DNA of 64,000 nt, taken from positions 1,178,001 to 1,242,000 of the forward strand of contig CM075990.1 of the NCBI GenBank assembly GCA_038087875.1. The letters run 5' to 3'. The stretch comes from Malacoraja senta (taxonomy: Eukaryota). The stretch's first letter is position 1; each line of letters starts with the position of its first letter. The notes below the pieces were generated by a model. That model was not told the origin of the DNA, did no database searches, and worked only from the letters and a program-made list of their open reading frames with translations. The position numbers and the translations under genes were made by a program. This document shows positions 1-64,000 of this stretch, one piece after another.

Positions 1-469
1 TAGTTCCATTTGCTTGACTTTGGCCCATATCCCCTGAAAACGTTCCTATCCATGAACTTATCTGAATGTCTTTTCAAATGTATAATTGTACCCGCCTCTA
101 CCACTTCTTCTGGCAGCTTGTTCCACATAACTTCCACCCTCTGTGTGAAAACACAGGTCTCTTTTTAAAACTTTCCCCTCGCACCCATGTCTTCTAATTC
201 TCGATTCCCCTACTCTGGGATAAAGGCTGTGACCCGCATGTCTTTGGGATGTGGGAGGAAATCGCAGTGCACAGAGTTCACCCCTGGAGTTCGGCCCCTT
301 TGTCCATGATGAGACTGATGTCATGAGGTCAGGAGCTCAGTGACTTTGGCAAAACCCAAACTGAGCTTCTGTGAGCAGGTCGTTGCCAAGCAAGTGTCGC
401 CCGAGAGCACCATCGATTCTCACTTTCATCACTTTGCTGATGATCTAGAGATGACTGATACGATATGAT

Positions 470-1645
470 AGAACTTTATTTATCCCAGGAGGAAAATTAA
501 TTTGCCAACAGTCATAAAAAAACCATAATACATGAAACATGAAAATAAAGTGACGAGTGGTAAAGCTTTGGGGATGTGTAAAGATTGAGGAGGTTGGGGG
601 GGGGGGAGGGGGGAGTCAGTCTCAGTCTCAGTCTACCCCATGACAGAAGGGGGAGGAGTTGTAAAGTTTGATAGCCACAGGGAAGGATCTCCTGTGGCAT
701 TCTGTGCTGCATCTTGGTGGAACCAGTCTGTTGCTGAAGGTGCTCCTCAGGTTGACCAGTGTGTCATGGAGGGGGTGAGCTGTATTGTCCAGGATGCTCC
801 GCAGTTTGAGGAGCATCCTCCCCTCCAAGACCAACCTCCCGTGAATCCACCTCCGCCCCCAGGATGGAGCCAGTCTCCCTGATGAGTTTGTTGATTCTGT
901 TGGTGTCCGCAGCCTTCGCCCTGCTGCCCCAGCACACGGCAGTGAAGAAGATGGCACTGGCTACCACCGATTGGTAGAACATCTGCAGCATTTCACTGTA
1001 GGAATCATTGAAGGAGCAGAGCCTTCTCAAAAAGTACAGCCGGCTCTGTCCCTTCTTGTACAGGGCCTCAGCATTCCTGGACCAGTCCAGTTTACTGTCC
1101 AGGTAAACTCCCAGGTATTTGTACTCCCTGGTAAACTGCACATCCACATCATTGATGGAGACTGGGGACAGGGGTGTTCCTCTCCTCCTAACGTCCACCA
1201 CTAACTCCGTAGTCTTGTCGGTGTTGAGCTACATGTGATTCAGCCCACATCACTCAACAAAGTCGTTGACTATACGTCTGTTTTCAGCTTCCCTCCCCTC
1301 ACTGATGCAGCCCTCAATTGCAGACTCACCTGAAAATGTCTGCAGGTGGCAGGAGTCTGAGTTATATCTGATGTCCAAGGTGTAGATGGTGAACAGGAAG
1401 GGAGAGAGGACCATCCGCTGTGGGGCCCCTGTGTTGCTCACCACCATATCCAAGACATAGTTCTGTAGCCTGACATATTGTGGTCATCCAGTCAGGTCAT
1501 TGGTGATCCAGGACACCAATGGAGCATCCACCCGCATCTTCGTCAGTTTGCTCCCTAGCAGTGCAGGCCGGATGGTGTTAAAAGCACTGGAGAAGAAACA
1601 AAACATGACTCTCACAGTGCTACCTGGCTTATCCAGGTGAGCGGT
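470..1645 (-). mobile_element. Rex1/Babar-clade LINE, decayed RT and C-terminal fragment
   Basis: Minus-strand ORFs contain SSAFNTIRP, NTGAPQxxVLSPFLFTIYT and YKYLGVYLDSKLDWSRNAEALYKKGQSRLYFLRRL. Confidence 0.8.
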
Positions 1646-2434
1646 AATTGGGCAGTAATTATACACATTGGTGGTGGGTGTATTGAACGAGCTGCCAGAG
1701 GAAGTAGTTGAGGCAGGTACTATAACAACATGCAAAAGACACCTGGACAGGTACATGGATAGGACAGGTTTAGGGGGATATGGGCCAAACGTGGGCAGAT
1801 GGGACTAGTGTTGATGCGGCATCTTGGTCGGCATGGGCAAGTTGGGCTGAAGGGCCTGCTGTCATGCTGCATGACTATGAACTGCAATAACAAATGGAAA
1901 CCAAATACCCACCTCAATGAGTCCTCCCCTTTGTTCATCGCAAAGCTTTTCTTGTACACACACACGGAAAGAAGTGGCGACACAGGAGACTGCAGATGAT
2001 CGAGAGATGACAAAAGGATGGTAGTTGGCTGGGTTGGATTTGCCCTGCTCCTGTGGGCAGGACATACATGGCCAAAGCACCACATCGCTAGGTAGATGCA
2101 ATGTTGATGCAATACTGCAAGCACTTGACTAAACTGTGGAGCACAAGTTTTCAGCATCATTGTAGGAACCTAGAAACATAGAAAAATAGGTGCACGAGTA
2201 GGCTATTCAGCCCTTCGAGCCAGCACTGAGAAAGTATACTAGCAGAACCAAACGCAGTGGAAAAATACAGAAAACAGTGGTAGAATACAGAGCACCAAAT
2301 ATGGAGTGGAAATTTACACAAATTCAACTTATTCAGGGCCGTATCTGAACTATCAGTAGGGAGTCATTTGTTTCTCAGTATATGATCATCGGGAATATCC
2401 TGCTACCGTTGTTATACTTGCAATAACAAGATGC

Positions 2435-3760
2435 AGCCTCCCCGTTCTTGCCACCAAAGTGGATAACCTCACATTTATCCACATTATACAGCATCTGATA
2501 TGCATCTGCACACTCACCCAACCTATCCAAGTTACCCTGCAGTCTCCTAGCATCCTCATTGCAGCTCACACTGCCACCCAGCTTTGTGTCATTCGCAAAC
2601 TTAATTCCCTCGTCTAAATCGTTAATATATATTGTAAATAACTGGAGTCCCAGCACTGAGCCTTGCGGCACCCCACTAGTCGCTGCCTGCCATTCTGAAA
2701 ATGACCTGTTAATTCCTACTCTTTGCTTTCTGTCTGGCAACCAGTTCTCTATCCATGTCAATACCCTACCCCCAATACCATGTGCTCTAATTTTGCACAC
2801 TAATCTTTTGTCTGGGACCTTGTTAAAGGCATTTTGAAAGTCCAGATACACCACATCCACTGGCTCTCCCTTATCCATTCTACTTGTTACATCCTCAAAA
2901 AATTCCAGAAGATCAGTCAAGCATGATTTCCCCTTCATAAATCCATGCTGACTTTGACCAATCCTGTCACTGCTTTCCAAATGCACTGCTACAACATCTT
3001 TAACAATCGACACAAGCATCTTCCCCACAACCGATGTAAGGCTAACTGGTTTATAATTCCCCGTTTTCTCTCTCCTTCCTTTCTTACATTGGCTACCCTC
3101 CAGTCCACAGGAACTGATCCAGAGTCAAGAGAACATTGGAAAATGATCACCAATGCATCCACAATTTCTAGGGGCACCTCCTTGAGTACTCTGGGATGCA
3201 GACCATCAGGCACTGGGGATTTATCTGCCTTCAGCCCCAACAGTTTACCTAACACCATTTCCTGACTAATGTGGATTCCCTTCTGTTCCTCTCTCCCACT
3301 AGATCCTCGGTACCCTAGTATTTGTGGGAGATTGTTTGTATCTTCCTTAGTGAAGACAGAACCAAAGTACTCGTTTAACTGTTCCGCCATTTCTTTGTTT
3401 CCCATTATAAATTTGCCTGTCTCTGATTGTAAGGGACCTACATTTGTCTTCACTAATCTTTTCCTTTTTACATATCTAAAGAAGCTTTTACAGTCAGTTT
3501 TTATATTCCCTGAAAGCTTCCTTTCATGCTCTTCCCCCCCCCCCCTGGTAATTAACCCCTTTGTCCTCCACTGTTGAGTTCTAAATTTCTCCCAGTCCTC
3601 CGGTTTGCTGCTTCCTCGGGCCAATTTAGATACTTTTCCTTGGATTTAACACAATCCTCGATTTCCCTCGTTAGCCACGGTTGAGCAGCCTTCCCCGTTT
3701 TATTTTTTCACCAGACAGGGATGAACAATTTTTGGAGTTCATCCATGCGGTCTTTAAAGT
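2435..3760 (-). mobile_element. CR1 (HER1-like) LINE ORF2 fragment
   Basis: [44 protein letters not shown]; frameshifted. Confidence 0.9.
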
Positions 3761-6504
3761 TTGTGTGATCATTTTCTGAATAGTTTCATCCTAACACTGC
3801 ACACAGCAGCACAGTGGGGCAGCTGGTACAGTTGCTGCCTCACTTCATCAGAGACCCAGGTTCGATCCTGATCACCCGTACTGTCTATGTATGGAGTTTG
3901 CATGTTCTACCTGTGACCATATGGGTTTCCTCCGGGTGCTCCGGTTTCCTCCCACATCCCAAAGACGTGCGGGTTTGTAGGTTAGCACTCTGTAAATTGC
4001 CCCAGTGTGTATGGAGTGGATGAGAAAGTGGAATAACATCGAACTAGTGTGAATGGGCGATGGATGATCGGTACACTCGATGGGCCAAGGGCTCGTTTCC
4101 TTGCTGTCTCTAAACTAAAAAAAACGGAACAGGTTAGTGAAAGAGCTGATGTCAAGCTGTTGACGTAACATATTGTGTCATATCTCCTCTGTCTCCAGTG
4201 GAATCTGAATAATGCTAAAGCTACAGAAATGTGTTGCACCAGCGGAAATATCTGAAAAAAAAATATTTTTACTGATGGACTTCTTCTTTTATGGTTTCCA
4301 AATGGATAAGTCTCTTTGTGCAACAGGGGCCTGAGCTATTCCAACAGCTGAAACAGGCGGTGGTGTGACCCTCCTACCCAATGTCATCAACCTCTCCTCA
4401 CCCTTCATTCCCCACAGTGCTGGTATCTCAGCTTCACACAGTCTTGTACTGCAGAGTATTAGTTTGATGTGGATCTGGTGCTTCCTATGGTAGGCCCCGC
4501 AGGAGCCTGGGGCTCGGCTGGACCGGTCCCTGCTCCAAGAGGCCGAGCGTGTGGACCAGACCCGGCGTACAGCGGTGGAGCAGCACCGGAGGACACCACG
4601 GCTACGCTTGGCCAGGCCAACCCTGCAACGTCGCCATGACAACGGGCCTTCATGGTCAGGTCAAGTTCCCTGCACTAACAACAACAGGGACTTGAAAATG
4701 GCGGCAAACTTGTGACTCTGTATCCTGTCTCAGTGTACTACTGCTATACACATGCACAGTATCTGAGATGCTTATCTAACATGTATATAAGTGCTTATGT
4801 ATAGTGATATATGTAATGTACTGAACTGTATACAAAAACTAATTTCACTGTATCTCGGTTCATAGGACAATAAATTACCATTGAACCACTGAAATGGTAC
4901 TGAGGATCAAGGTTATCCTGGAGAATGGAAAACCCTAGCCCTACCATGGTTCCACATGGTTTAGGGTGGCTCGGCAGCGCAGTGGTAGAGTTGCCGCCTC
5001 ACAGCACCAGTGACCCGGGTTCGATCCTGACTACGGGTGCTGCCTGTATGGAGTTTGTACGTTCTCCCCGTGACCACGTGGGTTTTTTCCACGTGCTCCG
5101 GTTTCCTCCCACACGCCAAAGACATACAGGTTTGAAGGTTAATTGGCTTCTGTAAATTATCCCTAGTGCGTAGAATAGAACCATTCTATGGATGAGCGTT
5201 GCATCAGGAAGTCTGGAAATATTCTCAAGTTTGCCAGCCACCTCCTCTACCTTGTGGGAGAAGATCATAAGATCGTGATAGCAGAATTAGGCCATTTGGC
5301 CCTTCATGTCTACTCTGCCATTCACTGATGGTTGATGTATCTCTCCCTCTCAACCCCATTCTCCTGCCTTCTCCCCATAACCTCTGACACCCGTACTGAT
5401 CAAGAATCTATCTATCTCTGCCTTCAAAATATCCACTGACTTGGCCTTCACAGCCTTCTGTGGCAAAGAATTCCACAGATTCACCACCCTCTGTCTCCAA
5501 CCACCTGTCTCTGTCCCTTTACAAAGTATCTAGAAATAGCTGAGAGCCCAAGCACTGGGACAATATTGACAATGTAGAACCAAAAACGATGGATAAAGAG
5601 AAGGGAGAATAGGAAGCAAATTAGTGGAAAATATAAAGATGGGCAGCAGGACCTTCTGTGGTTAGTGGAAAGGAAAATACTAGCAAGGACAAACTTGAGT
5701 GCCACGGTAAGTTCACAGACAACACGGAGTCCCTTAGAATTAGGGACAGGAGACTTTACAAATGGGAAAAAAGAAAATGGCAGAGGAATTAAACAGATTA
5801 ACCAAAACCATTATTTCCTCATCAATCAATTCTGGACATTCCTACACGTTGGGGGGGGGGGGGGGGAGGGGGGGGGGTAGAAATGTGATCCTGCTATCTA
5901 AAAAATGAGGGAGAGAGAAACAAGGAGTGCCTGGAATGCCAAGGTTATGAGTATGTTAGCCTGACATCGGTAATTGAGAAAACACAGGAGACTGTAATTG
6001 AGGAAGTGATGTCAAGATACTTAGAAAATAGCAATATATGTTTAAGAAAGGAAAATCATGTTCTGCTTATGGATATATGCTCGAGACAGAGTGTTTAATT
6101 GTCATATGTACCGAAAACCAGAACAATTAATTTCTTACTTGCAGCAACATAACCTCTGCAAACACAGTACTCATAGGTAACATAATAGAGACATAGAGTG
6201 ATACAGCGTGGAAACAGGCCCTTCGACCCGACTTGCCCTCACTGGCCAACATGTCCCAGCTACACTTGTCCCACCTGCCCGCATTTGGCCAGTATCCCTC
6301 CAAACCTGTCCTATCCATGTACCCGTCCTACTAACTAAATAATAAACCCAAAAAATTAAATAAATTAAAGAAATCAATATTGGTGCACGAAAAAGTCTCT
6401 CGTACAACGAAGCCAGTTTGTAGCTGTGTGCAATACCAGTTCAGCACTTGTAGTCTTCAAGTTATCTGACTAGTTGCATAAATAAGGGAACACGCAGAAC
6501 ACGG

Positions 6505-6800
6505 TGGGTGGCCACGGTGACGCAGCGGTAGAGTTGCGGTGCCGGAGACCCAGGTTCGATCCCGACTATGGGTGCTGTCTGTGCGGAGTTTGTAAATTCT
6601 CCCCGTGACTGCGTGGGTTTTGTCCGAGATCTTTGGTTTCCTCCCACACTCCAAAGACGTAGGTTTTATTGGCTTGTTGTATGTGGAAATTGTCCCTAGT
6701 GTGTGCAGGATAGTGTTAATGTGCGGGGATCGCTGGTTGGTGCGGACTCAGTGGGTCGAAAGGCCTGTTTCCACGCTGTATCACTAAACTAAACTAAACA
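6505..6800 (+). mobile_element. HE1-type tRNA-derived V-SINE (representative of ~20 copies)
   Basis: A-box/B-box head (GGTGxCGCAGCGGTAGAG...GGTTCGATCCC), conserved core, CR1-like tail with (TAAAC)n. Other copies near 3805(+), 4965(+), 9139(-), 13235(+), 25351(+), 30430(-), 31750(+), 34350(+), 35517(-), 38315(-), 40330(+), 58355(+), 62318(+). Confidence 0.85.
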
Positions 6801-7554
6801 CAGGTTTTTGGATTTTCGGTCTTTTGGATTTCACTGCTGGTGCACATGGCATTGATGGTGATATCATCGCCTGGATTGAGAGCTGGTTAACAGGTTGACT
6901 ACTGATGATCTGGTCCTGGTTGTTGGGCTGTGGTTAGTGGGAGCTGCAGGGACTGTTCCTGGCAGCTATTGTCTGGTTTGGACGAACGGGATGAAATCAG
7001 CCAAAACTCAAAGCATCACAGCTCAGAATTCATCTAATGCTTATTGACACCATGACACAACTACTAAATACCAATTATACAACATATGTTACACGGTGGG
7101 GTAGCAGTTAGTGCAGATGTCAGCTTCAGCGACCTGAGTTTGATCTTGACCTCTGGTGCTGTCTGTGTGGTGTTTGCATGCTCTCCCTGTGCGTGTGTCC
7201 AAAATGATTACATCCGTGATAACGGATTGAATGGCCCTATAGCAGAAGCGTCCACGTCGCGGGGTTGGAAACTGGAAGTATCCTGAGCTAATTCTGCTAC
7301 CACCATCATCTATTGCAACAAGTGATGGCTTCCACTGATTGTCGACGGAAGCTTGCGTCCTTTTCAGGATGGACGGTGACAGCTAGGTCAACATTTGTAA
7401 CAAAATGGACTCGAAAGAAGAAGAATGGATTGAATCCAACCCTCCTTTTGTGATCGTCCCTTCTGTGTCCAGCTTATTCTACGCACCTTAACCCAATCAC
7501 TCCTGCATCATCAATTTTCAATGAAACAATGTGATCAGAAATCCACTCCTGCCT

Positions 7555-8635
7555 CAGAAGTGACCTGGATCCACTTCAGTTTCCCTATCGCCACAACAGG
7601 CCATCAGCAGATGTGACCCCACTGGCTCTCCACTCTGCCCTGGACCACCTAGATAACAGGAACACATACGTCAGGCTTCTCTTCATTGACTCCAGCTTGG
7701 TGTTCAACATTGTCACCCCCTCCAAACTCACCAAGCTCCGAGACCTTGGTCTCTGCACCCTCTACAACTGGACCTTGACTTCCTCATCAGCAGATAGTGT
7801 AGATAGTTACAAAATGTTGGAGTAACTCAGCGGGACAGGCAGCATCTCTGGAGAGAAGGAATGGATGACGTTTCGGGTCGAGACCCTTCTTCAGACTGGT
7901 AACAACATCTCCTCCTCACTGACCATCAACACAGGGGCACCTTATGGTTGCGTGCCTAGCCCCCTGCTCCACTCTCCTCACACCCACGACTGTGGCTAAG
8001 CACGGCTCCAATGCCAACTATAAATGTGCCGATGCCACCACTGTTGTTGGTCAAATCTCGTTTGGTGATGAGCCAGTGTACAGGAGATGGAACAACAACC
8101 TTGTTGTTGAGTGATGCTGAAAACAACAACCTTGCTCTCAATGTCGGTGATACCAAGGAACTAATTATTGATTTCAGAACAAGGGAAGTCGGGATAACCC
8201 GTGCTAGTTTTCATTGGTGGGTCGGCAGTGGAGAGAGTTAGTAGCTTCAAATTCCTGAGGTTTAACATCATAGAAGACTAGTCCTGGGCCAATACTTGGA
8301 TGTAATCATGAAGAACGTGTACCCGTTCTCTACTTCCATCGAAGTTTCAAGAGATTCAAACAAGCTTGCTTATTGTCATTGCGCAAGTAGATGCACTGAT
8401 CGCGTCATGGCCTGGTTTGGCAATGCCATCACACATGGGGAACTCAAGAGGCTGCAGAGAGTGGTGGACTCAGCCCGGTCCATGACAGGCACCAATGAAA
8501 GCATCTACATGAGGTGCTGCCTCAAGAAGGTGGATTCTATCATAAAGGATCCCCACCATCTTGCCCTTGTCTTGCGATTACCATTGAACTGGATGTACAG
8601 AAGCTTGACTCCCATACCACTAGGTTCAGGAACAG
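7555..8635 (+). mobile_element. Decayed Rex/Babar-like LINE RT fragment, interrupted by a PLE terminus at ~7805-7900
   Basis: ALHSALDHLDNRNTYVRLLFIDSSLVFN and AWFGN...KRLQRVVDSAR motifs. Confidence 0.7.
7867..7894 (-). ncRNA. Minimal hammerhead motif in a solo PLE terminus
   Basis: Exact reverse complement of the 25004-25031 motif. Confidence 0.6.
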
Positions 8636-9711
8636 ATACATTATTGGTTCTTTATTATCACAGATGCACTGCACAGACAAATTCTTTTTACACAGCACAC
8701 ACAAGCACAAGTCGTCATATTTTGGCACCATTTACAAAAGAAAATGACCAAAGTCCAAAGTCCACACCGCAAACCAACGTCCCTCTCCTCGCCCGACCTC
8801 CTTTGTATTACAGGGGCACCTCCTGCAGCCGACCTTGAAGGCGGTGGAGGCAATACCCCGGTCCCTCTCCAACCGGCCCACCCCTCACGTCCGTCGTCAT
8901 CAGTGGATCCCTCCACCTCTGCTCTGCATCCGACAACTATACAGATTTGAACTGACCTGCACAATCCTACCTTGGCAATGTAACACTACAGCCCACCTCT
9001 TGCACCAACATGGACGATTCTAGTTGTGTGTTTTTTGCACTAATGTCCTTTGGGATTTTTGCAGTCTTTTACCTTTCTCTAACTTGTAGAATTTAGGTGT
9101 AATTTATGAAAAGCGTGTTTCTGTGCATTGACTGAGTCTAGTTTAGTCTAGTTTAGAGATACAGCATGGAAACGGGCCTTTCAGCCCACCAAGTCCACAC
9201 CGAACCCGTTCACACTAGTTCTCCGTTATCCCACTTTCTCATCCAACACACACTAGGGAAAATGTACAATTTTTACCAAAACCAATTATAAGTATAAGTA
9301 TTTTTATTAGTCACATTCACATACACCCAGGTGTAGTGAAGTGAAATGATTCTTGCCATTATGCAGCACACAAAAGAAGAGAATACAAACATAACACCAA
9401 GATAGTCTTAACACAAAGAACATCCTCCCACAATGGCTCCCACCATGAGGGAAGGCACAAAGTCCAGTCCCCAACCCCAGTTCACCCATTAACCCACAAA
9501 CCTGCAGGTCTTTGGTATGTGGGAGGAAACCGGAGCAACCGGAGGAAACCCACAAGGTCACAGGGAGAATGTACAAACTCCGTACAGACAGCAGCTGTAG
9601 TCGTGATTTCTCCCGGTCTCTGGCGCTGTGAGGCAGCAACTCTACCGCTGCACCACCTTGCAGCCTGGTTGGTCTAAAGTTACTAAAAGTTCAGAGCATG
9701 CTGTGATGGAA

Positions 9712-10170
9712 CCTTTTTTATTTATTTAGTTTGTTATACATTTACACGTGCTTTAATTCAAGCAAACAAACAAATATACAGAGTATCACAACCAAAGACT
9801 GCCTTTGTGGCAGTTTACAAAACAATAGTCATCAAATTAAAATAACGTCAACATCATCAATATTACACTCGACCTCCCGCAGTGACCAGCGTTCATGGAA
9901 GGCCTCCAGAGTCCCCGTGGACACCACGTGTTCCTTCTCCAGGGATTCGCAGGCACGGACATAGGCCCGGAAAAGGGGCAGGCAGCCGACTCCGGTGTGG
10001 CCGTCAACTACCTGCTGCCTGGACCCGCGAAAGGCCATCTTGGCCAGGCCCAGGAGCAAACCGACAGGGAGACCCCCCCCGCCTCCCAACCCTCCCCACT
10101 CTGTACCGGGTGACCAACTATCAGGAGCGTGGGGCTGAAATGCAGCCAAAACTTGAGGAGCAACCCCTTC
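9712..10170 (-). mobile_element. L1/Tx1-clade LINE 3' fragment
   Basis: LLLGLAKMA...CLPLFRAYVRA..SLEKEHVVSTGTLEAFHERW resembles the Tx1 ORF2 C-terminus; A-rich tail (T-run on + at ~9714). Confidence 0.65.
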
Positions 10171-10369
10171 AGATACTGTGATGGAACTTGGGTGCCATGA
10201 GTTACACAGCATTGAGTCAGGTTTGGAAACCCACCTTGTTACTGGGAGAACGTGCAAACTCCACACAGACAGCTCCCACGGTCAGGATTGAATCCTGGTG
10301 GTTAGTGATGGGGAGGGGTTCCCTGACTGAGAGCCCTGAACCAGGGACCACAGTCTGACTCCCACAGGT

Positions 10370-10850
10370 GCTCCATAGAAAGCATTTTATCAGGATGTAT
10401 CACAGCATGGTTTGGGAACAGTTCCATCTAAGAGCAAGAAATTGGAGCGAATTGTGGACGCAGCCCAGACCCTCATGCAAACCAACCTCCTTTCCATTGA
10501 CTCCATCTTCGGCAAGGCCAGCAGCATAATCAAGGACCAGTCTCACCCCGGTCACTCCCTCATCTCCCCTCTCCCCTCTCCCATCGGGCAAGAGGTGTAG
10601 AAGTATGAAAACGCACCCCTCCAGATTCAGGGTCAGTTTCTTCCCGGCTGTTATCAGACAACTATCACCAACCTGACCTCCCATCTACCTCATTGGAGAC
10701 CATTGGACTATCTTTAATTGGACTTTACTGGACTTTCTGCACTAAACATGCTTCGCTTTATTTTGTATCTGTACACTGTAGATTACTCGGTTGTAATTAA
10801 GTATAGATTCTCCGCTGACTGGTTTAGCACCACACAAAAGCTTTTCACCG
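10370..10850 (+). mobile_element. Rex/Babar-like LINE 3' end
   Basis: KKLERIVDAAQ..., KASSIIKDQSHPGHSL; related 3' ends at ~21059-21375 (-), 46250-46995 (-) and 47045-47335 (-). Confidence 0.6.
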
Positions 10851-11139
10851 CGTAGGAAGAAACTGCAGATGCTGGTTTAAATCGAAGGCAGACACAAAAA
10901 GCTGGAGTAACTCAGCGGGTCAGGCAGCATCTGTGGAGAGGAAGGGTCTCGACCCGAAGCATCAACTCTTCCTTTTCTCCAGAGGAAACAGGCTGAGCCG
11001 CTGTTACTCCAACCTGTTGTCTCTGTGAAAACTAAAGCTTCCCCTGTTCTTCGGTTACACATGGACAATAAACTAAACCTGTTTAGGTCTGAGGGGAGGA
11101 GAAATGTCCTGACTGCGAACCGAGGGTGGTGAGTGTTTG

Positions 11140-11374
11140 GGAAGCAGGGAGAGGAGAGGGAGAGGGAGAGGGAGAGGGAGAGGGACGGACACGGGGGGTG
11201 GGACGGGCACAGGGGGCGGGGGCACTCCGCCCCACAGGCGCCGGTCGGCTGAGCATCAGAACCCACAGCCCGGCTCCTCTTGTCCGGACCAGCACCCAGC
11301 CCGGAGTCTGCACCCAGCCCGGAGTCTGCACCCAGCCCGGAGTCTGCACCCAGCCCAGCCCGGGAGCTCACACC
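11140..11374 (+). promoter_or_regulatory. GC-rich, TATA-less putative ALOX5 promoter/5'UTR with GC boxes
   Basis: CpG-rich; GGGGCGGGG near 11213 and CCGCCC near 11227; (GAGAGG)n at 11148-11184; no TATA box seen; lies immediately upstream of the ATG. Confidence 0.6.
11292..11356 (+). repeat. 18-bp tandem repeat (GCACCCAGCCCGGAGTCT x ~3.6) just upstream of the ALOX5 ATG
   Basis: Three perfect units plus a partial unit, read directly. Confidence 0.95.
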
Positions 11375-11521
11375 ATGATCTACACGGTGACGGTGGCCAC
11401 GGGCCACCAGTGGTTCGCGGGCACGGACGACTACATCTTCCTGACGCTGGTGGGCAGCGAGGGCAACAGCGAGCGCACACTGCTCGACAAGCCGCTCTAT
11501 GATGACTTCGAGCGGGGAGCG
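11375..11521 (+). CDS. ALOX5: Arachidonate 5-lipoxygenase coding exon 1 (PLAT domain N-terminus)
   Basis: CACC-ATG at 11375; translates [49 protein letters not shown], nearly identical to the vertebrate ALOX5 N-terminus; donor GTGAGA at 11522 (phase 0). Confidence 0.96.
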
Positions 11522-11559
11522 GTGAGAGCCCGTCCTCGGTAGCGCGGCTCCAGAGCAAC

Positions 11560-12335
11560 GCACTCCCTCCCTCGCTCCCTCCCTGCCCCCGATTTCACCT
11601 CCTCCTCCTTGATCCCCTCACCATCCCACCTCTCCTCTCACCCTTCCATCCCAACTCCACTCTCCCCTCGCACCTCATCCAGCCTCTCCCCCTCCTCACC
11701 CCCCCTCACCCCCCTCTCCCCCTCCTCACCCCCCTCTCCCCCTCCTCACCCCCCTCCACCCCCCTCTCCCCCTCCTCACCCCCCCTCACCCCCCTCTGCC
11801 CTCCTCATCCCCCCTCACCCCCTCTCCCCCTCCTCATCCCCCCTCACCCCCTCCTCAACCCCTCTCAACCCCCTCTCCCCCTCCTCATCCCCCCTCGCCC
11901 CCCTCTCCCCCACCTCACCCCCCTCACCCCCTCTCCCCCTCCTCACCCCCTCCTCAACCCCCTCTCCCCCATCTCATCCCCCTCTCCCCCATCTCAACCC
12001 CCTCTCCCCCATCTCATCCCCCTCTCACCCCCCTCTCCCCCACATCATCCCCCTCCTCACCCCCTCTCCCCCTCTCCCCTCCTCATCCCCATCTCCCCCT
12101 CCTCACCCCCACTCCCCCTCCTCACCCCGTCCTCATCCCCCCTCTCCCCCACTCACCCCCTCCTCACCTCCCTCTTCCCCTCCCCCTCCTCAACCCCCTC
12201 TCCCCCTCCTCACCCCCCTCTCCCCCTCCACATCCCTCCTCTCCCCCACCTCATCCCCCCTCTCCCCCACCTCACCCCCCTCACCCCCCTTCTCCCCTCC
12301 CAGCTCCCATCACACCCCCCCTCTCCTATCTCTCA
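11560..12335. repeat. C-rich polypyrimidine low-complexity tract (CCCCCTCTCCCCCTCCTCA-like units) at the start of intron 1
   Basis: About 770 nt almost free of G on the + strand. Confidence 0.95.
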
Positions 12336-12359
12336 CCACGTTTCAGAACCAAATGTCTC

Positions 12360-15300
12360 CAAGAAGACAGGGGAGTTGTGGTGGAGGGGTGTTAGTCTGG
12401 CTGGGAGTCTGTGACCATGTTCTGCAAGGATCTGTGGTGGGACCTCTGTTGGAAGTAATATATATAAACAACTTGGACATAATTGTAAATGGGTTGGTTA
12501 GTCATTTTGCAGACAACACTAAAATTGGAGGAGTTGCAGGCAGGGAGGATGGCTGTCGAAGTGTATCGTGGAGTAACTCAGCGGGACAGGCAGCATCGCT
12601 GGAGAGAAGGAATGGGTGACATTTCGGGTCGAGAGCCTTCTTCAGACCCATCTTGACCCCAAACGTCACCCACTCCTCTCTGGAGATGCTGCCTGTCCAG
12701 TTGAGTTACTCCAGCTTTTTGTGTCTATCTTCGGTTTAAACCAGCATCTGCAGTTCCTATCGACACAAAGTATATCGTGGGGTGTAGGTCAGCTACAGAT
12801 ATGGCGGCAGATGCATTTACATCTGAACAAGTGTAAGATGTTACACTTTGGGAGATTAAATGTAAGGCAAAAGTATACAGTAAATGGCTGGACCCTTAGC
12901 AGCATTGAAGTGCAGAGGGATCTTGGGGTCCAAGTCCATAGCTCCATGAAAGTGGCAATGCGAGGGTAGAGGGTGGTAAAGAATGACATGCTTGCCTTCA
13001 TCTGTCAGGGGATTAAGTAGAACAATCAGTAAGTCATGTTGCAGCTTTATAGGACATTGGTTCGACTACATGTGGAGTATTACGTGCATTACTGGTTGCC
13101 CCATTACAGGAAGGATGTGAAGGCTTTGGAGCGGATGCACACGATATTTACCAGAATGCTGCCTGGATTAGAGGAGAGGCAAAGATAGGGTAGACACAGA
13201 GCCTATTTTCCAAGGTGAAAATGTCACATAGAATGGTGACGTACAGGTAGAGCTGGTGCCTCACAGCACCAGAGACCTGGGTTTGATCATGACTACGGGT
13301 GCTGTCCATACAGAGTTTGTATGTTCACCCCGTGACCACGTGGGTTTTCTCCGGGATCTTCGATTTCCTACCACACTCCAAAGATGTACAGGTTTATAGA
13401 TTAATTGGCTTGGCATAAATGTAAACATATAAAATTGTCCCTAGTGTGTGTAGGGTAGTGTTAATGTGTGGGGATCGCTGGTTGGCACAGACTCAGTGCG
13501 CCAAAGGGCCTGTTTCCGCGCTGTATCTCTAAACTAAACTAAACTAAAGTAGATGCCTTGGCTTTAGGATGAAAGGGGCAAAGTTTGGAGGAGATGAGCA
13601 CTTTTTTGCAGAGAGGGTGGTGGGTCCCAGGAACATGCTGGTGGTGTGGGCAGTTATGACAGTGGCATTGAAGCTTTTAGGTGGGCACATGGGTATACAG
13701 GGAATGGAGGGAAAAGGATCACGTGCATGCAGAGGAGACTGGGGATATTCAGCGTGGCTTTGTGTGTGGGTAGATCAGGTCTCACTAACTTGAGTTTGTT
13801 GAGGAGGTGTCAAAGAGGATTGATGATGTTGTCTCCATGGACCTTCAGCAAGCACCTTGGCAAGGTAGGCTGGTTCGGGCGGTTAGTGCACATGGGATTC
13901 GGGGCAAGCTAGTCAATTGGATACAAAATTACCTTGAAGGTGGGAGACAGAGAGTGGTAGTAGTGGCGGTAGGGGGGTTGTTTTTCAAACTGGAGGCCTG
14001 TAACAAGGGGTGTACCACAGTCATCGGTGCTGACCTTACTGTTGTTCATTATTTACACTAACTATTTGGATGAGAATGTAGATGAAATGGTTATGTTCAT
14101 AAGACATAGCACCAGAATTAGGCCATTCAGCCAATCAAGTCTGCTATTTAATTCGATCACAGCCAATCTATTTTTCCCTTTCAACCCTATTTTCCTTTCA
14201 TCTCCCGGTAACCTTTGACATCCTTACAAATCAAGAACCTATCAATCTGTACTTTAAAAATACCCAATGACTTGGCCTCCACCGCCATCTGTGGCAATGA
14301 ATTCCACTGATTCACCACTCTCTGGCGAAATAAATTCCTCCTCATCTCCATCCTTTTATTCTGAGGCTGTGCACTGTGCTCCTAGATGCTCCCACTACTG
14401 GAAACATCCACTACATTATTTGGTAGATTTCAATGAGATTCCCCTCATACTATTAAATCCAGCGAATACAGGCCCAGAGCCATCAAACGCTCCCCATACA
14501 TTAACCCACTCATCTCTGAGATTATTCTCATAAGCCTCCTCTGGATCCTATCTAGAGCCTGCACATCCTTCCTCAGATGTGGGGCCAAAAACTGCTCACA
14601 ATATTGCAAATGTGGTCTGAGCAGCACCTGATAAAGCATTGGCATTACATCCTTGTTCTTATATTCTAGTCCTCTCGAAATAAATGTTAGCATTGCATTT
14701 GCCTTCCTTAGTACTGGCTCAACCTACAAATTAACCTTTTGGGAATCCTGCACCAGCACTCCCAAGTCTCATTGCACCTCCAGTTTCTGAATCCTCTCCC
14801 CATTTAGAAAATAATCTACCCCTTATTACTTCTAGCAAAGTTCTTTGCCCTGTCTCCCAACCTGTCCGAGACCTTCTGCAGAGTCCCTGCTTCCTCAAAA
14901 CTACCTGTCCCTCCACCTATCTTCATATCATCCACAAACTTGGCCACAAAGCCATCAATTCCATTGATGTTATTAAGCTTGTGGATTACACGTACATTGG
15001 TGGTATAGTGGACAGTGAAGAAGGGTATCTAAACTTACCATGGCACCTTGATCAACTGGACCAATAGGCCAAAGAATGGCAGATGGATTTTAATTAAGAT
15101 TAATGCAAGGTGTTGCATTTGCGTAAGACAAACCAGGGCAAGATTTGTGCAGTAAATGGTAGGATCCTGGGATGGGTGACAGAACAGAGAGACCAAGTGG
15201 TGTGGCTACATTGTTCCTTGAAAGGTAGACAGGGTGGTGAAGAAGGTGTTTGGCATGCAGGTCTTCATTGGTCATAGTGATACAGCATGGAAACAGATCA

Positions 15301-15925
15301 TTCTGCCCTACTTGCCCACAACAACCACTTGTCCCACCTGCTTGCATTTGGCCCATCCTTTTAAACCTATCCTATCCATGTACCTGCCCAAATGTTTCTT
15401 AAACATTACGATAGTATCTGCCACAACTACCTCCTCTGGCAGTTCATTCCATGTAATTACCACCCTTTGGGTAAAAAAATGTGACCCTCAGGTTTCTAGT
15501 AAATCTTCCCCCCCTCACCTTAAACATAATGTCCACTGGTTCAGGGTATTGAGTAAAGGAGTTGGGACAAAGGTGAGGCCACATTTGGAGTATTGTGTAC
15601 AGTCCTGGTCGCCCTGCCATAGGAAGGATGTCATTAAATTAAAAGACCATAGATTTAAGATGAGCGATGAAAGATTTAAAAGGGAGGTGAGGGCTAGCTG
15701 TTACACACTGTGGGTGGTGGGTATCAGGAATGAGTTACCAGAAAAAGTTGTAGAGGCAGGTACAATGATGACACTTAAAAGTCTCTTGGACAGGTCCATG
15801 GATACGATCGGGCCAGAGGGACATAGGCCAGGCATAGGCAAGTGGGACAAGCTCAGTTAGGCAACTGGGTCAGCATGAGTAAGTTGGGCTGAAGAGCCAG
15901 TTTCGGTGCTGTGTAGGTCTATAAC
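12360..15925. mobile_element. Cluster of nested, decayed CR1 fragments in both orientations, with a SINE and a PLE insertion
   Basis: QGSVVGPLL, FADNTKIGG, KCKMLHFG and RPHLQYCEQF motifs. Confidence 0.8.
12572..12767. mobile_element. Fold-back PLE terminus dimer
   Basis: Two termini in inverted orientation; TSD AAGT(G/A)TATCGTGG at 12559-12571 and 12768-12780. Confidence 0.8.
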
Positions 15926-17756
15926 TCTAATCTCACACGAGATAATAAAACATATTCCTTAATCTATAAACCTCGAGGGACTACAAGTCTCACCTGGAGA
16001 ACCTTACCTTGTAATTCAACTCTCTTGTCCTGGTTATCACTCCGCAGTACACCTAACAGGTTTGTTTCCATTTCCCTGAGGGGCTCGTGCTTTGATTCAA
16101 CCACAGTTCTCTGCAGTTGTAACATAACCCTGGGCATTCCAGCCTTCTCAAAATGAAAGGCAACAACCTGAGCCTCTTTACTTACTTTTATATTTGTGCA
16201 CTAGCCTTAATGACTGAGCCTTGCTCCACGAAATTTCTCTGCTCCATCTCAGTTATTAGCTGGTTACTGTTTAAACTATAGATCAGACTTGAACACTCTT
16301 CTGCACTTTATCAAACTCACTAATTCACCATTTTACAACCAGTTGCTCTTATCCTGAGCCATTAATTGTGCCAACGAGCTTGAATACATCAATCCTATAT
16401 ATCTACCTCTCTATACATTCAGTTTCTGATCTGTTTATTGCCATATCACTGGGTGCAATGTAGTTCCTTGTTTGCATGAAGCGTGCAGAGATAATAGTGT
16501 ACATGGTAATGATTGATACCACATGAGATAAACTAACAATGCAAAACAGCCAGTGGGGCAAAGATAGATCGTGGTGCAATCTGATATGCTGTAAAAACAC
16601 TAAAGTGTAACAACAGAATAATTGAATGAGGTTCGGTTAAGAGTTACAGCAAGTCTGTGTTTCTGTACAGATCCACAGGGGCCAGAAAATAATCATTTTC
16701 TGAACAATTTAAGGATGCACTCATTAGCCCTACCCATGACAAAATATTGTCCCCAGTTCCATTGTGTCGTTTTTTGTTAACAGTGCAATATGAGAACCTT
16801 GATGAATGCTTTTGGGATTTCCATCTTGAGAAGATTCATGGAAACTCACTGAAATAAAGTCTACAATGCCAGCCCAAAATATTTAATTAGACTTGTTTGA
16901 CTTGACTTGAACTTAGCAGGATTGATCAAGTCTTATTCCTCGAAATGCACAGTCATTCTGTGAGCAACAAATTCTAGTATTGTATTTTCTATGTATCTAG
17001 TAACCCACTGTAAGCTTGTTGTATGAAGTGAATCATTTCCAAATGTGTTTCTGCTGCCTTAATTAAACAGTGATGCAACATTTTCCAAGGGTTGTAGGTG
17101 AAGTCATATAGTCATAACACCGTGGAAACAGGCCCGTCGGCCCAACTTGCCCACACCAACCAACGTGCCCCATCTACACTAGTCCCATCTGCCAATGTTT
17201 GGCCCATATCACTCTAAACCTATCCTATCCACGAACCTATCTAACTATTTCTTAAACATTGGGATAGTCCCTGCCTCAACTACCTCCTCCTGCAGCTCGT
17301 TCCATACGCCCACCACCCTTTGTGTGACAAAGTTACCCCTCAGATCTTTTCCCCTTCACCTTAAAACCATGTTAGAGGATCCTCACAGTAGTATCTGGGG
17401 GTCCCTAACATCCATTTTATCATGATTAGAAGTGGGAATCACTGGATTCTGGACATTTTATCTCCCTTGGAACTTGTTAGTTGCTCCACAGCATTTAATT
17501 TCAGTGTTGTTTTTGTTTAGCCTTTCACTATCTTCATTAACATAGAGTCACAGTTGACAATGATGATTCGTGAAGAGAGAATGCTATGAACTTTAAATGG
17601 AACTTTCGTCAACTGGACCGAGGTGCACCTTGAAACCCAGAGCAACTTTCCTATTCTATTGAAATTCCAGATTAAAACATTGGTCCAGTCCTATATCCAA
17701 GAAATATGTTCCACATCACCTTTTGTTGGGTACTGTAATAGCGATGGTACGGTCAC

Positions 17757-19480
17757 ACAGAGTCATAGAGATGGATATACAGCACGGAAACGGGCCCATC
17801 GGCCCACCTTGGCATTCTGGGCTAATCCCATTTGCCTGCATTTGGCCTATTGTCCTCTAAACCCTTCCTAGCCATATATCTGTCCAAATGTTTTTTAAAG
17901 TTGTAATTGTATCCACTACGATAGCTTCCTCTGGCTGCTCATTCCAGATGTGAACTGCCCTCTGTGAAAATGTTGTCCTCATCTCAGTCCTAAATTGTCT
18001 ACCCCTTATTCTTAAACTGTGACCCCTGGTTCTGGACTCCCCCAAAATCGGGAACATTTGAGGAAGGACATTCTTGCTATTGAGGGAGTGCAGCGTAGGT
18101 TTGCAAGGTTAATTCCCGGGATGGCGGGACTGTCATATGCTGAGAGAATGGAGCTGCTGGGCGTGTACACTCTGGAGTTTAGAAGAATGAGAGGGGATCT
18201 CATTGAAACATATAAGATTGTTAAGAGTTTGGACACGCTAGAGGCAGGAAACATGTTCCCGACGTTGGGGGAGTCCAGAACCAGGGGCCACAGTTTAAGA
18301 ATATGGAGTAAGCCATTTATAACGGAGACGAGGAAACGCTTTTTCTCACAGAGAGTGGTGAGTCTGTGGAATTCTCTGCCTCAGAAGGCGGTGGAGGCAG
18401 GTTCTCTGGATGCTTTCAAGAGAGAGCTAGACAGGGCTCTTAAAAATAGCGGAGTCAGGGGATATGGGGTGAAGGCAGGAACGGGGTACTGATTGGGGAT
18501 GATCAGCCATGATCACATTGAATGGCGGTGCTGGCTCGAAGGGCCAAATGACCTACTCCTGCACCTATTGTCTGTTGTCTATTTTTCCTGCATCTTGCCT
18601 GTCCAATCCCTTAAGAATGTTGTATGTTTCTGTAAGATCCCCTCCCATCCTTCTAAATTCCAGTGAATACAGTATAAGCCCAGTCGACCCATTCTTTCAT
18701 CATATGTCAGTCCCGCCATCCTGGGAATTAACCTGGTGAACCTACGCTGCACTCCCTCAATAGCAAGAATGTCCTTCCTCAAGTTAGAGCAAAACTGCAC
18801 ACAATACTCCAGGTGTGGTCTCAACAGGGCCCTGTACAACTGCAGTAGGACCTCCTTGCTCCTAAACTCAAATCCTCTCGCAATGAAGGCCAACATGCCA
18901 TTTGCTTTCTTCACTGCCTGCTATAACTGCATGCGTACTTTCAGTGACTGATGTACAAGCACACCCAGGTCTCCTTGCACATCCCCTTTTCATAATCTGA
19001 CACCATCAAATATTAATCTGCCTTCCTGTTCTTGCCATCAAAGTGTATAACCTCACATTTGTCCACAGTATACTGCATCTACCATGCATCTGCCCACTCA
19101 CCCAATCTATCCAAGTCACCCTGCAGCCTCACAGCATCCTCCTCGCAGCTCACACTGCCACCCAGCTTTGTGTCATCCGCAAACTTGGAGATGTTACATT
19201 TAATTTCCTCTTCCAAATTGTTAATATATATTATAAACAACTGGGGTCCCAGCACTGAACCTTGCGGCACCCCATTAGTCACTGACTGCCTTCTGAAAAG
19301 GACCCGTTAATTCCAACGCTTTGCTTCCTGTCTGCCAACCAGTTCTCTATCCATGTCAATACCCTACCCCCAATAACATGAGCTCTAATTTTGCACACTA
19401 ATCTCTTGTGTGGGACCTTGTCAAAGGCTTTTTGAAAATTCAGATACACTACAGCCACTGGCTCTCCCTTATCCATCCTA
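17757..19480. mobile_element. CR1 composite: minus-strand fragments flanking a younger plus-strand 3' end (~18053-18580)
   Basis: KDILAIEGVQRRF...LWNSLPQKAVEAGSLDAFKRELD on +; [10 protein letters not shown] and FADDTKLGG on -. Confidence 0.9.
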
Positions 19481-20605
19481 CCTTGACCCTGATCCCGATC
19501 TCAGCCCTGACCCCCAACGCTGCTCTCTGGTGGGGAGTTGGATGCCAGTAACACTGAGAGCAAAGATCCTGCCAGAAGCCTAGTAACACATGCACAGGGC
19601 TTCATCTGGAGGCAGCCTATTTCAACAGCGCCTATATTTGGAATTGTGTGAACAAATTTAGCTCTGCTTCCAACACAGGAGAAGTTCCCTTTTATCGTTA
19701 AGGGTGTGAGACCATTAGTTGCTGCAGATAGTCAAAGCAAAGTGAGCTGGGATCAGGGAGGGGCTGGAGGGAACATCACTCATCACAGACAGAATTCACT
19801 TTGAGGATTTGACCATGAAAAGAAACATCTGATGAAGAATGACATAGAACAGAGAACAGTTCAGCACTGGGACAGGCCCCTTAGGTTCACAATGTCAGGG
19901 CTGAACATGATGCCAAGATAAACTTATCTCCTCTGCCTGCACAGGGCCCATATCCCTCCATATCCAGGTACCTTTCTAAAACCTCTTAAATGCCACTGTC
20001 ATATCTCCCTCCACCAAACCTGGTGGCACGTTGCGGGCCTTCATCATCCTCTGTGTACAAAATAACTTGCCCTACACATCTATTTTAAACTTTGCCCCTC
20101 TCACCTTAAAGCTATGCGCCCTAGTCTCAGACAATTCCAATTTCTGGAAAAAAGGCTCTGTCTGTCTACCCTTTCTAGGCCTCATAATTTTATATACTTC
20201 TATCAGGTCTCCCCGCAACCTCCAGAGTTCCATAAAAACATTACAACTTGGTCCAACCTCTCCTTCGAACTAATACTCTAAATCTATGAGAATATCTATG
20301 TTCTCCAGAGATGCTGCTTGACCCATTGAGTTACTTCAGCACTTTGTGTCTTTTTTTGTAAACCAGCATCTGCAGTTCCTTGTTTCTAACCTGTAACTCT
20401 TGCTGCACATGCAGGGAACCGTGGTTCAATGTTTCTATCGCTACATGTTTTTAGTCAGTCTTTAAGTGCAGGCAAAATGTCTCTTCATGGTTGAAGGAAA
20501 ATATGGAAGTTTGGAAGTTTCCCTTCACAAAGACTGGTGTAATGTTCCTGCTTGTCATCCTCCTCACTGCTTGCTGCCACTAACTATATTCTCTGCCTCT
20601 CACAG

Positions 20606-20804
20606 GTGGATTCCTACGCCATGACCGTGTCGAATGATATTGGGGAGATCCTGTTGGTGAAGATCGAGAAGCGCAAGTACTGGGTGCATGATGACTGGTT
20701 CTGTAGATATATCACCATAAAAACCCCCCAGGGTGAATACAAGGAGTTCCCCTGTTACCGGTGGATTGCTGACGACAAGGAGATCGAGTTACGGGATGGG
20801 AAAG
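20606..20804 (+). CDS. ALOX5: ALOX5 coding exon 2
   Basis: Acceptor ctctcac[68 protein letters not shown]; 199 nt, as in mammalian exon 2; donor GTTAGC. Confidence 0.96.
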
Positions 20805-21399
20805 GTTAGCACCAAACCTTAGCGCTAACAATATAAGCAATAAGTAGGCCATTCAGCCCCTCTAGTCTAAAACAAGATGGCAGATCTGATCTTTGCTCCA
20901 ACATCTCACTCCTGTCTGTTCCCCAAACCTTTTATTTTCCTTTCAACCAAAACCTGCATCTCTCAACCTTCAGTACATTCAATGACTCTCACTCAGCAGA
21001 ATTTCAAAGCCTCAAATGAGAGAAGGAAGCCCTCCAATTCCACCTAAATGCTCTAAGTATAAGTTTATGTTTATTATTGTAACAATTATCCGAGGTGCAG
21101 TGAAAAGCTTTGTTTTGTAAAAATCCAACAAATCAGAAAATACGATGTGAAATACAACCGACAAGATTAAGTGCAATAGGTAAAGCGTAGAAAGATAGAG
21201 AGAGCAGAATATAGTTCTCAGCATTGTAGCACAACAGTTCCAGAGACAAAATCCAATGTCCGCAATGAGGTAGAGGTGAATCGGACAGTGCCCTGGCTTA
21301 TGGAAGAACTTGTGTTAGGAGCCTGATAACAGAGGGAAGAAGCTGTTCCTGAGTTTGGTGGTGCATGCTTTCAAATGCGCAACTGTTTATTCTGAAACT

Positions 21400-22390
21400 G
21401 TTCCAGGTGGCCTGGGTCCATTAACATGGCCATTTATATTAACCACTTGGATGTGAATTCAGTTGGTAGGGTTAGTAAGTTGGCAGATGATGCCAAATTT
21501 TGTGGTATAATGGAAATGAAAGAAAGCTATTGAAGATTACATTAGGATCTAGAACAACTGGGAAAATGGGCCAAGGAATTATATTTTATTAAGTTCAACT
21601 CAGACAGGACTTGCGCAGTAAAATGGCAGGGCTCTGGAGAGCTTTGAAGAACAGAGAGGCTGAGGGGTATAGGTATACAGTTTCATGAAAACGGCCACAC
21701 CAGTGGGCAGGCTGGTGAAGAAGGTGTTTGCCACTCTTGCCTTCATTAGCCAGGATATTCAGTCCAAAAGTTGGGACATCATGTTCCAGCCTTATAATAT
21801 ATTGCTGAGTCCACAGTTGTGTGCAGTTCTGCTATGGGAAGGATGTCATTAAGCTGGAAAGGGTACAGACAATATTCAGTGTTAAAGGTTGAGTTATAAG
21901 GAGAGGCTGGGTAGACAAGAACGTTTCTCCCTGAAGCCTAGGAGGCTGAGGGGTGACTTTATAGAGGTATATAAAAGTGTAGATAGACATGAAAAGCTGG
22001 ATTAACTCAGCGGGTCAGGCAGCATCTCTGCAGAGAAGGAATGGGTGACGCTTCGGGTCGAGACCCTTCTTCAGACGTGAGGGGTAGAGATCAGTTGAAT
22101 AGCCACAGTCTTTTTCCAGGGAAATGGAAGTCTAAAACTAGAGGGCATAGATTAAAGGAGAAAGGGGAAAGATTTAAAAGGAATTTCAGGGGCAAATTTT
22201 TCATACTGAGGATGGTGGGTATGAGCTGCCAGAGGAAATTATTGAGGTGGGTATAATTTAAATGTTTCAAACGCATTAAGATAGGTAATAGGACAGAAAA
22301 GCTCTGGAGGGATATGGGCCACGTGCAGGCAAATGAAACTTGGTCAGGATGGATGATGGGCTGAAGGGCCTGTTGCCATGCTGTAAGCCG
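21400..22390 (+). mobile_element. Old CR1 3' fragment with a PLE terminus inserted at ~21985-22077
   Basis: Degenerate ADD and TRGHRL motifs; CR1/HE1-type 3' tail. Confidence 0.7.
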
Positions 22391-23229
22391 ATGATTTAAT
22401 AGCCCACCCGGGGAAGTATCCTTTCAGCATCCACCTTCTCAATCCTCCCCAAAATAAACTATTTTGTTTTCATAAGATCACCTCTCATTCTTCTGAACTC
22501 AGTAAACATAGAGCAGCCTGCTCGATGTCTCTGACCCGTCAACCCTTCCATCCTAGAAAGCAACCGAATGAACCTTCCCCACACTGTCTTTAGGGCAAGT
22601 AGAGCATCCCTTAGCTAAAGACATCAACATTGCATGTTTTACATCAGGTGAAGTGCACACATAGAATCATAGAATCATAGAAAGTAGGTGCGAGAGCAGA
22701 CCACCAGGTCCATTGAGCCCGCACCGCCATTCGCTCATGGCTGAACACCAAACAAACACCCCTACCCACAAACAGTAGACACAAGACACAGAACACAAGA
22801 CACTACCCTCCCCTTTATACCGCTATCACCCCTCTCCACCACAAGAACCGCGTGATCTCCTGGTTCATGTAACATCATTACTTTTATACTCCATTTCTTC
22901 TGCATTAAAGGCTACTATTGCAATTAGTTCCTGAATTATCTGCGTATCTGATGCTAACTTCCTACCTTCCATATACAAGCACGCTCAGGGCTCTTGTTTC
23001 CCGGCTTTCTATTGTCTCCCTGCGTTTACTTAAGATTCTGCTTATCAATGCTTCTAATTTAAGTGATCTCCTCAGATTATCCGCATTGTAGCGTTGCCTG
23101 GTAACTTGAGTTGAGTCATTGGGCCTGTTGCCATTCTGTATGTCTACACTGATGTATGGGCCACCAAACATTTGCCCATTCACTTCACCCATCTGTATCG
23201 CTTTGAAGGAAGTTTTGCGTCCACTTTAC

Positions 23230-23575
23230 TGGGGCCCTGTCAACCTGTGACCTCCTGACCTGGGGCACTGTCAGCCTGTGACCCCTGACCTGATGCGCTA
23301 TCGATCTCTGACCCCCTGACTTGAGGTGCTGACAATTTTGACCGCCTGACCTGAGGTACTGTTGATCTCTGACCCTTTGACCTTGGACACTGACAATCCC
23401 TGACCCTCAGACCAAACGGACTGTTGATCTCGGACCCTCAGACATGGGACGCCGTCGATCCCTGACCCGCTGACCTGAGGCACTGTTGATCTCTGACCCC
23501 CTGCCCTGATGCATTGTTGGTCCCTGACCCTCAGACTGGGGCACTCTTGTCCCCGACTCCCTGACCTGATGTGGT
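23230..23575. repeat. Degenerate ~30-31 bp minisatellite (~11 units) rich in TGACC
   Basis: Unit like TGAGGCACTGTTGATCTCTGACCCCCTGACC, read directly. Confidence 0.85.
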
Positions 23576-23790
23576 GTCAGTACCAGGCAGACAGGTTGTA
23601 CCTCAGCAGTACTGAAACCAATTTCCTCACCGGGAGGATTGCCGGAACTGTTTGGTTTGAAGTTGCTTGGTAGAAGTTACCAAGTAGAAGCTGCTTGGCA
23701 GAGCTGGGCTGGTGAAAATTCACCACATCCACTGGGTCTCATCATTTATTCAGCCCTTTATATCCTCAAAAATTCCCGTTGATTTGTCAA

Positions 23791-24098
23791 GTTTAGTTTA
23801 GTTTAGAGATACAGCGCGGAAACAGGCCCTTCAGCCCACCACGTCCGCGCCGACCAGTGATCCCCGCACACAAGCACTGTCCTACACAATAGGGACAATT
23901 TACAATCTTTATCAAAGCCAAGTAACCTACAAACCTGTATGTCTTTTGAACATGGGAGGAAACCAGAGCACCCATGGAAAACCCTTGCAGTCACGGGGAG
24001 AACGTACAAACTCCATACAGACAGTCCCCTTAGTCAGGATCGAACGCGGTTCTCTGGTGTTGTGAGGCAGCAACTCTACCGCTGCGCCACCGTGCCAC
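23791..24098 (-). mobile_element. HE1-type SINE, full length
   Basis: (GTTTA)n tail at 23791; complement of the tRNA head near 24075-24098. Confidence 0.85.
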
Positions 24099-24156
24099 CC
24101 CTTAGGATTTCCCTTTCCCAAATCAACGTGGACTGTTCAATCCAAACACTCTTCTC

Positions 24157-25129
24157 AAGGTAGACACCAAATGCTGGAGTAACTCAGTGAAACGGGCAGC
24201 ATCTCTGGAGAGAAGGAATGGGTGACGTTTCAGATCGAGATCCTTCTTCCCTATTGCGTCTAGGGGGAAGGGGAACAAGGGTGAAGTTGCGGGGTACCGA
24301 GGAGACACGGGTGAGGGCCCCATCTATGACGCCCATTCCCTAAAGAATGCGGACATCTCGGATGTCCTGGTATGGAATGCCTCATCTTGGGTGCAGATGT
24401 AGCGTAGACAGAGGAATTGGGAGTAAGGGAAAGAGTATTTGCAGGAAGCAGGGTGGGAAGAAGTGTAGTCGAGATAGTTGTGGGAGTAAGTGGGTTTGTA
24501 ATAGACATCATGTGATGGAGACGGTGAGATCAAGAAAGGGGAGGTGTCGGAGACGGTCCAAGTGAATTTGAGTGCAAGATGGAAATTGGTGGTGAAGCTG
24601 ATGAAGTCCATGAGTACTGCATGGGTGCAGGAGGTAGCACCGATGCAGTTGTCAACGTATACAACATTGCCAAACACTTTAATGCTCGCTCCCATTCCCA
24701 CACTGACCTTTCTGTCCTATGCCTCCTCCATTATCAGTGAGGCTAATCGCAAATTGGAAGAACAGCATTTCATATTTCACTTGGGCAGCTTACCACCCAG
24801 TGGAATGAATATTGATTTATCTAACCCCTGCACTCCTTCTCCCGCCATCCCTCCCCACCCAAGTCGTACCAGGTTCCCGTTCTCACCTAACAATGGCCTG
24901 TTTCCTTTATCATCGTCACTTTTTTGCATACTGTGTCTTTCATTCATATTCTATATCTCTGCATCACTGTCTATATCTCTCGTTTCCCTTTCCCCTGACC
25001 TGTCTGAAGAAGGGTCTCGACCCGAAACGTCACCCATTCCTTCTCTCCAGAGATGCTGCCTGTCTCGCCGAGTTACTCCAGCATTTTGTGTCTTCCTTCA
25101 GTTTAAACCAGCATCTGCAGTTCCTTCCT
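24157..25129. mobile_element. Penelope-like element insertion with inversion: RT fragment plus terminus on -, GIY-YIG tail plus 3' terminus on +
   Basis: Minus ORF YVDNCIG...LKFTW...VYYKPTYSHNYLDYTSSHPASCKYSFPYSQFLCLRYIC (PLE RT thumb); plus strand RKLEEQHFIFHLGSLPPSGMNID; flanking direct repeat ACACTCTTCTC at 24146-24156 and 25130-25140. Confidence 0.85.
25004..25031 (+). ncRNA. Minimal type-I hammerhead ribozyme motif in a PLE terminus
   Basis: CUGAAGA-A-GGGU(CUCG)ACCC-GAAAC-GUC; palindromic ACGU stem III; stem I weak. Confidence 0.65.
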
Positions 25130-25994
25130 ACACTCTTCTCCAGGTTCTCGGCTTTAGTCATGGCCTCCAGCATTTTCCACTGCTGATGTCATGCCGATGG
25201 TCCATAATTCCCTTATATCTCTGTCTCCTTTGTTAAACAGTAGGGTTACAATAGCGACTGATCCATAGGATCCACAGAAACAACAAAAATGACCAGCCAC
25301 TACTTTCAGTCACTTCCTTCCAAACTCTGATATAAAGACTCTGGAAGGATCGGCGTAGTGGCACACGGGTCGAGGCACTGCCTCACAGCGCCAGAGACCC
25401 GGGCTTGATCCTGACCTCAGGTGCTGTCTGTGTGGAGTTTGCACATTCTCCTTGTGACCGCATGGGTTTTCTCCAAGTGCTCTGCTTTCGTCCCTCATCC
25501 CAAAGACGTGCTGTTTTGTAGGTTAATTGGCCTCTCTAATATTGTCCCTGGTGTGTAAGGAGTGTACAGTATGTAAGTGGGATAACAGAACTAGTGTGAA
25601 CAGGTGATGGTTGTCATGCACTCAGTGGGCCTAGGGGTCCATGCTATATCCCTAAAAATTTAAATAAAACTAAACCTGGGAATTTATGAGATGGTTTTTC
25701 AATTTCACTAACACCATTTCATAGTAATATGATTTAATTTAATTTCTCCCTCTCACCACATCCTGTTCTTCTACATTTCTGTAAGGTTCCTCTTTCGTGA
25801 AGACAGATTCAAAAAATTATTTCATTGTTCCGCAATATACATTCTCCCAATTCTGACCATAAGGAACCTACATTTGTTTTTCATGAGTGTTTCTCTCTTC
25901 ACGTATTTCCAGAAGATTTTATAAGCTAGGAGCGAGTTGTTATGTTCTTTACGGGCAAGCTACCATTCTCCATGCTCCCCTTCATAATTAATCC

Positions 25995-28740
25995 TTTCAT
26001 AAGGTCATATGGAATAGGAATAGAATCAGGCCATCAAGTCTACTCCACCATTCAATCACGGCTGATCTATCTCTCCCTCCTAACCCCATTCTCCTGCCTT
26101 CTCCCCATTACAATAGACAATAGACAATAGGTGCAGGAGTAGACCATTCGGCCCTTCGAGCCAGCACCGCCATTCAATATGATCATGGCTGATCATCCCC
26201 AATCAGTACCCTGTTCCTGCCTTCTCCCCATATCCCATGACTCCGCTATCTTCAAGAGCCCTATCTAGCTCTCTCTTGAAAGTATCCAGAGAACTGGCCT
26301 CCACCGCCCTCTGAGGCAGAGAATTCCACAGACTCACAACTATCTGTGAGAAAAAGTGTTTCCTCGTCTCTGTTCTAAATGGCTTACCCCTTATTCTTAA
26401 ACTGTGGCCCATGGTTCTGGACTTCCCCAACATCAGAAACATGTTTCCTGCCTCTAGCGTGTCCAAACCCTTAACAATCTTATATGTTTCAATAAGATCC
26501 CCCCTCATCCTTCTAAACTCCAGAGTGTACAAGCCCAGCTGCTCCATTCTCTCAGCATATGACAGTCCCGCCATCCCGGGATTTAACCTTGTAAATCCAC
26601 GCTGCACTACCTCAATAGCAAGAATGTCCTTCCTCAAATTAGGGGACCAAAACTGCACACAATACTCCAGGTGTGGTCTCGCACCTCTGACACCTGTACT
26701 AATCAAGAATCTATCTATCTCTGCCATAAAAATATCCAGACTTAGCCTCTACAGCCTTCTGTGGCAAAGAATTCCACAGATTCACCACCCTCCGTCTTAA
26801 GACATTTCTCCCTATCCTCTTCCTAAAAGAACGTCTAATTCCGAGGCTATGACCTCTAGTCCTAGACTCTCCTACTAGTGGAAACATCCTCTCCACATCC
26901 ACTCTATCCAAGCCTTTCACTATTCTGTATGCTTCTATTAGGCTCATTATTCTAAACTCCAGTGAGTTAAGGCCCAGTGCCGACAAACGCTCATCATATG
27001 TTAACCCACTCATTCCAGGGATCATTCTTGTAAATCTCCTCTACACCCTCTCCAGAGCCAGCACATCCAAAATTGCTCACAATATTCCAAATGCAGTCTT
27101 ACCAGCAACTTATAGAGCCTCAACATTACAACCCTGTTTTTGCATACAAGCCCTCTTGAAATAAATGCTAGCATTGAGTTTGCTTTCTTTACGACCGATT
27201 CGACATGCAGATTAACCTTTTGGGAATCCTGCACCAGCACACCCAAGTCCCTTTGCACTTCTGATTTCTGAATTCTCTCCCCATTTAGAAAATAGTCTAC
27301 GCCTTTATTCCTACTACCAAAATGCATGACTCGACACTTTGCTCCACTATATTTAGCAATGTTACAATATTTTGAGATTTTAAAAATAAAGTCTGCAATT
27401 TATCCCATCAGATAAAGCATAAAAAGAAGTTTAATTTGACACTTAATTCACTTTCATATCTTCAGTATTAAAAAAGTTATGGCCATTATCATACTCAGAA
27501 ATTAGCATCTAGTTCCCTATTGCTTTTCCATTGACTTAACACAAAAGCTGTGATCGAGGACAGTTAAAAGCCCATAACTTTCTTAAAAATTATGATAACT
27601 GAAAGAAATTTTCAGTTATTATAGATTGAAGCATTCTGAAACAAATATGAAACAATCTTACTTCGAAGACATGAAAGTAAAGCATATAATTAGTTAGTTA
27701 CCTAATTGTAGCTAATTACAAAATTCAATTACTAGATCTAAACATCTATCAATTTCTTAAGAATAGATTAACATTTTTAAATAGCCTAAGTGTGCAAATA
27801 ACATTCACACAAGAATTCACAATATAACATAATTTTTAAATCTAATTTTCATGAATTTACAGGCCAAATGGAAGGAATTGAATGTTTAATACCTGTAAAT
27901 TAATGGGCATTTAATTCATCTTGTGAGTGAGGATTTCTGGAACACGATCATTTGGAACGTTCATTTGCGGTGAATTTAACCCCGTATTGGCATGAAAAAT
28001 ACTGCCGTTAATTCGGGGAATAAAATCACCGTGTCGCATGAAAAAATGTGAATTAAAGGCTTCTTAAGAAGCACTTTTATACATTTAAAGAAACCACTTT
28101 CGTTTACCTGTCCCGTGTGTGAAATCCGTCCCCGTTATCGGCGTTGACGCTTCAGGAGCTGCTTTTAAAATTACTCTAGCGCTGACATTGACGATTTAAT
28201 AAAAATAAAAAATTCACAAATCGCCACTAGCAACGATTTGTCAGCCAACGCTTGTACTCCAACAAAATATTAACCAGGACAAGGGAGGAGAAACCCGCAT
28301 TTTAACCCCGCCCCCCCTTAAAGGCGCCAAAATCGCGCGCACGGCCAGTGGCAGAATTACAGCGCGACTGAAGGTAAGTTTTGTAACATACCTACTATAT
28401 TCCATCTGCCACTTCACTGCCCACTCTCCCAACCTGTCCAAGTCCTTCTGCAGTCCCTGCTTTCTCTACACTACCTGCCCCCCCCCACCTATGTTCGTAT
28501 TATCTGCAAACTTTGCCACAAAGCCTTCAATCCCTTTGTCCAAATCATTAATATATAATGGGAAGAGTAGCAGCCCCAGCACCGAGCCCTCCACTAGTCA
28601 CTGGTAGCCAACCAGAAAAAGCCCCCATTATTGCCACGCTTTGTCTTCTGCCATCCAGCCAACCTGGTATCCATGCTAGTATCTGCCCTTTGATACTGTG
28701 GGCTCTTCTTCCTAAGCAGCCTAACATGTGGCACCTCATC
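25995..28740 (-). mobile_element. Nested CR1 3' fragments; a DNA transposon is inserted at 27354-28394
   Basis: RPHLEYCVQFWSP and LWNSLPQRAVEA; (GACAATA)n tail at ~26110-26130. Confidence 0.9.
27354..28394. mobile_element. Non-autonomous DNA transposon, TAG...CTA family, copy 1
   Basis: Imperfect TIRs TAGCAATGTTACAA / TTGTAACATACCTA; 7-bp TSD CTATATT; splits a CR1. Confidence 0.9.
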
Positions 28741-28806
28741 ATAGGCATTGTCCTTTCATCGTCCTATGCTGAATTCTAAACTGATCCCAACCCTTAGGTT
28801 GTAGAA

Positions 28807-29375
28807 TCGGAGAACTGCAGATGCTGGTTTACAAAAGGACACAAAGTCATGCAGCATCTCTAGAGAACATGGGTATGTGATGTTGCACGACGGGATCCTT
28901 CTTCGTTGTAATTTGTCATTGTCATTTGTAATTGTCATTCTAATTGTGGTGGGGGGGAAGCTGGAAGAGAGGAGAGGCAGGACAAAGCCTGGTAGGTAAT
29001 AGACCAACACAGGTGAAGAAGGTTTTTTTAAAGTCAGATGGTTGTACAAAGGCCAGTGATGAAAAGACAGAAGGTGTGAGAAATAAGGATTGAAGATTTA
29101 CGAATTGTGAAGCTAGAGGAAGGAATGTAGGTGGAAGGGGAGGGGGAGGGGAGAATGGGGAGGGTGGGTCATACCATTGGCTTACCCAGGTGCTGTTCCT
29201 CCAGTTTGCATGTGATCTCACTCTGACAATGGAGGAGGTTCAGGATAGACAGTACGGTGTGGGAATGGGAATAGGAGTTAAAATGGTTCGCAATGAGGAG
29301 ATCTTGCAGGCCTTGGTGGACCAAGCGTAAGTTTTCAGCTAAACAGTTCCCGAGTCTACGCTTGGTCTTGCCGTG
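28807..29375 (-). mobile_element. Decayed PLE GIY-YIG/3' fragment
   Basis: Minus strand reads GKTKRRLGNCLAENL...NHFNSYSHSH...CKLEEQHL. Confidence 0.75.
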
Positions 29376-29520
29376 TTACGGCCATACTTGCCTTATTATA
29401 TTCTCCGACTTTGGCCCAATATTTTCCCTCATTTCTTTCATGAGCTGCGATTGAGTTACCCTCCCTGATCAATTTTGTGCCTGACAGGAAGGAATGACGG
29501 CTGAAATTAATCTGTACTCT

Positions 29521-30131
29521 TTAGACTTTTGGACTTTAGAGATACCGTGTGGAAACAGGCCCTTCAGCCCACCAAGTCTGTACTGACCAGTGATCACCCA
29601 TACACTAACATTATCCTACACATTACGGACAATTTACAATTCCTACCGAAGCCAATTAACTTACAAACCTGCACGTCTTTGGAGTGTGGAAGGAAACTAG
29701 AATACCCAGAGAAAACCCACGCGGTCACAGGGAGAACGTACAAACTCCGTAGACAGCACCCATAGTCGGAATCGAACCCTGATCTCCGGCGCTGCATTCG
29801 CTGTTAGGCAGCAACTCTACCGCTGCGCCACCATACCGCCTTACACGGCTTGCAGCGCCAAAGACCCGGGTTCAATCCCGACCACGGTTGCTGTCTGTGC
29901 GGAGTTTGTACGTTCTCCCCGTGACCTGCGTGAGTTTTCTCCGAGATCTTTGCTTTCCTCCCACACGCCAAAGACGCACAGATTTGTAGGTTAGTTGTCT
30001 TGCTAAAATGTAAAAATTGTCACTATTGTGTGTAGGATAGTGTTAATATGTGAGGATCGCTGGTCGGCGCGGACCCAGTGGGCCGGAGGGCCTGTTTCCG
30101 CGCTGTATCTCTAAACTAAACTAAACTAAAC
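29521..30131. mobile_element. Head-to-head pair of HE1 SINEs (minus ~29521-29835, plus ~29843-30131)
   Basis: Two near-complete SINEs in opposite orientation, almost abutting. Confidence 0.85.
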
Positions 30132-32409
30132 AAAAGTATTGTGATCGTCCAACTTGAGGAGGGACCATACTGGAGTCTGCAGAGGGAAAGAAGCTTGGCC
30201 AGGTGACTTGTTTCAGTGGAAGAGCATTCTGAGAATAGTGATCACAACTCCATATGTTTAAATAGTTATGATTAAGGATAAGTCTTGACCTTGAGGGTGA
30301 GTGCTTATTTGGGATAAAGCAGATTACAAAATTATTTCACATGAGCCGAGGAGAGTAAACTGGGAGCAGTTGTTTTTGGTTAAGCCCACATCAGATATAT
30401 GAATCATTGAAAGATACAAAATGGCAACATCAAGTCCACACCAACAATCAATCACCCATTCACACTAGTTCTATGTTATTCCACTTTCTCATCCACTCCC
30501 TGCACACTAGGGGCAATTTACAGAAGCCAATTAACCCACAAACCTACAAATCTTTGGGATGTGGAAGGAAACCGGAGCACCTGGAGAAAACCCCCGTGGT
30601 CACAGGGAGAACACGCAAACTCCACACGCAGACAGCGCCCCAGGTCAGGATCGAATCCGGGTCTCTGGTGCTGTGAGGTAGCGCTTGACAAGCTGTGCCA
30701 CTGTTTCACTTTTCCATGAGGGGGTCGTTTAAAGACCAGCTGATCAGAGTTCAGGACCAACACGTTCCAGTAAGGAAGCAGGATAATAAACAGCAAGGTC
30801 GGGGCACCGTGGATGACGAGAAAGGTTATAAATTTGGTGACAAATAAAAAGGAGGCATATGTGAGGTTAGGGAGATCAATTCAAGCAGGGTCTTCAAGGA
30901 ATATAAAGCAAGCGGGCAATTAGGGCCAAAGGGGACCATGAAATTGGTGAGACCATTGGTGAGTCGGATTAAAGAATTTGTGAGGAGATCAGTGCAGTGG
31001 TGAGAAATGATCCTGGCTCGGCAGATTATGACGGAGAATTGGAATCAGTTTGGGTGGAAGTTAATGCAGCAACACGTTGAGGTAACTACCAAATTGTGGT
31101 TGTGATACAGGACATCGGCATTAGATGTGTGTGCAATGAGGTGACACAGATCATGGGGGAACATTAGTCCACAGCTAGATTGGACAAGTCTACTGAATGT
31201 TAACAAGGCGGAAGGTGAATTCATGCAATGTGAACAAGATGGCTCTCTACATCAATCTGTTGGTCTAACAAGGCAAAAGATTATTAGAAAAAAAGACACA
31301 AAGTGCTGAAGTAACTCAGCGGAACAGGCAGTATCTCTGGCAGACATGGATACGTGGCTTTTTGAGTCAGGGTCCTTCTTCAGACACTTTAGATCTTGTT
31401 TGTACAGCAAGAAGTGGTCAATAGAGAAGAATAGCAGAGATTAAATATGGTGACGTTTACTTAAAACTAGTGTTACATTTCTTCAAAGGAAACTGTGAGG
31501 CTGTGAAGGGAGATGGATGTGGTTGATTAAAAAAGCATATTGAAAGTTTAATGACAAAATGCACAAATTGTGGCTGACAGGAGAAATTAAAATAATATTA
31601 CATCAAAAGAAGAGGCTTATAAAATTACCAGAGGCCACTGAGTACTCCATGAAGGTGTGATACAACAACGAAGGACTGTATGGGAGACGGTGGAGCAGTC
31701 TGATGAGAAACAGAAGAATGAAGAACGTCCACGGATATATAACCAGGGCAGAACTGCTGCCTCACTGCACCAGAGACCCAGGTTTGATTCTGATCTGGGA
31801 TGCTGTCCATGTGGAGTTTGCACGTTCTCTCTGAGACAGCGTAGGTTTCCTCCGGTGTTCTGGTTTCCTCCCATATCCCACAGAAGTGCGGGTTTGTAGG
31901 TTAATTGGCCTCTGTAAATGCCCCTAGTGTGCAGGGAGTTGATGAGCAAGTGAGATAATCAAACTAGCGCGAACGGGTGATGGATGGTCGGTGATGACTC
32001 AGTGGGCCAAAAAGCCTGTTTCTATGCTGTGTCTGTTAATCAAAAAGGACTAATATGGGGCCCACACAGGCAGTGTAAGGAGAATTTGTAATGGGAAATA
32101 AGGATATGGCAGAAGAATTAAACATCTATGTCGTGTCCAGCTTCACAAAAACACAAAAGAATTGTCAGAAATACCACAGACCATTGATTCTAGAGAATGA
32201 GGAACTGGAGGAGAGGACGGCGTCAAAAAATAGTATTGGGGAAGTGGATGAGAGTGAAAGCTGATACGTTCTAAGAAACCCTTGGTGTACAAGCCACAGT
32301 TTTGAAGCGGCAAGCTTTAGAGATTCTGCTGCTCTGGATAACATTGTATAAAGTCCTGCAGATTCTCAAATGGTTCCTCAAGAGTGAAGGGGAGAAAATG
32401 TGACTAACA

Positions 32410-33255
32410 TCTTGTACAATATGACCTCCCAACTTTTATACTCAAGACTCTGACTGATGAAGGCCAATGTGCCAAAAGCCATTTTGACCACCGTATCTAC
32501 CTGTGACTTTACCTTCAACGTACCATGCACCTACACTCCTTGATCCCTCTGCTCCACAACACTCCACAGAGCTCTACCATTGTATAGGTCATGCCCATGT
32601 TTGACTTCCCAAAATGCAACACCTCACATTTCTCTGTATTAAATTCCATCAGCCATTCCTGAGGCCACCTGGCCAATCGATCCAGATCCTGCTGCATCTT
32701 TTCACAACTAACATCACTATCCACAATACCACTCACTTTTGTATCATTTGCAAACTTGCTAATCTTGCTATGTACATTCTCACCCAAATCATTGATATAG
32801 ATGTCAAACAGTAATGGGCCCAGCACTGAACCCTTGAGACACACCACTAGTCACAGGTCTCCGGTCCGAGAAGCAACCTTCCACCACCACACTCTGCTAC
32901 CTTTCATGGAGCCAATTTTCAATCAATTCAGCTTTGTCTCCAGGATTCCTTGCGATCTAACCTTCCAGAGCAGCCTACCATGCGTAACCTTGTCGAACGC
33001 TTTGCTAAAATCCATGTAAACAGCATCTACAGCTCTGCCCTCGTCAACCTTTTTGGTCACATCTTCAAAACTCTCTCTCTACTAACTTTCCAACGACAGA
33101 TGTTAGGCTGACTGGCCTATAGTTCCCAGCCTTTTCCCAGCAGCCCATCTTGAATAGAGGCACAACATTTGCCACCCTCCAGTCTTCCGGCACCTCTCCT
33201 GTATTTAATGATGACTCATAAATTTCAACCAGGGCACCCGCAACTTCCCACAGTG
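32410..33255 (-). mobile_element. CR1 RT fragment
   Basis: KGSVLGPLLFDIYINDL, FANDTKV, KCEVLHFG. Confidence 0.85.
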
Positions 33256-35191
33256 GCCTCAGATATGTCTGCTATATCTAGAGATATCTGATATCTCTAA
33301 ACTAAACCAAGTCAGAGGGTAAGATGCAAAAGCAATAGGAAATGTTTAATGTCGGTGTTCAGTGAAGTACAAGAAAAGGGAACATGAAACATAAAAGGTT
33401 TCCATGCTGCATAGAGTTATACAGAGGCCATTTATCAGAATGATGCGTGGATTAGGGAATATTAACTACTGGGTTGGACAAGACGGATGAAAAACATAGA
33501 GACATAGAAAATAGGTACAGGATTAGGCCCTTTGAGCCAGCTCCGCCATTCAATATGATCATGGCTGATCATCCAAAATCAGTATCCTGCTTTTCCCCCA
33601 TAACCCTTTATTCTGTTAGCCCTCAGAGCTATATCTAACTCTCTCTTGAAAACATCCAGTGAATTGGCCTCCAATTCTTTTCTTTGGAATGCCAGAGGTT
33701 GCGGGGAGACCTGTTGTAAAATTATGAGAGACATAGATAGGGTAGAGAGTCAGAATCTATTTCGCCGGATGGAAAAATCAAATACAAGAGGGCATAGATT
33801 AATGTGAGCGAGGAAACGTTGAAAAGATGTGTGGGGAAAGTAATTTACACAGAAAGTGGCGAGTTTCTGTAATGTGCTGCAGGGGTGGTGGTGGAGGCAG
33901 AAACGATAGTAGCATTTGGAGACTTTTGGATAGGCACTAGGATGTGAGAAATGGATAGATATGGATAATGTGCGGGCAGATAAGATTGGCTTTGGCATCA
34001 TGTTCAGCACAGACATTGTGGGCCGAAGGACCTATTCCTTTGCTATACTGTTGTACGTTCTGTTACGGTAGACAGCCCTCAGTATAGAATTCCCCCGATC
34101 CCGAACCAGCCCTTATATACACCCTGGTGGCACATCTGGTAGAGCCCCTACTTCACAGTGCCTGAGACCTCGAGTTCAGTCGTGACCTTGACTTCTGTTT
34201 GTGTGGAGTTTGCACGTTATGGAGTGTCGGGGCACAGTGGGAGCAGGAGGTATTAGGAGATATCTACTCTCGATACCATTCAACTCCAGATCGAACAACA
34301 CCCGCCGAGCAGCTCCAGGAGAGGTTAAAGCTGTTGAAGGAGGGAGAAGGGTGGCACAGTGGCGCAGCGGTAGAGTTGCTGCATTATAGAGCCAGAGAAC
34401 CGGGTTCAATTTCGACTGCACAGAGTTTGTACATTCTCCCTGTGACCGTGTGGGTTTTCTCTGGGTGCTCTGGTTTCCTCCCATACTCCAAAGACGTACA
34501 GGTTTGTGGGTTGATATGCTTCTGTAAATCGTCCCTCGTGTAGTATAGAACTAGTGTACAGGTGATCACTGTTCGGTGCGAACTCGCTGGGCCGAAGGGC
34601 CTGTTTAAACGCTGTATCTCAAAACTAAACATAAAAGGTAGCTTCCGCACTGGGAACCATACCATACTTCTGCTCTGTCACAAACCACCTCATTAATCCA
34701 AAATGTTGTCTTGTTGCTCTTAAGAAGCATCTTGTTGCTCTTAATCTCCACACCGTTACTCATTTTCTGCAAGCTTATCCTTATCAGATTGGAGAGCGTC
34801 AGAAATGTACAAGTTTGCAGCTACACGCATTTCTGCCTCTTATGCTGGGAAGTGTGTGGCTCAGTGGAACAGATCCAGATCAGTGATGAACTTCGTGTCA
34901 TTGCTCACAGAAACCACACGCCATGAGTCGGGCACTTTCAGTTTAGATCTGGTGGACCAGAAACATGGAAATGGGTAGTGGTTTTCACACCGGATACGTT
35001 GGGAGGTGTGAACGCAGCGTGACACAGCACTCCCAGAACGTGGGCGATACACTTTGCTTCCACTGACCCTGGAAGAGTTGAATCGGATGGTGCAGAGAGA
35101 GGGATCTTTGTTCCTCGTCAACCCCTGCCACCCCTTTTTTTCTTTAACTTTTATTACAAATTCACAGTTTACAAAGTACTGCATTGATCAA

Positions 35192-35414
35192 GATAGACAC
35201 AAAATGCTGGAGTAACTCAGCGGGACAGGCAGCATCTCTGGAGAGAGGGAATGGGTGACGTCTCGGGTTGAGACACTTCTTCAGACTGAGAAGGGTCTCG
35301 ACCCAAAACATTATCCATTCCTTCTATCCAGAGATGCTGCCTGTCCTGCTGAGTTACTCCAGCATTTTGTGTCTATCTTCAGTTTAAACCAGCATCTGCA
35401 GTTCCTTCCTACAC
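35192..35414. mobile_element. Fold-back PLE terminus dimer
   Basis: Inverted arms of ~90 nt; TSD ACTGCATTGATCAA at 35178-35191 and 35415-35428. Confidence 0.85.
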
Positions 35415-36653
35415 ACTGCATTGATCAAACCTGCTGTTCCTGCAGTTTGCAAACATCGACCATCATATCACAGCATTGTCAGTCGTATCCATGACGCACT
35501 CGAGCCCCAGCAGCGATTAGCTTAGTTTAGTTTAGAGATACAGCACGGACACAGGCCCTTCGGCCCACCGAGTCTGTGCCGACCAGCGATACCCGTACAC
35601 AAACACAATCCCACACACACTAGGGACAATTACAATTTTACCAAGCCCATTAGCCTACAAAGTTAAACGTCTTTGGAGTGTGGGAGGAAACCGTAGTTCC
35701 CGGAGAAAACCCACGCGGGTCACGGGGAGAACGTACAAACCCCGTACAAACAGCACCCGTAGTCAGGATCGAACCCAGGCCTTTGGCACTGTAAGGGTCA
35801 TAAGGTCATAAGTAATAGGAGCAGAATTAGGTCATTCGGCCCATCAAGTCTACTCCGCTATTCAATCATGACTGATCTATCTCTCCCTCCTAACCACATT
35901 CTACTACCTGCGCCCCGTAACCCCTGACACCTGTGCTAAGCACGAATCTGTCCATCTCTGCCTTCTGTAGCAGAATCTCTACCACTGTACACGTGCCACC
36001 TGCTTAGCATTTTCTCCCCTTGTGCTCCCTCTCCAGGGACATGCGGGCACAGATGTAGACCGCAAAGAGGGCCTGGCAGTCAAAGGGGGCATGACTCTTG
36101 ACTGTTTCCACGCTGTATGATGCTATGAGATTATGACAAGAGTAGGCACCAGGCATGGGGAACAGCCGCTGGTTAACAACCAGTGTCAGCCCTGGCAGGA
36201 AAGCATGAGGCCTTCCAGAACTGCTACTTTCCCCTCAAACTCTGCCCAGTTTGCTGACCAGGCTTCTTGGGTGGAGAAACAAGGAACTGCAGATGTTTGC
36301 TTACAAAAAAAAGGACACAAAGTGCTGGGGTAATTCAGTGGGTCAGGCAGCATCTCTGGAGGACATGGATAGGCGATGTTTCTGGTCATGACTTCGTCAA
36401 GGGTTCGATGTGGAGCTTGGTTGGATTCCTAGAAAGAGGAAGTGCTCTTAGTGCTCCATATAAATGGTCACATCCCCTCCAGCAGGGAATCCACCCACCC
36501 ACCACAGACCAACCAGGGACCCAGAACAATTGTCCCAGTTCATTCGTCAGGAGGGCAGAGCAGGAGAGGCCTTCTAGTACTCACACACTGTCGATGAGAC
36601 ATCACCAAGAGGACCTCTTCATCGGCCAAAGCTGAGAGAATGACTACCATGAC

Positions 36654-37217
36654 GCTGTTCCAGGTGTGGACTGTATATCGGCGAGACCCAGCGCAGGCTC
36701 GGCCATCGTTTCACTGAACACCTCTGCTCAGTCCGCCTGAACCTACCTGATCTCCCGGTTGATAAACACTTTAACTCCCCCTCCCATTCCCACACTGACC
36801 TTTCTGTCCTGGGTCTCCTCCATTGTCAGAATGAGGCCCAGCGCAAATTGGAGGAACAGCACCTCATATCTTGCTTGGGCAGCTCACACCCCAGCGGCAT
36901 GAATATTGACTTCTCTAACTTCAAGTAACCCTTGCTTTCCCTCTCTCTCCATCCCTCCCCCTTCCCAGTTCTCCGACCAGTCTGACTGTCCTCGTTTACA
37001 TTTTATCTCTGTTTGCCTTGTCGTTACCTTCTCCTAGCTAACAATGATCAATTCTACATTTTCCATCCCCTTTGTCTCGTTTTCACACCTTACACATCCT
37101 TATCTCTGTATCTCCCTCTCCCCTGTATCAATCTGAAGAAGGGTTTCGCCCAGAAACGTCACCCGTTCCTTCTCTCCAGTGATGCTGCCTGTCCCGCTGA
37201 GTCACTCCAGCATTTTG
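36654..37217 (+). mobile_element. PLE 3' fragment: GIY-YIG endonuclease C-terminal half plus 3' terminus
   Basis: 36656-36928 reads CSRCGLYIGETQRRLGHRFTEHL...HFNSPSH...RKLEEQHLISCLGSSHPSGMNIDFSNFK*; TSD TGACTACCATGAC at 36641-36653 and 37218-37230. Confidence 0.9.
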
Positions 37218-37570
37218 TGACTACCATGACTACCCTGTCTGGCCCTCCCATAGCCAAACCACCCAACCACCTTTGCAAAGACACACCAAAATGGCTCGAG
37301 AGAGATGGAATAGAGTTGACATGGGCATCCCTGACACACTCCTCTGCCAATATTGGGAGTGTGTGATGGAACAGTGGGGAGGGAAGTTAACTAAGTATCT
37401 AACCGTGACACATCCTATCTTGGGCCTGCAACAAAGCAGCCTCACTCTGTGTCCAACCCTTCCTGTCCCTTCCCCATTGGGTGTGAGGGTCGTCGCGCAG
37501 GCCTGGGGAAGGTGTGAAGTGCACATTCTACACCGATAGTCACACCTGCAACTGTGCTTCCTTCTTGCAG

Positions 37571-37652
37571 CAAGATTACCCCGTGATGACCAGACTCAAA
37601 TCGCTAAACAGCATCGATTCAGGGAGCTGGAGCAGAGGCAGAAGGCTTTCAG
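37571..37652 (+). CDS. ALOX5: ALOX5 coding exon 3
   Basis: Acceptor cttcttgcAG; (A)RLPRDDQTQIAKQHRFRELEQRQKAF(R); 82 nt, phases 1/2 fit exons 2 and 4; donor GTAAAT; not shown in this frame by the ORF track. Confidence 0.95.
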
Positions 37653-37724
37653 GTAAATCATTAAGTCATGGAACAATATTACTCTTTAGTTATTACAGTG
37701 GTTTTGTGTAACAGGAAAACAGAG

Positions 37725-38315
37725 CCACACTGACCCTTCTGTCCTGGGCCTCCTCCATTGCCAGAGTGAGACCGCACACAAATTGGAGGAACATCACCTC
37801 ATATTCCTCTATGGTATCTTACAACCAAATAGTATGAGCATTGAATTCTCCAATTTTACATTGAATTTCTCCAATTCTCCAATTCCAACCCTCCCCCTGA
37901 ACCCTCTCTCACTTTTTCCCTCCTCTCTTCCCTCTGCCCACCTGAATGCAACCTATTTTCCCATTATCCCACCTCCCTTTCCTCTTGCCACCCCGTACCC
38001 CCTGACCCCTTCCATCTATATCCCTCTCTCTGGCTCATATCTCACTCCTCGTCTCTCCTTACCTCACGGTCTTTTGCCTTCTTTTCATCTCTGGCCTTTG
38101 TCTGTCCATCTGCCAGTAAAAACACTCTCACTTGCATCCACCTATCACTAGCCAGACTTTGTCAAAAATTCCCCTTCACAGTGTCACCCTACCACCCGCC
38201 ACACGTTATTCTTCCTCTCCCCATTTCTCTGCCCATCTCCAATCAGTCTGAAGAAATGTCCCAGCCCGAAACTGCACCAATCCATGTTCTCGAAGGATGA
38301 TGCCTGACCTGTTGA
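37725..38315 (+). mobile_element. Decayed PLE 3' fragment just downstream of exon 3
   Basis: KLEEHHLIFLYGILQPNSMSIEFSNF; degenerate terminus CTGAAGAA...CCCGAAAC at ~38248. Confidence 0.75.
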
Positions 38316-39040
38316 GTTAGAGTTTAGAGATACAGCATGGAAACAGGCCCGTTGGCCCACTGAGTCCACGCTGACTAGTGATCACCCTCTATACTCGAAT
38401 TATCCTACACTCTATACTAGAATTATCCTACAGAAGCCAATTAACCTCCAAACCTGTGGATCTTTGGAGTGTGGGAGGAAATTGGAGCAGCCGGAGAAAA
38501 CCCACACAGTCACAGGGAGGTCAAACTCAGTACAGACAGCATCCGTAGTCAGGATCAAACCCGGGTATCTGGCACTGCAAGGCATCAACTCTGCCACTGC
38601 GCCATTGTGCCGCCAATCTGATCTGATGGGATTACAGCAGTGAATGGGTCGGGGTCGTGTGCAGAGGAAAAAAACACTGGAGGTTGCCCAACTGGCATCT
38701 TGAGTGTGGTGGGTGTTGCAGCTTGCTGCAGTCTCACATGCATTCCCCAGGAGAACATAGGTGAATTCCCAGGGTACCAGCTGCCTTCATGACAAATCAA
38801 ATGAATCTCACACATGATTTGTTTATCTAATCCTTGTGGTTAGATTATTTGAATTGTTCACAGTGGCACTTTGTCGTCCTGTTAGGGAGTGTCAGCTAGA
38901 GAGAGAAAGAGAAAGAGGGAGAGAGAGAGAGCCAGTTTCTTTTCTTTCTTTATCAAGGACAATGTCTCACTAATCTGGTTGAATATTTGCAAAATCGCAT
39001 CCGGCAGATTAAACAAGGTTGTTGGAGTCCAAGGGAAAGT

Positions 39041-39534
39041 GGGCCTGTCCCACGAGCATGCTACTACATGCGGCTAGTGCGACCTAACGTGGTCGCTTGA
39101 GCCGTACGGCCTCGCGGGGCCGGTCCCACTTCGATCGCCGGAGCCGTATGGAGTTGTGCGGAGCTGGTCCCGACATCGAGCGGGGCTCCGAAAAACTGAC
39201 ACTGTTCAAAATTTCCACGCGGCAATGGCCTGCCGGCCCGCAGCCACCTCGATGACGTAAGCACTGCCTCGACGGGCGTGCGCAGCGTCTCGACGCCGTA
39301 CACAGCGTCTTGACGCCGTACATCACGCGTGAACTTCCCGCGGACTTTGCTCGAACTTCACGTCACTCACTCGACCTCCGCGCAGCCCCCGCTTCCGGTT
39401 TGGTCGCGCTCGCCGTATGCAGTCGCATGCTGGTGGGACCGGCCCTGTGCGGGGATCACTCGACCTCCGCGCGGCCCCCGCTTCCGGTTTGATCGCGGTT
39501 GCCGCGTGCAGTCGCATGCTGGTGGGACAGGCCC
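39041..39534. mobile_element. CpG-rich MITE, probably PIF/Harbinger
   Basis: TIRs GGGCCTGTCCCAC(G/C)AGCATGC; right flank TTTA; left TSD not evident. Confidence 0.7.
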
Positions 39535-41634
39535 TTTAGGATTTAGGAAAATCCTGTGATCGCAGGGGTGTGGGGAAAAGCATTCTCGGCAGAAAACCAA
39601 GTGCTGGAGGAACTCAGCGGGTCAGGCAGCATCTGTGGACGGGAATGGGCAGGTGACAATTTGGGTTGGGACCTTTCCCCAACCTTAAATGTTGTGTTTT
39701 GTTCAAGATTCCAGTATCTGCAGATCCTTGTGTCAGTATTCTAGACATCCTACTCTTTGCTCATAGTGCACATGAAGGTACAATTGTAAAGGTCAGAATG
39801 AAGATGGTTCACAACTAGAACGCACTGTTTCAGTGGATATAATAGTTGAAAATAAATTGTGAGCTGGTCAAGCGTGATGTCATCAAGTCTTGGAGACATT
39901 TGGAGATATAGTGTGGATGCAGACTTTTTGGGACAACTGGTCTATGCCAACCTATCATCAACTTATGTTGCCCTATTTTTTTATTTTCCACACATTCTCA
40001 TCAACTCCTCCCAGTTTTTATCACTCACTCATGCAATGGGGATAATTTACAGTGGTCAGTTACTCTACCAACCTGCTGTCTTTGGGTTGTGGGAGGAAAC
40101 CGGAACAAAACAAGTGTGGTCACGGGGGGGACGTGCACACTCCACCTAGAGAGCACCCAACGTTAGGATTGAAGATGGGTTGTGGCGCCATGAGGCCGTA
40201 GCTCTACTAACTATACCACTGAGGTAATGGATTTTAGGAAGGTAAGCTGGGTGGGGGGATACATGATAAATGATAGGGTTCAACCAAATGTAGAGGGAGC
40301 TTAGCGACGACCAAAAGGGAAGTGTGGCACAGTGTGGCACAGTGTGGTAGAGCCACGGCCTTACAGCACCAGAGACCCGGGTTTGATCCTGACCTTGTTT
40401 ACTGTCTGTGCGGAGTTTGCACATTCTCCCTGTGACCGCATTGGTTTCCTCTGGGTGCTCCAGTTTCCTCCAACATCCCAAAGACTTTAATTGGCCTCTG
40501 TAAATTGTCCCTAGTGTGCAGGGAGTGGATGAGAAAGAGAGTTAACACAGAATTAGAACTGGTCAGTGTTGACTCAATGGGCTGAAGGGCCTGTTTCCAT
40601 GCTGTATCTTTCAATCAGTGTACATGGTCAAGCAGATTGTGTGCCTTTCTTGGCTGAAGTACCAACATAAAGGCAAGGAGATCATGCCACAAATGTACAA
40701 AACACTCGTTATGCCAGTTATGAAAGATGTGCTGTATATCGGATACTGCTGGATTCTGGGTCTTCCACTAGCAGTAACAGTTACACAAACACTTCAGACA
40801 ATGTGGTTTCTTGTAACAGGAACAGCAAAGGAAGGACTGAATGTGGTGCTTGTGTCTCATGTTCATGTGATGTTATCACAGTATTCTATGACCAGGTGAC
40901 TTATTTACCTAGTGTATACAAATCCACCACACGGCTTTCAAATGAGGCAAATGTGCATGAATAAATTTCTGACTTCCCTGCAGCAATCACAGGTTCATTG
41001 TCTGGCTTCGTCAGTCATTTACTACCCCAGTTCCATACTTACCTCTATTTGTTCCTGGAACTGAGCAACGTTAAACCTATTTTTAACTCACTGACGTTCA
41101 GAGACTCAATAACAGTAGTTGATTGTGGGCCAAGTGGATAGAATCACCCGTGTATTACTCCAATGCCCATCCTTGTGTTTACTTTGATGTGAGTCTCTAA
41201 TCTGCAGGGAACATTTCCGATGAGATTTTCACAAATTTTCTATAATTTTTTTCAAGCAATGGATTGGACTTTTTCATTAGTTGAAGGTTTCCGATCCAAA
41301 ATGTCACCTATCTCCAGATATGCTGCCTGACCCACAGTTACTCCAGCATTTCATTGCTGGGTTTTGTATTTACTCATTGTTTGTTGAATCTGTGTTAGTC
41401 ATTCCTTGAAACATTATCTTCTGGTTCACTTGCTGCCTCAACACTCTCCCCTCTACATTAGGCGGTACCACATGTGAAGGCAATGATGCTTTAACACCGT
41501 GCGGGGTAAAACCAGTCACAGTGTGTGGTATTTAAGCAGGAAATAGCCAATCAATGATTGATCATGAAACTTTGGACACTTGCTTCTTCAAGGCCTCTTT
41601 AAATAGGTGTGATTTGGCTAGAACATAGAACAGT

Positions 41635-41935
41635 ACACAGTGGCGCAGCCGTAGAGCTACTGCCTTGCAGCGCCGGACACCCGGGTTCGATCCCGACTAC
41701 GGGTGCTGTCTGTAAGGAGTTTGTACATTCACCCCATGACCGCGTGGGTTTGCTCCGAGATCTTCGGTTTCCTCCCACACTGCAAAGACGTACAGGTTTG
41801 AAGGTTAATTGACTTGGTGTATGAGTACAATTGTCCCTAGTGTGTGTGGGGTAGTGTTAATGTGCGGGAATCGCTGGTCAGTGCGGACTCGGTGGGCCGA
41901 AGGGCCTGTTTCCGTGCTGTATCTCTAAACTAAAG
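41635..41935 (+). mobile_element. HE1-type SINE, full length
   Basis: TGGCGCAGCCGTAGAG...GGTTCGATCCC head; TCTCTAAACTAAA tail. Confidence 0.85.
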
Positions 41936-42521
41936 TACAGTAACAGACCATTTAGCCAACCTGAACATAATGACAAGTTAAACTCATCACCTACCTGTAC
42001 ATGATCCATATCTCGCCATTTCCTGCATACTATATGCCTGTGTAAAAGACTCTATTGTATCTGCCTCCACCACCACCCCTGGCAGTGTGTTTCAAGTGCA
42101 CAGCATGCTTTGCATAAAACAAAACTTGCTCAACACATCTTAAAGCTATGCCCTCTGGTCTTTGGCATTCCAACCTCCAAGTTGCAGTGTGAACATCACA
42201 TTTTCATTCCTGATGTCTGCTGATGAGTGATCTGGAAATAGTGTCAGCTGAGCAGTAAACACCTCACCCAGTTACTTTCCAGACGAGCTATCCAATCTCT
42301 GCCAATCCTGGCCGATGTGGTCCGTGACAAGTTAAGGAACGAGCCTTCGTGATAAAGCATGCACTGCCTCCATCCTGATCATAAGCATCTGTGAATTAGC
42401 TGTATGGGTTCTTGGAGGACAGGATTGGAAAGAGAGGGACTGATCAGAGACAGCCAGCATGGTTTTGTCAATCTGATTGAAATCGTTGAAGAGTGTATTG
42501 ATGACAGTACAGTGGATGTTG

Positions 42522-42698
42522 AGAAAAATGCTGGAGAAACTCAGCGGGCGCAGCTGCATCTATGGAGCGAAGGAAATAGGCAACGTTTCGGCCCGAAACG
42601 TTGCCTATTTCCTTCGCTCCATAGATGCTGCTGCACCCGTTGAGTTTCTCCAGCATTTTTGTCTACCTTCGATTTTCCAGCATCTGCAGTTCTTTCTT
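42522..42698. mobile_element. Fold-back PLE terminus dimer (second subfamily), near-perfect palindrome
   Basis: Arms of ~67 nt centred on AACGTTTCG-GCC-CGAAACGTT (~42592); TSD GTACAGTGGATGTTG at 42507-42521 and 42699-42713. Confidence 0.9.
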
Positions 42699-43186
42699 GT
42701 ACAGTGGATGTTGTTTCCTTGGACTTCGGTAAGGTCTTTGATAAGGACCTATATGGGAGACTGATCCGAAGGTTAGGGCCCATGTGCTCCAGGGTAACTT
42801 GGCAAACTGGATCACTCTCCTGTTTTGTATTTTGTTTCACAAGCTACTTATCTGTGTTCTTCCTTGTGACGTGAGCAACATTTACACCTTTAAGATAACG
42901 GTTGCCGGGAAACGAATGCTCGTCCAGTCGCATGAGATGTCCTAGTTTCGGTTCTTCTGGGAATTATCATCCAGTCATACAGCACGGATCTGGCCCTTCA
43001 GCCCAACTTGTGCATGCCGTCCAAAGTTGCCCCTCCTACACTAGTCCCACCTGCCCGCATTTGGCCCATATCCTTCTAAACCTTTCCCATCCATGTATCT
43101 GTCCAAGTGTCTTTTAAATGTTGTTATAGTAACTGCTTCAACTAACTCCTCCGTCAGCTTGTTCCATATACCCACTACCCTCTGTA

Positions 43187-44231
43187 TAGCAATGTTACAA
43201 AATTTTGAGATTTTAAAAATAAAGTCTGCAATTTATCCCATCAGATAAAGCATAAAAATAAGTTTAATTTGACACCTAATTCACTTTCATATCTTCAGTA
43301 TTAAAGAAGTTATGGCCATTTTCATACTCGGAAATTAGCATCTTGTTCCCTATTGCTTTTCCATTGACTTAACACAAAAGCTGTGATCGAGGACAGTTAA
43401 AAGCCCATAACTTTCTTAAAAATTAAGATAACTGAAATAAATTTTCAGTTATTATAGATTGAAGCATTCTGAAACAAATATGAAACAATCTTACTTAGAA
43501 GACATGAAAGTAAAGCATATAATTAGTTAGTTACCTAATTGTAGCTAATTACAAAATTCAATTACTAGATCTAAACATCTATCAATTTCTTAAGAATAGA
43601 TTAACATTTTTAAATAGTCTAAGTGTCCAAATAACATTCACACAATAATTCACAATATAACATAATTTTTAAATCTCATTTTCATGAATTTACAGGCCAA
43701 ATGGAAGGAATTGAATGTTTAATACCTGTAAATTAATGGGCATTTAAATCATCTTGTGAGTGAGGATTTCTGGAACGCGATCTTTTGGAACGTTCATTTG
43801 CGGTGAATTTAACCCCGTATTGGCATGAAAAATACTGCCGTTAATTCGGGGAATAAAATCACCGTTTCGCATGAAAAAATGTGAATTAAAGGCTTCTTAA
43901 GAAGCACCTTTATACATTTAAAGTAACCACTTTCGTTTACCTGTCCCGTTTGTGAAATCCGTCCCCGTTATCGGCGTTGACGCTTCAGGAGCTGCTTTTA
44001 AAATTACTCCAGCGCTGACATTGACGATTTAATAAAAATATAAAATTCACAAAACGCCGGTAGGAACGATTTTTCAGCAAACGCTTGTACTCCAACGAAA
44101 TATAATTCAGGACAAGGGAGGAGAAACCGCGTTTTAACCCCGCCCCCCCCCCCCTTAAAGGCGCCAAAATCGCGCACACGGCCAGTGGCAGAATTGCAGC
44201 GCGACTGAAGGTAAGTATTGTAACATACCTA
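43187..44231. mobile_element. Same TAG...CTA transposon, copy 2
   Basis: Colinear and highly similar to copy 1; TSD CTCTGTA. Confidence 0.9.
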
Positions 44232-44449
44232 CTCTGTATAAAAAATCTGCGCCAGCATTTCCTGCTAAATTTTACCTCTCTCACCATGCTGGGATGGAGA
44301 TTTGTGAGGCACATCATCATAAATGATTCATGCACAAGTAGCCACTCTAACCCCTGTCTGCCCAAACCGCTTTAAAACTGTTCCACTCTCATTATATTAC
44401 CGCCACATTGATTCTCTTCACTCTGCTCTCTTTGCTTTTCATGTTGCAG

Positions 44450-44572
44450 GTGGAAGGAATGGCATCCAGGTTTCCCGCTGAGCATTGACGCAAACTTCCA
44501 CAAGGATTTGCCCCGAGACATTCAGTTTGACACGGAGAAAGGAGTGGACTTTGTGCTGAACTACTCCAAGGC
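44450..44572 (+). CDS. ALOX5: ALOX5 coding exon 4
   Basis: Pyrimidine tract plus tgc[42 protein letters not shown](A); 123 nt; donor GTAAGT. Confidence 0.96.
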
Positions 44573-44606
44573 GTAAGTAACACTGGTCTAGCAACTGGGA
44601 GTTTAT

Positions 44607-44867
44607 GCGGCACGGTAGAGTTGCTGCTGACTACGGACGCTTTCTGTACGGAGTTTGTACGTTCTATCCGTGACCTGCGTTGGTTTTCTCCGGGAGCTCC
44701 AGTTTCCTCCCACACTCCAAAGACATTCAGGTTTGTCGGTAAATTGACTTGGTGAAATTGTAAATTGTCCCTGATGTGTAGGATAGTGTTAGGGGATTGC
44801 TGGTCGGCACGGACTTGGTAGACCGAAGGGCCTGTCTCCGCGCTATATCATGAAACTGAAACTAAAC
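44607..44867 (+). mobile_element. HE1-type SINE 35 nt downstream of the exon 4 donor
   Basis: SINE core and tail with an internal deletion in the head. Confidence 0.8.
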
Positions 44868-46104
44868 TATCCCCAGGTGTGCCAGTGAGTGAAGGTCGCT
44901 CTGGCAGAATCCTCCCTCTCCATCTCTGGTGGATCTCTTAAGGGTCCCTTCGGCAAACACTTCTCGATCCTTGGTGGACATGTGGGTGAGAGTTTGTGGC
45001 AGACTCCTCCCCTCATTTACTGATGGACCTCTGGGTGAGGGTCCTTCTCATCTCTATAATCCATTTTACACCTGTGCTGACCTGGTTGAGGCAGTGGGGA
45101 GGATGTTGCTGTTGGGTTTAATGATCAGGTGTGGTCAGGATAGAGGAGAGAACTTGTGCTGTGCTATCTCTGTGAACAAGGTCTTGAGGAAGGGCTCAGT
45201 GTGGACCACCTTAGAGGCTCCTGGGGTGGTGTGTCTGAATTGGTGAGAGGATGGCGCAAGGATTCTGCGCCTATTCTATAGCTCCCGTCAGCTTCAAGGA
45301 CATACTAGATTAAACAGTGAAAGATTTTGACTTGCGTTAGAACGTAGCAGGCTGTGACAACTCAAATGTAGAGAGGGCTGGTGAAAGGGAACTGACTTCA
45401 TTTCTGCAAAGTGAGGCAGAAAGGAGTCAGGCTGCTTCCTGACAATAGAAAACGGAACCTACGCCGGGCAAGAGTAACTTCCTGTAACTCAGGGATGAAA
45501 GTAAGGGCAGGGAATAGAGGGTGTTCACAGGAACAGGAAGGGCAGAGCTCAGGGAGAGCAGTGTGTGTGAGTCAGTCTGGCACCTTTCTTCCTAGTGTGG
45601 GCTGAGGCTGGAGATCAGCAAAGACAGGCCACCTGGGCTGGCAGCAGAGCTAGTTTCTGTACAGGGTCAGGGGCAGGTTAGCTGTCAAGCCTACAACTTG
45701 AGGACCTGACTTTGTCAGAAAGTTCTTGCCAAAGCAGACCATCAATAAAACCCTTAAACATACATAGGGCCCCTGTTGACAAATGCAGATCCTACCCCTG
45801 TTTCAGGTCTGAATGTCAAGAGTCAATAGTATTTTATTGTCATATGTCGTAGACAGAACAATGAAATTCTTACTTGCAGCAGCACAGCACCATATAATAA
45901 ATGAAACAAATTCAGTATATTTATATATATATATTTATAGTGTATATACTGTATATATATAAACACTGAACCTTTTGAATCTGAAGGGTCTCAACCCGAA
46001 ACGTCACCCATTCTTTCTCTCCAGAGATGCTGTCTATCCCGCTGAGTTACTCCAGCTTTTTATGTCTATCTTCGGTTTAAACCAGCATCTGCAGTTCCTT
46101 CCTG

Positions 46105-46124
46105 CACACACACACACACACACA

Positions 46125-46182
<58 letters not shown>

Positions 46183-46220
46183 TATATATATTTATACACA
46201 CACACACATACATACACATA
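46105..46220. repeat. Compound (CA)n(TA)n microsatellite
   Basis: Read directly; follows a PLE terminus. Confidence 0.95.
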
Positions 46221-46313
46221 AAAACAAACAATGCCCCCTAATGTGGTTTAGCAATTATTTGGAGGTTGTAGTGTTGAATAGCCTGATGGTTGCAGGGAAG
46301 AAGGTGTTCCTGA

Positions 46314-46699
46314 GGGTACACAAAAATGCTGGAGAAACTCAGCGGGTGCCACAGCGAGCAACACCGTAAATTGGAGGAAATGCACCTCATATTCCGCTTG
46401 GGCAGTCTACATCCTGGGGGCTTGAACATTGAATTCTCCCAATTCTGCTAGCCCTTGCTGTCCCCTCCCCTTCATCAGCCATCTGGTTGTCTCCTCCCCT
46501 CCCCCAGCCCTCGGGCTCCTCCTCCGCCTTTTTCCTTTTTTCCTTTCTTCTCCCCACCCCCTATCAGTCTGAAGAAGGGTTTCGGCCCGAAACGTTGCCT
46601 ATTTCCTTCGCTCCATAGATGCTGCTGCACCCGCTGAGTTTCTCCAGCATTTTTGTGTACCTTCGATTTTCCAGCATCTGCAGTTCCTTCTTTAACAAC
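46314..46699 (+). mobile_element. PLE (second subfamily) 3' fragment with a short inverted 5' arm
   Basis: HRKLEEMHLIFRLGSLHPGGLNIEFSQFC*; TSD AAGGTGTTCCTGA at 46301-46313 and 46700-46712. Confidence 0.85.
46569..46596 (+). ncRNA. Minimal hammerhead motif, subfamily B
   Basis: CUGAAGA-A-GGGU(UUCG)GCCC-GAAAC-GUU. Confidence 0.6.
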
Positions 46700-48134
46700 A
46701 AGGTGTTCCTGAAGCTGGACGTTACAGTTTTCAGGTTCCTATATCTTCTTCCCCATGACAGGGGTGAAATGAGAGTGGGGCCAGGGTGGTGTGGGTCTCT
46801 GACTCCTGTAAATCCACTTGATGGTGGGGAGGTCAACGTTCACTTTTTGCAGTTTTCTTCGGTCCTGGGCGTTGAGGTTGCCGAGCCAGGCCGTGATGCA
46901 ACCAGTCAATATGCTCTCTACTGTAAACCTGTAGAAGTGCAAGAGAATCCTCTCTGACATAACAAATCTTTGCAATCTTCTCAGGAAGTAAAGGCATTGT
47001 CCTCACAAATGCCTTAAAGCAAAGTATTTAGGCTTGAAATGTGTGTTTAGGTTTATTATTGTCACATGTTCCAAGATACTGTGGAAAGCTTTGTTTTGCA
47101 TTATATCCAATCAGATCAGATATACAATACATAAATACAATCAACTCAAACTCGGTAAAGCAAATGGGAAGATACAGAGTGCAGAATATATCTCAGCATT
47201 GTGACGGGTCAGTTCCATAGACAAAGTCCAATGTCCACAATGGGGTAGAGGTGAATCGGACAGTACTCTAGCTTATGGGAGGACCATTCAGAATGCCTGA
47301 ACACAGAGGGGAAGAAGTTGTTCCCGAGTATGGTTTGTCTGCAGAACACAACACAATCGGTTACCATGGAGCTCACAGTAGAGACGGCTTCAGTCAGTGT
47401 TACCTTATCGTAAAGCAAGTACATACATCCAGCCCACCAGCACCACAGGCTGTCTGTGCACAGAGTGCCACAGGTCAGTGCATGTTCATTCATGCGACTG
47501 CCTGCTTTCTTTGCAAAAGGTAAGGCACCTTTTGTCTATCCTTCTTCTCCCCCTCCCCCAACTCCTTACCCTCCCCCTCCTTAAGCTCAGCAATTACCAT
47601 CATCACCTCACAAAAACTCACAGGTTTGTCAGAGAACACCTGTCCCAGACTGGTCACACTGACGGCCTCAAATTAACCCATTCCCTTCCAAGTGCGAGGA
47701 AATTCCATCCCCAAGAATCCTCTCCAATTGCTTCTCTACCAGACGTGAGGCTCACCAGTCTAGAATATCCTGGATTATTCCTTCTTCCCATAAACCAGGG
47801 AACAATGTCAGATACTCGAAGGTACACAAAAATGCTGGAGAAACTCAGCGGGTGCAGCAGCATCTATGGAGCGAAGGAAACAGATACTCTCCAGTCCTGT
47901 GGGATCTCACCTGTGGCTAGAAGGAATACAAAGATCTTTGTTGAGCCCCCAGTAATTTCCTCCCTTGCCTCTTTCAATAATCGCAGATAGATCCCATCAT
48001 ACCCTAGGTATTTATCCACTTTAATGCTCTTCGATCTCCGACACCACCTCCTTCTTGATCTCAAACTGCCCTAGCATATTTATATTCTCCACACTGATCT
48101 CAATGTTCTCCATGGCCTGCTCCTTAGTAAATAC

Positions 48135-49543
48135 CAAAGATCATAGAGCGGAGCAAGATGGTTCACTCCGCGAAAAAGCCGTAGTAGGTGATGGGTAATC
48201 TTCAGCAACATTTCCGTAACCGGTTTCCGTCATGGCGTTGAGCTAATTCAGGGACATTCTGCTATATCAGGCTGAGAGACTAAAGGATAGACACAAAATG
48301 CAGGAGGTCGGGCGGCATTTCTGGACAAAAGGAATAGGTGACATTTTGGGTTGAGACCCGTCTTCAGACTGAGTCAGGGGAAAGAGGAACGCAAACCATC
48401 CTCCCCACCACCTTCCCTCCGACACGGACACGGACACGGACACGGAGCGATCGCCGACCTCCCTTTTTTTTTGTTAAACATCTTCGGGTGTTTATTTTTA
48501 ATTTCCCCCTTACCACTTCCATACTTTGTCAATAGCTGCCATAACCCGTTTGATGTCATCCTTCACCCTGCTCCTGGTCTCGGCCCGCACCGATCTGCTG
48601 GACATGCTGTGTGTGTGTGTGTGTGTGCGTGTGTGTTGGTTTGGCGGAGTCTGAGGGGAGAAACGTCGGCACCAAGAGCGAGCGAGCGAACACGCGGACA
48701 GACAGACGAAAGCAACGATCATAGAGCGGAATAGGTGACATGTCGGGTCAAGACCCTTCTTCAGACTGAGTCAGGGGAAAGAGGAACAAGAGATATAGAT
48801 GGTACTAAGGACAAATGAATGGAAGATATGGCTATACCTCCCATTTCCCTTTCCCTTGACTGTCAGTCTGAAGAAGGGTCTCGACCCGAAATGTCATCTA
48901 TTCCGCTCTATGATCGTTGCTTTCGTCCGTCTGTCCGCGCGTCCGCTCACTCTTGGTGCCGGCAGACTCCGCAGAACAAACACACACACACAGCATGTCC
49001 GGCAGAAGAGGCCAAGACTGGGCCAAGACCAGGAGCAGGGCGAAGGATGACGGGTTTTGGCAGCTATCGAAAAAGTTGAACTGAAATATTACCTAGTCCG
49101 TTTCTCCAGAGATGCTGCCTGATCTGCTGATTTACTCCAGCCTTTTGTCTGTCTTCGGTTTAAACCAGCATCTGCATACCTTGTCCTCCCTGTACAAGGT
49201 ATGTGCCGTTTTCGTGTGTATTAGCGTGTGTCCAGTCAGATTAACAATCACGCAAGTTTCCACACACACACTTACTTCAGCAGATAGCGACCAAGGCAGT
49301 GCTGACAGTGATGGGGGGAATTGATGAGGGTTTACTGCATTTAAAAAGAAAATTAAAAAAAACATTTAAAACAATTAAAAACACACAAATGGTTCCCCCA
49401 CAATGCTCATTACACTGCGAGAGACATAACTGAAGTCAGGTCGGGTTTACTGAAATGGCGGAAGTTACGCTCCGGTGCGTACTACACGTCAGTCCATTGG
49501 ATTTCCCAGGAGTGGACCATCTTGCTCCGCTCTAAGATCTTTG
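48135..49543. mobile_element. Non-autonomous DNA transposon with 35-bp TIRs and 8-bp TSD (P-like or hAT)
   Basis: TIR CAAAGATC(A/T)TAGAGCGGAGCAAGATGGT(T/C)CACTCC at 48135-48169 and 49509-49543 (2 mismatches); TSD GTAAATAC at 48127-48134 and 49544-49551. Confidence 0.9.
48868..48895 (+). ncRNA. Minimal hammerhead motif inside a DNA transposon
   Basis: CUGAAGA-A-GGGU(CUCG)ACCC-GAAAU-GUC. Confidence 0.5.
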
Positions 49544-49740
49544 GTAAATACTGATGCAAAGTACTTGTTTAGTACCTCACCTACATCCTCTGACTCCAAG
49601 CATAAATTCCCTCCTTTATCCTTGAGTGGTCATACCCTCTTCCTAGTCATTTTTCTTGGGATTCTCATTAATCTGATGTAACAATCAAAGACATAAAATG
49701 TTGGAGTAACTCAGTAGGTCAGGCAGCATCCCTGGAGAAT

Positions 49741-52630
49741 AGATAACAGACAATAGGTGCAGGAGGAGGCCATTCGGCCCTTCGGGCCAGCACCGCCATT
49801 CAATGTGATCATGGCTGATCATCCCCAATCAGTACCCCGTTCCTGCCTTCTCCCCATATCCCCTGACTCCGCTATCTTGAAGAGCTCTATCTAGCTCTCT
49901 CTTGAAAGTATCCAGAGAACCGGCCTCCACCGCCCTCTGAGGCAGAGAATTCCACAGACTCACAACTCTCTGTGACAAAAAGTGTTTCCTCGTCTCCGTT
50001 CTAAATGGCTTACCCGTTATTCTTAAACTGTGGCCCCTGGTTCTGGACTCCCCCAACATCGGGAACATGTTTCCTGCCTCTAGCGTGTCCAAACCCTTAA
50101 CAATCATATATGTTTCAATAAGATGCCCTCTCATCCTTCTAAACTCCAGTGTACAAGCCCAGCCGCTCCATTCTCTCAGCATATGACAGTCCCGCCATCC
50201 CGGGAATTAACCTTGTAAACCTACGCTGCACTCCCTCAATAGCAAGAATGTCCTTTCTCATATTAGGGGACCAAAACTGCACACAATACTTCCAGGTGTG
50301 GTCTCACTAGGGCTCTGTACAACTGCAGAAGGACCTCTTTGCTCCTATACTCGACTCCTCTTATTATAAAGGCCAACATGCCATTCGCTTTCTTCACTGC
50401 CTGCTGTACCTGCATGCTTACTTTCATAGACTGATGAACAAGGACCCCCAGATCCCATTGTACTTCCCCTTTTCCCAACTTGTCGCCATTTAGATGGTAA
50501 TCTACCTTCCTGTTTTTGATACCAAAGTGGATAACCTCACATTTATCCACATTAAACTTCACCTGCCATGCATCTGCCCACTCCCACAACCTGTCCAAGT
50601 CATCCTGCATTCCTAGCATCCTCATCACAGTTCATACTGCCACCCAGCTTTGCGTCATCTGCAAATTTGCTAATGTTACTTTGAATCCCTTCATCCAAAT
50701 CATTGATGTATATTGTAAATAGATGCGGTCCCAGCACCGAGCCTTGCGGTACCCCACTAGTCACTGCCTGCCATTCGGAAAGGGACCGGTAAATCCCTAC
50801 TCTTTGTATCCTGTCTGCCAACCAATTTTCTATCCATGTCAGCACTCTACCCCCAATACCATGTGCCCTAATTTTGCCCACTAATCTCCTATGTGGGACC
50901 TTATCAAATGCTTTCTGAAAGTCCAGGTACACTACATCCACTGACTCTCCCTTGTCCATTTTCCTAGTTACATCCTCAAAAAATTCCAGAAGATTAGTCA
51001 AGCATGATTTCCCCTTCGTCAATCCATGCTGACTCGGACAGATCCTATCCAAATGTGCGGCTATTTCATCTTTTATAATTGACTCCAGCATCTTCCCCAT
51101 CACCGATGTCAGGCTAACTGGTCTATAATTCCCTGTCTTCTCTCTCCAGCCTTTCTTAAAAAGTGTGATAACGTTAGCTACCCTCCAATCCACAGGAACT
51201 GATCCTGAGTCTATAGAACATTGGAAAATTATCACCAATGCATCCACGATTTCTAGAGCCACTTCCTTAAGTACTCTGGGATGCAGATCATTAGACCCTG
51301 GGGATTTATCAGCCTTCAGTTCCATCAGTCTACCCAACACCATTTCCTGCCTTATGTGGATTTCCTTCAGTTCCTCCGTCACCCCAGATCCTCTGGCCAT
51401 TACTATATCAGGAAGATTGTTTGTGTCCTCCTTAGTGAAGACGGATCCAAAGTACCTGTTCAACTCATCTGCCATTTCCTTGTTCCCCATAATAAATTCA
51501 CCTTTTTCGGTCTTCAAGGGTCCAACTTTGGTCTTAACTAATTTTTTCCTCTTCGCATACCTGAAGAAGCTTTTAACATCCTCCGTTATATTCTTGGCTA
51601 GCTTACCTTCGTACCTCATCTTTTCTCGCCATATTGTCTTTTTAGTTATCTTCTGTTGCTCTTTAAACATTACCCAATCCTCTTGCTTCCCGCTCATCTT
51701 TGCTACGTTGTACTTCTTCTCTTTTATTTTTATACTCTCCCTGACGCCCCTTGTCAGCCACGGTCGCCCCTTACTCCCCTTGGAATCTTTCTTCTTCCTA
51801 GGAATGAACTGATCCTGCACCTTCTATATTATTCCTAGAAATACCTGCCATTGTTGTTCCACTGTCATCCCTGCTACGGTATCTTTCCAGTCAACTTTGG
51901 CCAGCTCCTCCCTCATGGCCCCATAGTCCCCTTTATTTAACTGTAACACTGACACCTCCGATCTAACCTTCTCCCTCTCCAATTGTAGATTAAACCTGAC
52001 CATATTATGGTCACTATCTCCTAATGGCTCATTAACCTCTAGTTCCTTTATCAAATCCGGTCCATTACATAACACTAAATCCAGAATTGCCTTATCCCTG
52101 GTCGGCTCCAATACAAGCTGTCCTAAGAATCCATCACGAAGGCACTCTACAAAGTCCCTTTCTTGGGGTCCAGTACAAACCTGATTTTCCCAGTCTACCT
52201 ACATGTTGATATCTCCCATAACAACCACAGCATTACCTTTGCTATATGCCAATTTTAACTCCTGATTCAACTTGCACCCTATGTCCAGGCTACTGTTTGA
52301 GGCCTGTAGATAAGTCCCATTAGGGTCTTTTTACCCTAACAATTCCTTAGTTCTATCCATACTGACTCACTTCTCCTGTTTCAATGTCACCCCTTGCAAG
52401 GGACTGAATTTCATTCCTCACCAACAGAGCTACCCCACGCCCTCTGCCCACCTGTCTGTCTTTTCGATAGGAGGTATACCCTTGAATATTCAGTTCCCAG
52501 CCCTGGCCCTCTTGCAGTCATGTCTCTGTAATTCCCACATCATACTTGCCAATTTCTAACTGAGCCTCAAGCTCGTCCACTTTATTTCTTATACATCGCG
52601 CATTTATATGCTACACTTTGACCTCCTTAT
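49741..52630 (-). mobile_element. Longest CR1 (HER1-like) copy, ~2.9 kb: part of the APE domain, RT, C-terminus and 3' tail; frameshifted
   Basis: 406-aa ORF 50600-51820 with [52 protein letters not shown] endonuclease motif upstream; GACAATA tail. Confidence 0.95.
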
Positions 52631-53854
52631 TCAAAAAGCTGGAATAACTCAGCGGGACAGGCAGCATCTCTGGAGAGAAGGAATGGGTGACGTTTTGGGT
52701 CAAGACCCTTCTTCAGACTAGTCAGGGGAAAGGGAAATGAGAGATATAGACAGTGATGTAGAGAGATATAGAACAAGTGAATGAAAGAAATGCAAAAAAG
52801 TAACGATGATAAAGGAAACAGGCCATTGTTAGCTGTTTGCTAGGTGAGAACGAGATCCTGGTGCGACTTGGGTGGGGGAAGGATGGGGAGAGAAGGAATG
52901 CAGGGGTTACTTGAAGTTAGAGAAATCAATATTAATACCACTGCCCAAGTGACAGAGTATGTCATAACCCAATTTGAGAAGAGTTCACACTGGAACCTGC
53001 ATTGGGAAACTAGCCTGACAAGGTGTGTCCAGTGTTTCAGTAGAAGAGCATTTTGGGAACAATGGTCACAACTCCTATCAGTTTTAATATAGTTATGAAT
53101 AAGGATGTTGTGAGCTTGAGAGAAGGTACTAAATTGGGATAAAGCAGATTACAACATTATTATACTGGAGCTAGGAAGAATATATTGCGAGCAATTGTTA
53201 TTGGGTTAGCTCACATCACACATGTGGGAGTTTTTTAAAGGCCAGCTGCTCAGAGTTCAGGACAGGCATGTTCAAGGAGGAAGGATTAGGATGGCAAGGT
53301 AAGAGAGCCTTGAATACTCAGAGGTCTCGAAGTGTCTCGACCCGAAAAGTCACCCATTCCTTCTCTCCAGAGATGCTGCCTGTCCTGCTGAGTTACTCCA
53401 GCTTTTTGTGTCTAACTTCGGTTTAAACCAGCATCTGCAGTTCCTTCCTACGCACTGGGGAATACTAATATGTTAGGACATTGTGGGATCAAACTTGTGG
53501 GAAGTGCTGTTGGGGCTCTTGAAGAGTATTAAGGTGGATAAACCCCCAGGGCCCTGATGGGATCTAGCCCAGGCCATTGAGAGAGGCAAGAGAGAAGAAT
53601 GTAGGGACTCTTGCAGTGGATTTTTCGGGACAGGATGTACTCTCATTTTGAAGAGATTGGGAAAATTAGGGAAGTCAGTTTGGTTTTGTCCACTTGACTG
53701 AGTTTTTTGAGGAGGTGACAAAAGTGTAGGCCAGTGGATGTTGTCTACGTGGATCATGATAAAGCTTTTGAAAAGACGTTATATAAAGTCCCTCACAGTA
53801 GGCCAATCCAGAAGATTAAAATATATGGATTCTGAATCCAAATGACCACGGTGA

Positions 53855-54255
53855 CTTGTGTAGGAAGGAACTGCAGGTGTTGGTTTACACTGAAGTTAGA
53901 CACAAAATGCTGGAGTAGCTTTGCGGGACAGGCAGTATCACTGGATAGAAGGAAAGGGTGACGTTTCGGGTCAAGACCCTTCTTCACACTGATAGTCAGG
54001 GGAGAGGGAGATACAGAGATTAGGAAGGGTAAGGTGTGAAAACGAGAAATCAAAAGAGATTGAGTTAAAGGAAAATGTAGAAGAGATCACTGTTAGTTAG
54101 GAGAAGGTGACAACAAAGCAAACAGAGATACAATGTAATCAGGGGGACAGTCAGACTGGTCGGAGAACTGGGAAGGGGGAGGGATGGAAAGAGAGGGAAA
54201 GCAAGGGTTACTTGAAGTTAGAGAATTCAATATTCATACCGTTGGGGTGTAAGAC
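53855..54255 (-). mobile_element. PLE 3' terminus (a similar copy lies at ~52633-52935, -)
   Basis: Reverse complement of the GMNIEFSNFK* end plus 3' UTR and terminus seen at 36900-37217. Confidence 0.8.
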
Positions 54256-54380
54256 TTGGTCATATCAATTTAGGTCTAGCTTACCCATAGAAGACAGAAA
54301 GTTGTGTTGGAACGTTGATATTCTGGCTGGAGGTCTGTGTCCATGGAGTTCCGCAGGGATCTATTTTGGGACCTATGTAA

Positions 54381-54412
<32 letters not shown>

Positions 54413-55359
54413 CATAAATTGGTGGCGTTGTGGACAGTGCGGAAGTTTGTCAAAATATATTGTGGGGTATAGATCTGTTACAGAAATGGGTGGCAAAACG
54501 GCAGATGGAGTTTGTGAGGCATTGCACTTTGGAGGTCGACTATAAGGGGATAGTATACAGTTAATGGCAAGAAGCTTAACAGCAGGGATCTTGGGGTCCA
54601 ATTCCACAGCTCCTTGAAAGTGTCAACACAGGTAGATGGAGTGGTAAAGAAGGCATATGGTATAGGCAACAGGAAGTGATGTTGCAGTTTTATAGGACTT
54701 TTGTTAGGCTGCATGTGGAGTATTGGGTGCAGTTCTGGTTGCCCCCATTACAGGAAGGATGTGGAGGCTTTGAAGAGGTTGCAGAAGAGATTTATCTGAA
54801 GTCTGTCTAGTTTGGAGGGTATTAGCTACAAGGAGTGGTAACGGATAGGAATATATAAAGGAGAGGTGTAAATGCGTGGACAGTCAAAACCTTTATCCCA
54901 GGGTGGAAATGTCAAAGAATAGAGGGCATTGTTTTAAAGTGAGAGGGGCATGGTTTAAAGGGGATTTTTTTAGGTTTAAAGAAATGTTTTTTACTCAGAG
55001 GGTTGTTGTTGATGGAGAGAAGGCAGGTACGGGATACTGAGTTGGATGATCAGCCATGATCATATTGAATGGCGGTGCAGGCTCGAAGGGCTGAATGGCC
55101 TACTCCTGCACCTATTTTCTATGTATCTATGTTGTTGCCTGGAATATGCTAACAATGATGTGGGCAGATAGGAGTGGCATTTAAGAGAATTTTGTATAGT
55201 TACATGGAGATGCAAGGAATGGAGGGATCTGGACCACGTACAGGCACGTAATGGCACAGTCAGAGCAACATAGACGAGTAAGCACAGTTGCTGTTGATTC
55301 ACACAGTAATGTTTCAGCATCTTTAAAGAAAAAGAAAGGAGTTTCTTAGTTTCAGTGTC

Positions 55360-57260
55360 ATAGAAACATAGAAAATAGGTGCAGAAGGAGGCCATTTGGC
55401 CCTTTGAGACTGCACCGCCATTCACTGATCATCCACAATCAGTAACCCGTACCTCTCCCCCTATCCCTTGATTCCGCTAGCCCAGGGGTGGGGAACCTTT
55501 TCATGGTGGAAGGCCGCATTAAGTTAGCTGTAATCTAATAAGGCCGCATCCAAGAAACTTCAATTAGATATACTTCAAAATGTACATTATTTTGTTAAAA
55601 TAGCCCTCATGACTTACTAATGTTTTAATTGTGGCCGTCAGTCGGGGAGGATTATTTTGTTGAATCTTCTTTTACTCTTTGGTATTTTAAATACGTTCAT
55701 TTTAAGATTAAAATAAAAATAATAAAAGATGAACAAAAACATATTAATAATAATAAAAAGATTTGTTCCACAAAATTTGGATTCATTCAAAAGGCCACAC
55801 TTAATGGCTTAGAAGGCCGCATGTGGCCTTAAGGCCACAGGTTCACCACCCCTGCACTAGTCCCTAGCCCTCTATCTAACTCTCTTTTAAATTCATCCAG
55901 TGAATTGGCCTTTGCTGCCTTCTGTAGCAGAGAATTCCACAAATTCACAACTCTCTGGGTGAAAACGTTTTTTCTCATCTCAGTTTTAAATGGCCTCCCC
56001 TTTATTCTTAGGCTGTAGCCCCTGGTTCTGGACTCCCCCATCATTGGGAACATTTTACCTGCATCTAGCTTGTCCAGTCCTTTTATAATTTTATACGTTT
56101 CAATAAGAAAGCCTCTCATCCTTCTAAATTCCAGCAAATACAAGCCCAGTCTTTTCAATCTTTCCTCATATGACTGTCCCGCCATCCCGGGGATTAACCT
56201 CGTGAACCTACGCTGCACTGCCTCAATAGCAAGGATGTCCTGCCTCAAATTAGGAGACCAAAACACAATACTCCAGATGTGGTCTCACCTGTACAACTGC
56301 AGAAGGACCTCAACTCCTATACTCAAATCCTCTCGTTTGAGGCCAACATGCCAGTTTTCTTCACAGCCTGTTGTACCTGCATGTTTACTTTCAGTGACTG
56401 TTGTACGGGGACACCCAGGTCTCGTTGCATTTCCCTTTTTCCTAATCTGAGACCATTGAGATAATAATCTGCCTCTTTGTTCTTACCGCCAAAAGTGGAT
56501 AACCTCACATTTATCTACGTTATACTGCATCTGCCATGCATCTACCCACTCACTGAACCTGTCCAAGTCACCTTGCAACCTCCTAGCATCCTCTTCGCAG
56601 TTCACACTGCCACCCAGTGTTGTGTCATCTGCAAATTTGCTAGTGTTACATTTAATCCCATCATCGAAATCATTTATATTGTAAATAGTTGCGGCCCCAG
56701 CACCGAACCTTGTGGCACTCCACTCGCCACTGCTTGCCATTCTGACAGGGACTCGTTTATTCCTATTTCCTGTCTGCCAACCAATTCTCTATCCATGTCA
56801 ATACCCTACCCCCAATACCATGTGCTCTAATTTTGCCCACCATTCTCCTATGTGGGAGCTCATTAAATCCTCTCTGAAATCCAGATACACCACATCCACT
56901 GGCTCTCCTTCATCCATTTTACTTGACACACCCTCTAAAAATTCCAGAAGATTAGACAAGCAGGATTTGCCCTTCATGAATCCATGCTGACTTGGGCCAA
57001 TCCTTTTACTGCTATCAAAATGTGCTGTTATTACTTCTTTAATAATTGACTCCAGCATCTTCCACACCACCGATGTCAGGCTAACTGGTCTATAATTCCC
57101 CATTTTCTCTCTCGCTCCTTTCTTGAAAAGTGGGATAACATTAGCTACCCTCCAATCCACAGGAACTGATCCTGAATCTATAGAACATTGGAAAATGATC
57201 ACAAATGCATCCACGATTTCTAGAGCCACCTCCTTGAGTACCCTGGTATGCAGACCATCC
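55360..57260 (-). mobile_element. CR1 RT/3' fragment with a hAT MITE inserted in its tail
   Basis: NYRPVSLTS, QHGFMKGKSC, FADDTTLGG, LWNSL. Confidence 0.9.
55483..55854. mobile_element. hAT-Charlie-like MITE
   Basis: TIRs CAGGGGTGG(G/T)GAACCT; 8-bp TSD CGCTAGCC/CACTAGTC with central TA; AGGCCGCA subterminal repeats. Confidence 0.85.
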
Positions 57261-57579
57261 TTTCTCACAAGGCACTTTCCTCGAAAAAGCCGTTCCCTTG
57301 GAGCAAACCTTGCTTATATTAGCTGGTAAATTGACTAATTCGCTAACTTACCGATTTGCTAATTAAATTCCTCAGCCAATCCCTGTACTCACTCCTTCAC
57401 CTGCCGCTCCTCTGCCGACCTTGACCTGCGGATTCAACTTCACGGAATGAACCCTTACGGGCGCCAGTGTCCCTGGCCTCCATCTCTTCTATCTCTGACC
57501 TAGATACCTGACACATCTTAGATAGACAGAAGTATAGGATCATGCAGGCTTCTAACTGAAAACTGTTTTTTTTGTACAG

Positions 57580-57686
57580 GATGGAGAATCTGTATCTGAA
57601 TCGGTTCATGCACATGTTTCAGACTTCATGGACTGATTTTGCTGATTTTGAGCAGATCTTTGTCCGAATTAGCAATACAATTTCAG
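57580..57686 (+). CDS. ALOX5: ALOX5 coding exon 5
   Basis: Acceptor tttttttgtac[37 protein letters not shown]; 107 nt; donor GTGAGT. Confidence 0.96.
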
Positions 57687-58734
57687 GTGAGTCACACTCT
57701 ATGCACTTTATTTTTTTTTAATTTAAATTTTTATTAGAGGTATCTGCATATCATAGTCCAACCCATTACAAACTTTGTATAACGATTACATATTAAGTAT
57801 CCAGGGTTCCGGGCACCCAGTTATCAAAGGAGCTGGGGTCCTCCTTTATCGGTTACGTATTAACGATGCCTCTAATTATTTATTTATATTTATAGATAAT
57901 GAAAATTACTTTGAGAAAAGCAAGTCCTCCATTCCCCAGGTTACACACCAGTATTCAGGTGGTCTACTGACCAGGAAAACCTTCCACTCCCAACCAGAGG
58001 ATTAACACACCAGGATTTATTTTGGATTAGAATGTAGTTAGTTCCTCTCGCCTGAGGTTTTAACAGTCGTAGAGTTGTACTGCTCTGAAACAGGCCCTTC
58101 AGCCCACCACATCCAGGCTCACCATTTTTTTCCATTTATTAATCCCATTTTCCACATTAGGACTGCATTGTTCAACAATCTGCATAGTAATGTGCCTAAA
58201 TGCCTCTTACACTTAGTAATTTGTATCTAATTCCACCACTCATTCTATATCTAATTTTGTTTTCCTTTGAGTATCCATTATTTATTTCCTATTGAAGGCT
58301 GTGTCCACCACCCTCTCCTAGGTCTTGCCCTTGATTCTGGAGGCAAAGCGGCACTGTGGCGCAGCTGGTAGAGCTGCTACTTCACAGCACCAGAAACCCA
58401 GGTTCAGCCTTGACCTCAGTTGCTGTCTATGTGCAGTTTGTACATTCTCCCTGTGACTGTGTCAGTTTCCTCGGGATGCTCCGTTTTGTTCCATGTGGGT
58501 TAATTGGCTGTAAATTGCCTCTAGTGTGTAGTGCAGTGGTTCCCAAACTTTTTGAGCACATGGATGTATAATAAAGTTAACCTTGCAGCACTCGTTTGAC
58601 TTAGCACCCATCTCCTCCTCCTCTCTCCCAAACATGCCCGGGCTGTCCTCTACTTCCCTCTTGAGCTCCCCTTAGAACATAGAAAATAGGTGCAGGAGGA
58701 GGCCATTCGGCCCTTCGAGCCAGCACCGCCGTTC

Positions 58735-58980
58735 AGACGAGGGCATTCGATCCAATTTTGATTCCAGCTACCAAGACAGATGTGTACAGCAATTCATTCT
58801 TCCCCCGCACAATTAAAGCATGGAATAATCTCCACCCTACCATAGTTACCCAACCAGATGCAACTAAATTTAAGGTAGCTCTTTCTTCCCAAAAACCCTT
58901 TCTGGCTTAAGTCCTCCCTCCACCACCTCCAGTTTAAACTCCATTTGGAATATTTTGGAGGACCAAGAAACCAAGAACCA
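58735..58980 (+). mobile_element. 3' end of a second, divergent CR1-group LINE inserted in a HER1-like tail
   Basis: Reads IPATKTDVYSNSFFPRTIKAWNNLHPTIVTQPDATKFKVAL; ends in AACCAAG repeats; splits the ccagcaccgcc/attgtgatcatggctg tail sequence. Confidence 0.6.
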
Positions 58981-59214
58981 TTGTGATCATGGCTGATCGT
59001 CCCCAATCAATAACCCGTGCCTGCCTTCTCCCCATATTCCTTCTCGGTTAAAGTTTAGATTTCCCTCCCTGCCCTCAACTCTCTCTCCCATCCCTCCCTC
59101 CCCTTTTCTACCCCTTCATCCCTGTGGCAGTGTGAACTGCGAAGAGGATGCTAGGAGGTTGCAAGGTGACTTGGACAGGTTCAGTGAGTGGGTAGATGCA
59201 TGGCAGATGCAGTA

Positions 59215-59470
59215 GGGGAGGAGGAAGAGGAGGGGGGAGGAGGAGGAGGAGGAGGAGGAGGAGGGGGGGGGAGGGGAGGGAGGAGGAGGAGGAGGAGGGG
59301 AGGAGGAAGAGGAGGGGGGAGGAGGAGGAGGAGGAGGAGGGGGGGTAGGAGGAGGGGGAGGGAGGAGGAGGAGGAGGGAGGGGGAGGAGGAGGGGGAGGG
59401 GGGAGGAGGAAGTGAGGAGAGGGAGAGTAAGGAGCTGGAGTGGAAAACTGCTGTGGGGGGGGGCGGGGAG
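59215..59470. repeat. Polypurine (GGA)n/G-run tract, continuing as GA-rich low-complexity sequence to ~59950
   Basis: Read directly. Confidence 0.95.
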
Positions 59471-60738
59471 GAGAGTGAGTAAGCGGAGAGAGCGGTAGGG
59501 GAGAGAGTGGGAGGAGAGGGAGAGCAAGGAGCTTGAGCTTAAGGCAGCTGTCAGTGAGTTGGGGAGAGGAGAAACAAGGACGAGTGTGCGGGATTAGAGT
59601 GTGAGGGGGAATGAGAAGCTGAAGCAAAATACAGAGCTGTCAGTGAGCGTGAGAAGTAGAGAGCAGCGGAGATGGGGGAGTGAGGGAGTTTGAGGGGCAG
59701 TGAGGGAGAGTGAAGGGCAGTGAGAAAGTGTGTGAGGGAGAAAGTGTGTGAGGGGAAAGGGAGAGAGAGTGCGAGGGAGTGAGAGAGACAGTGCAAGGGA
59801 GAGGGACCGGGGGAGAGAGGAGACAGTGAGGGGCGGGGATCAGATAGAGAGGGGGCAGTGAAGGGGGACTGACCCTGACACTGAGGGTGGAGTGGTTCTA
59901 GATGGTACAGGGGGTGGACAGTGAGGGGGCAGAGAGGGAGGGGGGCTGACCCTGACACAGAGGGTGGCATGGCTGGACACCGTACAGGGGGTGGACAGAC
60001 GTTACTCTGGGGCCACCGTGTTCTGCTCTAGGAGTGTCAGTGACAAGGATACCACCCTCTTGCCTCTTGTCTTTGAGCTGCTGCTGTGTCTCGATCGCTG
60101 CCCCTGATACTGGATCCCGGGTCTTGGGACTCGATTCCACCCCATGGGACACAATCACTGGAATCAGACCTTATGTGAAATTTAAAAAAAAACATGGCTC
60201 ACACATAATGGCTTCACGGCACTTAAATGCCTCAACCACCTATGTGCTGTACAGCTCTCGACCCTGTAAAAAGCTCAGTTGAGAGGGACTAACAACATCG
60301 GTCCGCCTGAAAATGGATACTTTGCCCTGGGAGGGATTAGCCCAGGGTCATCAGACTGACACTGTATTGGGAGGGCCTGATACACGGACATGTTTGATGG
60401 ATGGCATGTGAACAAAATGTTACAAAAATTCAGCTTTGCACGATATCCACTCAAAGGCACAAATTAGGGCCAGTGAAACAGGAGGCAAATCTAGATGGAG
60501 CTTCACATACATCAGAACAGGAGATCTTCCCCCGATCTCCATTGGTGCTGTGATCCACTTGGAGTTTCGAAGAGAGAGATGGTTGGATTATTCTTGGTGA
60601 GGAAGTTCAAGTGTCATTGAACAAGGAGAGGTGATTAGAGGTTAGACAACTGCACTCGGGGAAGTGGGAAGGACAGGGTGGAAGCAGTGAAATAATAGCA
60701 CCGACCCCACCCATGTGCTTCTCCCGTACCACTGACAG

Positions 60739-60911
60739 ACTACGTAATGCAGCACTGGCAGGAGGACTTCATTTTCGGCTACCAGTACCTCAACGGTTGC
60801 AATCCTGTCATTTTTGAGAAGTGCAACAAACTCCCGGACAACTTTCCAGTCACTAATGAAATGGTGCATACCAGCCTGGAACGGAACCTCACCCTAGAGG
60901 AAGAGATTAAG
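60739..60911 (+). CDS. ALOX5: ALOX5 coding exon 6
   Basis: Acceptor actgacAG; (D)YVMQHWQEDFIFGYQYLNGCNPVIFEKCNKLPDNFPVTNEMVHTSLERNLTLEEEIK with the lipoxygenase WxEDxxFGYQxLNGxNP motif; 173 nt; donor GTAAAA. Confidence 0.96.
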
Positions 60912-60937
60912 GTAAAACTCATCATCGGGATACAGCG

Positions 60938-62310
60938 CTAAACACTGGGGCACTGTAGTGTAACTGAGCACAGACACCCCCTAAATGCTGGGGCACTGCA
61001 GTGTAGCTGACCATAGACACCCCCTAAATACGGGCACTGCAGTGTAGCTGACCATAGACACCCCCTAAATATAGCAATGTTACAAAATTTTGAGATTTAA
61101 AAAATAAAGTCTGCAATTTATCCCATCAGATAACGCATAAAAAGAAGTTTAATTTGACACCTAATTCACTTTCATATCTTCAGTATTAAAGAAGTTATGG
61201 CCATTTTCATACTCGGAAATTAGCATCTTGTTCCCTATTGTTTTTCCATTGACTTAACACAAAAGCTGTGATCGAGGACAGTTAAAAGTCCATAACTTTC
61301 TTAAAAATTAAGATAACTGAAAGAAATTTTCAGTTATTATAGATTGAAGCATTCTGAAACAAATATGAAACAATCTTACTTAGAAGACATGAAAGTAAAG
61401 CATATAATTAGTTAGTTACCTAATTGTAGCTAATTACAAAATTCAATTACTAGATCTAAACATCTATCAATTTCTTAAGAATAGATTAACATTTTTAAAT
61501 AGCCTAAGTGTCCAAATAACATTCACACAATAATTCACAATATAACATAATTTTTAAATCTCATTTTCATGAATTTACAGGCCAAATGGAACGAATTGAA
61601 TGTTTAATACCTGTAAATTAATGGGGATTTAAATCATCTTGTGAGTGAGGATTTCTGGAACGCGATCATTTGGAACGTTCATTTGCGGTGAATTTAACCC
61701 CGTATTGGCATTAAAAATACTGCCGTTAATTCGGGGAATAAAATCACCGTGTCGCATGAAAAAATGTGAATTAAAGGCTTCTTAAGAAGCACTTTTATAC
61801 ATTTCAAGAAACCACTTTTGTTTACCTGTCCCGTGTGTGAAATCCGTCCCCGTTATCGGCGTTGACGCTTCAGGAGCTGCTTTTAAAATTACTCTAGCGC
61901 TGACATTGACGATTTAATAAAAATAAAAAAATACACAAAAGGCCACTAGGAACGATTCTTCAGCCAACGCTTGTACTCCAACAAAATATTAACCAGGACA
62001 AGGGAGGAGAAACCCACGTTTTAACCCCACCCCCCCTTAAAGGCGCCAAAATCGCGCACACGGCCAGTGGCAGAATTACAGCGCGACTGAAGGTAAGTTT
62101 TGTAACATACCTACTAAATACGGGCACTGCAGTGTAGCTGATCATAGACACCCCCTAAACACTGGGGCACTGCAGTGTAGCTGACCACGGACATCCCTTA
62201 AACACTGGGGCACTGCAGTGTAGCTGATCATAGACACCCGCTAAACACTAGGGGGAATGACAGTGTAGCTGACCGTAGATACCCACTAAACACTGGGCCA
62301 CTGCAGCGTA
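60938..62310. repeat. ~40-bp minisatellite (CTAAACACTGGGGCACTGCAGTGTAGCTGACCATAGACACCCC) split by transposon copy 3
   Basis: Units at 60938-61071 and 62114-62310; a remnant unit at ~63238. Confidence 0.9.
61072..62113. mobile_element. Same TAG...CTA transposon, copy 3
   Basis: Colinear; TSD CTAAATA; inserted in a minisatellite. Confidence 0.9.
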
Positions 62311-62604
62311 ATGAAGGGTAGCACAGCTAGCGGAGTTGCTGCTGCACAGAATTAGGGACCCAGCCTCAACCCTGACTTTGCGAGCTGTCAGTGTAGAGTT
62401 TGCACATTCTCCTGCATCCCAAAGACATGCAGGTTTAAACGTCATTTGGCCCTCCGTAAATTGCCCCTAGTGTGCAGGAAGTGGATTGGAAAGTGGGATA
62501 ACATAGAACTAATGTGATTGGGTGATTGATGGTCGGTGTGGACTCAGTGGGCTGAAGGTCCTGTTTCCATGCTGTATCTCTAAATACAATACAATATAAT
62601 ACAA

Positions 62605-63240
62605 TAATACTTTATTAGCCAAGTATGATTTGCAACATATGAGGAATTTCATTTACCAAGTTAGTCATACAAATAAAACGCAACAGAACACACAAAATAC
62701 ATTTTAACATAAACATCCACCACAGTGACTCCTCCACATTCCTCACTGTGATGGAAGGCGAAAAAAAGTTCAAAATCTTCCCTTCTTTGTTCTCCCGCGG
62801 TCGGGGGCCTTGAGCCTCCTTTGACGGGACAGTCTTATTCCTGTTGCCGGCGGTCGGGCCCTACACGTCGGGCAGATCAACCTCTCGCATCGGGGGATCT
62901 CAGTTCCCCCGCGCCGGCGATCGGACTCTGGGTTGGGGCTCGTCGAACCTTCTGCGTCGTTGGAGCTCCCGACATCTATGGTCTCTACCCAAGACTGCGA
63001 GCTCTCGATAGTAAGGTCCGCAGGCCGTGGTTGGAACAATCCAAGGCAAAGGATTGGCTCCGATAGTAAGTCCACACCCCACGGGGTGGGGGTGGGGGGC
63101 TCAAAGTATTTCCCGAGTGAGGCCTCCAGCTCCATGATGTCAATGACCCGGAAAACAACCGCATCTCCGGCAACGTAAGAAATTGAGAAAAACTTCCCCC
63201 TGACACCCTCCCCCTCCCCCACATACAAGAAACCACAGAA
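62605..63240 (-). mobile_element. Unclassified GC/CpG-rich non-coding retroposon-like insertion
   Basis: TTTATT (AATAAA on -) tail end; partial similarity to the segment at ~9303-9480; no recognisable ORF. Confidence 0.4.
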
Positions 63241-63358
63241 ACACTGGGGCACTACAGCGTTTAATTAACGAACGCATGGCTTGTTTGGCCGTGTCACCAA
63301 CCTCTCCCATAGTGAGTCTGTTATTTTATTATGTTCTTGTGCTTTTTACTGTGGACAG

Positions 63359-63505
63359 GAAGGTAACATTTACCTGGCAGACTATAAGATCATGGATGGA
63401 GTTCCTGCCAACGCTACTGACCCCTGCACCATGCAGTACCTGACAGCACCCATCTGCTTGTTGTACAATAACTTAAGGAAGAAGCTGGTTCCCATCGCAA
63501 TCCAG
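63359..63505 (+). CDS. ALOX5: ALOX5 coding exon 7 (gene continues beyond the window)
   Basis: Acceptor ggacAG; EGNIYLADYKIMDGVPANATDPCTMQYLTAPICLLYNNLRKKLVPIAIQ, ending in the LOX PIAIQ motif; 147 nt; donor GTAATC. Confidence 0.96.
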
Positions 63506-64000
63506 GTAATCAGGAATGCAGCCCAGGAGAACAAGGAGCTGCTGCAATTAGGCAGGCACTGCCAGTGTCTGCTGATTGGATTGGTGAGCCAAGGGGGCCA
63601 ACGATGCATGTGAAAGGTGGTATGAAAGGGGGAGTTGGAACCAGGCCCCGCAATGGTGAGGGAACCGTTCAAGCAGCAGCTCAGTAAAACCCATTGTGAT
63701 AGAGTTCTCCATTAATCTCACTGCACTGGCTCTTCCCCTGTTGTCCTGTAAATCCTCTCTCTAGTGGAGTGTTTACCTGGTCCCATGTTGAAAGCTACCG
63801 TTAAATTCACTTCTAACTTTACAATTAAATCAAGCTGGGTAAAGTGTGAGCAGTGTAGAGGATGGCGTTGGATTTGAACAGATTGAGGTTGAGGTCAAAT
63901 ACGTAGCAGATACAGTTTGATGAGGATAAATGTGGGGTTATCCACATTAGGGGCAATAGTAGGAAGGCAAATTATTATTTGAGTGTCGATACACTGGTAA

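Follow-up and report, generated by a model that had tools for sequence, protein, structure and literature searches.

The short inverted repeats that recur in the window (the whole 64-kb stretch of DNA analysed here) are, in our reading, the shortest insertions of an EN+ Penelope-like element (PLE), and we put the probability at roughly 0.7 that each hairpin was made during insertion by joining the 3' ends of two cDNAs whose synthesis had been primed separately. What the genome displays is the anatomy of the products, and the mechanism is read back from these genomic products throughout.

Inverted PLE termini in the window and the genome

The copy at 42522 is flanked by an exact 15-bp target-site duplication (TSD; 42507..42521 and 42699..42713, both on the + strand) and consists of a short arm on the - strand (42522..42591), which is an A-type PLE terminus running from the +18 palindrome to about +88 without the tail, and a long arm on the + strand (42593..42698), which runs from +19 through a tail of ~34 nt (the C of CTGAAGA in the terminus is numbered +1). 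The two arms meet in a 15-nt near-palindrome (GTTTCGG-C-CCGAAAC, 42585..42599) whose centre at 42592 corresponds to model position +18, and the centre base, read from the sequence, is the long-arm allele. A second hairpin (35178..35428) is of B-type, with its axis at +0.5, the short arm to the left, the long arm to the right and an exact 14-bp TSD (35178-35191/35415-35428), and a third (12559..12780), also of B-type, has its axis at +3.5, a short arm ending at +77 and a 13-bp TSD with one mismatch (12559-12571/12768-12780). A decayed hairpin (10851..11024) has the long arm on the left (10851-10943 on the - strand, 10938-11024 on the + strand), an axis at +22.5 and a weak 12-bp duplication with two mismatches. 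The inverted arms of the first three match at 93% (42518-42591/42593-42666), 89% (35190-35280/35289-35379) and 85% (12569-12609/12673-12713).

All four of these tail-out pairs had been listed in a preliminary description of this DNA and were recovered, as were the TSDs of 13-15 bp that it gave for the first three (15 exact, 14 exact and 13 with one mismatch). It had also described one full and one truncated arm per copy; the arms are indeed unequal, but the truncation is not random, as the short arm ends at about +87 to +98. Its placement of the axis at 42592 in the loop of stem II does not stand, because the axis lies at +18 and stem II is centred on +14.5. Absent from that list were two further tail-out pairs that represent longer forms of the same event, each within a 16-bp TSD with one mismatch: the insertion at 24146..25145 has a short arm at 24154-24249 (-) and a long arm at 25002-25133 (+) preceded by 328 nt or more of the element, among it the end of the ORF, and the A-type insertion at 46298..46712 has a short arm at 46309-46355 (-) and a long arm at 46566-46696 (+) with its minimal hammerhead core intact and a further 218 nt of the element upstream. 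In all, the HMM finds 32 arms of the PLE terminus within the window. One public run, which may be the source sample, has contigs that span the two junctions of the 42522 copy and are identical there to the window; an empty site of this copy was seen in none of the contig joints displayed for four runs, and in one other organism a contig enters its left arm by 27 nt. The best Rfam matches at three of the window hairpins are sub-threshold miRNA models.

Other features of the window were observed in passing. Nested inverted repeats at 48555-49051 contain two PLE arms that stop at +37 (48728-48767 and 48865-48904) and sit inside longer inverted flanks, which is not the usual long/short pattern, and inverted pairs of other repeat families lie at 6197-6785, 17967-18782, 29520-30130, 34565-35590 and 39041-39534. 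At 7221-7298 (+), an Rfam match to the CPEB3 (HDV-like) ribozyme scores 36.6 bits against a gathering threshold of 35 and possibly marks the 5' end of another retroelement.

We extended the analysis to a survey of 1.264 Mb comprising the window and 120 ten-kb stretches (100 dispersed and 20 flanking the window), in which 554 terminus arms were found. Neighbouring arms lay less than 60 nt apart in 103 of 160 tail-out pairs but in just 10 of the 138 tail-in and 19 of the 151 tandem ones, an excess that shows the hairpin arrangement not to be due to chance. A hairpin was defined as a tail-out pair with a gap below 60 nt, a definition that enriches for short 5' extents, and 102 hairpins with overlapping model positions were analysed. 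Extrapolation from the 98 located outside the window gives about 160,000 hairpins per genome (~159,000; 129,000-193,000, Poisson error only). Exact TSDs of 11-19 bp, mostly 13-17 bp with a mode of 14, flank 57 of 79 A-type loci, and an exact duplication of at least 10 bp arose by chance in 3 of 300 random controls. The lengths thus tabulated are not fixed, contrary to what a DNA-transposon MITE would show; that identity was rejected, as the two ends differ by the tail, TSD length varies and the parent encodes RT and GIY-YIG. A clear TSD of at least 10 bp was seen at 11 of 70 young solo arms versus 16 of 40 young hairpins, and since many solo arms lack one, two-ended priming may not be obligatory.

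The 57 A-type loci also exhibit a weak, partly mirror-symmetric target preference, with an A three bases before the TSD in 34, a T three bases after it in 28 and G almost absent at its first base. Microhomology of at least 3 nt between target and RNA was seen at 12 of 44 short ends versus 5.4% expected, after 13 of the 57 rows with inserted bases were dropped, and is a weak signal.

The parent element and its hammerhead motif

At one long locus (L036) an open frame of 543 aa, which carries the RT motifs QIQGVAMGT and YIDD as well as YIGET, stops 117 nt before the same terminus. The frame has a CxxC-type linker, with CNRKRCNTC between RT and EN at the position described in PMC8557442. The Pfam GIY-YIG model matches this ORF with E=5.7e-4, under the curated cut-off, Atlas neighbours at 0.97 carry RVT_1 and GIY-YIG clusters, and a PDB sequence search with the ORF returned 0 matches. 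A terminus-ORF-terminus layout was detected in 4 of 20 long loci, with the 5' terminus ~2.4-2.5 kb upstream of the RT query and in the same orientation, and in long copies the terminus is preceded by a pyrimidine-rich stretch and the ORF end. Searching the genome with the RT region yielded 2310 candidates, of which the 40 scored showed 99-100% identity. Judged by sequence, the parent of the hairpins is an EN+ PLE with a single ORF (RT, then a C-terminal GIY-YIG) linked to the terminus, possibly a Neptune-like one of the Neptune/Nematis clade. In the unbiased sample the shared flanks past the tail (11 of 217) were other repeats; element sequence past the tail was found in targeted loci. The A-type elements L251-L256 and L267 are nearly identical (99%), which is suggestive of recent activity; about 4.1 kb separates their termini, an ATG follows the 5' tail by 33 nt, and the part upstream of RT contains a proline-rich region of internal repeats.

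The consensus of 87 full arms fits a minimal hammerhead (CUGANGA, an extra base, G10.1-C11.1, GAAA, NUH and a palindromic ACGT) and resembles the minimal hammerheads of metazoan PLEs (PMC4209133), which share the CUGANGA core, the extra base between 9 and 10.1, G10.1-C11.1 and the palindromic 15.2-16.2. Stem II pairs GGG at +9 to +11 with CCC at +18 to +20 around a centre at +14.5, the +18 near-palindrome pairs the GAAA core, and the predicted cut falls after +28. Helix I has only two pairs (U-A and G-C) in the consensus, against the 4-5 bp criterion of min-HHR; in D. virilis it is also 2 bp (PMC4209133). An Rfam scan of the window reported no hammerhead family at E<=1, and RNA folds of the termini were not better than those of shuffled sequences (z from -1.67 to 0.41). 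We regard the terminus as a putative minimal hammerhead, with self-cleavage a prediction. Strict cores are present in 76 of the 554 arms; the core is complete in both arms of 0 of the 102 hairpins and in neither arm of 82. The 42522 copy has lost CTGAAGA on both arms and so contains no ribozyme.

Non-LTR retrozymes (bioRxiv 10.64898/2026.07.22.740005) are likewise non-coding, derived from PLEs and furnished with a type I hammerhead. They are described as tandems in head-to-tail order that contain two or more complete ribozymes, whereas the hairpins are head-to-head and mostly without a complete core; with both cores complete in none of the 102, this identity was discarded. As a separate observation, one two-armed insertion (L205, G000:C15:11467000-11467600) holds 3-4 head-to-tail units of 44 nt, each with a hammerhead core, in which the +18 base alternates between C and G, a retrozyme-like mini-tandem that perhaps stems from repeated template jumps.

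Junctions, tails and the centre base

The symmetry axes of the hairpins range from -26 to +60, and 77 of the 102 lie within -10 to +26, a departure from uniformity for which the null range (-40 to +70) is an assumption. The claim that breakpoints cluster at the ribozyme thus holds as regards the clustering, and fails as regards the ribozyme as its cause, there being no excess at the cut site. Of the 206 5' ends of hairpin arms, 85 fall at -4 to +1, another 85 at +2 to +25 and 4 at +26 to +33. Among the 348 non-hairpin arms, 143 end at -4 to +1 (some of which may be rare subfamilies whose upstream sequence was unmatched in the sample), 67 continue upstream for 21-600 nt and 6 end at +26 to +33. 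Since the pile on the 5' side of the core is common to solo arms, this boundary is a property of the template and not of the hairpin. It is quite unlikely that the ribozyme sets the breakpoints, either by a cleavage that makes the template's 5' end or by a fold that stalls the RT: although many axes lie near the motif and 85 hairpin arms end inside it, ends at +26 to +33 are per base no more frequent than ends downstream, exact cut-site junctions number 0 in the genome, the main pile lies on the side of the core that the RT reaches last, and the motif has just two predicted stem I pairs and eludes Rfam. For the ends at +2 to +25, stalling at an RNA structure, or resection, may play a part.

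Two things account for the clustering: a 5' boundary shortly before the core, and short palindromes. The boundary is likely a transcript start, at TCAGT; it counts against this reading that 3 of the 4 long loci possessing a 5' terminus continue past this point in the upstream direction. Transcription of the D. virilis PLE begins 46 bp before a 75-bp intron, the end of which is located at helix I (PMC2377424, PMC4209133). Long copies here (e.g. window 46500-46568) display a splice-acceptor-like polypyrimidine tract followed by CAG at the place of the D. virilis intron end. A splice acceptor formed by this tract and the CAG before TCTGAAGA was considered and rejected, as 163 solo arms included no spliced-exon junction; 19 of these arms have a junction-abutting match of at least 12 nt in upstream element sequence, with no GT after the top matches shown.

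The majority of junctions occur once, and many contain a small insertion or duplication; no axis accounts for more than 5 of the 102 hairpins in this unbiased sample. Genome-wide, exact symmetric junctions of A-type were found 750 times at the 15-mer (+18) and 100 times at AACGTT, versus 0 exact loci at a non-palindromic control axis; for both types together there were 1059 at axis 0 (TCAG-W-CTGA), 91 at stem II and 55 at ACGT, all counts being of exact patterns of unequal length and subfamily age that compare only roughly. At asymmetric junctions the 5'-most sequence belonged to the short arm only in 20 cases and to the long arm only in 7 (p=0.019), and the more frequent presence of the short arm alone at the boundary fits an upstream-primed cDNA that finishes first.

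The 3' ends of the 554 arms have two modes separated by about 34 nt, which is the spacing of the PLE tail (PMC8557442), a tail that two RT start sites bound and explain (PMC11167929). The short arms of hairpins end where solo short arms end, at about +87 to +98, the second PLE start site, and the 70 young solo arms comprise 30 long and 34 short ones. Young copies with the axis at +18 (n=49) bear one tail in 45 cases, two in none and no tail in 4; a second young set with the stem II axis (n=20) bears one tail in 17, two in 1 and none in 2; and the unbiased 102 hairpins comprise 74 with one long and one short arm, 6 with both long and 15 with both short. Such a strict one-tail rule favours a single, asymmetrically bound RNA, with two RNAs possible, as concordance between arms cannot tell one RNA from two when the activity of the subfamilies may have been staggered in time.

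To discriminate between modes of formation, we read the base at the centre of the palindromes. With the tail-bearing arm placed on the right, the 45 copies with the axis at +18 have C 26 times and G 19 times, while parent sites have C 11,801 times and G 84 times (0.7% G of 11,885 exact sites). At axis 0 the ratio is T 6 to A 6 in 12 orientable loci (3 of 15 were not), and at the stem II axis (+14.5) it is TC 6 to GA 11 in 17 orientable loci (3 of 20 were not), two of the GA rows sharing one TSD and thus being one duplicated locus. These 49, 15 and 20 fetched loci were the first listed on contigs C1-C3, the +18 set being the first 49 usable places on C1 with one pair a duplicated locus. Identical TSDs nearby mark L172/L173 and L286/L287 as segmental or assembly duplicates, and the centre allele is the same within each pair.

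A near-even centre is what two cDNAs of equal polarity would produce, since their annealing across a palindrome leaves exactly such a central mismatch, and it argues against single-cDNA fold-back and against an amplified family, in favour of two separately primed cDNAs annealed at the palindrome. Fold-back would have one cDNA turn at a hairpin and copy itself, or an antisense RNA prime itself at a palindrome, as PMC3846280 proposes, reading the palindromes at inverted junctions as signs of self-priming on an antisense template. Junctions here do favour palindromes, the +18 hairpin is present in the predicted RNA fold, and subfamily variants are common to both arms of a copy (5/5, 9/10, 3/4 and 10/11). 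However, folding of a tail-primed cDNA yields the long-arm centre only, and folding of a cDNA primed at +95 cannot give the tail to the other arm, whereas 19 of 45, 6 of 12 and 11 of 17 copies combine the short-arm centre with a tail on the other arm; nor does fold-back predict a short arm that ends where solo short arms end. We consider it unlikely.

Amplification of the hairpin as a unit, in the manner of a retro-MITE, a retrozyme-like element or a DNA MITE, would account for the recurrence of the same +18 junction at 750 exact loci and for the near-full-length extent and 91-100% identity of 40 scored genome matches. A master hairpin would, however, tie the centre to the lineage, and each subfamily variant class contains both centre alleles, with arm-specific variants in only 0-2 of 41 copies per variable site. 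The low share of any one axis, the variable TSDs and asymmetric ends, the scarcity of complete cores and the existence of longer insertions with the same ends and TSDs speak against amplification as well, making it highly improbable.

Quasi-palindromes are known substrates for inversion and template switching between inverted arms, and a centre mixed by such events after insertion would be uninformative about formation. This too is decidedly improbable: 2 of 45 rare variants are indeed found in both arms, but the other 43 stay in one arm and copies with identical arms already show C 10 to G 8, which together make later conversion or inversion unlikely, and ownership of the 5'-most sequence is not randomised. 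Annealing of two separately primed cDNAs thus best fits the centre.

Integration of Penelope-like elements

We envisage the following course of events. A protein, probably a dimer, would cut both strands of the target about 14 nt apart; priming would occur from one 3' end where the tail ends (about +130) and from the other at the start site farther upstream (about +90 to +98), probably on the same RNA. Both cDNAs would extend towards the 5' boundary of the template, which lies shortly before the hammerhead core, either reaching it or terminating early. Because both have the same polarity, their ends could pair only at self-complementary spots, namely TCAG-T-CTGA (0), stem II (+14.5), the 15-mer of the A subfamily (+18) and ACGT (+25.5), and the central mismatch would be repaired either way; otherwise, end-joining would unite them and leave small insertions or duplications behind. 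On this view the sole relevance of the ribozyme motif would be to provide palindromes beside the template's 5' end.

The preliminary description had taken the hairpins for PLE retrotransposition products and not DNA-transposon MITEs, which is upheld by their being the terminus of an RT and GIY-YIG element with variable TSDs. Among the routes it offered, priming of two target ends on the same short RNA fits best; snap-back of cDNA at the ribozyme hairpin as a general route is not supported, given the 19 of 45 copies whose centre base comes from the tail-less arm, nor is a non-autonomous hairpin family, given a centre independent of subfamily variants and mostly unique junctions.

The architecture as such is already known from complex EN+ PLE insertions (PMC3846280, PMC8557442), which also combine an inverted 5'-truncated pLTR, a 30-40-bp tail at one end, a TSD and palindromes at junctions. 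The insertions described here differ in being 130-280 bp long, without ORF and present in about 160,000 copies, with a TSD mode of 14 and not 8-10, and their mixed centre base argues against the self-priming model of PMC3846280; their value lies in junction statistics that discriminate between integration models. A search of the open literature found no report of a centre-base test or a breakpoint map on the pLTR, and subscription papers and supplements may bear on this.

Work in vitro on Poseidon from Anolis carolinensis (PMC11167929) established two RT start sites that bound the tail and the cutting and extension of both strands, and it reports a predicted dimer and ribozyme mutants without effect on insertion. 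The accessible text of that study describes no hairpin products, pairing of start sites per strand or joining step. The choice of start site was equal between strands in vitro, so that the rule of one long and one short arm was not reproduced there, and Poseidon belongs to a different PLE clade in which the ORF starts at stem II, as compared to an ATG 33 nt after the tail here. Schistosoma has dual motifs on opposite strands, 100-700 bp apart (PMC4209133); junction positions are not analysed in the accessible part of that paper, and its cleavage-circle route would not yield the ends seen here. Twin priming and dual priming by LINE-1 (PMC2837659) are alike in that both target 3' ends prime cDNA and an inverted insertion results inside the TSD. 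In twin priming, however, the two cDNAs cover different parts of the RNA, while those of the hairpins cover the same ~100 nt from two fixed starts, can pair only at palindromes and make up a main product class instead of a minority variant.

As a tentative generalisation, PLEs may normally integrate by asymmetric two-ended priming: a dimer would cut with a stagger of ~14 nt, each of the two DNA ends would prime at its own start site on one shared RNA, the insertion would consist of two first-strand cDNAs joined by host repair and not of one cDNA followed by second-strand synthesis, and priming at the 5' pLTR would give a run-off cDNA of ~130 nt that ends at the transcript start next to the hammerhead. 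If true, asymmetric two-ended priming would explain the one-sided tail, the inverted pLTRs and the junction palindromes by one rule, and would replace the antisense self-priming model.

These repeats resemble MITEs or microRNA precursors and should be annotated as PLE insertion products. The later steps of PLE insertion are described as unvalidated in PMC11167929, and PMC3846280 calls for experiments to decide between models. With some 160,000 minimal products, many of them young, this genome amounts to a large natural experiment on PLE insertion; models of integration can be told apart by the centre-base ratio and the one-tail rule, which also yield concrete predictions for the existing in vitro system.
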